Source of the DNA: a virus
Taxonomy: Duplodnaviria; Caudoviricetes
DNA: 34,973 nucleotides
IMG/VR virus record: IMGVR_UViG_3300022670_000534
Span: 1 to 34,973 of that record
Strand: one strand, 5' to 3'
Below the pieces are notes generated by a model. That model was not told the DNA's origin. It saw only the letters and a list, made by a program, of their open reading frames with translations, and searched no databases. This document shows, piece after piece, positions 1 through 34,973 of this stretch; the first letter of the stretch is position 1, and each line of letters opens with the position of its first letter. The translations under genes were made by a program, and so were the position numbers.

Positions 1-114
1 GCTATAGTTGTTTGGCTATGTCAAAACACTAACATTTATAATGAACAGGCAGATAAAATTGCTTCAGCATTACTGCTTGGCCTAGTGCCTTACACAACCA
101 GAGATGAAGGATAA
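1..114 (+). CDS. 3' end of hypothetical protein (truncated by window)
   Basis: Frame 1 is open from base 1 (AIVVWLCQN...TRDEG) to TAA at 112-114, directly before the next SD and ATG. Confidence 0.5.
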   Translation, partial: AIVVWLCQNTNIYNEQADKIASALLLGLVPYTTRDEG

Positions 115-119
115 ATAGT

Positions 120-314
120 ATGAAAACTTCAGGAAGATTTAGAGCAGTAGCACTGGCGTTGGGAATCAGAATGCCAGAAATTAAAATCAGTAAACCACCA
201 AAAACCCGACAGCCATCGAAAACCCGTAATGGTAATACATGTTCGGGAGCAGCAAGGCTTAAACGTATTGCCACAAAACGCAACATGGCAAAAGCAAGAG
301 CCAGCAAGCGTTAA
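120..314 (+). CDS. small basic hypothetical protein
   Basis: AAGGA upstream of the ATG; 64 aa, K/R-rich; same strand as neighbours. Confidence 0.55.
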   Translation: MKTSGRFRAVALALGIRMPEIKISKPPKTRQPSKTRNGNTCSGAARLKRIATKRNMAKARASKR

Positions 315-322
315 CAAATTAT

Positions 323-413
323 GGTGCTGTTAATAATTTAAACTTAGAAACTAAGACTCTGATCCTCAAATCTATGTCCTAGCGGATTTGTAAAAACCTT
401 AACAGCACCACCA
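323..413 (+). ncRNA. candidate CCA-ended multi-stem RNA
   Basis: GGTGCTGTTAA (323-333) pairs with TTAACAGCACC (399-409), followed by A-CCA; internal hairpins CTTAG/CTAAG and CAAATCT/GGATTTG; intergenic. Confidence 0.45.
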
Positions 414-437
414 CATTAATCAAAATAGAGAAATATC

Positions 438-1160
438 ATGAAAAAAAACTTATTCTTCGATACTGAAACACAATTTCTACCCGTGTGGAAAGAACCATCA
501 GGCGGTGAGAATCAACCACATCTAGTTCAATTGGCCGCTATCCTGTGTAACGCTAATACTTGCGAAATTATCGATACGATGGACGTTATTATTAAACCTG
601 ATGGTTGGGAAATTCCCCAAGAAACTATCGACATTCACGGCATCACAAATGAGATGGCATTAGAAGTGGGCATCCCAGAAAAACAGGCATTAGAACAATT
701 TTTAGAATTGTGCGGCGATGCAGACAGAGTTGCCTATAACAGAACATTCGATCAACGGATAATTCGTATCGCGACTAAACGATACAGCACCGATGAAGTT
801 ATAGATAAATGGGCTATCAAAGATAACTTTCATTGTGCCATGATGTTAGCCAAACCAATTGTTAAATGTCCAGCCAAAACTAAAGGGAAATTTAAAACCC
901 CTACGTTACAAGAAGCATATGAGCATTTCTCTGGTAAAAAATTTGATGGTGCTCATAACGCAATGGCCGATACTCAAGCTTTAATGAAAGTATATTGGGA
1001 TTCCATCGGCGGTGAAGATAGTGCAATGGTTTTGCTACGCGCCGATATTAAAAAGGCGAGACAAACTTTACAGTACACTGATTCATCGCAAGCCTATACA
1101 AATCAGAAAGATGAAATCCATGACATGCAAGTTCGATTAAAACAACTGGAGAATAAATAA
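438..1160 (+). CDS. DnaQ/DEDDh-family 3'-5' exonuclease
   Basis: ExoI FFDTET, IHGIT, ExoII AYNRTFD, ExoIII GAHNAMAD motifs. Confidence 0.9.
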   Translation: MKKNLFFDTETQFLPVWKEPSGGENQPHLVQLAAILCNANTCEIIDTMDVIIKPDGWEIPQETIDIHGITNEMALEVGIPEKQALEQFLELCGDADRVAYNRTFDQRIIRIATKRYSTDEVIDKWAIKDNFHCAMMLAKPIVKCPAKTKGKFKTPTLQEAYEHFSGKKFDGAHNAMADTQALMKVYWDSIGGEDSAMVLLRADIKKARQTLQYTDSSQAYTNQKDEIHDMQVRLKQLENK

Positions 1161-1459
1161 TGTCTAATTTTAGTGAAGCAACGATGTGCGAAGCAACGAC
1201 AACACCTAAATACGCTAATTTAATGCAGATACATAGTCAACTCATAGATATTCATCAACACATATGTGAATTGAATGATAAGTTAGGTGTAATCATGCGC
1301 ATAGACGAATCAGAAAAATCAAACTGCCCAGTTGATTCAATACAAGTACCATCACCTGAATCGTTGGTACGTGTATTAGATGAATTGCCAGGTATGGTTA
1401 CTAAAAAAGCTGATCAAATTCACAATTTATTAAATAATCTTGAAAAAAACCTAATTTAA
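1160..1459 (+). CDS. hypothetical helical protein
   Basis: TAATG overlap with the exonuclease stop; 99 aa. Confidence 0.7.
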   Translation: MSNFSEATMCEATTTPKYANLMQIHSQLIDIHQHICELNDKLGVIMRIDESEKSNCPVDSIQVPSPESLVRVLDELPGMVTKKADQIHNLLNNLEKNLI

Positions 1460-1488
1460 CCTAATCGCTGGAATAATAAGTAATTATT

Positions 1489-1508
1489 AGCCCCTGCATT
1501 GGGGCTTT
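1489..1508 (+). terminator. possible weak intrinsic terminator
   Basis: AGCCCC-TGCATT-GGGGCT followed by only a short T run, after the gene end. Confidence 0.4.
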
Positions 1509-1651
1509 AAGGTGCCAAAATATTAGATATCAACCATCAGAGGATAAGACAATGTAAACGCAGGGGGCAAGCCTCTAGGAATACTTAAGGTAAGTAACCA
1601 TCAATGACCCTTCGGGGTAGATACATATTCGAGCCTTTAATTTTTCCCAAT

Positions 1652-1672
1652 ACCTCTTAAGTGAGGTTTTTT
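1652..1672 (+). terminator. possible intrinsic terminator
   Basis: ACCTC-TTAAGT-GAGGT running into a T tract. Confidence 0.5.
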
Positions 1673-1703
1673 GGTGAAAGTATTTAATTAATGGAGAATA
1701 TTT

Positions 1704-2087
1704 ATGATAACAAGTGATATTGTCATGATTGTAGTAGTTGTATTGGTGGTTATCGTATTAGCTTGTGGTACGGTTGGTAATGAATTTTATAAGATATGTT
1801 TGGATGAAAACAATATAGATTACACCGATGAAGTGATTCATGGTCTAACTATTGATAAAATTACTGAAGTTGTAACTGATGTGATTACTAAACAGCAAGG
1901 TCTATTACCTCAACACGTCACTCCTGACCGAACAATTGCCAACCTTTATCTTGATTCACTGGATTGTGTGGAAATTGTAATGGATGTTGAAAATGCATTA
2001 CATATTGAATTAGACGAATATGAACTTGAACAACTCAAATCTATTCAGAATTTTATTGATTTAATTGATAGTGTGTACAGAAAGTAA
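1704..2087 (+). CDS. acyl carrier protein-like protein with N-terminal transmembrane segment
   Basis: GGAG SD; LYLDSLDCVEIVMDVE matches the ACP phosphopantetheine motif (LGxDSLDxVExVM); acidic C-terminal domain; hydrophobic IVMIVVVVLVVIVLA at the N-terminus. Confidence 0.8.
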   Translation: MITSDIVMIVVVVLVVIVLACGTVGNEFYKICLDENNIDYTDEVIHGLTIDKITEVVTDVITKQQGLLPQHVTPDRTIANLYLDSLDCVEIVMDVENALHIELDEYELEQLKSIQNFIDLIDSVYRK

Positions 2088-2158
2088 TTAACAACCATCC
2101 TAGCCTGCTGTATAACTGATAGATAGACCGTCACTGATGACAAATTAAGGATTCAACT

Positions 2159-2344
2159 ATGAGCAGGAACTCAGAATATGAGGCACGAAAGAAAGCTAAA
2201 GGTTTAATAAAAATGACTATATGGATCCCTGAAAAGACTAAACCAGATTTTCAATTGATGGCTGACTTCTGCGATAAACATCGTAGTTGTACACCGGAAA
2301 TGGTTAGAGATTCAATCAATGGTCAACTTAAAAAGGCGATTTAA
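2159..2344 (+). CDS. small ribbon-helix-helix-like DNA-binding protein
   Basis: TAAGGA SD; pattern YEARKKAKGLIKMTIWIPE (basic helix, then short strand and Pro) typical of phage RHH-like proteins. Confidence 0.55.
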   Translation: MSRNSEYEARKKAKGLIKMTIWIPEKTKPDFQLMADFCDKHRSCTPEMVRDSINGQLKKAI

Positions 2345-2346
2345 TC

Positions 2347-2808
2347 ATGAACAAAAAACAACTAACTGATCTGGTAATTGTACCGTTCTTAAAGCGAATG
2401 CCTCACGGTATGTCCGGTGAATATGCAATATTGTTAATATGGGCACATGAATCACTACGTGGTCATTTTTTAAAACAAAAAAAAGGTCCGGCTCTTGGTT
2501 GGATTGGCATGGAGCCGACAACACACAACAGTACCTGGAGGCATGGCGATTCTATTTGGAGAAACGCAGTATTGCTAGGCATTATTAGTAAATTCGAATA
2601 CGATAAGAAAATCAGGCCGTCAGCACAACTTCTACTTCGTGACTTACAATACAACGTTTTTATGGCTAGACAGCGCCTATTCATGAAACGTGAAGCTTTA
2701 CCGACTGACATTGATGATCTATCCAGGTATCTAAAAAAGCACTGGAATTCGATTCACGGAGCCGCTGACGAGATGGATTATCGTGATGACTATTTAAAAT
2801 GGCATTAA
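2347..2808 (+). CDS. lysozyme-superfamily/transglycosylase-like protein, putative endolysin
   Basis: AHES (catalytic Glu at helix end), QKKGPALG-x-x-GMEP-x-TH, AR...EALP and YLKKHWNS-x-x-GA motifs resemble phage transglycosylase-like lysins. Confidence 0.65.
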   Translation: MNKKQLTDLVIVPFLKRMPHGMSGEYAILLIWAHESLRGHFLKQKKGPALGWIGMEPTTHNSTWRHGDSIWRNAVLLGIISKFEYDKKIRPSAQLLLRDLQYNVFMARQRLFMKREALPTDIDDLSRYLKKHWNSIHGAADEMDYRDDYLKWH

Positions 2809-5147
2809 ACAGTAATATCAGTATCATCGCTGGTAACAAAACCAGCGACTAATATAGCTGCGTTTCTACGTAAATTAGCGCGGGTCGAAAATGAATCAAT
2901 ATCATAGACCCCTGCATTTACGCTTGCAGCATCCACTGGAGTTTCATCAATAGTATTACCCGATATATTAATTAAAATCTTATTAACGCCATTGTCATTG
3001 AACTGTTGAAATTGTAACATTCTTAATGATGTAGCAGCACTAGTGCCATTACCTAAAATCTTACAAGCACCACCCCAAGTTAAAGTTAAGTCTCCACCTT
3101 CTAATCTGGTAGTTGAGAAATAAGACCCAACCAAAGATAGTCCTTCAGTGTTAAATTGACCTCCGTTAATAATTATTTCTCTGCAAGAGTCAGTAATCTG
3201 TTGAATATGACCTACGTTATCAATATCCATATATCTTCCTTCTAGAAGATCATCAATTGTTGATTGGTCTGATACGTTCTCCAGCATTCTGCTTCTTACA
3301 AAACGTAAATAATCAATACCAATAACATCGTACTTTTGTATAGTGCCATCAAAATGCGTAACGCCTTGGCTAACTAACGCGCCTGGTCTACCGTTTCGAC
3401 CGTCAATATCGAGTAATCCTATATTGGCTTTAATTTTATATTCACCACCACGACGAACATTCATATTAGTGGATATGTTACCTGGACCAACAAATAAACG
3501 TTCAACATAACCGGCTAAGAATGTTTCACATTCTATGTGATCAATAAAAATATCTTGAGAATGGAAGCCAAATTCACTGCCTGATTCAGCAATACCTATC
3601 GTTACTCCGTTATAAGTCTTAATCCTTATATTATGTTCCGATATACCATGAGTTGTCAGACCGGTAACTTCACTATTTGAATCAAATACTTCATCAAACG
3701 TGCAATAACCAGCATTACTAAAATCAAGTGTATGCCTTAATCCATTACCTCTCAACGAACCGCCGTTACAATTATGAGAAGCCGTAACCTTAACCAAATA
3801 ACCTTCACTAGGTCCGAATATATCAGCATCAATACCTATAGCGCGTGGGAACGTGCAAGCGTTGGCGAAGGTTGTATTTAAGGCAGTATTTTTAATACCA
3901 TCAGCAGTCAAACTTACTTTACAGTCGTATGCATGAAATAAATGAACACCCATGGTTAAATGATCGCGATCTGCTGAAATTGTGCCACTATCGACGTTAG
4001 CTGTAAAAGTTGAGATATCATTATATTCAAAATCAACACTACAACCTCTCGCTGGATCAATGTCAGTGAAAACGGTTTGAGCTGAACCGCCACCGCTGAA
4101 AGTCATACCAAAAGGAAAAACAAAATCAGTTGTCACATCTAATCCCGATATTGCTAAAACTCTAACTAATCTTGCAATTTGGCGACTTATAACATTAATA
4201 CCGTCAACAGTTTGTTCTCGTAAATTTAACTCAAGAAACCCATCAACTACTATTCCAGTAGTTGAAGCAACGGTTATGGTGCTACTATCTTTGAGAATAG
4301 GTGCTGTTACTGTAGTTGAAGCAACGCCGCGAGTGCCACGCAAATTAATTAATGCATTACCTTCATCGAAGTTTGATTGTGTATTAGGAATATTAGCAGT
4401 GGTCTTAAAACCCTCTAATTGATTGAAATTTACATTTTTAGGAACAGCATTTAACCAAGCTGGGTTTGCAATAAATGTGTCCTTGCTAGCTTCTAAGGTT
4501 GCACCCAGATCGTTAAAAAAAGTTAAAAACTCATCCATGAATGGTTGCTTGTCTTCGGTAGCACCATAAGTGTAACCAAGAACAGATAAATCTATTTTCT
4601 TTATGTCTTTTTTTAATACCCAACTTAAAGACAAACTACCATGGGCAACTATGGTTTTTCCGTTTGCTGTGCCTGTGCCTGATATAACATCACCAGCCGC
4701 CCCGCCGCCATTCCCTGTTGAACGCTCCTTTGTAGTAACAACATCACCAACTTCCGCCGATGTGTCAGCTTGCCATATTGCCAGCGTTGCTGGGTTTAGC
4801 CTGCTGATTGTGTTATCTATATTATTCTCATCTGATGGTCTTGGTACGTTATCAAATGGACCCATATAAAAAGGAGTGTTGGCCGCTGCATCAGTGGCAT
4901 TGGCAAAAATACCCCATTTATGTTTTTTATCGATATATGGAAGTATTTCGTTTCCGGTAACTTCTAGTTTACCCGCTGCATTATAGGTTATGGATGCTTG
5001 TGGACTTCCTCCATCTTCATCTATGGCAATGGATGTGCTCGTTGTACCTCCTGGCAAAAAAGCTTTTAAAACAGCTCCTGAAAATGGATTACCATTACTG
5101 TCAAATACAGGATTCGGCACATCTGACATTACTGAAAAACTAGCCAT
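2805..5147 (-). CDS. tailspike / receptor-binding protein with beta-helix domain
   Basis: N-terminal head-binding-like FDSNGNPFSGAVLKAF; DGNGGG-like linker (TGNGGG); G/N/D/I-rich beta-helix-like body; last gene of the structural operon as in P22. Confidence 0.8.
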   Translation of the reverse strand: MASFSVMSDVPNPVFDSNGNPFSGAVLKAFLPGGTTSTSIAIDEDGGSPQASITYNAAGKLEVTGNEILPYIDKKHKWGIFANATDAAANTPFYMGPFDNVPRPSDENNIDNTISRLNPATLAIWQADTSAEVGDVVTTKERSTGNGGGAAGDVISGTGTANGKTIVAHGSLSLSWVLKKDIKKIDLSVLGYTYGATEDKQPFMDEFLTFFNDLGATLEASKDTFIANPAWLNAVPKNVNFNQLEGFKTTANIPNTQSNFDEGNALINLRGTRGVASTTVTAPILKDSSTITVASTTGIVVDGFLELNLREQTVDGINVISRQIARLVRVLAISGLDVTTDFVFPFGMTFSGGGSAQTVFTDIDPARGCSVDFEYNDISTFTANVDSGTISADRDHLTMGVHLFHAYDCKVSLTADGIKNTALNTTFANACTFPRAIGIDADIFGPSEGYLVKVTASHNCNGGSLRGNGLRHTLDFSNAGYCTFDEVFDSNSEVTGLTTHGISEHNIRIKTYNGVTIGIAESGSEFGFHSQDIFIDHIECETFLAGYVERLFVGPGNISTNMNVRRGGEYKIKANIGLLDIDGRNGRPGALVSQGVTHFDGTIQKYDVIGIDYLRFVRSRMLENVSDQSTIDDLLEGRYMDIDNVGHIQQITDSCREIIINGGQFNTEGLSLVGSYFSTTRLEGGDLTLTWGGACKILGNGTSAATSLRMLQFQQFNDNGVNKILINISGNTIDETPVDAASVNAGVYDIDSFSTRANLRRNAAILVAGFVTSDDTDITV

Positions 5148-5299
5148 TATTCACAACCTCCATTATGATATTTTGCCCATACTTCAAAAATGATTGCTGT
5201 CGAATAATTAAATAAATAAAGTCCAACCATTGATAAACCTATTCCTGGAGACAATATAAAGCCTGTAAAAATTAATGCCAACCACGTATTTATGCTCAC
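5147..5299 (-). CDS. 50-aa membrane protein (not in ORF track)
   Basis: GTG overlaps the upstream stop (GTGA) and its TAA overlaps the tailspike ATG; MSINTWLALIFTGFILSPGIGLSMVGLYLFNYSTAIIFEVWAKYHNGGCE. Confidence 0.65.
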   Translation of the reverse strand: MSINTWLALIFTGFILSPGIGLSMVGLYLFNYSTAIIFEVWAKYHNGGCE

Positions 5300-7218
5300 T
5301 TCTTTTCCTTTAATAGTTCTTTAATGGCTTTAAATGCACCAGCCTCGTTAATTCCTCGCGCTCTCTCGGCTACTTTCCCAACAGCACCAAGAGCAACATC
5401 AATAGCCCCAGCTTTAGTTGTTACAGCGCCAGCACCTTGCTTTAACGCTTGGTCTATTTGGCCTTGGAATGAAGTTCTGGCAACTGGGCCAAAAACCGCA
5501 TCTAATTCATCAACAAAAAGTATTTGAGTTAGTAGATCGTCTTTACCTGTGGATATACCTGTAATTCGTGGCAAATCAGTACCCCCATGCCTAGCAGCTA
5601 CGGATTCAATCTCACCCACTGAATCTAATAATCTAACTCGGGACTGAGCGTTGCTCATTAATCGCCTTAACAGAGTACCAACGGCCTTATCTGCGTTAGG
5701 ACCAGTTAAGTTTAATTTCCTACCCGCAACATCCTGTAGAGCATCAATGGCGCTAATGGTCTCTGAGAATTTAATATTTACCCGATTATAGTCGGGGAAT
5801 GTCTCATCTAATATACCGTCTAAGTTTCTACGAAGATTTTTTAAAATCCTTTCTGAACCACCAGGTAAGCCAGCCTTTGTTTTTCCGAATGTAACCTGAG
5901 AATCAATAAATCTTTTTAGGCGGTGTATATCGAATGCATCAGGTGCTTTAGTGTCTGTCATTCTTTCGATTGTTGTTTTTATGATGCTTTGTGCTGTTCT
6001 AGCTTCAGGGCTTTTACCTTCGATATCTGAACCTTTGAATATAGGTTTTAGATTACCGTTTAAAGTTATTCCCATAGATTCTAAATCGTCTATAAAAGTC
6101 TGAACAGCAGGTAAACTATCAACTTGCTTACCCTTTAATGATTTAGCGACAGTATCAAGCTCTTTACCAGCACTTCTATTACCAGCAACGACAGCTCTAT
6201 ATCTATCCATTAGCGTGTCACCAGCAATATCGCTAGGTCTGTTGGTAATTGCAAACACTTTATTTTTCTTGCCTCGCTCCATAATATTAACCATTTGGAG
6301 CATTTTATTTTTATCAGTTCTTGTGGCATTTTTTAAGGCAGCAATAACCCCTTTATCAAAGCCCTGATTTATGGCGTTAACTTCCAATGGCGCGGCCTCT
6401 ACTCGTGCCCCTCCGACATCCAATAAACTTTCAAGACCTGTTTTAGGTTCGCCGCGAATAACGCTAGGTCTTGCTAATTTAAACCCTGCTGTTTCTATGT
6501 CGGTTGAACCTTCTTCTAATAGTTTCGCAATGCGTTGTTTTGTTGGTGTCTGGAAATCAAATATAGCCTTTGCAATTGGTGTTACAACCTCGCCTACTTC
6601 GCTTATTACCTGTCCTGCCGTTGCCGCAGCTTGTCTAGCAACAGGCGCGACTCGACCAGCCACTCTCGTTGCTGCTCCAGCACCTTTAAGTGCAAACAAT
6701 TCCACCGCAGCCGTAGGTATAACTTCTGCAATAGTTGCCGCTAATGGGCTTCCTGTTTCTTCAAATACTCGTTGACCAGCTGTCGTTGAAATTCCTCGTT
6801 CTTGAGTTGATTTAATTGTTGCTACCGCTTGATCTAGTCCTTGACCGCTAATAAGTTCAACTAAACCGGCAATACCGGATATAGGGAAATTCGCAATATC
6901 AATCCCTTTTTGAACCAATCCACCAAGAGCCTCTAAACCCTGTCTTCCTGCCTCTGTTGTTGGCTGAAATGCTCCCTCTTGGAATTCCTTAACGGTTTCA
7001 GCTCCTGCGCCTGCTTCGGCAAATGGATTTAATGCCTGAAAAATACCAGCGACACCACCGGTGATGGCCCTACCGGCACCAGAAACTATAGCTCTAACTG
7101 GTTCAATAACAGCAGCGCCAACGAAATCAGGCTGTGTGATGGGTTGAGCTGTTGATATGTCAAAACCACCAATGGGCTGTTGTTGAATAGGTTTTGCTGT
7201 AGCGAGATCAAAAGCCAT
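5296..7218 (-). CDS. DNA ejection protein (P22 gp16-like position)
   Basis: 640 aa, A/G-rich helical; N-terminal FDxxTAxPI tandem motif; third of three ejection-type genes. Confidence 0.7.
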   Translation of the reverse strand: MAFDLATAKPIQQQPIGGFDISTAQPITQPDFVGAAVIEPVRAIVSGAGRAITGGVAGIFQALNPFAEAGAGAETVKEFQEGAFQPTTEAGRQGLEALGGLVQKGIDIANFPISGIAGLVELISGQGLDQAVATIKSTQERGISTTAGQRVFEETGSPLAATIAEVIPTAAVELFALKGAGAATRVAGRVAPVARQAAATAGQVISEVGEVVTPIAKAIFDFQTPTKQRIAKLLEEGSTDIETAGFKLARPSVIRGEPKTGLESLLDVGGARVEAAPLEVNAINQGFDKGVIAALKNATRTDKNKMLQMVNIMERGKKNKVFAITNRPSDIAGDTLMDRYRAVVAGNRSAGKELDTVAKSLKGKQVDSLPAVQTFIDDLESMGITLNGNLKPIFKGSDIEGKSPEARTAQSIIKTTIERMTDTKAPDAFDIHRLKRFIDSQVTFGKTKAGLPGGSERILKNLRRNLDGILDETFPDYNRVNIKFSETISAIDALQDVAGRKLNLTGPNADKAVGTLLRRLMSNAQSRVRLLDSVGEIESVAARHGGTDLPRITGISTGKDDLLTQILFVDELDAVFGPVARTSFQGQIDQALKQGAGAVTTKAGAIDVALGAVGKVAERARGINEAGAFKAIKELLKEKK

Positions 7219-8531
7219 TACTGCACCTCTTCAAATGTGCCATCTGGGAAAACAAACGCTCTGTTACCCTGCGCATCTGTCATTAATTGCCCACCTTGGC
7301 GACCACTCGGAGGAGTTGCGGGTAATTGTTGCGCTCCCCCTTGTCTATCAGTTGCAGTATCATCAGCAGTTTGAACTAATTGAGAAGATAATCGATCTTT
7401 TAAAGATGTAACATCCTTAATAAATCTAGCTTCGCCTCTTGTTCTAATTAACGCACCAGCGGCCAATTGTCTAATAATTTTAATATCAGTTTCACTTAAA
7501 ACACCAGTCATTAGAGATAAATTATCTGCTGTTAATAAACTTTCAGTTTCTTGAATATCTGCTATCGCTTCAGCTTCGCGATCACTTCTTATTTTTTCAC
7601 CAAACAAGAAACCAGCATCAGTGCCTTCAACCGAACCAAGAACATCATTTAACTCTTCATTACTAAGTATATTGTCTAACAACTCAATAGCACGATTTTG
7701 AAAAACTTGAGCTTTTTTAAGTCTGCGTTGCTCTGTTCGTACTTTTCCCGCTTCCTTTAACCCGCTTTCGGTAGTTTTGGCTGAATCCATAGCGGATTGT
7801 AATTGAATTAATTCTGCTGAGGACGCTTTTGGAAAACTAGTCTGTATTATTTGGGGTGATATTAATCTTCGTTGCTGTTCACTACCTTTATCAATAATTT
7901 GAGCCGCAGCCTTTAATCCATCCGTACCTCCACCAGCAACTGTAAATGCATCAGAGGCCTGTTGCGCTAGATTACTTGGTAAATCAGCTATTAATGATGG
8001 TGGTATAACCGCTTGCTCTCTCACCGCTGGTGTTTGTGTTGTCGCTGTTGGTCGCGGCGCTACTTCCGCAATAAGCTCTCCACCAGGACCGAACCTTTGT
8101 TGGCCTTGGCTTAATGTGAAGTCAGCACTTGCTTTTGCAGGATCAGCAGCAAATGCTTGTGATTGCGCAATAGCTCGATCAAGATTCTCGTCTGTGAATG
8201 TACCTGCTGCAAACGTACCTGCTGGTATGCCAAATTTTTCAAGTTCTGGCTCTATGGCAGTGAAAGCTGCGTCTCTCTGTTCTAAAGGTAAACCGCGCAA
8301 AGCTCTCGCTGCCTGACCAAAAATAGTCATGCGTTGCAATGCCTGTTGTTGGCCAAACTGTGTTTCTCCCCGTTGAGCACCAACTTGTGCTTGACCTAAT
8401 TGTAACTCAGCTAATTGATTTCTAATAGGCGCAGCTGTACGTTCGCGAGCAACATCTTGCTCCGCTGCCTGTATTTGTAAAGCGCCGCGTCTACCTGCTT
8501 GAAACGAGCTTACTGGGTCAAATGTTGCCAT
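7218..8531 (-). CDS. DNA ejection protein (P22 gp20-like position)
   Basis: Q/A-rich helical 437 aa; TLSQGQQRFGPGG and C-terminal TDAQGNRAFVFPDG motifs; synteny. Confidence 0.7.
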   Translation of the reverse strand: MATFDPVSSFQAGRRGALQIQAAEQDVARERTAAPIRNQLAELQLGQAQVGAQRGETQFGQQQALQRMTIFGQAARALRGLPLEQRDAAFTAIEPELEKFGIPAGTFAAGTFTDENLDRAIAQSQAFAADPAKASADFTLSQGQQRFGPGGELIAEVAPRPTATTQTPAVREQAVIPPSLIADLPSNLAQQASDAFTVAGGGTDGLKAAAQIIDKGSEQQRRLISPQIIQTSFPKASSAELIQLQSAMDSAKTTESGLKEAGKVRTEQRRLKKAQVFQNRAIELLDNILSNEELNDVLGSVEGTDAGFLFGEKIRSDREAEAIADIQETESLLTADNLSLMTGVLSETDIKIIRQLAAGALIRTRGEARFIKDVTSLKDRLSSQLVQTADDTATDRQGGAQQLPATPPSGRQGGQLMTDAQGNRAFVFPDGTFEEVQ

Positions 8532-8538
8532 GATACAC

Positions 8539-9237
8539 CTATTGTCCGAAACTGCTTAAGTCAACCACTGGAGCAGGTTGACCAGGAGGAACCGCCGCCG
8601 CTGGTTGTGATAAATTAGAAACAACTGGGGCCGACGTCTGTCCACCGAATAGATTAGGAAATGCACCAAAGGCACCTGTGATATTCTGAAGTGTGCCTGT
8701 TATTGCTTGTGCTTGACCTGCTATACCAGCAGCCTGGGCCTGGCCTTGTACCCCTAATAAATTTGCTATATTCGTTCCTGTTTGTAATGCAGCTGTACCT
8801 TGTCCTGCGGCTACATTTGCCCCCAAACCAGCGACATTGAATAGTTGGTTAAACCGCTGATTCTGTAGTGTACCGGCTAAATTAGTCTGAAATCTGGATA
8901 AATCCTGAAGTGTACCTCCAGCACCTAAACGACCTCTTGCGGCTGCGCTTTCTTGGATTTGTTCAAATCCCTGGTCACGTAAAAAATTAGCTACCGGATT
9001 GTCTAATGCTTGTGAGGGATCTTGAAGAAAACTGGTTAATTGTTCGGCACCTGCAACACCGAGTGCGCGAAATGGTTCAGTGCGAGCTTCAAATGCTTCT
9101 CTAGCGGCTCTTTGCTCTAATATTCCAGCTTCGGCTGCTCCTTTGGTAGCAGCAGCACCTCTTTTTGAAGAGCTGACACCTACAACCCCGCCTATTACTG
9201 CTGCGCCTATTACTGCTGCTGCTACCATATCAATCAC
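8539..9237 (-). CDS. DNA ejection/pilot protein (P22 gp7-like)
   Basis: Hydrophobic AAAVIGAAVIGG N-terminus, PFxxxG, SAAARGxLGAGGTL motif typical of gp7-like transfer proteins. Confidence 0.8.
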   Translation of the reverse strand: MIDMVAAAVIGAAVIGGVVGVSSSKRGAAATKGAAEAGILEQRAAREAFEARTEPFRALGVAGAEQLTSFLQDPSQALDNPVANFLRDQGFEQIQESAAARGRLGAGGTLQDLSRFQTNLAGTLQNQRFNQLFNVAGLGANVAAGQGTAALQTGTNIANLLGVQGQAQAAGIAGQAQAITGTLQNITGAFGAFPNLFGGQTSAPVVSNLSQPAAAVPPGQPAPVVDLSSFGQ

Positions 9238-9685
9238 CCATATACTTCGAGTATGTAATCTCTACCCGATCAAAACCTAATTTTTCAAAAAACCAACTAG
9301 CATCCAAATGTACTTTTGAGCCAACAAACCAGCGATTAACTCCACGTCTTAATAATTCTTTTTCAACAAAACCAAACAATTCACACCCAAAATTTGAACC
9401 TCTGTGCTCTGGGTGAATATAAAAAATATCCATAATACAAGTTAAACAAGTACTGTAATGCAAGCCAGGAGCGATAAACCCGATAAAATAACCGATTAAT
9501 TCGCCATTTTTTCTTGCTGTGATATAAGTTAATTCTCCTGCGTTTTCGCGATTCTCATAAACATCATATTGTGGAGAAAGGGGAACATTACCTTGGTCAA
9601 GTGCTAACTCCTTGTAATGCAAAGGTAGAATAGTCTTTAGTTCCGTAAGATTCTCGGTAAAAGATTCGACTGCAAATGTGATCAC
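9230..9685 (-). CDS. GNAT-fold acyl/acetyltransferase
   Basis: DIFYIHPEHRGSNFG (motif A) and FFEKLGF (motif B); occupies the P22 gp14-like slot. Confidence 0.85.
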   Translation of the reverse strand: MITFAVESFTENLTELKTILPLHYKELALDQGNVPLSPQYDVYENRENAGELTYITARKNGELIGYFIGFIAPGLHYSTCLTCIMDIFYIHPEHRGSNFGCELFGFVEKELLRRGVNRWFVGSKVHLDASWFFEKLGFDRVEITYSKYMGD

Positions 9686-10227
9686 TTTAAGCTCCTAATA
9701 TCAACGATCATATGAATTCTATCATCTGCGCTATTATTTATCACTTCGTGCTCTTGTTTATTGTCAAACCACCAGATGTCTCCGGTCAACATCGTTACCT
9801 GTTCATCACCGGCTCTGAATATACTTCCTTTATGTCCAGCTATGACAACATGGTATCGCTCGTAATAATCTGCTGGCGCTCCCATATCGACGTGGGGGGA
9901 TATTTTCTTTCCTGGTTTCAATTCTGTTATTAAACACCTGCCTAATCGCACCCCTGACACCCTGGTCATTAGCCATAAAATTAAATTACGCGTCTCTGGT
10001 AGTTTGTAAATGGCAGAATAGTTAATGCTTTCTCTATCATCAATTACATTCTCACCATTACCGATTAAATCATTAAATCTAAGCCAAATATCATTAACTT
10101 CACTATGTGGAGTTCCTTCATGTTCTGTTCTTAATTTGTTTTCATTCCATAACTCAGCATTAACTTTAAGCGCTAACATTAATGGATTGACGTCCATATT
10201 TTGAGCCAATCTATAAAAATTCTTCAT
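9682..10227 (-). CDS. Fe(II)/2-oxoglutarate dioxygenase, aspartyl/asparaginyl beta-hydroxylase (AspH-like) family
   Basis: LKPG-x-x-I-x-PHVD (HxD), RYH, WFDNKQEH (distal His), DRIHMIVD (2OG-binding Arg). Confidence 0.85.
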   Translation of the reverse strand: MKNFYRLAQNMDVNPLMLALKVNAELWNENKLRTEHEGTPHSEVNDIWLRFNDLIGNGENVIDDRESINYSAIYKLPETRNLILWLMTRVSGVRLGRCLITELKPGKKISPHVDMGAPADYYERYHVVIAGHKGSIFRAGDEQVTMLTGDIWWFDNKQEHEVINNSADDRIHMIVDIRSLK

Positions 10228-10565
10228 GATATTTCTCGTCCTGATACAGTAAAACTAATTGAAGTTGCTGCGCTTGTCTCTACGAACAATTTAGATCCAG
10301 CTGGCATAAATTGCCCTGATATTTCAGGAGGAACATCTGAATCATCTTTTAAAATTGTTGTTGTCGGTACTAGCGGGAGAACGGCCGAACCACCGCTAGT
10401 TACAATAAATGCTTTGTATGTCCTAGCTACTGCTGTCGAGTTTACCGCTGTGAAATTAGTAATCAATGTTCCTTTTTGCTCAGCAGGTGATGTATAAACA
10501 GATTCAGGCGTTCCCGCCAACGTGGTCTGTTTATTGTCTACTAGTTGTTTGTTGGTTATAGCCAT
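10224..10565 (-). CDS. small beta-rich virion protein
   Basis: VYTSPA, NFTAVN and C-terminal FTVSGREI motifs common in podovirus tail-region proteins. Confidence 0.6.
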   Translation of the reverse strand: MAITNKQLVDNKQTTLAGTPESVYTSPAEQKGTLITNFTAVNSTAVARTYKAFIVTSGGSAVLPLVPTTTILKDDSDVPPEISGQFMPAGSKLFVETSAATSISFTVSGREIS

Positions 10566-10999
10566 TAGACATCCTCTGCCGATATTCGATAAAACATAAT
10601 TGTTACCAATATATTAGCATCATCTGTTTTAGCGTTGATCCATTTACCTTCAGGAACCAATATGTTTAAACCAGTGAAAGATACATTACTAGCTCTTACT
10701 AATTGAGGAATTACTATTGCTTCATCTACTGTTAGTGTGTCAGCAGCTAGTGCTTCATATATTACAACATTGGCAGGAGTGGTGTTGCTTACATTCTTAT
10801 CAGCACTTGCAATAATATCAGTTATAACAATACTTTTATTTTGTTCTGGTGTAACAAAATTAAAAGCGGTATTAATGGCATTTAAAGATTTACTAATGGG
10901 ATCACTATATTGAATTGGAGCAACTATCAACTGTCCAGCTTTACTGACTTTAGCAGTGTTACCTGTTTTAGAATCTTTAATATTTACCGGAGCGGTCAT
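10565..10999 (-). CDS. beta-rich tail-associated protein (paralog group)
   Basis: N-terminal IKDSKTGNTAKVSKAGQL shared with neighbours; coupled start and stop. Confidence 0.6.
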   Translation of the reverse strand: MTAPVNIKDSKTGNTAKVSKAGQLIVAPIQYSDPISKSLNAINTAFNFVTPEQNKSIVITDIIASADKNVSNTTPANVVIYEALAADTLTVDEAIVIPQLVRASNVSFTGLNILVPEGKWINAKTDDANILVTIMFYRISAEDV

Positions 11000-11550
11000 T
11001 GTCCTACGACTCCACTATCAATAACCAAAGAGACTACGCAGTCAATTAAACCAGTTGCAGCTACACGCTTAAATGCTACAGCCTGGCCTTGCGGGATGAT
11101 AATATTACTGGAAGACTCTAAAGTATACCTAGTATCAGCTACTGCTATTTGTTCGAAATAAATAATACCAAGCGATGTGAGACCTGTTATATCTGTGTCA
11201 AATGTATTTATAGATGTTAAAGAAATCGGATTACCCAAATTTTTATTCGTGACAGCAGGAGTTGTTCCAGATACAAACACAGCAGTACCACTTACATGCT
11301 CTATTGTAATTTCTGTTGCCACAGTAGAGGCGAGTCTAATCTTATCGATAAAAACATCAGAAAGTCCATCATTCCTGAAATACCAAAAAAAATCATTGAC
11401 CCCCACAGGTGTCACTGAAAAATGAACGCTTAATGCCCCACCTTCTCTATTTCTATGTGCTGCCCATACTTGGGTGTCTGCAAAAACAGTTAAACGATTG
11501 TCATCATCAACATTTACAACTCTCCCATCTGGGCCAGTTATTTGTGCCAT
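10996..11550 (-). CDS. beta-rich tail-associated protein (paralog group)
   Basis: N-terminal ITGPDGRVVNVDDDNRL; NKNLG and IIIPQG motifs paralleled in the neighbour. Confidence 0.6.
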   Translation of the reverse strand: MAQITGPDGRVVNVDDDNRLTVFADTQVWAAHRNREGGALSVHFSVTPVGVNDFFWYFRNDGLSDVFIDKIRLASTVATEITIEHVSGTAVFVSGTTPAVTNKNLGNPISLTSINTFDTDITGLTSLGIIYFEQIAVADTRYTLESSSNIIIPQGQAVAFKRVAATGLIDCVVSLVIDSGVVGQ

Positions 11551-11554
11551 TTCA

Positions 11555-12142
11555 TTACTCCATAAATCTAATTAATACGAACCCTGATTGAGTTAAAAAA
11601 CTTGTGTTCGATGCAGGGGGCGTAATTGTTACAGAAACAGTAGACCCTGGTTCAATTATAAGTGGATTATTGGCAATTAATACACGGGTAGAAGCTCCTG
11701 GTATAATACTGTTAATGACATCAATCCCATCCGTTACAGTGTCTCCTTCTACTCCCTTAAGAGATGTAGAAGTTAAAGTCTTAGCATCTCCAAAATTAAG
11801 ATTTTCAGGAGTAATAGCAGTTCCTCCTGAAATTAAAGTGCCAGCACTAGCATTTTTAATAACCTTTAATCTCCAAAAACCGGTTCCACTTGTACTAGCA
11901 CCAACATTAAAAAATAATCTCGTAAGAATCCAAGGCACTGAGTCGATGTTAACAACATGAAGAACACCAGACTCATTAGCGCTTGTTAATGTTATATCGC
12001 CAGTGTTAATAGTAAATGTATCACCGTTGAGCGCTGCGGTAGTTTCTTCTGGTTGTGAAGTAGAGAAAGTTTTTAACTTATTATTGACATCAACTTCAGC
12101 AGTTTTCCCAGTCTTCCCATCTTTTAACACAATCTGAGACAT
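11555..12142 (-). CDS. beta-rich tail-associated protein (paralog group)
   Basis: N-terminal LKDGKTGKTAEVDVNNKL; NLNFG and LIIEPG motifs. Confidence 0.6.
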   Translation of the reverse strand: MSQIVLKDGKTGKTAEVDVNNKLKTFSTSQPEETTAALNGDTFTINTGDITLTSANESGVLHVVNIDSVPWILTRLFFNVGASTSGTGFWRLKVIKNASAGTLISGGTAITPENLNFGDAKTLTSTSLKGVEGDTVTDGIDVINSIIPGASTRVLIANNPLIIEPGSTVSVTITPPASNTSFLTQSGFVLIRFME

Positions 12143-12597
12143 TATATATCATCCCCATCTAACTTAGTTTCAAATGCTTCTTCTATTCTTGCATTTAATA
12201 ATTTCACTTCATCAAGTAAATTACCTAGAAGAACTAATTTTTCAGACTCCTGTTCTAAATCTGGTGCTAAAGCCTTTACCGCTGTTAATAGTTCATTAAT
12301 CAATTGATTCACCTTCTGATTTAAATTGGCTACTTTTGTTCTTAACTCATCAGTATCAGTTGATTCTTCTAAATCCCTGACTCTTCTTTCTAATTTATTG
12401 ATAGTAGAAAGTAATCTTGATGTATCTGCTTCGGCTGCTGTGGTTTCAACAACTTCTTCTATCAAGTCGTCTCCGCCGCCCGTCCTAATAAATAAGTCGT
12501 GAAGAAACCTATTAAGGTATTCTATTACAGGACGAATTTCGTTATCATTCATCCATTTGTCCGGCCACTGTATTACAAACGGATCAACTTTAGCCAA
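12142..12597 (-). CDS. tail needle-like coiled-coil protein (P22 gp26-like position)
   Basis: Directly after the gp10-like gene; YLNRFLHDLFIRTGG then heptad-rich coiled coil. Confidence 0.6.
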   Translation of the reverse strand: MAKVDPFVIQWPDKWMNDNEIRPVIEYLNRFLHDLFIRTGGGDDLIEEVVETTAAEADTSRLLSTINKLERRVRDLEESTDTDELRTKVANLNQKVNQLINELLTAVKALAPDLEQESEKLVLLGNLLDEVKLLNARIEEAFETKLDGDDI

Positions 12598-13993
12598 TGT
12601 CTAACTCCATATCTGCATGAGCTGATAGTAATACCCATTTAATGTTGTCGCTCATCGTGAATCTAAATTGCCTGTTATAAAAAAATCCAAGTCCAAACCA
12701 TTCCAATTTATGCCTAAACTCGCCTTGGGCACCTATAAATATAAAACGCTCTGAGCTAAACGTCCTGCCATTATCATCTGAATACTGCATTATCATCTGA
12801 GATTCAGCAGTAACTAGGCTAGTTCCTGTTTCTATCATCAATTCCAGCCTATCCATGAACACCTTAGCACCTTCTCTGCCAAATGTGCCGCCGTTGATAG
12901 TTATCGTGTCCCTACGGTGCTGAATCGGATCACCGTTGTCCGTGAAGGTTTCAAAATCAAGTTCATAAATATTACCATTACGGCGATCAGCTACCAAATG
13001 CTTACCATAGACAGATTGATAATCACTTATTAAGTGTTGCGATCCATCTGTGCCGAACGCGAGATTAGTCCACATGCCCGATTCTTCATTAAACAGCCAA
13101 GTCTGGTTGCCAGTTGGGAAAGAGAGTAAATAGAAATTCTGGTTATCTAAAGTAAAACACATTCCATACGCATCATCTGTTTTTAGATATTTAGCTATCT
13201 CTTGGCCTATTGCTGGATTTCCTATTGGGTTAATGGCTAAACCTGTGATCTGATATACGATCAAATCACTACCGAGGAAGTAAATAAATTTATTATTCGA
13301 TCCTATCGAATGTATCGCATCAATACCTATTTCTTGCGTAGAATTTAAGATAAAAGTATAAGGAGGGTTTCCGGTTCCGCTATTATACATCGGTTGGATA
13401 CTCTCTTCGCCAAAAGCATAAACTTGTTGTTTATAAGCGAAAACCGCTTTCATATTGTCCGGTTTCGCTTCTGCAATTATCACGTTTGCGCTATTTACAG
13501 TAAGCGGTTCGCTTAAATCTGCGAATGCTATATCGCCATTAGTACCATCATAAACCACCCGTCTGTTTATATAAGTCACAGTACTTGCGTTTGGTAAGTC
13601 AACATCTGTACCTTGAATTAACGTTGTGCCATCATACTGAAACGGCTTCCCCACACCAGTAGTGATAATTAGATTCCCTACCTGATCTTCTTCAAGCTTA
13701 CACCTACCAACACCCTCTATGCTTCCTATAGATGTTTGAAGACCTATTGAAGATATTTTAAATAATGTTCCACTGGAGACAGTGTATAAAACGTTATCAA
13801 GCTTACCCATACCCCTATTTAATCCGTCACCGGTAGAGAACGGCTTTAAGCCTGGGAACGGCTGGAATGATACAAATTCATTGCCTTGTGGATTAAATTC
13901 GATATAGAAATTCTGAGTTACCTGTGATGAAACAGGTAATGATCTATTTGTATAGGTTGGTCCTATTAATGGAATGGGTACGCCGATAGCCAT
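12590..13993 (-). CDS. tail hub / packaged DNA stabilization protein (P22 gp10-like)
   Basis: 467 aa beta-propeller-like; AEAKPD and YSDDNGRTFS...GEFRHKLEWFGLG...RQFRFTMSD motifs. Confidence 0.85.
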   Translation of the reverse strand: MAIGVPIPLIGPTYTNRSLPVSSQVTQNFYIEFNPQGNEFVSFQPFPGLKPFSTGDGLNRGMGKLDNVLYTVSSGTLFKISSIGLQTSIGSIEGVGRCKLEEDQVGNLIITTGVGKPFQYDGTTLIQGTDVDLPNASTVTYINRRVVYDGTNGDIAFADLSEPLTVNSANVIIAEAKPDNMKAVFAYKQQVYAFGEESIQPMYNSGTGNPPYTFILNSTQEIGIDAIHSIGSNNKFIYFLGSDLIVYQITGLAINPIGNPAIGQEIAKYLKTDDAYGMCFTLDNQNFYLLSFPTGNQTWLFNEESGMWTNLAFGTDGSQHLISDYQSVYGKHLVADRRNGNIYELDFETFTDNGDPIQHRRDTITINGGTFGREGAKVFMDRLELMIETGTSLVTAESQMIMQYSDDNGRTFSSERFIFIGAQGEFRHKLEWFGLGFFYNRQFRFTMSDNIKWVLLSAHADMELDIG

Positions 13994-13995
13994 TG

Positions 13996-14397
13996 TTATT
14001 CCGTCGAATCAAAGGTACGTTTGCGTGGTAGATATTTGCGCGTTAAAGCTCTATCTAGTGGCATTTTTTGAATGGTGGTGTATTTAGCTTGAAGTTCTGT
14101 TACCGCTGTCCTTGTGGCTTCTGATAAGCCTGCTTGGATTGGCCTACGATGTCTAACCATTAGTCGCATCGTTAAACTTAGCTCTAAAGCTTCTTCATCA
14201 GCATCATCAATAAATAATTCATCAGCAAAATCTAATGTAGATAAACCAAGAAAAATACCATCGTTCTGAAAACGAGAAATTAATCTGTTTAGGCGATCTA
14301 GCGCATCCTTATTAATTCCGCCTTCGAGTGCTTGCGCTTCGGCTAAAATACCTGCTTGCTTAGCAGAGCTATTAATCAGATCCTGTGCCGTTGCCAT
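13996..14397 (-). CDS. head-tail adaptor (P22 gp4-like)
   Basis: MATAQDLINSSAKQAGI...DALDRLN pattern, size and synteny. Confidence 0.75.
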   Translation of the reverse strand: MATAQDLINSSAKQAGILAEAQALEGGINKDALDRLNRLISRFQNDGIFLGLSTLDFADELFIDDADEEALELSLTMRLMVRHRRPIQAGLSEATRTAVTELQAKYTTIQKMPLDRALTRKYLPRKRTFDSTE

Positions 14398-14722
14398 CTT
14401 CTGATACCTCTAGATTATAGTGGTTGGTGATATCGTCTTTTGTTATGACTCCTTTTTTTCCTGTACCTGTTACCTTATTTACATCAATTTCCAAGTCATC
14501 AGCTAGTTTACGTGCGAAACGGCTAACTTTAACTGCCTTAGATTTGTCATCAGTGACTTGGGCAATAACCGTCTCAGGTGCTTGTTCTGTTGCTGCCTTT
14601 TTTGCGTCTTTTGGTGAATGGTGCCAACCTGGTTCGATATCCCAATCATTACCTTTCATACCAAACAGTTTTGTAATCACTTTACCATTGACTAAGCGAT
14701 AGCGGCATGTTTCTAAAACCAT
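14372..14722 (-). CDS. protein with peripheral subunit-binding (E3-binding) domain
   Basis: VSRFARKLADDLEIDVNKVTGTGKKGVITKDDI matches the 2-oxoacid dehydrogenase E2 PSBD consensus (SPxARxLAxExGIDLxxVxGTGxxGRIxxxDV). Confidence 0.75.
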   Translation of the reverse strand: MVLETCRYRLVNGKVITKLFGMKGNDWDIEPGWHHSPKDAKKAATEQAPETVIAQVTDDKSKAVKVSRFARKLADDLEIDVNKVTGTGKKGVITKDDITNHYNLEVSEDGNGTGSD

Positions 14723-14735
14723 GTTATAACTCCAA

Positions 14736-14756
14736 AATTAAAGCCCATCCTTGGGC
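14736..14756 (-). terminator. possible weak terminator after capsid/decoration genes
   Basis: Minus strand GCCCA-AGGA-TGGGC followed by TTTAATT. Confidence 0.35.
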
Positions 14757-14763
14757 GTTAGAT

Positions 14764-15252
14764 TTACGAGGTTGCGAAAGGCGTTGCTAACGTACCAGAA
14801 CCAAACAATACGCCAGTTACGGACCACAGAGTAGCTGAAATGGCAGTCAATTTAATACGCTGACCTACTAGCCCACCTGTTGTTGACCCAGCCGATGTAA
14901 CAGCAACATGAGTTGTTCCATTGGCTACGAATGAATCACCACCCTCTGCAACAGCAGCTGATGAACTATCAATAGCGCCAATAATAAACTCACTAGCAAT
15001 GGTATTAGTAATAATCTTATGAGTATCACTTGATGTTACTGAAACTGTAGTTAAAAACTCGAATTGCATACCAGCAACCGGAGTTGGTAACCTGACAGTG
15101 ATTTGATCTGATGCATCCAGAATAATCAATGAACCAGATTCCTCCGGTAGCAATTGACGCTCTGTCGTGCCGATGCTTTGAATAACTTCTTGGTGTAAGC
15201 CAGGAGCTACACAGCCTTCAGTGCTTTGTTTACTTAGATTTTCTAATGCCAT
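14764..15252 (-). CDS. capsid decoration / minor head protein
   Basis: Follows the coat gene; beta-rich with VRLPTP, GSTTGG and GSGTLATPF motifs. Confidence 0.6.
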   Translation of the reverse strand: MALENLSKQSTEGCVAPGLHQEVIQSIGTTERQLLPEESGSLIILDASDQITVRLPTPVAGMQFEFLTTVSVTSSDTHKIITNTIASEFIIGAIDSSSAAVAEGGDSFVANGTTHVAVTSAGSTTGGLVGQRIKLTAISATLWSVTGVLFGSGTLATPFATS

Positions 15253-15263
15253 GATGGCTCTCC

Positions 15264-16448
15264 TTAGTTATTCGCGTAACGTACAGCGATTTGAGCACGG
15301 ATTGTCCTAAATCCATACAGAACATCAATACGTGTTGGAAATTGATCATTAGTAATATCGTAATCACTAATGATTCGCATTGATATACCATCCATCACTT
15401 CACGAGCAGCAAAATCAACACCACGAGGCATACGCAAATCAGCAGTTACAAATGTAAATGCATCAGACGCATAACCTAATGAGATGTCATGAGTTGCGGA
15501 AACGCCACCAGCTTTAGTGATTGCTTGACCATCAGCAGCCGCGTTAGTTACGTTTCGACGCGCACCAGTTGGGATGATTTCAGGCTCAAACGCTAACGAG
15601 GTTGCCGAAGTTCCAGTAGAAGTGGTAACAACAAATTGCTGTAAATTACCAGTATCAACTTTAGTTTCAGGATGAACTCGATTAACGCCACCGATAGTAA
15701 AGATATCGCCTTTAAGTAGCGTACCTGTACCGGTGTCGATTACTAATGTCTTGCCAGTCTGGGCTGCACCATCGGTTAGATAGTCACCTGTTCCATCATC
15801 CGTACCGGTAACATGGCGCGGCATCAATGTATTTTCGAAGAACTCAAAACCAGCTGTACGACCAAGCATACCTTCGAGATATTGCTTAGAAATACTGGCG
15901 GAGTCTTGGAATAGACCTTTAAGCACGTCAACCATATCAACATTAGTCTGTGTATCTAAGTTGATTTTCAGGTTGGTCGCTCCTGCCAGGTTATCAACAA
16001 GTATTTTACGACCATCCAGAATAGTTCTGAATGTAGACGCGCTACCTATATTGTTAACTTGGTTAAATACATCCAGGAACATAGAAAGCGCATCAGATTC
16101 AATGTTTGCTGCCAAGACAGTCATCATTGGTTCTAAAATTCGCTTACTAAAATCGTCTAAGCTCAATGTTAGATCCGCTGAACTAAATTCAACATCAACA
16201 CCCTTTTGAGTGGCTAATGTTAAAATTACGCTTTGCTCGTCTGTATCTTGAACGGCGATTGTTTTACCTGTTCGAACAGTATATTCGTTAGGTAGCCTGA
16301 TTGTGAGAGTTTCACCAATCTTCGCGCCTTCAATTGCGAATTGTGAATCGTATTGTCGGTTGATGTTACCGATGAAGTTCAACTTCTGGTGAAGGATGCG
16401 AAGTGCTTCCCTTGTCACCGCCGTTGGTGTTAGTAATGTGTTAGCCAT
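15264..16448 (-). CDS. major capsid protein (P22 coat family)
   Basis: MANTLLTP, KIGETLTIRLP, GRTAGF and RIDVLYG motifs of P22-like coat proteins. Confidence 0.93.
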   Translation of the reverse strand: MANTLLTPTAVTREALRILHQKLNFIGNINRQYDSQFAIEGAKIGETLTIRLPNEYTVRTGKTIAVQDTDEQSVILTLATQKGVDVEFSSADLTLSLDDFSKRILEPMMTVLAANIESDALSMFLDVFNQVNNIGSASTFRTILDGRKILVDNLAGATNLKINLDTQTNVDMVDVLKGLFQDSASISKQYLEGMLGRTAGFEFFENTLMPRHVTGTDDGTGDYLTDGAAQTGKTLVIDTGTGTLLKGDIFTIGGVNRVHPETKVDTGNLQQFVVTTSTGTSATSLAFEPEIIPTGARRNVTNAAADGQAITKAGGVSATHDISLGYASDAFTFVTADLRMPRGVDFAAREVMDGISMRIISDYDITNDQFPTRIDVLYGFRTIRAQIAVRYANN

Positions 16449-16463
16449 GAGTTTTCACCTTAT

Positions 16464-17285
16464 TTAGCCATGTACTTGTTTATTCCTCCAGGCTCGCCAT
16501 TCATCCGCGTTCATCTTATCGGGATCGGTCTGAATCGTTTCAGAGTTACCCAACGGATTAATCGGATCAGGTGCATCGCTCACCCTCTTAGGTGTTAATG
16601 CTTCGACCTGGAATTCCAGTTTTGTCAACTCACGCGCTCTTTGAACCGGCGATAATGCAAATATTCTTTCAGCTATATCAAGGTGTGAACCAAGATGATA
16701 AGCAACTTCTGGCCCTTTATCCATTTCAAAGATTTGTTCCGCTAGGTCTAAATCTATAAAACCATGACCATATGCAACTTCATCGAAATTTTCAAAGTTG
16801 GCTCGTTTACCCTCAAGGTTCACTTCAAATGCCGCCTTCTTTGTCTCAATATCTTTATTTCGTTGCGCTACCGCTGCTGTTTCCTTATTTGCACTATCAG
16901 ACGCTGAAATACGTTTATCAGCTGCATCACCTGAAACATCTGCATAATACTGTGCATTTGCCGTGTGATATTCCTGTAAGGTATCAAAATCATCCTCACT
17001 GGGTGCAACCCGCTCCACCGGTTTAACTTCCGGTTTTGCTTGCTCTAACTTATCGAGCCGTTCTTTCAGCGCTGCATTTTCTAGATCGCGTTCGCGTTTA
17101 TCGCGTGTTAGTTGATTAATGCGCTCTTGTACCTTATTAACCTTTTTGGGTTCTTCAGGCTTTTCGGTTGCGCTTGCTTCTGCTTGACCTTGCGGTTTTA
17201 CTTCAGCTTCCGTTGCAGGTGATGGGGCTGCTTTTTCATCATGGCTAGGCGTTGCTTTGATCTCGCCTTGTAGATCTTCACTCAT
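16464..17285 (-). CDS. scaffolding protein
   Basis: Acidic helical; VQERINQLT, GPEVAYHLG, APDPINPL and C-terminal EWRAWR; between portal and coat. Confidence 0.85.
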   Translation of the reverse strand: MSEDLQGEIKATPSHDEKAAPSPATEAEVKPQGQAEASATEKPEEPKKVNKVQERINQLTRDKRERDLENAALKERLDKLEQAKPEVKPVERVAPSEDDFDTLQEYHTANAQYYADVSGDAADKRISASDSANKETAAVAQRNKDIETKKAAFEVNLEGKRANFENFDEVAYGHGFIDLDLAEQIFEMDKGPEVAYHLGSHLDIAERIFALSPVQRARELTKLEFQVEALTPKRVSDAPDPINPLGNSETIQTDPDKMNADEWRAWRNKQVHG

Positions 17286-17302
17286 AGATACGTTCTCACG
17301 AA

Positions 17303-19357
17303 TTAAACCTGCTGAACCCCAGCAGTTGGGTTTTGATTACCGGCACTGTTTCTCACTAAAGCAATAACATTAACAAGAGCCTCGTTAAGCGCTTGTTGAT
17401 TACCGGCTGCGGCGGCTAACTCTGCCATCTGAACAGCATTTTCAACATCGTTCTGTTCGGTTTCGCTGAAAGTGTTAACCGCTTTTGCCTGTTTAGTGGC
17501 TGTGTCGGCTGTCGTGTTCTCTATTTTAGCTTGCTGTTCAGCGAATTGCAATTCTATAGATTTTTGCTGAAGAGCTTGTTGTTGGTCTCTCTGTTGCTGG
17601 AGCGTTTGCTGTTGCTCCGGTGTTAAATCTTCATCGTCTGCAATTCCTGGTGGTAATAACTTCTTCAAGCGCTCTGCTAATTCATCAGCACCAGGCCAAT
17701 CGAGATTTTTAGCAACCAAATCGCCAGCAACCTGCATAACTTGAGGAAATACTCTACCAAGCTCGACCATTGACGAAGCAGCCTCGATTCGCCGTGTTTT
17801 GAATGATGGTCCAACACTAGACCTTACATCGTACTTACCACGGGTTAAATCATTTTGAATTTTCAGACCATCAGGCGTAAGAATAGGTTTATTAATCTCA
17901 ACAAATCGAGTGCCTGAATCTTCACCACGTAATCTAATCACTCGCTGAGTATCATAGTATTTGGGGATTAAATCTAGTATGACTCGTCCGGTATGTTCTA
18001 TGGCCTGCGCTAAGTTATCCATATACAGGGATTGACCTAAGTCAGCTTCTTGTTGCAGAGCGATAACCGCGCGGCCTGAACGATTTTCAGGTGTTGCTTG
18101 TTGTGCAGCTTCGAATACGCCGGTTGCCTGTTGGATATCTTGCGCACTGATAGCCGCCTGTGCTAACAATCCGCTTTGCATAGTTGGTGGATTTAAACGC
18201 TGTGGAGGTGGAGCTTTGCCGTCATGTTCATAAGGCAGATAAGGCAAGTTATCACTATTGGCCCGCTCCCAGAATTGTTTATAATTCTTGATTTGGTCAG
18301 CAGTAACTAAAAATGGTGCTTTTGGTTGTAATGCAATAGTTTCAGCCGCCGCGCTGTTCCAGTAGTTATACATGCGTTGCGGGTCTTTAGCTGGTCTCAC
18401 GATGCCACGAATAAGTGTTTCACCTTCGATGTTATCCTCTTCGCCATAGACAGGAATGCCAGGGAAGAATTTAGAGGGCCACTCGATATGCTCAAGGATT
18501 TCAAACGATGTTAGTTTGTACCAATCTATTACATCAACCTCAACATCGCGGTCTTTAACCGGTGTCACGCCTTGAGCCTGATACAGTTCAATATCTTCAT
18601 CTGTGATTTCATCAGTGTTAACAACTATGCCATTAGATAATTGAGTAATGTTTTTCTTTTTCTTGCTCTTAATGAAATACTCACCAATTCGTATCGAGTC
18701 CGAATCATACCATCTGGTTTGAGTCTCACCTATGCCCTGGTTAGGAATACCAAGAGGTATATCGACATCTGGAAACATTGTCTCAAATTTCTTCTTTGAC
18801 AGCGTTTCGCTGATAATCATAAACCGGCCGTCTTGTTTTTGCGGCTGGATAGCGTCGGGATCGAAATAATATGTAAACGGGTTTTTAACTGGGAGGATAA
18901 CTATATCTTGGTCAAATATATCATCTTGGTTCACTATTGTATTGACACGCCATACCCCAAAGCCCATTTTAACCTGAAATTTAGCTGCGTTTATGTAGGC
19001 GTTGCGAGCATTAGATGATTGTTCTATCTGCCTGGTTAAATCTTCCATCACATCAGCAGTTTCTTTATCAGCTCCATCATCAACGGGATCGATTTTAATT
19101 GATGGCATGTTTTGACGAATGTTACCCATAATCTTGCGGACTGATTGGCCAATATGGTCAAGTGTTAGCATCGGCCGGTCTTTGCGCTCTTTCTGAATGT
19201 CTCGGGGCCATTGGTCAAGCGCTGCAAAGCGTAAATCATCAACCATATCGATGCGATTACGACTTTCAGCAGTGAATGCGAGATCGAAATCTTCCATAAA
19301 ATTGGCAATGATTTCATCTTTAGTCTTGCCTGTTGGTATTTTTAATTCTCTAGGCAC
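17303..19357 (-). CDS. portal protein (P22 gp1-like)
   Basis: 684 aa; DQW, RPMLT, GIVRPAKDPQRMYN, SGRA, GKYDV-x-x-x-x-GPS motifs; Q-rich C-terminal barrel. Confidence 0.93.
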   Translation of the reverse strand: MPRELKIPTGKTKDEIIANFMEDFDLAFTAESRNRIDMVDDLRFAALDQWPRDIQKERKDRPMLTLDHIGQSVRKIMGNIRQNMPSIKIDPVDDGADKETADVMEDLTRQIEQSSNARNAYINAAKFQVKMGFGVWRVNTIVNQDDIFDQDIVILPVKNPFTYYFDPDAIQPQKQDGRFMIISETLSKKKFETMFPDVDIPLGIPNQGIGETQTRWYDSDSIRIGEYFIKSKKKKNITQLSNGIVVNTDEITDEDIELYQAQGVTPVKDRDVEVDVIDWYKLTSFEILEHIEWPSKFFPGIPVYGEEDNIEGETLIRGIVRPAKDPQRMYNYWNSAAAETIALQPKAPFLVTADQIKNYKQFWERANSDNLPYLPYEHDGKAPPPQRLNPPTMQSGLLAQAAISAQDIQQATGVFEAAQQATPENRSGRAVIALQQEADLGQSLYMDNLAQAIEHTGRVILDLIPKYYDTQRVIRLRGEDSGTRFVEINKPILTPDGLKIQNDLTRGKYDVRSSVGPSFKTRRIEAASSMVELGRVFPQVMQVAGDLVAKNLDWPGADELAERLKKLLPPGIADDEDLTPEQQQTLQQQRDQQQALQQKSIELQFAEQQAKIENTTADTATKQAKAVNTFSETEQNDVENAVQMAELAAAAGNQQALNEALVNVIALVRNSAGNQNPTAGVQQV

Positions 19358-20648
19358 CCATCCATCCCCCTCTGCTTTGTGGTATTTCTAATGGCTCGCT
19401 GTTGTCCGGTGGTTTATATACGATACACATTAAACCAAATGCATCAGCGCCATGTGACGCCCAATCATGTTCCGGACCTAAACCAATGTTTCTCACTTCA
19501 TCTTTCTTTTCATGATACCAGCCTAGTGCATCTATACCGCCGCTACATTTTTCTTCATTGAACCAAATGGAAGAAAACAAGCGCCGCGACTCTTCAACTC
19601 TCGCCATTGCCGCGCCTTTGCCTTGATTTGGCACCACCGTAACATGATAACCAGCTGATTTTAACGCACTCTCATATGATACGTCAAAAACCCTGTCATT
19701 TGTAGAGCCATCGTGAGGCAACCATATCTGAGCTTTGCCTGGTTCGTAACCCTCTTTTCTCATCCATTCTAGGTGCGCGCCTAACGGTTGACCTTGAGCT
19801 TCATAATAGTTTAATACCCGTATTTCTCTGCCAATGAATTGCGCGGCCCATATTGTAAACGCATCAGCTTTGGCACCAGTACCGCCGATATCAACGAATA
19901 ATCGAATAGTCATTAATGGGTCAGCTGCAACTCGTCCTATCCTACCTTCTGACTTAGCTAACGCTAAATTAGCAGCATAATAAGCACCTTCGGTAATAGT
20001 AGCATAACCACCATCCCAAACATGATCATACTCGTCTGGTGTAGCTATAAGACAGTCTTGGCGTTCTTGTTCTAATACACTAGGAAACCAAGGATTATCG
20101 GACCAATTGGATTTCACCACTATTGCACCAGTTGGTAATATTCCTTGCGTAAGCATGACATCGACTGGATCGGTTTTTCTTCTCCGGTTCCATGAGAACC
20201 ACAATTCAGAGCCATCGCTTCGAATTGTTGGCCGCAATAATCTTAGTGAAGTAGCAGACAATGTTTGAGCTTCTTCCACCCAGGCTCGTTTAAAACCTTC
20301 TAATGACTTAATTGATTCGGCTGTATGGTCCTGCATACCCTGAAAGATAATAATGCCATCACCTGGTGTTTGTATGCACTCATTGAAAACCTTAAAGCCT
20401 TGGGCCTCACCTAATCTTAATGATTTTAACTTTGCTTCTAGTAAACGCTTGGCTGAATCTTTGAGGGACTTTTGTACTTCTCGAATGCAGACAGACAATA
20501 GACCTTTTTCATAAAGGCTATCGTCTATTAGTTTTTCGCCGAAGAAATGAGACTTGCCTGAACCACGACCACCGTGAGCACCTTTATATCGTGATGGTTG
20601 CAGGAGAGGCTGAAATATTCTAGCTGTTGGTATCTGGAGTATCGACAA
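19350..20648 (-). CDS. terL: terminase large subunit
   Basis: Walker A GGRGSGKS, Walker B WVEEA, nuclease DIGG and HDWASHGADAF. Confidence 0.95.
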   Translation of the reverse strand: MSILQIPTARIFQPLLQPSRYKGAHGGRGSGKSHFFGEKLIDDSLYEKGLLSVCIREVQKSLKDSAKRLLEAKLKSLRLGEAQGFKVFNECIQTPGDGIIIFQGMQDHTAESIKSLEGFKRAWVEEAQTLSATSLRLLRPTIRSDGSELWFSWNRRRKTDPVDVMLTQGILPTGAIVVKSNWSDNPWFPSVLEQERQDCLIATPDEYDHVWDGGYATITEGAYYAANLALAKSEGRIGRVAADPLMTIRLFVDIGGTGAKADAFTIWAAQFIGREIRVLNYYEAQGQPLGAHLEWMRKEGYEPGKAQIWLPHDGSTNDRVFDVSYESALKSAGYHVTVVPNQGKGAAMARVEESRRLFSSIWFNEEKCSGGIDALGWYHEKKDEVRNIGLGPEHDWASHGADAFGLMCIVYKPPDNSEPLEIPQSRGGWMGA

Positions 20649-21054
20649 TTATTCGCTCCACCCTTGTGATAGTTTCAACAGGACCACCACCAACGCCAGT
20701 CAGTTCAGTCTTAACCTTATTAGCGTCAAAACCGCCAGTGAAATCAGATAAGGCTTTCCATGCTGCTACACGGGCCGATTGACTTGAACCTTTACCATTA
20801 GCCTGTGCTTCAATTAGAAGACCATTTACAACGTCTTCTATGGTCACCATAGACCTTTCTGCTGCTTCCTTGCGCTTTGTCTCTAATTCTAGGGCGATCC
20901 TCGGGTCTTGCTCAAGTTTATTTGCTTCCACGCTAATTGCTTTGTCTGACATTTTTTTACAGTTGTAAGCAGCCTTATATGAAGCAGACACCCCAATACC
21001 TTCAATACGGTTGTTCTTGTATGCCTCCTGTTTGACTGTTAGCTTCCTCGGCAT
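20620..21054 (-). CDS. terS: terminase small subunit
   Basis: LTVKQEAY...SYKAAY...ANKL...PRI HTH pattern and ELTG-x-x-GGPV C-terminus; directly upstream of terL. Confidence 0.85.
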   Translation of the reverse strand: MPRKLTVKQEAYKNNRIEGIGVSASYKAAYNCKKMSDKAISVEANKLEQDPRIALELETKRKEAAERSMVTIEDVVNGLLIEAQANGKGSSQSARVAAWKALSDFTGGFDANKVKTELTGVGGGPVETITRVERIIVDTPDTNS

Positions 21055-21170
21055 TACTTTCTACTCTTCCGCTTTCGTCTTTTAGGCGGAGTAACTTTAA
21101 CAATCACTTTTATAGAACCACGCTTTCTATTTTTATGGTTACTATTTTTTGAATTTTTATCCTGAGCCAT
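21054..21170 (-). CDS. 38-aa highly basic peptide (not in ORF track)
   Basis: GAGGAG SD; MAQDKNSKNSNHKNRKRGSIKVIVKVTPPKRRKRKSRK; TAA overlaps the terS ATG. Confidence 0.65.
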   Translation of the reverse strand: MAQDKNSKNSNHKNRKRGSIKVIVKVTPPKRRKRKSRK

Positions 21171-21171
21171 T

Positions 21172-21408
21172 TTACTTCTCCTCTTTTATTTCTATAAACT
21201 TAGCTTCTTCAATACCGTCTTTAGGTTGTTCTCCAGGGAACCAAACATCAGTTAATCCCAATAGGATATCAGCGGTGATTTCCGGTGCATCTTCTACGAA
21301 CTTTGTAAGCGCCTTTGTCTTTCTGATTTCTACTCTGTTATCACCAGACACTAAAACGAATGTTTGTTTGTCTTCAGCGAATTGAATTGCAGCTACACAA
21401 TTTAACAT
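21172..21408 (-). CDS. hypothetical protein
   Basis: Coupled to neighbours; 78 aa. Confidence 0.65.
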   Translation of the reverse strand: MLNCVAAIQFAEDKQTFVLVSGDNRVEIRKTKALTKFVEDAPEITADILLGLTDVWFPGEQPKDGIEEAKFIEIKEEK

Positions 21409-21722
21409 TATTTTTCCTTTATCTCTATTTTGAATGACCGCTCGAATGTTCTTGGGGTTGTGTTGGTGGTTACAATTTTGGTAGTCACAATGCCGATTTG
21501 ACCATCTGTGCCGCCAGATACAAAGAAAGTCACAACCTTACCTGAGAAACTACTTGAATCTATTGTTAGATTCTTTGCGGTTACTGTCACTGATGCAATG
21601 CCATCAGATTGTAATAGTTGCGTGAAGTCCATATCGTAATCGAATACGTCTGAAGGGTCTTTGCTTGAACTGAATCTCAGGTCAACAAGAGAAGGCGGTA
21701 TCTTTATAGTGATGGTTGCCAT
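21408..21722 (-). CDS. small Ig-like/fibre-adaptor-type virion protein
   Basis: KDP-x-D-x-x-DY-x-x-DF, FFVSGG and RTFERS motifs of a widespread phage family. Confidence 0.55.
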   Translation of the reverse strand: MATITIKIPPSLVDLRFSSSKDPSDVFDYDMDFTQLLQSDGIASVTVTAKNLTIDSSSFSGKVVTFFVSGGTDGQIGIVTTKIVTTNTTPRTFERSFKIEIKEK

Positions 21723-21731
21723 TATTTAGCC

Positions 21732-22022
21732 TTATACGAAGCTTCTGTTAGCTTCTACTTTGCCTAAAGCAGATAATACAAGCGATGGAGTGGTAGAGCC
21801 TGCTAAATCAAAACGGTAAATACCGCCCTCGTCCGGTGACTCGAAAATATAATCAGCATCCGCTGTTTGCGCCGTGCCTATAATATCTTCAAAGGTGTTA
21901 TTAATCTTTTGTTGGAGGGTTATTGTACCGGCACCAAACGTACCAATTAGATGAACCCTGAAGCTACCTGTCGCGGTAAATTCACCTGTTTGACCGTCTG
22001 CGGCTAATTCTGCTGTAAACAT
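21732..22022 (-). CDS. small beta-sandwich protein
   Basis: GTFGAGTITLQ and YRFDL motifs; next to the fibre-like gene. Confidence 0.55.
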   Translation of the reverse strand: MFTAELAADGQTGEFTATGSFRVHLIGTFGAGTITLQQKINNTFEDIIGTAQTADADYIFESPDEGGIYRFDLAGSTTPSLVLSALGKVEANRSFV

Positions 22023-22053
22023 TTCTTAATCCTCTGTTGAGAAGGTAATTATA

Positions 22054-23247
22054 TCACAATGCAAGAACTTGCGAGGGAGTTAACACTACATCATATGTTC
22101 TTAAATCTTTAACGTGTCCGAATAAATATGTAATATTGTCTACGCGCCGACCTATGTCTATCGAAGTTAATCCAACAGGCAGAGTTACAGATGTATCATT
22201 CGCTACTTGCGCAGCGTTTACAAATATCCTTACATCATTAACTTTGTATGTCTCTACAAAGTTAAACTTCAATGGGACATCGCCAGGTTGTTGATTCATC
22301 TGAACAGCGCCTGCCTGTATAAAATATTGACCACTGGGAGCGCCAACATTTCTATTCATTGTATGTCTATGGGTTTCAGTTCCATCATTGACACTGTAAA
22401 AGAATTGATTTGCTGTGTTTTTTGCAAGCAAGATAATATCTAAACTTATAGACCCTTGAGCCTGATTAAAATTACCAACGGCGGTAATGCTTAGATTGTC
22501 TGCTGTTCGTGTTACTGCGATTGTGGTTGTTTTAATATAAGATGATGCGAACGGTAATTCTTCTCCTTGCGCTCCCCAAACAAGTATGTCAGACGTTAAA
22601 TCTCCTGAACCCGTAGTTCCTCGCAATTCTAATCCTAGAAAATTCGCTCCATTGAAACTTCTCGTTAAACTGATGCGATTCCATTCATTTGTTACTGTAA
22701 ACGCTGAAGACGTTGACCCTTCCCGTTGTATTGCAATTTCCTGATTACTTCCTGTATTGCTCTTAACATAAATTGCAATATCATAATCTGCCGTTGTATT
22801 AACCAACTGTCTAATAAACGACCTATCTCCGAGAACATTAGAACCTATCGCGAATTGAATTCTATCTGCTGTCATAGAGCCATCAGGCGCTACACCAGCA
22901 TTTGCAGTTACTACAGGAGTAGTGCCAGCTCCTGTAGATCCTTTAGCCCAACTAGCATTGTCAAATTCTTCACTTCTAAATAACAGATTAGTACTAGCCC
23001 CCTCAATTAATACTCCGTCAGCTTCAAATCTAGCGGCATCGATAGCGGCTGTTTTTACTAAGCCATCGTTTTTATCGACAAACGTGCCGGTAGTTGAGCG
23101 GGTAAACGTTGCAGCACCGACACCATGTCTTAGAATTAGATTTCCATCAAGAGGCATATCAAGAAGGGGAATAGGTAATCCCGTTCGTATTACGTTTGAG
23201 ATTACTTGTCTCGTGACATCTCTGATTACTGGTCTATTAACTGGCAT
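22054..23247 (-). CDS. fibre/spike-like protein with carbohydrate-binding and LamG-like domains
   Basis: ATFTRS, GVLIEGASTNLL, APDG-x-x-TAD, WGAQGE...SSYIKT...TRTAD motifs plus a C-terminal LamG-like segment. Confidence 0.7.
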   Translation of the reverse strand: MPVNRPVIRDVTRQVISNVIRTGLPIPLLDMPLDGNLILRHGVGAATFTRSTTGTFVDKNDGLVKTAAIDAARFEADGVLIEGASTNLLFRSEEFDNASWAKGSTGAGTTPVVTANAGVAPDGSMTADRIQFAIGSNVLGDRSFIRQLVNTTADYDIAIYVKSNTGSNQEIAIQREGSTSSAFTVTNEWNRISLTRSFNGANFLGLELRGTTGSGDLTSDILVWGAQGEELPFASSYIKTTTIAVTRTADNLSITAVGNFNQAQGSISLDIILLAKNTANQFFYSVNDGTETHRHTMNRNVGAPSGQYFIQAGAVQMNQQPGDVPLKFNFVETYKVNDVRIFVNAAQVANDTSVTLPVGLTSIDIGRRVDNITYLFGHVKDLRTYDVVLTPSQVLAL

Positions 23248-23459
23248 TATGCATGTCCCCGAGCTTTACGGTGAGCACGTTTCTTTTGGTTGCGTGTGGT
23301 TGCAGGTAAGGAAATTTCTTGTTTAAGGGGATTATATTTATTGTGGATACCTTTCATACCTTCATGTAACCTAGCAGATTCATTTTCAAAAGCTTCTACT
23401 AATTCTTTATCACTTGGAGTATTAATATTGAAATCTAAAAGTTCATTAACTTGTTGCAT
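23247..23459 (-). CDS. hypothetical protein with basic tail
   Basis: GAGG SD; coupled to the downstream gene. Confidence 0.6.
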   Translation of the reverse strand: MQQVNELLDFNINTPSDKELVEAFENESARLHEGMKGIHNKYNPLKQEISLPATTRNQKKRAHRKARGHA

Positions 23460-23493
23460 ACTATTTTACCTCAACAATTAGTTTAAATTTAAA

Positions 23494-23668
23494 CGGAATT
23501 CCCACCCGATTGACGTTAAGTGCCTGGTTGCTTCTGATTCTGCTACTGGTTTTCTAACTTCTGTAAGTCCTTACTAGGATAGCTGCTCGCCTCAAATTGC
23601 CTACCCACATCGTAATTTCCGCAAAGAGCCAGTGCGCGCCTAGTTCACCTTGCCCGTCTACCACCGTA
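23494..23668 (-). ncRNA. candidate structured RNA
   Basis: GC-enriched intergenic region with nested complements ACGG/CCGT, GACG/CGTC, ACTGG/CCAGT and TCCT/AGGA. Confidence 0.3.
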
Positions 23669-23675
23669 TAACTAT

Positions 23676-24074
23676 CTAAAACATCCCATTATCTCTGGCC
23701 TTACCGCCGCCGAATAACCATGTGGCGATAAACCAACTTCTTGCTCTGAACCAGCGTCCTTCATCAGCCAGTATATCACGGAGTATCGCTGATGCTTGCC
23801 AATTGGTACACTTAGACCCATCCATGAAACAGCCGTCACGGCACAAAACATCGTGAAAAAGCCAGCCAAAACTATCAATGTCCATAGCACCGGTTGCGCC
23901 GTCATATGGCTCATCAGTTGTTTTTATTTCAACACGCTTATTGTAACGCCTGATAAGGTAAGATTTGTTTTTGATTACCTGATAACCAATAATAAAGCCG
24001 TCACCATCTTTTATTTTGATGATGTATTTGTATATTGATTCTTTCATAGCGAGAATCCTTGCTTTTCTTCGCAC
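23676..24074 (-). CDS. DUF1353-like protein
   Basis: YDGAT, FHDVLC and WLFGG motifs; the start is probably the second Met. Confidence 0.65.
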   Translation of the reverse strand: MRRKARILAMKESIYKYIIKIKDGDGFIIGYQVIKNKSYLIRRYNKRVEIKTTDEPYDGATGAMDIDSFGWLFHDVLCRDGCFMDGSKCTNWQASAILRDILADEGRWFRARSWFIATWLFGGGKARDNGMF

Positions 24075-24277
24075 AGTTCACGCCAAAGCTTAGCTAGTTC
24101 AGGCGTATTAAATCGGCGCTTAACACTTCCAACGCTTGCGCCGTTACAAATGGAAAACTCAGCAGCTTTAAGTACGTCATCGTTAACTTTTGCAGCTTTG
24201 CCAACCGCCGATCCTAATACTGAGCAACCAGTCAACGATAACAAAACAACTAACACTAAAATTTTTACATTAAACAT
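24044..24277 (-). CDS. lipoprotein
   Basis: TAAGGA SD before MFNVKILVLVVLLSLTGC; lipobox LTGC. Confidence 0.75.
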   Translation of the reverse strand: MFNVKILVLVVLLSLTGCSVLGSAVGKAAKVNDDVLKAAEFSICNGASVGSVKRRFNTPELAKLWRELCEEKQGFSL

Positions 24278-24422
24278 TTTTAATTCCTTATATAAATAAT
24301 TCACGCTGGCCAACCTGATTCTAATCCTTTTGATATCACACATATTGACTCTAAGGGATTAGCTCCCAAAAGTCTCATATCGGAAAGGAGTATGTATAAA
24401 TCTATGAATTCAATTAGCACAA

Positions 24423-24641
24423 TCAATTCTTCTTTTTTATCTCAAAATTGAAAACACCGTCTGTAACACTCATTGCCAACATAAGGCCACCGGTTGCATC
24501 AACTTCTTTAACAGGAATGGTTAATTTGCCTTTGACTGCATGTCTGTTTATTAGAGCAATCAAAAGTTGATCTTTAAAATCATCCAACAGTTGTGCATGT
24601 TCTGGTGATTCTTGTCTTGCTAAATCTATACCTTTACCCAT
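24423..24641 (-). CDS. hypothetical protein
   Basis: AGGA SD; 72 aa; co-oriented with neighbours. Confidence 0.7.
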   Translation of the reverse strand: MGKGIDLARQESPEHAQLLDDFKDQLLIALINRHAVKGKLTIPVKEVDATGGLMLAMSVTDGVFNFEIKKKN

Positions 24642-24677
24642 TATAATTTCCTATATTTGTCATCAGTGACTTAATGT

Positions 24678-24995
24678 TTAATCGTACTTACTGTCTTTAA
24701 CTAACGTGAAATTATATTGGAATAAACCCAATCCCTTTAATGTTTTTGGTGGCTCAATAATTTCTATGGTGTTGCCGTTTTCATATTCCCATATCTGACC
24801 AGTGCGTATTCCTATATTGTTTAAAATCTTTCTAAAAGATTTACGTTTTGCTTTTGTTAATGATGTCCTATGCCACTTGTTGCAACTTTCACATATATAA
24901 TAACTTGGCTTACCTCTGCCAATGAGATTTTTCATTGTTTTGAAATGAGTCTTAGCTTCTTTCTTAGTGTTATATCGTATTTTGTGGCAATCCAT
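24678..24995 (-). CDS. small Zn-binding protein
   Basis: C-x-K-x-x-Y...YYICESCNKWHRTS motif. Confidence 0.65.
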   Translation of the reverse strand: MDCHKIRYNTKKEAKTHFKTMKNLIGRGKPSYYICESCNKWHRTSLTKAKRKSFRKILNNIGIRTGQIWEYENGNTIEIIEPPKTLKGLGLFQYNFTLVKDSKYD

Positions 24996-24997
24996 AA

Positions 24998-25198
24998 TTA
25001 ATGTAATCCTCCACTATTGTCAGGTTGTTCTTCGTTGTCGACATCTTGAATTTCTATTTTTATCAAACCTTTTTCATAAGCGGTGAAAAATGCATGGCCC
25101 GCTACCAACCCTGGATCACTAATTTCATCTTCGTCGAATTGTATAGTGATATCTACGTATTCTTTACCTATTGATATCCTGACTTTCTTCCTTTTCAC
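24998..25198 (-). CDS. hypothetical protein
   Basis: GTGA-coupled to the upstream gene. Confidence 0.55.
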   Translation of the reverse strand: MKRKKVRISIGKEYVDITIQFDEDEISDPGLVAGHAFFTAYEKGLIKIEIQDVDNEEQPDNSGGLH

Positions 25199-25638
25199 GA
25201 TATAACCTTACCGGTTTTAACATCTATAACTTGAATCTTACCGCCTGAATAAATATCACGTGTCATTGCGTATTCAACGGCTTGCTTTGCACCTTTCCCT
25301 AAGTCCATAGCCGCTAGAGCTAATTCACTGCCAGACCCTTGTGCTTCATTAAAAGACAACTCAAAGTGCTCACAATAACCATCATTGTTAACAGATACTT
25401 CGTAACATTTCCCTCCCGATATTAATAAAGCTGAGCAATTTGGGATTGGGTCAACTTTGTCATTGTGCTTTAAATTACATAGGTCTTTGGTATCAGTAGC
25501 TTTTCCGCAAAAAACCCATGTTCCATGCTCATTTTTCATTGTCTTATCGAACGTGTCGCACTTAACTAGTCCATAACTCACCATCCGACTATCAACTGCT
25601 ATCTGTCCGTCCTGATAATGAAAAGCGATGGTGGTCAT
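25195..25638 (-). CDS. Ntn-hydrolase, HslV/proteasome-beta-like peptidase
   Basis: N-terminal MTTIA nucleophile, AVDSR, GSGS-x-x-ALAAM and DIYSGG. Confidence 0.85.
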   Translation of the reverse strand: MTTIAFHYQDGQIAVDSRMVSYGLVKCDTFDKTMKNEHGTWVFCGKATDTKDLCNLKHNDKVDPIPNCSALLISGGKCYEVSVNNDGYCEHFELSFNEAQGSGSELALAAMDLGKGAKQAVEYAMTRDIYSGGKIQVIDVKTGKVIS

Positions 25639-25641
25639 TAT

Positions 25642-25824
25642 TTAAAACTCCAATCTGGTGGATTCGATTATGGTTTGATTGTAATAAAAACCACACATAA
25701 TATCATTACCTTGAAAATCATTATACTCAGATTGACCTATCCATCTAGGGATTGCATATTCGGATTTTGTAAACCCATTTACAAGTCTTCTAGTTAGAAA
25801 CGCAGGGATTGCACCTATAGCCAT
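25642..25824 (-). CDS. hypothetical protein
   Basis: TAATG-coupled small ORF. Confidence 0.5.
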   Translation of the reverse strand: MAIGAIPAFLTRRLVNGFTKSEYAIPRWIGQSEYNDFQGNDIMCGFYYNQTIIESTRLEF

Positions 25825-26012
25825 TATTCACCCACCCCACATAAGCCAGCAATGATAATAGCAGTAGTTTGAGCACTAATAATACTGACACATAAGTTAT
25901 GATTTTCCATTTTAATCTTTTGCTTAGATATCTCTAATTTACGTTTTAAATCTTCTTCTTGATGTTTACTTTCTAGATCTAATACATATTGAAATCTTTC
26001 TGCTTGGTTCAT
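25824..26012 (-). CDS. hypothetical protein with C-terminal hydrophobic segment
   Basis: GAGG SD; 62 aa. Confidence 0.6.
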   Translation of the reverse strand: MNQAERFQYVLDLESKHQEEDLKRKLEISKQKIKMENHNLCVSIISAQTTAIIIAGLCGVGE

Positions 26013-26049
26013 TGTGTAACCTCGTTAATGGTTAATCGTTACGAAAAGT

Positions 26050-26103
26050 TGAAATGCCAATCAGGGTAACGAATCCTGACTTTCCCGCGCTAACGGTAGG
26101 CAT
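26050..26103 (-). ncRNA. mini tRNA-like element (acceptor plus T-arm-like)
   Basis: ATGCCTA/TTGGCAT stem, CCG-TTAGCG-CGG hairpin, GTCAGG-ATTCGTTAC-CCTGAT arm, ending T-TCA. Confidence 0.4.
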
Positions 26104-26133
26104 AGTTTATTATACGTCAAAGGGACAATGCTG

Positions 26134-26481
26134 TTAAGCAGCAGTATCCAGTACTTTGACTGATTTTTCAGATAACCAGGTAACTAATGATTTAGAAAAC
26201 TCTTCAGTGCCGTATTTCTTAACCATTCTGGCGATGTTTTCCAAATTTGGGGCTGTTTTTGGATCATCTTCCATTTGGCGATAGGTTCGGCCTTTGAGGT
26301 ATCCGTAAGCGATATGGGTATCACGGGCTTCAGCTCGTAATGGGCCACGGCGATGGTCACGTAATGGGTTGGCAAGACTGCACCAGTTTTTACCTTTGAG
26401 TTTTAACTCTTGAGCACGGATAATTCGCGATTCAGCTGCGAGTGATTTTACTTTCATTTTTAATGCAAATAAGTTCAACAT
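26134..26481 (-). CDS. basic hypothetical protein
   Basis: 115 aa, R/K-rich, with an EARDTHIAYGYLKGRTY motif; flanked by tRNA-like elements. Confidence 0.75.
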   Translation of the reverse strand: MLNLFALKMKVKSLAAESRIIRAQELKLKGKNWCSLANPLRDHRRGPLRAEARDTHIAYGYLKGRTYRQMEDDPKTAPNLENIARMVKKYGTEEFSKSLVTWLSEKSVKVLDTAA

Positions 26482-26536
26482 AATATTTTCTCTACTTAAT
26501 GGAATAAATTAATTTTTGGTACTACTTCATTAAGGG

Positions 26537-26573
26537 TTAAGGTGGGTCTTTATTGCATTCAGGTGAATCGCAT
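26537..26573 (-). other. putative leader mini-ORF M-R-F-T-[UGAA]-C-N-K-D-P-P-stop
   Basis: AAGGAG-6nt-ATG; frame 0 stops at TGA (26561-26559); +1 frame continues TGC AAT AAA GAC CCA CCT TAA. Confidence 0.45.
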
Positions 26574-26598
26574 GTTGTTCTCCTTATGGTTAAATTAG

Positions 26599-26668
26599 TG
26601 GAGGCATTAAGCAGATTCGAACTGCTAAGGCTTGGGGTTGAAATCCCAGACTTCACCGATGTAATGCC
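26599..26668 (-). tRNA. non-canonical tRNA-like gene: no D-arm, 8-nt anticodon loop, encoded CCA
   Basis: GGCATTA/TAATGCC 7-bp acceptor, T discriminator, CCA; perfect T-arm AGCAG-TTCGAAT-CTGCT; TGGG-ATTTCAAC-CCCA arm; 70 nt. Confidence 0.75.
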
Positions 26669-26669
26669 A

Positions 26670-26894
26670 TTATTTATCCTTTGACTTGTTTTTCTTACAT
26701 TTTAGATACATATTAAGCAGATTATTAGCGATGAATGTCAAACCACCAATCATTGATATTAATAAAGCCCAATCAGGCATCCCCCAATCAGCCATGAGCC
26801 AACTATTACTTAACTCTATCACTTCGGCCTCGTCGCTGACTTTTAATCCAACGGTTGTAATTATAGAGCTAGCGCCAATTGTGTTATTTATCAT
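26670..26894 (-). CDS. holin-like membrane protein
   Basis: Hydrophobic WALLISMIGGLTFIA segment followed by a basic C-terminus (KKNKSKDK). Confidence 0.5.
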   Translation of the reverse strand: MINNTIGASSIITTVGLKVSDEAEVIELSNSWLMADWGMPDWALLISMIGGLTFIANNLLNMYLKCKKNKSKDK

Positions 26895-26918
26895 TTTTTA
26901 TGTTTACTCTTAGAAGTT

Positions 26919-27374
26919 TCATTGTGGATCTTTTTCAGAGTCCTGATAATTTTGATTATCACAATTATCGAATAAATCAATAGAAGTGTCAGCTCTATCC
27001 ATTCTTCTGAACCCATATAATAATCTCTTAATCCAAGGCGTAATGGATACAATAATTAGTAGTAATGTTAGTATTAATCCTAACACATATGAATAATTAT
27101 CTAAATTATCAAACACTAAATTAATGATTGGACTGGCATTAGCGACATAAAGAAGGGAAATTAGAGACCAAAACATAGAGAAGAATATTGATATCGCTAA
27201 GATCGAACACATACGTTGTCTTACAATATAATTAATATTACTAATACTAACCCACCAGAAGAAAAATATATCAATGTTAGCTACAAGCACTAAAGTCTGC
27301 CAATTTGCTTCTTCTAAGGCAAAAATCAAGATAATACTTGTGAGGCAGGATAAAAGAGCTATCAGTAATGCCAT
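26919..27374 (-). CDS. multi-pass membrane protein
   Basis: About four hydrophobic segments. Confidence 0.7.
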   Translation of the reverse strand: MALLIALLSCLTSIILIFALEEANWQTLVLVANIDIFFFWWVSISNINYIVRQRMCSILAISIFFSMFWSLISLLYVANASPIINLVFDNLDNYSYVLGLILTLLLIIVSITPWIKRLLYGFRRMDRADTSIDLFDNCDNQNYQDSEKDPQ

Positions 27375-27409
27375 ATTATTTCCCTTTCTTACGTTTTGGA
27401 TTTTTGGTT

Positions 27410-27616
27410 TTATTGTTCGTTCTTTTCTTCTTTTGTGGAGGTCGTTTCAATTTCTTCAATATTCCAACCATAAGTATCAATCCCTAAATTCACTGAAAAT
27501 CTAACGATTATTATAACAAAGACAATGGATAATATGAAACAAAACACATTAGCTGCTTGAGAAAAATGTTCGTGTGAATGGGTTAACATAACTATCACCA
27601 AATAGTTGATCACCAA
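27410..27616 (-). CDS. small membrane protein
   Basis: One strongly hydrophobic segment; start uncertain. Confidence 0.45.
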   Translation of the reverse strand: MVINYLVIVMLTHSHEHFSQAANVFCFILSIVFVIIIVRFSVNLGIDTYGWNIEEIETTSTKEEKNEQ

Positions 27617-27617
27617 T

Positions 27618-27669
27618 TGAATGTAGTTGCCAGGCTCATTGGTGTTTAAGCTCTTCGGCGGCTAAGCCT
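27618..27669 (-). repeat. bipartite motif copy 1 (AGGCTTAGCCGCC...AACTACATTCA)
   Basis: Matches 34330-34380 (11/13 and 11/11 nt, spacing 28 vs 27 nt). Confidence 0.6.
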
Positions 27670-27682
27670 AGGCATACTTATA

Positions 27683-27711
27683 GTTATACTCTGTTTTGCT
27701 AAAAAGGTCTA
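27683..27711 (-). promoter_or_regulatory. sigma70-like promoter, probable late promoter
   Basis: TAGACC-17 nt-TATAAC just downstream of the ninG-like gene, at the lambdoid pR' position. Confidence 0.5.
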
Positions 27712-27729
27712 TCACTATCATCTTTGTTG

Positions 27730-28140
27730 TTAACTACCTATTCGTTCTTTGTGATGCTTTATCTGTTCATTAAAGTCTTTTAGCATCTCAGTGTATTCGG
27801 CCTTATAAATCTTTTTTATTTCAGATTTGGTATCTAGCATATGCTGAACTTGTTTACGGCCATAATTATCAATCATCCATAACATGTATTGCTGCGCCGC
27901 TATTCCGTATTTCATGCCAAAGCCATTACACCCTTTGCATTGAGGGGCTAAATTAACTAGCTCTAAGGCCCACCTTGAGCTAGTTCCCTTTGGTATAAAA
28001 TGACCTCCGTCACCGTCTTTGTAGTGAAACCGATCGCCGCATGAGACACACGTACAATATCCGTTGCCATCCGCCGCTGATACCCTGGCCAGCAATTGAA
28101 TAGCCTTTAAACATTTACTGCGAAGGGTTGCTTTAGCCAT
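27730..28140 (-). CDS. ninG: NinG/Rap-like recombination endonuclease
   Basis: CTCVSCG, DGGHFI and NLAPQCKGCN; start placed at MAKATLR after a GAGG SD. Confidence 0.8.
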   Translation of the reverse strand: MAKATLRSKCLKAIQLLARVSAADGNGYCTCVSCGDRFHYKDGDGGHFIPKGTSSRWALELVNLAPQCKGCNGFGMKYGIAAQQYMLWMIDNYGRKQVQHMLDTKSEIKKIYKAEYTEMLKDFNEQIKHHKERIGS

Positions 28141-28525
28141 TATCATGCGCCTCAATAATCGCCAACAGAACGGCGCGGGGCAATCCATCTGAACTATCGA
28201 ATACCGATGAGTAAGTTCCTATTAACGCACTCGTTTCCGCATCCAAGGGCCATATTTCAATAATCCCATATTCAGCAGTCTCAAACTCAATACAGACCTG
28301 ATATTTAACCATTAAATCCCACAATAGAGTTTTATCTGATATTGATAAGGGATTATATTCGTCGTAATGCGCCGAATAACAACCATCTTTCCCGTGACGC
28401 TCAATAAGGATGTGGGCAGTTTTTGGGAATAAATGCCATTTCTTATAATCATCATCTGGCGCTGGCTTATGACCCTCAATCTCAGCAATTTTTTTACAAA
28501 TCTCTAAATCAGTTAGTTCATTCAC
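28133..28525 (-). CDS. NinX/DUF2591-like protein
   Basis: LTDLEI...IAEIEG, YNP, LMVKY and PRAVLLAII pattern. Confidence 0.55.
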   Translation of the reverse strand: MNELTDLEICKKIAEIEGHKPAPDDDYKKWHLFPKTAHILIERHGKDGCYSAHYDEYNPLSISDKTLLWDLMVKYQVCIEFETAEYGIIEIWPLDAETSALIGTYSSVFDSSDGLPRAVLLAIIEAHDNG

Positions 28526-29004
28526 TTGTTTTGCTCCTGTTCTAATTTATCGTATTCAGACCCACGAGGCTTAAATAGTATTATTCCTCGCTCAGTGGCC
28601 CAAATTTCGTGTTTAAATAGCGCATTAAACCTTTCACCTTTGGTTGCCGCTCTCATCCCATCGTGGTCTTTTTTGGCCCAACTAAGGCGAATACCAGCAG
28701 CATCAACTCCAAGATGCTGACAAGTAAATAGTTCATGCGCATCACCCTTATTAAACGGACGCTTACCATAATGACCACCATCAAACTTAAGCATTAATGG
28801 CATAATGCAACCATTAGCTGCCATATAATCGGCTGTCGTACTCATCCATGAGCGCCAAAGCCTAGCCATTCCCCATTTACCAATACTGGCATTTTGAGTT
28901 GTTACAATAATGACAGGATGTTCTTTGAGTTCATTCTGAACTTCTTTAAAAAACCCTTCTATATTATGATTGGTTAATTGATAATCCTTCACTCTGATGG
29001 CCAT
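28522..29004 (-). CDS. NinB-like protein
   Basis: LWRSWM, AHELF, ATKGE and WATERGIIL pattern; nin-region synteny. Confidence 0.55.
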   Translation of the reverse strand: MAIRVKDYQLTNHNIEGFFKEVQNELKEHPVIIVTTQNASIGKWGMARLWRSWMSTTADYMAANGCIMPLMLKFDGGHYGKRPFNKGDAHELFTCQHLGVDAAGIRLSWAKKDHDGMRAATKGERFNALFKHEIWATERGIILFKPRGSEYDKLEQEQNK

Positions 29005-29201
29005 GAAAAATTTTTGGATTTTAATTCTTTAATTTTACGCTGTAGACGAATTATTTCCTTCTCGCGCTCAGTCCCAAAATCAACCAATAAATTATGTTGT
29101 GCCGATTGAAAGTTAAGCATGGCTTGGTTTTGTTCAACAAGTTCCTCAAGTAATGCCACCTGATGCAACAGTGAATTCATTTTTTCCTTAAATCTAGTCA
29201 T
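28989..29201 (-). CDS. coiled-coil hypothetical protein
   Basis: Overlapping starts and stops with neighbours. Confidence 0.6.
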   Translation of the reverse strand: MTRFKEKMNSLLHQVALLEELVEQNQAMLNFQSAQHNLLVDFGTEREKEIIRLQRKIKELKSKNFSWPSE

Positions 29202-29397
29202 CGTCTATCTCCCAAGCGTCCGTATTAAGTTCTTCAGCAAGTTTCTTTTGCTCTTGTTTCTCATCATAGGCATCATGAGCACGTTTTAATCGCTTACTTA
29301 CCAAAGCTTCATTTGTGTTTAATCGTCCACTCGACCAAGGACTTGTTGGTCTAACATCAGCATCGTCTGCTTTTTCATTGTATTTTCTATATTGCAT
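29194..29397 (-). CDS. hypothetical protein
   Basis: AAGGT SD; co-oriented. Confidence 0.6.
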   Translation of the reverse strand: MQYRKYNEKADDADVRPTSPWSSGRLNTNEALVSKRLKRAHDAYDEKQEQKKLAEELNTDAWEIDDD

Positions 29398-29415
29398 ATC
29401 ATTTACCTTTACTTG

Positions 29416-30171
29416 TCATAAAAATTCATGTTTTAAAATTGCTTCGCCTATCATTTTCGGTATTGCGGGTAATAATGAATTACCATATTGTTTTACTGCT
29501 CTACGTGCCAGCCTTGTGGGTATCCCATCACCCAACAATAGACTGAGGCAGTTTGTTTGCCATTCATTCCCGACATGTATGATTCTGTCGCCAAACTTGG
29601 CGTATGCCGTTCTTTTGACGCGTTGTAGGCTGAACCCTTCAAAGATACATCTTTGTGGTCTCTGGCATTTGGGGTAGGCAATAACCCAGACCCTATCTCT
29701 GTGATGGGGCGCGCCAAGTTCGGAAGCTGATATACAATGCCATTCTGCATCATACCCGACCTCGGCCAAGTTATAGAGAAACTGAGCAAACCATCGTCCT
29801 GATTCTCCAGTAAGCAAACCTGTGACATTTTCAAAGATTGCGTATCGTGGCAAACACTCGCTAATAATACGCAGCATTTGCCTGTATAAATTAGTTTTTT
29901 CTCCTTCGATACCACACCTATATCCCGCGACTGACACGTTTTGACAGGGGAATCCTCCACAAACAACGTCAATTGATCCTTTATATTTTTTTGCATCTAA
30001 AAGTCTCACATCTTTATATATTAATTTTTCGGGCCAGTGTTTTTTCAATACTTCCCTGGCATGCTTATCGAATTCACAAAAAGCGACTGTTTCAAACCCA
30101 TTGGTACTTTCTAGACCTAAACTAAACCCACCTATACCAGAAAATAAATCCAAAACTTTTAATTTATTCAT
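29416..30171 (-). CDS. C5-cytosine DNA methyltransferase, large (alpha) subunit
   Basis: Motif I LDLFSGIGG, IV GGFPCQ, VI FENV, VIII PHHRDRVW, X YGNS; no motif IX. Confidence 0.92.
   Translation of the reverse strand: MNKLKVLDLFSGIGGFSLGLESTNGFETVAFCEFDKHAREVLKKHWPEKLIYKDVRLLDAKKYKGSIDVVCGGFPCQNVSVAGYRCGIEGEKTNLYRQMLRIISECLPRYAIFENVTGLLTGESGRWFAQFLYNLAEVGYDAEWHCISASELGAPHHRDRVWVIAYPKCQRPQRCIFEGFSLQRVKRTAYAKFGDRIIHVGNEWQTNCLSLLLGDGIPTRLARRAVKQYGNSLLPAIPKMIGEAILKHEFL
29493..29996 (-). CDS. nested alternative-frame C5 methyltransferase small (beta) subunit
   Basis: 167-aa ORF wholly inside the MTase gene; LLPTPNARD and motif-IX-like CWVMGYPQGW. Confidence 0.7.
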   Translation of the reverse strand: MQKNIKDQLTLFVEDSPVKTCQSRDIGVVSKEKKLIYTGKCCVLLASVCHDTQSLKMSQVCLLENQDDGLLSFSITWPRSGMMQNGIVYQLPNLARPITEIGSGLLPTPNARDHKDVSLKGSAYNASKERHTPSLATESYMSGMNGKQTASVYCWVMGYPQGWHVEQ

Positions 30172-30572
30172 TAAAAAGTTATATCACATTGCCTAAAATA
30201 TAGTTCTATTGCTAATTTTTTAACTTGATCCTTTGTAGGATTCAGAAATCCCTTTTGATAATTTATACCCTTAAGAAAACCAATAACCTGACCAGCATGG
30301 AAAATTTTCAACTCAAGATAGAAAGCATCAAATGTCTTTAATTTAACTGCATAATTCTTAGCTTGTTCTGGCATGCCGCCATTTATTGCCAGTAACCTAC
30401 AGTACGTAATTTGAGATATCAGAAATTCATTTTTGTCGATTTCTCGTTTAACCTGATTATTATCAGGGGGAGTAATACTTGCGCCAGCAGGAAGTAAAAC
30501 AGCCACAACCGCGCAAATAAGCGCTAACATAATTAATGTGGATAGCCATGATGGGTCTCTTGGTTTACTCAT
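30171..30572 (-). CDS. exported/membrane-anchored hypothetical protein
   Basis: AAGGAG SD before MSKPRDPSW; hydrophobic N-terminal segment. Confidence 0.65.
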   Translation of the reverse strand: MSKPRDPSWLSTLIMLALICAVVAVLLPAGASITPPDNNQVKREIDKNEFLISQITYCRLLAINGGMPEQAKNYAVKLKTFDAFYLELKIFHAGQVIGFLKGINYQKGFLNPTKDQVKKLAIELYFRQCDITF

Positions 30573-30846
30573 TGATATACTCCTTAATTTTCTCTTGTTC
30601 AAAATCATCTTCGAATTCTTCTCCGTCGATGCGCAATAAATTAGCTTCTGGAGCGAAATAACCAAATCCTTCTGTTGTTTTATTTTTGTGAATTTGGGTA
30701 TATTTTATCTGGCGATCAACTTCCCATAAATCGTTATTGTAATGGATAGAATTTCTGCCGATAAATTTACCAACAGTGACTATACCTGAATTTCCCAGCT
30801 GGCTATTAATTATTAATGCCAGACAGCCTTCTTCTATTGGTTTCAT
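30565..30846 (-). CDS. hypothetical phage protein (SH3-like pattern)
   Basis: GCLALII...VTVGKFIG...NLLRID pattern. Confidence 0.65.
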   Translation of the reverse strand: MKPIEEGCLALIINSQLGNSGIVTVGKFIGRNSIHYNNDLWEVDRQIKYTQIHKNKTTEGFGYFAPEANLLRIDGEEFEDDFEQEKIKEYINE

Positions 30847-30974
30847 TTGGCAATGCTCCTCAGTTGTTTATTTAGTCTTAAAATAGCATCTTGCTCTCGC
30901 GACTTTTTCGTCGATATAATCACTACCACATATTTCGAATGAACAAATGATGGCGTTGCTGTACTGATTTTCAT
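30843..30974 (-). CDS. 43-aa hypothetical protein (not in ORF track)
   Basis: ATGA overlaps at both ends. Confidence 0.45.
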   Translation of the reverse strand: MKISTATPSFVHSKYVVVIISTKKSREQDAILRLNKQLRSIAK

Positions 30975-31282
30975 TTGGCTTTGTCCCTTAGTTGTTGTGC
31001 GTATTTAAAACCATCCTGCGGTATTCCTCGACCATCCCCTACCAAAAACCCGTAGGTTAGACTTGCAGTGAATTTATCGATAGCGTCAGCCCTAACATCA
31101 GCAAGGCATTGTTCTTTGGTTTTGTTTATCACTTCAAAAAGTCTATCCAAGCCACAGCTATATTCAAAGCCACGGTTTGAATCTAATAAGTCTAGATTTC
31201 GTTTTTGTATCAAACTGAGTTATGACTTCAACGCCTTGTTTTCTTCTACTAACGCTTCGACTATCTTTTGTTCTACACTCAT
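30971..31282 (-). pseudogene. gene interrupted by an in-frame TAA at 31220-31222
   Basis: SD-led ATG at 31282 gives MSVEQKIVEALVEENKALKS*LSLIQKRNLDLL..., in frame with the 80-aa ORF. Confidence 0.55.
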
Positions 31283-31647
31283 GATTTATTCCTTGTTAGG
31301 TGTTTTAAGGATTTCTCCACGGCAAGATTTAAGAGTTCAAGGCATTCTGTTAAATTTTTAATATGTGCGGCCTGTGCCTTAATTTCTTCAGCCTGATCCG
31401 TTATTTCATCGCGTTGTGACTTAATGCATTCCATCGAGTTTTTTCGCAATTCGTCAAGGTCAGCTATGCGCTCTTGATTGGCATCGTATGCATTGATTGC
31501 TGTTGCCATGTGTTGCGCTGCATTTGGTATACCAGAAAAGGAAGTGATCATAATATTTCTACTGCTTAATAAAATTCTAGCGTCACCATTGATTAGTTTT
31601 GCCTTTGTGGGCAATTCAAACACATCACTCATTTTAATATCACTCAT
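31279..31647 (-). CDS. hypothetical protein with C-terminal coiled coil
   Basis: MSDVF-x-LP and AINAYD pattern; heptad repeats. Confidence 0.7.
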   Translation of the reverse strand: MSDIKMSDVFELPTKAKLINGDARILLSSRNIMITSFSGIPNAAQHMATAINAYDANQERIADLDELRKNSMECIKSQRDEITDQAEEIKAQAAHIKNLTECLELLNLAVEKSLKHLTRNKS

Positions 31648-31651
31648 ATTA

Positions 31652-32032
31652 TTACGCTCTTTTTACGCGACGATAACGACGCTTTAGGTTAATTGATTCT
31701 TCGACTTGCTGAAGATGATCTGGATTACAGCAACGACGATTCTCACATAAATGATCAATCACATATTTTATCTTTCGTCCGACTTTGAATTCTTTTCCTG
31801 ACAGTTTATACATATGAACATGAGACATGATCCTTTCACCATTAACCCATAGTCTCCCATATCCATTACGGTTTATCTCTCCCTGCCATTCCCAGCATAA
31901 AGTTAGCGCACCAGTATTTTTATAGAGAATCTTGGATGTTATATATCCAGGTAAATTTGAAATCTGAGCCACATCACTGATGGATGAGCACAATTTAGCC
32001 AATGTTGTTATTGCTGCGACTGATTTATTCAT
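31652..32032 (-). CDS. HNH endonuclease (His-Cys box type)
   Basis: CWEWQG, GYG and IDHLCENRRCCNPDHL...N. Confidence 0.88.
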   Translation of the reverse strand: MNKSVAAITTLAKLCSSISDVAQISNLPGYITSKILYKNTGALTLCWEWQGEINRNGYGRLWVNGERIMSHVHMYKLSGKEFKVGRKIKYVIDHLCENRRCCNPDHLQQVEESINLKRRYRRVKRA

Positions 32033-32035
32033 TAG

Positions 32036-32386
32036 TTATTCCTTATTGTCGCTTAATGACATGCTCATCTTTATACCCATTACTACAGTAGGTAAAATAC
32101 TCTTAATTTTATTTTTAGTTGATGGTTTAGTGTTTTTTGCTGCCTTTAAGTTATCTTCATGTTTGCACATTAAACAAGTTCGGCCGGTTCTATAGCGCGG
32201 TGAAATGTGACCTCTGATACAAGGACTACCATTGTAATAATATAAAGAATCAGTGGCGTAAGCTTCATCTCGCGTTGAAGGTAAATTTTTTACTTGTTCG
32301 TCGGTTAAATCTCTCCATGCTGCTTTAGGTCTTAACGGGCGATTATTTTTATCAGCCATGTTAATAGCTCGACTCACTGGCTTCAT
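32036..32386 (-). CDS. Zn-finger DNA-binding-type protein
   Basis: TRDEA...YYNGSPCIRGH...R...TCLMC, a module usually fused to HNH nucleases. Confidence 0.65.
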   Translation of the reverse strand: MKPVSRAINMADKNNRPLRPKAAWRDLTDEQVKNLPSTRDEAYATDSLYYYNGSPCIRGHISPRYRTGRTCLMCKHEDNLKAAKNTKPSTKNKIKSILPTVVMGIKMSMSLSDNKE

Positions 32387-32771
32387 TGAGTATTTTTACC
32401 GCAATAGCTTTCCTAAATTCATTTAGATAATAGGTAGGCCGTCCGCGATCAAGTTCGGTCATCGGACATAAATAGAATTGAGATAATACATCAAATTGCT
32501 CGGACCAGTCTTTAGTAGTCCATCTGGTCATTAGAGCATGCTTACGAATTAAATCTAGGTTGTTATTGATTGCCATCGTTATCTCGGCCCAATAACGATA
32601 GTCCTGTCTAGAGTGATAACTACAGGTATTCTGACCACCAAAATCGATAGTGGCAACGAGGGGACAACTGCTACAGCAGCAAGTTCTGGTGTGTTGGTTT
32701 GATATTGCTTTGTCCTGGCCTCTAGCTTTTAAGTTTTTGACCAGAAAATCGGAATAGCTATTTTTGTTCAT
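32361..32771 (-). CDS. Cys-rich hypothetical protein
   Basis: CCCSSCP...CSYH putative Zn site; follows the replication-type gene. Confidence 0.65.
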   Translation of the reverse strand: MNKNSYSDFLVKNLKARGQDKAISNQHTRTCCCSSCPLVATIDFGGQNTCSYHSRQDYRYWAEITMAINNNLDLIRKHALMTRWTTKDWSEQFDVLSQFYLCPMTELDRGRPTYYLNEFRKAIAVKILNEASESSY

Positions 32772-33319
32772 GATGCAAACCCGATGTTTTGCAGCGCGTC
32801 TTTTGCTGCTTGTTTTGAAATGTGACCAACTTTAAGCGCTCTGTCTAATTCTTCCTGAACTTGGCTAGGGATTTGGCTTATCGAAGTTATCTCGCCACGC
32901 TGTATTTTTCCCATAACATTATTAATTGATATGTCGTCGTCTTTAACTTCTTCTTCAAAATTATCTAGAATCCATGATGCTTTGAGACCTTGCCAGCCGT
33001 TAGATGTTATTGCTTCACATGCCTGATTAATAGTTATACCACTATCGTATAATATTTGCATTTGTGGCTGAACTTGTTTAATCCATGCTTGAGTCATGAT
33101 GCAGCCGGTTTTAGCTTTTCGGGATTTGATTAGTTCAGAAAAAAGTGCTTGATCTGGTATTTCAGGCCATGAGCTAAAATCATAGCCATCAAAACCCTTA
33201 TCAGGCTCCACAACTGGCGGTTCTATCTGTTGAATGGCCCAAGTGCATGCATCTCTATCTGTTTTAGATAGGTGAGTGCATTGAGATAGCAGGGTGAGGC
33301 GTTTTATTTCTTTATGCAT
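32768..33319 (-). CDS. replication initiator C-terminal-like protein
   Basis: RK-x-K...MT...NGWQG pattern resembles the C-terminal domain of phage replisome organizers. Confidence 0.45.
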   Translation of the reverse strand: MHKEIKRLTLLSQCTHLSKTDRDACTWAIQQIEPPVVEPDKGFDGYDFSSWPEIPDQALFSELIKSRKAKTGCIMTQAWIKQVQPQMQILYDSGITINQACEAITSNGWQGLKASWILDNFEEEVKDDDISINNVMGKIQRGEITSISQIPSQVQEELDRALKVGHISKQAAKDALQNIGFAS

Positions 33320-33857
33320 GATTTATGCGCTCTAATATTTCTTCGAATGAAATTGGCTTATAATCTGTATGTTCAACGCAAGCGTTGAAGTACATGTGAT
33401 CGTCAATCATCGTCACATATATACAATCTGTAGCTATTGTATTCATTTTTCTTATTTTCTTATCATGCAAGTGACCATGAATATTTAATTCTTTACCCCT
33501 GAATTCACCATAATGTATCGGGCAATGACTGAACCAGCAATTACGCTTGCTGAATAACGAGTGAATAGCGTCATATGCACCTGAATTAACGATATCAACG
33601 ATACTTAACCGCTCAGTGTCGTGATTGCCTAATATTAGTGTTTTCTTACGACATTTGACCTCTGATAGACGATTTAGCCAATGATCATCAAAAGCAATAT
33701 CACCAAGAAAAAACACAGAATCAGACTTTTTAATGTTCGATGCGAAATTATCAAACACTACTTCATGATGTTCCTCTGCTGTTGAGAATTGATCACGAAA
33801 CTTGTGAATATTTTTATGACCTAGATGCAAATCTGATGTCATCATTAATCTGCTCAT
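33312..33857 (-). CDS. calcineurin-like metallophosphoesterase
   Basis: SDLHLGH, LGD, GNHD, SHCP and HGHLH motifs. Confidence 0.9.
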   Translation of the reverse strand: MSRLMMTSDLHLGHKNIHKFRDQFSTAEEHHEVVFDNFASNIKKSDSVFFLGDIAFDDHWLNRLSEVKCRKKTLILGNHDTERLSIVDIVNSGAYDAIHSLFSKRNCWFSHCPIHYGEFRGKELNIHGHLHDKKIRKMNTIATDCIYVTMIDDHMYFNACVEHTDYKPISFEEILERINHA

Positions 33858-34166
33858 GTTTATTACCTATATGACTTTGGTGAATTGTTGAGTAAAAGGT
33901 AAAAGAACCCCAAACCCAAAAATAAACAGGTTTAGATCCTTTACCTCAATGTTATGACTTCGGAGCCATCGCATCGCATCGGTAATCTATTATTATCAAA
34001 GTTAAATAGATTCACCATCATTCCACTCTTTGAAGCGTCCAGCCCTCTATAACGGCTTTAGAACTCAGTTTCAGTATGGGCGATCATTGTACTGATTTAA
34101 GCAATAACCCAATCGAGGTTCCCGAAGGTAGACGTATAAACTATTGCCGAGTGGCGTGAGGGTAAA

Positions 34167-34304
34167 CCTGTATATAAGAATGAGCTAGTGATTGGAATCG
34201 AACCAATGTGAATCACGTTTAGACTTCACCCTTTTAATTGCTGTTGCTGCAATCGTTAATCAACGATTTTAACAATTAACATCTAGCTCACTCATATATA
34301 CAGG
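34167..34304 (-). ncRNA. structured RNA with tRNA-like T-arm
   Basis: Outer CCTGTATATA/TATATACAGG, TGAGCTAG/CTAGCTCA, T-arm ATTGG-TTCGATT-CCAAT, inner TTAATTG/CAATTAA and AATCGTT/AACGATT. Confidence 0.65.
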
Positions 34305-34329
34305 CTTTAACTACTTGAAAGGGTGTGTC

Positions 34330-34380
34330 TGAATGTAGTTCGCTTTCTACCAACCTTTTGGTTACATGGCGGTCAAGCCT
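34330..34380 (-). repeat. bipartite motif copy 2 (AGGCTTGACCGCC...AACTACATTCA)
   Basis: Matches 27618-27669. Confidence 0.6.
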
Positions 34381-34404
34381 CAACGATATTTGTTTTACAG
34401 ACAC

Positions 34405-34538
34405 AAAAAAGGATACTTAAGGAACATGTAACCTCCGTTGAAGAGGGGGTGAAATCAGTTGATAGAAAGCCCACCAAAGATTACACGTTTCTTAAATACC
34501 CTTTTCAACTAATTTCAATCAAGTGGTCTTCACGCCAC
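34405..34538 (-). terminator. attenuator-like leader with 27-bp stem and U6 tract
   Basis: 34501-34475 pairs with 34437-34411 (6 G-U, 1 mismatch on the minus strand), then TTTTTT; alternative pairings present. Confidence 0.7.
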
Positions 34539-34544
34539 AAATCA

Positions 34545-34553
34545 ATTATAACA
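34545..34553 (-). promoter_or_regulatory. extended -10 promoter
   Basis: TGTTATAAT (TGn-TATAAT) immediately upstream of the structured leader. Confidence 0.6.
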
Positions 34554-34575
34554 AATTTTTATATTAATGGAACTG

Positions 34576-34806
34576 CTAATTTGCATATCCGTGTGGCGCT
34601 TCTTCTCCATACACTTTTTTAATGGTTTCTTTTGAATAAAGATACTTATGTTCTAAATCTGCCTCATCAAGTTCAGCCACTGTTTTCTTTTCAGTATTGG
34701 CATGTTTAGATTCCCAGCACAGAATATCACCGTGCCAGCAACTCGCCCTACCACATTCGGCGCAAACCTCAACTAATCGTTTTTGTTCATGCATACTCAT
34801 CACCAA
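34576..34806 (-). CDS. small Cys-containing hypothetical protein
   Basis: VCAECGRASCWHG-x-x-x-C motif; the start is probably an internal Met. Confidence 0.65.
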   Translation of the reverse strand: MVMSMHEQKRLVEVCAECGRASCWHGDILCWESKHANTEKKTVAELDEADLEHKYLYSKETIKKVYGEEAPHGYAN

Positions 34807-34972
34807 CTATATGCACATTAACACCCATGTCAGCACAGACAGAAGTTAAAGCCATTCCTAGTATTTGGCCTTGTGCAATTTTATCGCCGCTATTAAAGGC
34901 TTCTGCGAATCTTTCCCGCACTTCAATTGGCATTATTTTTCCACCATTACAACAGCTAAAATCAGGACAACA
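34787..34972 (-). CDS. 3' part of hypothetical protein (truncated by window)
   Basis: Open frame CCPDFSCC...VGDEYA to TGA at 34787-34789. Confidence 0.55.
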   Translation of the reverse strand, partial: CCPDFSCCNGGKIMPIEVRERFAEAFNSGDKIAQGQILGMALTSVCADMGVNVHIVGDEYA

Positions 34973-34973
34973 T

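What the first reader, a model, noticed from the sequence alone, without database searches (positions are those of the whole stretch)
26537..26585. Leader mini-ORF that needs a +1 shift at UGA to end in Asp-Pro-Pro-stop
Seen: ideal SD (AAGGAG, 6-nt spacing), ATG CGA TTC ACC TGA, and in the +1 frame TGC AAT AAA GAC CCA CCT TAA, ending 55 nt before the next gene. Known: Pro-Pro and Pro-stop contexts stall ribosomes, and prfB uses +1 shifting at UGA to sense RF2. Inference: a translation-sensing switch that controls the downstream gene. A recent 1-nt indel in an ordinary xPP-stop leader is the alternative.
Basis: partly seen in the sequence, partly recalled or inferred. Interest (0 to 1): 0.7.

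Follow-up and report, generated by a model that had tools for sequence, protein, structure and literature searches.

The report
Four-base tRNA gates phage gene
This phage puts an odd tRNA gene with a four-base anticodon right before a tiny leader whose UGA stop matches it, so the next gene is likely switched on only when that tRNA beats the release factor and shifts the ribosome by one base, which would be a natural regulatory use of four-letter decoding.

Summary
Thirteen bases upstream of the leader's SD lies a 70-nt tRNA-like gene (26599-26668) whose 8-nt anticodon loop centres on UUCA, the exact complement of the leader's UGA-A. This tRNA + leader + hairpin + 115-aa gene module recurs in diverged phages. 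A leader was scored at 69 of 79 distinct loci. All 54 leaders that need +1 have A after the stop. Loop size tracks frame (8 nt with +1, 7 nt with in-frame readthrough; 53 of 55), and anticodon tracks stop identity (56 of 57). A mostly independent check set agreed 12 of 12. Pro-Pro is conserved, usually as RGPP/RAPP/RSPP/RDPP; the stop after it is not (19 of 69). A hairpin that hides the next gene's ribosome-binding site usually starts at the prolines, but it is weak in this window. Best reading: a tRNA-versus-release-factor switch, not prfB-type slippage. Charging, decoding, stalling and the protein's job are untested. Earlier scan notes describe the in-frame amber form; I found no description of the four-base form.

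The parts
26599..26668 (-). tRNA-like gene, 70 nt: 7-bp acceptor stem, U73, encoded CCA, perfect 5-bp T arm, shortened D region, 4-bp anticodon stem
   Evidence: Sequence; fold; Rfam tRNA 19.9 bits, below the gathering score of 29; missed by ARAGORN at default settings; conserved in L001 and L100
26637..26644 (-). 8-nt anticodon loop; central UUCA (26642-26639) is complementary to the leader's UGAA
   Evidence: Fold of the arm gives 4 bp + 8-nt loop in 73% of the ensemble; 8-nt register has 4 pairs vs 2 for a UCA triplet register
26580..26585 (-). Shine-Dalgarno site of the leader (AAGGAG)
   Evidence: Sequence; GGAGAA kept in L001 and L100
26537..26573 (-). Leader mini-ORF M-R-F-T-[UGAA]-C-N-K-D-P-P-stop
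   Evidence: Translation with TGAA=X; family of 69 scored leaders
26558..26561 (-). Gate: UGA + A, the predicted four-base / +1 site
   Evidence: All 54 +1 leaders have A as fourth base (48 UGAA, 6 UAGA); in-frame leaders have G 7, A 5, C 3
26540..26551 (-). K-D-P-P predicted pause motif; the family consensus is R-[GASD]-P-P
   Evidence: Motif counts; PMC12992588 for RxPP arrest and the need for Arg
26495..26534 (-). Hairpin whose 3' arm covers the start of the SD-like site of the next gene; weak in this genome
   Evidence: MFE -5.8 kcal/mol, 17 of 200 shuffles as good; same hairpin in L001 and L100; RBS opening energy not above shuffles here
26134..26481 (-). Controlled gene: 115-aa basic helical protein of an unnamed family
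   Evidence: No PHROG or Pfam match; 3,614 clusters at 50% identity with E<=0.001; AlphaFold2 pLDDT 90, long helical hairpin plus small bundle

Best explanation
This is a three-part phage module (odd tRNA gene, stop-interrupted leader, hairpin-guarded gene) that likely works as a translational ON switch set by competition at UGA between the host's release factor 2 and the phage's own four-base-anticodon tRNA. Shown: the anatomy, its conservation, and the match between each leader's gate and its neighbouring tRNA. Inferred, step by step: (1) the tRNA is cut out and charged by a host synthetase, perhaps GluRS because the first three anticodon bases are UUC; (2) ribosomes start at the leader's SD/AUG; (3) if RF2 wins at UGA, M-R-F-T is released, the hairpin stays and the gene is off; (4) if the tRNA wins, UUCA pairs with UGAA, or reads GAA one base on, and the ribosome enters the +1 frame; (5) it pauses at xxPP, or runs into the 5' arm, opens the hairpin and frees the next gene's ribosome-binding site. 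The switch therefore reports active suppressor tRNA relative to release factor. The protein most likely feeds back on that state, as a tRNA- or ribosome-binding factor that limits or cleans up after readthrough; I give this last step about even odds.
For: Frame vs loop size: +1 with 8 nt 43, +1 with 7 nt 1, in-frame with 8 nt 1, in-frame with 7 nt 10, 2 ties left out; Fisher p 4e-9. Stop vs anticodon 39/1/0/17, p 1e-13 (57 of 69 leaders had a tRNA call). All four combinations exist: UGAA/UUCA, UAGA/UCUA, UAG/CUA, UGA/UCA. Check set of 18 loci not used, scored by script: 12 had both parts and 12 of 12 agree (L100 and L301 are close kin of training loci). Reverse test from the tRNA: with at least 900 nt of flank on both sides, 35 of 40 8-nt-register UUCA tRNAs have the gene nearby vs 3 of 27 ordinary Glu(UUC) tRNAs; ties 7 of 12. 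Gate classes are scattered on the protein tree (17 changes, shuffled mean 19.6). On the unresolved best tree 6-7 of 7 and 9 of 10 independent pairs go the same way and none the opposite way. RBS opening energy has median 11.5 vs 5.9 kcal/mol in shuffles; 37 of 69 exceed all 20 shuffles. 50 of 69 motifs are RGPP/RAPP/RSPP/RDPP, the set that arrests or partly arrests ribosomes in PMC12992588. The window's loop sides A32/A37/C38 are the variant enriched four logs in lab evolution of a UAGA-reading tRNA (PMC9094753); 9 of 43 natural 8-nt loops are of this type. The cultured phage NCTB has the UGAA leader and a UUCA tRNA 2.6 kb upstream.
Against: No RNA, ribosome or protein data. In this window the hairpin is weak: opening energy 4.2 vs 5.1 in shuffles, and it falls only to 1.8-2.7 with a stalled ribosome. 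The window's motif is KDPP. PMC12992588 finds Arg irreplaceable and the motif alone insufficient without an N-terminal region, so a strong arrest by this 11-residue peptide is doubtful. The D region is short in 27 of 44 8-nt tRNAs, so charging and EF-Tu delivery are uncertain. The 8-nt and the 7-nt Glu(UUC) registers are close in many tRNAs. Three discordant loci: L006 (8-nt CCUA loop, in-frame UAG), L033, L075 (UUUA loop). Only 1 independent pair lies on well-supported branches, so the formal phylogenetic test is inconclusive. The 69 leaders were picked by hand's candidates after I had seen one search's tRNAs. 10 of 79 distinct loci gave no scored leader. PMC5009743 notes that enlarged loops need not pair four bases.
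Confidence: 0.78

Rival explanations
1. prfB-like RF2 sensor: the P-site tRNA slips +1 at a slow UGA and host tRNA-Glu reads GAA; the neighbouring odd tRNA is incidental.
For: UGA followed by a +1 continuation; the +1 codon GAA is an ordinary Glu codon; 12 of 69 loci had no tRNA call within about 1.2 kb.
Against: No CUU or UUU before the stop in 54 +1 leaders. Frame and stop track the tRNA. Whole-record searches found the matching tRNA in 3 of 5 records that lacked a local call; the two blanks are 26% and 43% complete.
Confidence: 0.06
2. The odd RNA is an uncharged or non-decoding mimic that sits in the A site at the stop, or base-pairs with the leader, and blocks RF2; the ribosome then stalls or shifts without the RNA donating an amino acid.
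For: Short D region in 27 of 44, variable acceptor stems and discriminator (U 22, G 12, A 10 of 44); no clear synthetase identity.
Against: CCA is encoded in 33 of 43 8-nt tRNAs. 17 of 44 have a full-length D region. The xxPP codons lie downstream in the frame that loop size predicts, which needs peptide-bond formation past the stop.
Confidence: 0.08
3. Same decoding, but the output differs: the stalled ribosome represses, affects transcription or RNA stability, or the leader peptide itself matters.
For: Weak hairpin in this window; in 2 of 69 loci the stall footprint raises the RBS opening energy by more than 1 kcal/mol.
Against: The stall footprint lowers it by more than 2 kcal/mol in 59 of 69 (partly expected from blocking more bases). 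Occlusion exceeds shuffles family-wide. No terminator-like site lies between leader and gene on the minus strand. The peptide is not conserved outside xxPP.
Confidence: 0.06
4. Recent 1-nt indel or assembly error in an ordinary xPP-stop leader, or reinitiation at the AUG that overlaps the UGA.
For: An AUG overlaps the fourth base in this window.
Against: No gap in covering contigs. The same register holds in 54 leaders. 27 of 54 have no AUG there, and that AUG is not in the PP frame.
Confidence: 0.02

Closest known systems
prfB (RF2) programmed +1 frameshift
   Same: Competition between RF2 and a +1 event at an in-frame UGA sets expression.
   Different: No slippery CUU-U site; the shift is tied to a private tRNA; it sits in a leader and controls a separate gene; UAG versions exist.
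RAPP/RGPP arrest peptides (ApdA, ApdP, ApcA, SecM RAGP; PMC12992588)
   Same: Leader ORF with an R-[AGSD]-P-P core in front of the controlled gene; 50 of 69 family leaders.
   Different: The motif is hidden behind a stop codon. The peptides are mostly very short (11 residues here), with no secretion or membrane segment. This window has K instead of R. The paper's main text has no mention of phage, suppressor, frameshift or readthrough.
Leader-peptide translational attenuation (ermC, cat, secM-secA; recalled)
   Same: A ribosome on the leader opens a hairpin that hides the next ribosome-binding site.
   Different: The input is a stop-decoding tRNA, not a drug or secretion state.
Laboratory frameshift-suppressor / quadruplet tRNAs (sufG, qtRNA-TAGA; PMC9094753)
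   Same: 8-nt anticodon loop; UCUA/UAGA is the pair used in the lab; A32/A37/C38 loop sides.
   Different: These are wild-type, conserved genes with a matched target; many have a shortened D region.
Suppressor tRNAs of stop-codon-recoded phages (bioRxiv 10.1101/2021.08.26.457843)
   Same: Phage-encoded tRNA reading UGA or UAG; also seen in standard-code phages.
   Different: This genome reads well in the standard code (32 TAA, 15 TGA, 5 TAG ends of 52 ORFs). The only evident target is the leader, and decoding is +1.

Membership tests
prfB-type +1 frameshift site | Slippery P-site codon able to re-pair in +1 (CUU-U) | tested here: not met
   ACC in the window; 0 of 54 CUU/UUU, 1 GGG
prfB-type +1 frameshift site | Internal SD about 3 nt before the shift codon | tested here: not met
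   The only SD is the initiation SD, 18 nt before the UGA
prfB-type +1 frameshift site | The product is the release factor itself | tested here: not met
   The +1 frame ends in the leader; the next gene has no RF domain match in Pfam
RAPP-like arrest peptides | R-[A/G/S/D/P]-P-P core with invariant Arg | tested here: not met
   Window has KDPP; met in 50 of 69 family leaders
RAPP-like arrest peptides | Measured, EF-P-refractory arrest | not testable with these tools
   Needs toeprinting or reporters
Leader-peptide translational attenuators | Hairpin hides the downstream RBS and lies under the stalled ribosome | tested here: inconclusive
   Met family-wide (11.5 vs 5.9 kcal/mol); not above shuffles in this window (4.2 vs 5.1)
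Canonical tRNA (RF00005) | Acceptor stem, T arm, CCA | tested here: met
Canonical tRNA (RF00005) | Full D arm, 7-nt anticodon loop, score above the family cut-off | tested here: not met
   Short D region, 8-nt loop, 19.9 vs 29 bits
Quadruplet / +1 frameshift-suppressor tRNAs | 8-nt loop with four central bases complementary to the shift site | tested here: met
   UUCA vs UGAA; covariation
Quadruplet / +1 frameshift-suppressor tRNAs | Charged and shown to shift ribosomes | not testable with these tools
   Needs experiments
Stop-codon-recoded phages | Many genes interrupted by the recoded stop | tested here: not met
   Late genes are intact in table 11; TGAA=X repairs no broken gene

The most novel reading that the evidence does not exclude
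Many unrelated phages carry a wild-type tRNA that evolved to read a four-base stop-derived codon (UGAA or UAGA), and they use it as a private key that unlocks one gene. This would be a selected, regulatory use of quadruplet decoding in nature. The module also re-keys itself between four codon/anticodon pairs, and it serves as a sensor of release-factor shortage or suppression that drives a new termination/rescue factor.
Probability: 0.65. Interest if true: 0.93.

Novelty: categorically new. Interest (0 to 1): 0.87.

Why it matters
Four-base decoding is mostly known from lab mutants and engineered tRNAs. One review passage says the few natural tRNAs with odd loops, including a phage's, are not known to cause frameshifting (PMC5009743), and PMC9094753 expects natural ones to be rare. 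Here dozens of natural 8-nt-loop tRNAs come with their own matched test site, so the question can be settled with a simple reporter and codon/anticodon swaps. It would explain some suppressor tRNAs in standard-code phages and some tRNAs that are mis-called Glu, Arg or unknown. It supplies naturally tuned UGAA/UAGA tRNA scaffolds for code expansion, and it points to a large unnamed protein family (3,614 clusters) tied to translation termination.

Tried and rejected
Indel/assembly error: rejected. prfB slippage: rejected. Pro-stop as the conserved signal: rejected, 19 of 69. Genome-wide UGAA recoding in the window: TGAA=X only extends or fuses ORFs, and 7 of 52 ORFs end in UGA-A. Protein identity: no hit in PHROGs or Pfam (best E 0.006, one member), PDB sequences (best E 3.1) or Foldseek PDB (none at E<=0.001). 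BFVD gave only family members, VIA-align only generic coiled coils with Z<=7.3, and the ESM Atlas nothing at 0.9 or above; absence there does not show a new fold. Conserved downstream partner: none among 77 scanned ORFs, which were 77 of the 129 listed; PTH2 is limited to one subfamily. Independent-pairs test on supported branches: 1 pair, no power. No RNA holder listed. Promoter scan was at chance level. No complex prediction was obtained. The metagenome scan gave 2 loci, one spurious; L002 is also spurious. OLIVR1 gp84 is labelled 'putative structural protein', but the paper's main text has no gp84 or mass-spectrometry mention; I did not open its supplements. A recalled paper on mycobacteriophage tRNAs was not held, so the phage tRNAs with odd loops cited in PMC5009743 remain unidentified.

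Full report
Observation. The element is on the minus strand of a 35-kb phage record (97% complete), between a ninG-like gene and the packaging genes. The pattern occurs once in the window and 0.05 times per shuffled genome. Public contigs cover the leader without gaps, including two variant strains (X1 may be the source sample). Those variants and L001 lack the stop after Pro-Pro but keep UGA-A and Pro-Pro.

Thirteen bases before the SD ends a 70-nt tRNA-like gene (26668-26599). It has a 7-bp acceptor stem, U73, CCA, a perfect T arm and a shortened D region. ARAGORN misses it and Rfam scores it below the cut-off. Its anticodon arm folds as 4 bp with an 8-nt loop, whose central UUCA is the complement of the leader's UGAA.

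The family. I collected relatives through the downstream 115-aa protein. The 80 viral loci, four GenBank loci and the window make 85 entries. Five duplicates and one locus without upstream DNA were dropped, leaving 79. A leader (stop, then Pro-Pro within 13 codons; a start codon upstream in all but L008 and L071) was scored in 69; 10 gave none. I chose among the candidates by hand after seeing tRNA calls, and two near-duplicate pairs remain. Classes: UGA-A +1 48, UAG-A +1 6, in-frame UAG 14, in-frame UGA 1. A scripted tRNA call succeeded for 57. Frame matched loop size in 53 of 55 (2 ties left out) and stop matched anticodon in 56 of 57; the discordant loci are L006, L033 and L075. A scripted check on 18 further loci found both parts in 12, all concordant. 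Starting from the tRNA (one search stopped at 120 of about 130), 199 loci gave 144 distinct sequences, 107 of them tRNA-like, and 28 with short flanks were set aside. The gene lay nearby for 35 of 40 with the 8-nt register favoured, 3 of 27 ordinary Glu tRNAs and 7 of 12 ties; some of these contigs were already in the protein set. The classes are scattered over the protein tree, which suggests repeated joint switching. The tree is poorly resolved, however: supported branches give one independent pair, and the unsupported best tree gives 6-7 of 7 and 9 of 10 pairs in the same direction, none opposite. The gene is rare in cellular genomes (12 loci in the scan of 185,579 species genomes), and its neighbours vary, so it behaves as a mobile phage module.

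Output arm. The motif is RGPP 21, RAPP 11, RSPP 10, RDPP 8, TGPP 5, KDPP 3 and other 11 of 69. PMC12992588 (abstract, sections 7, 8, 15 and passages read) shows that RAPP and RGPP arrest strongly and RSPP and RDPP partly. It also shows that Arg cannot be replaced and that the core needs an N-terminal region. A hairpin from the prolines to the next RBS is predicted in most loci. The opening energy has a median of 11.5 vs 5.9 kcal/mol in shuffles, and 37 of 69 exceed all 20 shuffles. A ribosome footprint at the prolines lowers it by more than 2 kcal/mol in 59 of 69, though covering more bases lowers it in any case. The window is a weak member: KDPP, and an opening energy no higher than its shuffles (4.2 vs 5.1), although the hairpin recurs in L001 and L100. 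Here a pause, or simple passage into the 5' arm, is more likely than a hard arrest.

Mechanism. RF2 and the odd tRNA likely compete at UGA. Termination leaves the gene off; decoding shifts the ribosome +1, brings it to the prolines and frees the RBS. Whether four bases pair at once or the tRNA reads GAA after an offset cannot be told from sequence; PMC5009743 warns of this (passages, first 300,000 characters). The UUCA loop can also slide toward a Glu(UUC) register, which hints at its origin and at GluRS charging (inference). The window's A32/A37/C38 equals the lab-selected optimum for a UAGA-reading serine tRNA (PMC9094753 passages). That is suggestive only: 9 of 43 natural 8-nt loops have it and 24 have C32/A37/U38. 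Seven of 52 window ORFs end in UGA-A and no broken gene needs the tRNA, which fits a weak sensor tRNA rather than a code change.

The protein. It is basic and all-helical, with invariant Arg and Glu residues, and has 3,614 clusters. No function could be assigned. A gene turned on by readthrough most plausibly acts on readthrough or its aftermath. The PTH2-like neighbour in one subfamily and single cases of release-factor and RtcB neighbours lean that way, but they are few.

Novelty. Ten full-text searches listed nothing describing this module. Three of them, aimed at 8-nt or expanded loops, UGAA or UUCA in phage, returned zero papers (55, 57, 116). The library lacks most subscription journals. 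I read passages of bioRxiv 10.1101/2021.08.26.457843 (its supplements are closed and might list such tRNAs), PMC7609411, PMC5389517 and PMC10132094; none of the passages shown describes it. The prfB, ermC and secM mechanisms are recalled. Earlier scan notes describe the in-frame amber switch and a TTA-gated variant. They are unchecked AI notes except the latter; my 14 in-frame UAG loci agree with them, and I did not check whether they concern the same gene family. 'UGAA' met no finding, and searches showed no four-base version. What is new here is the four-base form, which is the majority form in my sample, and the loop-size/frame covariation.

Verdict. The module is real and conserved, and it likely works as a tRNA-gated translational switch (0.78). 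It works like leader attenuation and like prfB sensing but fails membership of both the prfB and the RAPP families. Interest 0.87.

Noticed in passing
window 26037-26106 (-) and 27611-27678 (-): Two sub-threshold matches to the Rfam int-alpA RNA (29.5 and 24.9 bits, cut-off 35.8). A similar element follows the gene in L001, before an RtcB gene.
   Followed up: no
L307/L308, L309/L310, L311, L312, L313, L315, L085: A divergent subfamily has a PTH2-like gene directly after the family gene (Pfam PF01981 E 7e-7 for L234, the same contig as L307; E 0.05 for L085; the others by likeness). L307 and L309 carry two tandem full-length UUCA tRNAs.
   Followed up: partly
L313 and L315, leaders about 100 nt before the gene: Related leaders with two in-frame stops each: both UAG in L313 and both UAA in L315. 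A weak UUA-anticodon tRNA lies about 14 kb away in L313's record; none was found in L315's 39%-complete record.
   Followed up: partly
L006 (OLIVR1) 1312-1388: The tRNA annotated as Val has an 8-nt CCUA-centred loop, but its leader reads UAG in frame; this is a discordant case.
   Followed up: partly
L003 about 1240-1325 and L301 (DLP5, Summit): An unannotated stem-closed element ending in CCA lies before the leader, while the CUA tRNA lies after the gene.
   Followed up: no
L008, L023, L069, L071, between tRNA and gate: The leader has no separate SD/AUG (L008, L071), its only start lies inside the tRNA (L023), or its AUG overlaps the tRNA's CCA (L069); tRNA processing might make a leaderless mRNA.
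   Followed up: no
L016, about 700 nt after the gene: An RF1/RF2-type release-factor gene (PCRF and RF-1 domains) and a SpoU methylase follow the module.
   Followed up: no
L123, L185, L247, L255, L276, L278, L282: Large-phage contigs with single or tandem UUCA-loop tRNAs and no family gene within 1.5 kb; they may gate other genes.
   Followed up: partly
window 29416-30171 and 29493-29996 (-): A 167-aa ORF is nested in another frame inside a 251-aa ORF that looks like a cytosine methyltransferase (motif recalled).
   Followed up: no

What the first reader, a model, noticed from the sequence alone, without database searches (positions are those of the whole stretch)
26537..26668. D-arm-less tRNA-like gene with an 8-nt anticodon loop complementary to UGAA in the adjacent leader: candidate natural quadruplet-decoding or antisense switch
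Seen: perfect acceptor stem, T-arm and CCA; the D-arm is replaced by about 12 nt; the best anticodon arm is TGGG-ATTTCAAC-CCCA, which centres UUCA. The leader starting 25 nt downstream contains in-frame UGAA. The element's GGUGAA is also complementary to the UUCACC immediately before that UGAA. Known: tRNAs with 8-nt loops (sufA-type) cause +1 frameshifts; c4/CI RNAs use two single-stranded patches to bind targets. Inference: a cognate RNA and leader pair working either by four-base decoding or by bipartite antisense pairing. A degenerate tRNA-Glu(UUC) or opal (UCA) reader is also possible, and a 4-6 nt match alone could be chance.
Basis: partly seen in the sequence, partly recalled or inferred. 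Interest (0 to 1): 0.85.

Follow-up and report, generated by a model that had tools for sequence, protein, structure and literature searches.

The report
Natural four-base-codon tRNA gates phage gene
A marine phage carries a stripped-down tRNA gene with an 8-base anticodon loop matching a UGAA in the tiny reading frame next to it; across about a hundred distant phage loci the loop size, anticodon, stop word and reading frame change together, so the tRNA likely reads a four-base codon to switch on the next gene, something I found described only for engineered or mutant tRNAs.

Summary
The element (26668-26599, minus strand) is one part of a three-part phage cassette: odd tRNA; leader M-R-F-T-UGAA whose +1 frame gives C-N-K-D-P-P-stop; 115-aa basic protein of no known family (4,087 clusters at 50% identity). 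In 101 homolog clusters with both parts picked automatically, 89 pair as UGAA/+1 with an 8-nt UUCA loop (69), UAGA/+1 with 8-nt UCUA (10) or UAG/frame 0 with 7-nt CUA (10). The frame so reached ends in R-x-P-P arrest motifs (93 of 113) on the strand predicted to hide the next gene's ribosome site; in three clusters the recoded stop lies inside the protein gene itself. Likely mechanism: four-base decoding, stall, gene on. Against: nothing is tested at the bench, this copy has K-D-P-P and a weak hairpin, six clusters break the rule, the tree cannot prove independent switches, charging and protein function are unknown. The scan met the amber triplet form before on other DNA; I found no earlier quadruplet form there or in ten paper searches.

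The parts
26599..26668 (-). tRNA gene with reduced D-arm, 8-nt anticodon loop, U73 and encoded CCA
   Evidence: sequence; RF00005 19.9 bits; homologs
26637..26644 (-). 8-nt anticodon loop A32-U33-UUCA-A37-C38; four-base anticodon 26642-26639
   Evidence: this loop occurs in 22 of 101 8-nt-loop family tRNAs
26650..26661 (-). 12-nt replacement of the D-arm, holds GGUGAA
   Evidence: 15 nt or less in 41 of 81 +1-class tRNAs, 0 of 11 frame-0 tRNAs
26580..26585 (-). ribosome-binding site AAGGAG of the leader
   Evidence: kept in L001
26537..26573 (-). leader ORF M-R-F-T-[UGAA]-C-N-K-D-P-P-stop when UGAA is read as one four-base step
26558..26561 (-). UGAA, the predicted four-base codon; frame-0 backup stop UAA two codons later (26554-26552)
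26540..26551 (-). K-D-P-P codons, variant of the family R-x-P-P stalling motif
26495..26534 (-). inverted repeat (arms 26534-26523 and 26506-26495) between leader and gene; predicted hairpin next to the gene's ribosome site
   Evidence: I25; folding
26134..26481 (-). 115-aa basic all-helical protein ending in Ala-Ala, the controlled gene; no known family

Best explanation
This is a phage tRNA gene with an 8-base anticodon loop (UUCA) that likely reads the UGAA in the adjacent leader as one four-base codon, which would move the ribosome into the +1 frame, pause it at the Pro-Pro end of the leader and so uncover the ribosome site of the next gene. Shown by sequence comparison: the three parts travel together, and anticodon, loop size, stop word and frame match. 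Inferred: the RNA is processed and charged; it competes with release factor 2; without it ribosomes stop at UGA and the gene stays off. Purpose (weakest step, about 45%): a two-key lock and delay, in which the gene needs both its mRNA and enough mature tRNA from the same transcript, so leaky transcription or ordinary host read-through cannot produce a short-lived, probably RNA- or ribosome-binding effector. Alternatives for the protein: negative feedback on the tRNA (about 30%), a helper that charges or delivers the D-arm-less tRNA (about 15%), other (10%).
For: (1) Blind pairing, leader and tRNA picked separately: 89 of 101 clusters on the diagonal (69 UGAA/+1 with UUCA 8-nt; 10 UAGA/+1 with UCUA 8-nt; 10 UAG/0 with CUA 7-nt); 96 of 102 after 9 hand corrections; 75 of 81 among loci found through the protein alone. 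(2) Register test classed by leader only: Watson-Crick pairs at the three loop-side positions, UGA/+1 n=71: 67, 68, 63 for the 8-nt loop, 8, 56, 33 for 7-nt UCA, 20, 57, 33 for 7-nt UUC; UAG/+1 n=10: 10, 9, 8 against 2, 7, 2 and 1, 8, 1; UAG/0 n=11: 7, 10, 10 for 7-nt against 4, 4, 3 for 8-nt. (3) From the RNA side: 36 of 41 pattern hits that fold with an 8-nt loop have the protein gene in the locus, 1 of 32 that fold with a 7-nt loop (p=3e-14; loci of 3 kb or more). (4) R-x-P-P in 93 of 113 leaders; RGPP, RAPP, RSPP, RDPP, the four commonest, are the arrest-supporting, proteome-depleted motifs of PMC12992588. (5) Predicted cost of opening the gene's ribosome site falls from 10.1 to 4.7 kcal/mol (median, n=113) when a footprint moves from the stop to Pro-Pro; relief over 2 kcal in 85 of 113 against 9 of 113 shuffled. 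(6) Recoded stop inside the protein gene, which has no other start: L175, L417 (UGAA, +1, UUCA 8-nt), L390/L373 (UAG, frame 0, CUA 7-nt): tRNA active means protein on. (7) Tandem gates: two UAGA/+1 in L331, two UAG in L206 (read by eye). (8) Frame-0 backup stop before Pro-Pro in 62 of 94 +1 leaders, 27.7 expected. (9) Prediction met: phage NCTB, whose leader has UGAA/+1, holds an unannotated short-D tRNA with the same loop 2.6 kb upstream. (10) A32/C38, as here, is the change that improved an engineered UAGA reader in PMC8481270. (11) Protein ends in Ala-Ala in 45 of 146 against 19 of 829 neighbours; median pI 10.1 against 7.0.
Against: No expression, charging, decoding or stalling was measured. 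This copy has K-D-P-P; PMC12992588 found Arg irreplaceable in ApcA/ApdA, so the pause here would have to be a weaker Asp-Pro-Pro/Pro-stop type (recalled). Its predicted hairpin relief is small: 0.2-0.9 kcal/mol for a narrow ribosome site, 1.7-2.9 for a wide one. Six of 102 clusters break the rule: 8-nt loop with frame-0 leader (L118, L372), 7-nt UCA with +1 leader (L379; L400 and L411 look like mis-calls), UUUA with UGAA (L187). L204 and L404 look like +1 fusions at UGAU and UAAC with no tRNA found. The protein tree is poorly resolved: only 3 and 4 independent pairs on supported branches, none opposite, sign test not significant. Acceptor stems and base 73 vary, so no synthetase can be named. 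The phage keeps UGAA as stop signal in 8 of 55 ORFs. One of five records searched for a distant tRNA had it (four were fragments).
Confidence: 0.75

Rival explanations
1. Same switch, but not true four-base pairing: the tRNA reads three bases (GAA in the +1 frame through UUC, or UGA through UCA followed by slippage during translocation).
For: UUCA, UCUA and UUUA each equal a sense anticodon (Glu, Arg, Lys) plus A, and UGAA, UAGA hold GAA, AGA (sequence). Two 8-nt-loop tRNAs go with frame-0 leaders (L118, L372). Engineered UAGA readers show fourth-position crosstalk (PMC8481270).
Against: The fourth base is A in 94 of the 97 well-scored +1 leaders (the three others were mis-picks on inspection) but varies in frame-0 leaders; the 8-nt register wins by compensatory changes. 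Sequence cannot separate the two atomic mechanisms.
Confidence: 0.1
2. The family works as described, but this copy is decayed (no D-arm, Lys for Arg, weak hairpin) and the gene is made by leak or not at all.
For: Sub-threshold tRNA scores; K-D-P-P; small predicted relief.
Against: Short D-regions occur in 41 of 81 +1-class tRNAs; C-N-K-D-P-P recurs in L001 and L123/L384, whose proteins fall in other 70% clusters; listed differences in strain variants fall in the variable loop, spacer and codons 2 and 4 and after Pro-Pro, none in 26561-26540 or the anticodon arm (differences near contig ends are not listed).
Confidence: 0.08
3. Bipartite antisense RNA of the P1 c4 / P4 CI kind that pairs with the leader through GGUGAA and the loop.
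For: 6-bp (window) and 9-bp (L001) complement between D-region and leader; tRNA-like shape and position just upstream of the target resemble c4/CI (recalled).
Against: No family-wide excess of pairing; no C4 or other antisense family even at E up to 10; cannot explain why loop size tracks the frame of Pro-Pro or of the protein; tRNA lies over 260 nt upstream or downstream in 48 of 101 cases. May survive as a minor folding alternative in this lineage.
Confidence: 0.04
4. The RNA acts uncharged: it occupies the A site at UGAA as a decoy or release-factor competitor and the stall occurs there.
For: No conserved synthetase identity, D-arm loss, CCA encoded in only 59 of 101.
Against: Conserved R-x-P-P up to 11 codons beyond the stop and in-gene stops need peptide-bond formation past it.
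Confidence: 0.03

Closest known systems
Frameshift-suppressor and engineered quadruplet tRNAs (sufA/SufJ, recalled; qtRNA-UAGA series, PMC8481270, passages read)
   Same: 8-nt loop, four-base anticodon matching stop-plus-A, competition with a release factor, A32/C38 in an improved variant
   Different: Those are mutants or constructs with a full cloverleaf; here natural, widespread, often D-arm-reduced, with a dedicated leader target, mostly UGAA
RAPP/RGPP regulatory arrest peptides (ApdA, ApdP, ApcA, SecM; PMC12992588, PMC10951233, passages read)
   Same: Short upstream ORF ending in R-x-P-P, predicted to open the downstream ribosome site; phage leaders with C-I-R-A-P-P match the ApdP end quoted in PMC10951233
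   Different: Arrest is reached only past a stop codon and a frame change; input is a tRNA, not membrane pulling force; leaders are 6-20 codons; this copy has Lys for Arg
prfB (RF2) +1 autoregulatory frameshift (recalled)
   Same: +1 shift at an in-frame UGA that competes with RF2
   Different: No slippery CUU codon (ACC here; ACC, ACG, AAC commonest); a dedicated tRNA covaries with the site
Amber-gated arrest leaders with phage CUA tRNA
   Same: Same logic; the UAG/frame-0 class of my own loci (11 clusters)
   Different: Those are triplet, frame 0; the four-base +1 class is the majority here and was not among those notes
P1/P7 c4 and P4 CI antisense RNAs (recalled)
   Same: tRNA-like RNA directly upstream of the gene it controls
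   Different: No Rfam match, no conserved second pairing patch, frame dependence
Vischeria mitochondrial tRNA-X with expanded loop, once proposed to read an in-frame UAA (PMC13060386, passages read)
   Same: Natural odd-loop tRNA proposed to read a stop
   Different: There the expanded loop is reported as an exception among strains; no frame change, no leader switch

Membership tests
Canonical tRNA (RF00005) | Acceptor stem, T-arm, CCA | tested here: met
   7/7 and 5/5 pairs, CCA
Canonical tRNA (RF00005) | D-arm, 7-nt loop, score above cut-off | tested here: not met
   12-nt D replacement, 19.9 under 29 bits, ARAGORN none
Quadruplet-decoding (frameshift-suppressor) tRNA | 8-nt anticodon loop | tested here: met
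   family register test; single copy favours it by 2.7 kcal/mol
Quadruplet-decoding (frameshift-suppressor) tRNA | Cognate four-base codon whose +1 frame is the meaningful one | tested here: met
Quadruplet-decoding (frameshift-suppressor) tRNA | Aminoacylated and causes +1 shift in cells | not testable with these tools
   no assay possible
RAPP/RGPP arrest peptides | R-x-P-P core | tested here: not met
   this copy is K-D-P-P; family 93 of 113 R-x-P-P
RAPP/RGPP arrest peptides | Stall footprint opens the downstream ribosome site | tested here: inconclusive
   strong in the family, weak and window-size dependent in this copy
RAPP/RGPP arrest peptides | Measured ribosome arrest | not testable with these tools
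   needs toeprinting
c4/CI antisense RNA | Match to an Rfam antisense model | tested here: not met
c4/CI antisense RNA | Two single-stranded patches that covary with the target | tested here: not met
   permutation test
prfB-type programmed frameshift | Slippery P-site codon before UGA | tested here: not met
   ACC here; family counts
tRNA-Sec | Long variable arm, 13-bp acceptor/T stack, 7-nt UCA loop (features recalled) | tested here: not met
   5-nt variable loop, 7+5 pairs
tRNA-Glu(UUC) | 7-nt loop register with UUC | tested here: not met
Any known family or fold for the 115-aa protein | Profile or structure match | tested here: inconclusive
   no hit in PHROGs, Pfam, NCBIfam (best strays E 3e-4), PDB sequences; fold searches give only generic helical hairpins, best Z 7.0, rmsd 2.2, 68 aligned

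The most novel reading that the evidence does not exclude
Phages have long used a dedicated four-base genetic code word: a family of natural, often D-arm-less tRNAs that read UGAA or UAGA as quadruplets, interchangeable with amber/opal triplet suppressors, to license a short-lived protein of a large unknown family through an arrest-peptide switch.
Probability: 0.7. Interest if true: 0.95.

Novelty: categorically new. Interest (0 to 1): 0.9.

Why it matters
Four-base decoding is treated as a laboratory construct; a natural, evolved and widespread case would change that view and supply a large library of evolution-tuned quadruplet tRNAs, with their leaders, for genetic-code expansion and for studying how ribosomes keep frame. 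It would also show bacterial ribosomes using D-arm-reduced tRNAs, explain many odd phage tRNA calls (Glu, ???, Pyl, SeC, or missed altogether as in NCTB), and point to a 4,000-cluster protein family whose expression phages lock this tightly. The cassette is under 550 bases and testable in E. coli.

Tried and rejected
No tRNA call by ARAGORN and no Rfam family at cut-off. blastn of the region against GenBank phages gave only chance pieces. A T-arm pattern scan gave 94 loci, one homolog. Promoter scan no better than shuffles (7 against 8.7). Antisense model rejected at family level. Genome-wide recoding rejected: UGAA still ends 8 of 55 ORFs with only short +1 tails, and only one such leader is in the window. 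No conserved fourth gene: the commonest neighbour cluster is in 5 of 150 loci; RtcB (L001), an RF-1 domain gene (3 loci), tRNA_bind (3 related loci), TROVE (1) are sporadic, so an RNA-repair operon model was dropped. Fold and Atlas searches gave no usable relative. No RNA holder listed among sequencing runs. Host not determined; capsid nearest to P22-like proteobacterial phages at 45% or less. No complex prediction was run: no specific partner was indicated. Ten paper searches found no description of the system; the library lacks most subscription papers and I read no supplements.

Full report
Setting. The window is a whole 34,973-base virus record of a P22-like tailed phage (portal, terminase, capsid, adaptor, ejection genes), held by a marine sediment run that may be its source. 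The element lies on the main coding strand between a holin-like membrane gene (26894-26670) and an unannotated 115-aa ORF (26481-26134), upstream of the packaging genes.

Observation. All stated features are present. Standard tools miss or under-score it and the single copy folds only modestly better than shuffles.

How the family was found. The 115-aa protein led to one close locus, L001, with the same RNA and leader, and to 10 GenBank records of 4 phage groups whose annotations put odd tRNAs (Sup-CTA, Pyl, Val) beside the gene. Scans with protein alignments gave 80 of 91 viral, 8 of 8 genome and 80 of 294 metagenome loci; RNA-pattern scans gave 18, 120 and 14 loci. A profile found the gene in 237 of 421 sequences, which fall into 150 clusters at 70% identity. 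The family has 4,087 representatives at 50% identity with E up to 0.001. Cellular records include Rhizobium leguminosarum and Polynucleobacter, Enterobacterales, Planctomycetota and Anaerolineales bins.

Covariation. A script chose the leader (start, up to 12 codons, stop, then Pro-Pro within 8 residues in any of three frames) and, separately, the nearest tRNA whose best-folding loop complements a stop. Of 150 clusters, 101 had both; 49 lacked one or both (many loci are short). 89 of 101 lie on the diagonal: UGAA/+1 with UUCA in an 8-nt loop 69, UAGA/+1 with UCUA 8-nt 10, UAG/0 with CUA 7-nt 10. On inspection several of the 12 others were longer leaders beyond my limit (L097, L100, L172), a near tie (L143) or a double gate (L331). 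After 9 hand corrections, made knowing the tRNA, and dropping rows with weak leaders or short proteins, 96 of 102 fit; among loci found by the protein alone 75 of 81. Six remain off: L118 and L372 (8-nt loop, frame 0), L379, L400, L411 (called 7-nt, +1; L400 was excluded from the 8-nt class by my pyrimidine-33 filter, L411 has the consensus 8-nt loop with a weak stem), L187 (UUUA with UGAA). To avoid circularity I classed loci by leader only and counted pairs in each register; the 8-nt loop wins in both +1 classes, with G-C, C-G, A-U and U-A all used, and the 7-nt loop wins in the frame-0 class. From the RNA side, the same 12-base loop patterns catch ordinary Glu and Arg tRNAs, a built-in control: 36 of 41 hits folding as 8-nt loops have the gene nearby, 1 of 32 folding as 7-nt loops; 29 short loci were left out of that test (12 of 19 and 0 of 10). 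On a protein tree the classes are scattered (9 and 11 changes for the two minor classes, at least 3 and 4 forced by supported branches), but the tree has 53 of 99 forks open and independent-pair tests cannot reach significance. The Fisher values ignore kinship.

What the shifted frame does. 93 of 113 well-scored leaders end in R-x-P-P (RGPP 41, RAPP 25, RSPP 13, RDPP 12). PMC12992588 (passages and section 8 read) reports RGPP and RAPP as versatile arrest cores, RDPP and RSPP as partly permissive and depleted from proteomes, and Arg as irreplaceable. PMC10951233 (passages) places R-A-P in the P site and Pro in the A site. Pro-Pro lies mostly 50-76 nt before the gene start. Masking a 31-nt footprint at Pro-Pro instead of at the stop lowers the predicted cost of opening the ribosome site from 10.1 to 4.7 kcal/mol (medians; shuffled spacer 6.0 to 5.5); relief exceeds 2 kcal in 85 of 113, shuffled 9 of 113, and goes the wrong way by over 1 kcal in 6. 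In the window the effect is weak (0.2-2.9 kcal depending on the target), in L001 3.1-4.3. The direction is fixed independently by clusters in which the recoded stop sits inside the protein gene, with no other start: L175 and L417 (UGAA, protein continues in +1, UUCA 8-nt) and L390/L373 (UAG, frame 0, CUA 7-nt); two similar cases without a tRNA (L204, L404) do not fit the code words, and other rows of that list have their own start. Frame 0 after the stop is closed by a second stop in 62 of 94 +1 leaders against 27.7 expected under uniform synonymous recoding, as at 26554-26552 here, so ordinary UGA read-through would not reach Pro-Pro.

A test of prediction. Phage NCTB (LT598654.1) has the UGAA/+1 leader but no tRNA in my locus; a search of the record found a short-D, CCA-ending RNA with the same loop 2.6 kb upstream, unannotated; its G/C run leaves the register ambiguous by itself. 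The four other records searched, all incomplete, had no match to the pattern (one of them, L155, is UAGA-class and would not match it).

The RNA. D-regions of 15 nt or less occur in 41 of 81 +1-class and 0 of 11 frame-0 tRNAs. Base 73 and acceptor pairs vary (U 41, G 33, A 23, C 4 of 101), so the amino acid seems not to matter and the synthetase is unknown. Engineered UCUA tRNAs on many scaffolds decode UAGA, compete with RF1, cause little fitness cost, and one improved by C32A/A38C (PMC8481270, passages), which makes the proposed chemistry plausible and counts against the tRNA being a toxin.

The protein. Predicted all-helical, a long hairpin plus three short helices (pLDDT 85), invariant Arg/His/Glu, basic, ending in Ala-Ala far above background, which resembles the ssrA degradation signal (recalled). 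No family or fold match. No other gene is conserved in the cassette. I favour a tightly locked, delayed, short-lived effector because stop word and amino acid are interchangeable, gates can be doubled (L331, L206), and I found no other target in this genome; feedback on the tRNA, negative or positive, is not excluded.

Rejected readings. Antisense pairing, tRNA-Glu or Sec, prfB-type slippage, genome-wide recoding.

Novelty. Ten searches of open papers found no such system; nearest were engineered quadruplet tRNAs, RAPP peptides, a review of synthetic UAG-gated control (PMC6412442, listing only) and a mitochondrial odd-loop tRNA (PMC13060386, passages). Subscription papers and supplements were not seen. 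Seven earlier unchecked notes of this scan describe the amber triplet form on other DNA and an eighth a UGA-ended leader before a small basic protein; my reading was formed before I saw them, and no note held the UGAA or four-base form. c4/CI, prfB, sufA, tRNA-Sec features and the ssrA signal are recalled, not from a call.

Verdict. Real feature; likely a natural quadruplet-decoding tRNA gating an arrest-peptide switch (0.75); interest 0.9.

Noticed in passing
window 26606-26617 and 26712-26723: Exact 12-nt direct repeat: the 3' side of the T-arm and acceptor stem is copied inside the upstream holin-like gene (D8); changed at three places in a strain variant.
   Followed up: partly
window 26675-26686: A strain variant in the same sample carries 649 other bases between the holin-like gene and the tRNA, as L001 does; the cassette's 5' edge is a variable site.
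   Followed up: partly
window 29416-30171 and 29493-29996 (-): Two long overlapping ORFs in different frames both match DNA methyltransferase PHROGs (363/116 and 1008), like split methylases with an overlapping small subunit.
   Followed up: no
L001 3473-4693: RtcB RNA ligase directly after the family gene in the closest homolog; absent from the window.
   Followed up: partly
L128, L357, L364; L097, L100, L218; L157; L340: Neighbours with RF-1/PCRF domains, tRNA_bind domain, TROVE, and an Acb2/Tad1 hairpin domain (only one member of the RF cluster was scanned).
   Followed up: partly
L118 2312-2388 (Agrobacterium phage OLIVR1): tRNA annotated as Val has a perfect 5-bp stem and 8-nt loop with CCUA; leader has Pro-Pro in frame 0 after UAG and a second stop UAGG whose +1 frame runs open into the gene start (read by eye).
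   Followed up: partly
L100, L097: Two 8-nt-loop UUCA tRNA genes in one locus.
   Followed up: no
L209, L274, L398, L407, L177, L239: Leaders ending R-x-P-stop, R-x-P-C or similar instead of R-x-P-P after UGAA/+1 (read by eye); not counted in the tables.
   Followed up: partly
window 25195-25638 (-): HslV-family peptidase homolog (phrog_1040) three ORFs downstream of the controlled gene.
   Followed up: no
window 26109-26137 (-): Best sigma-70-like promoter match of the region (11 of 12) right at the end of the controlled gene, pointing into the next genes.
   Followed up: no
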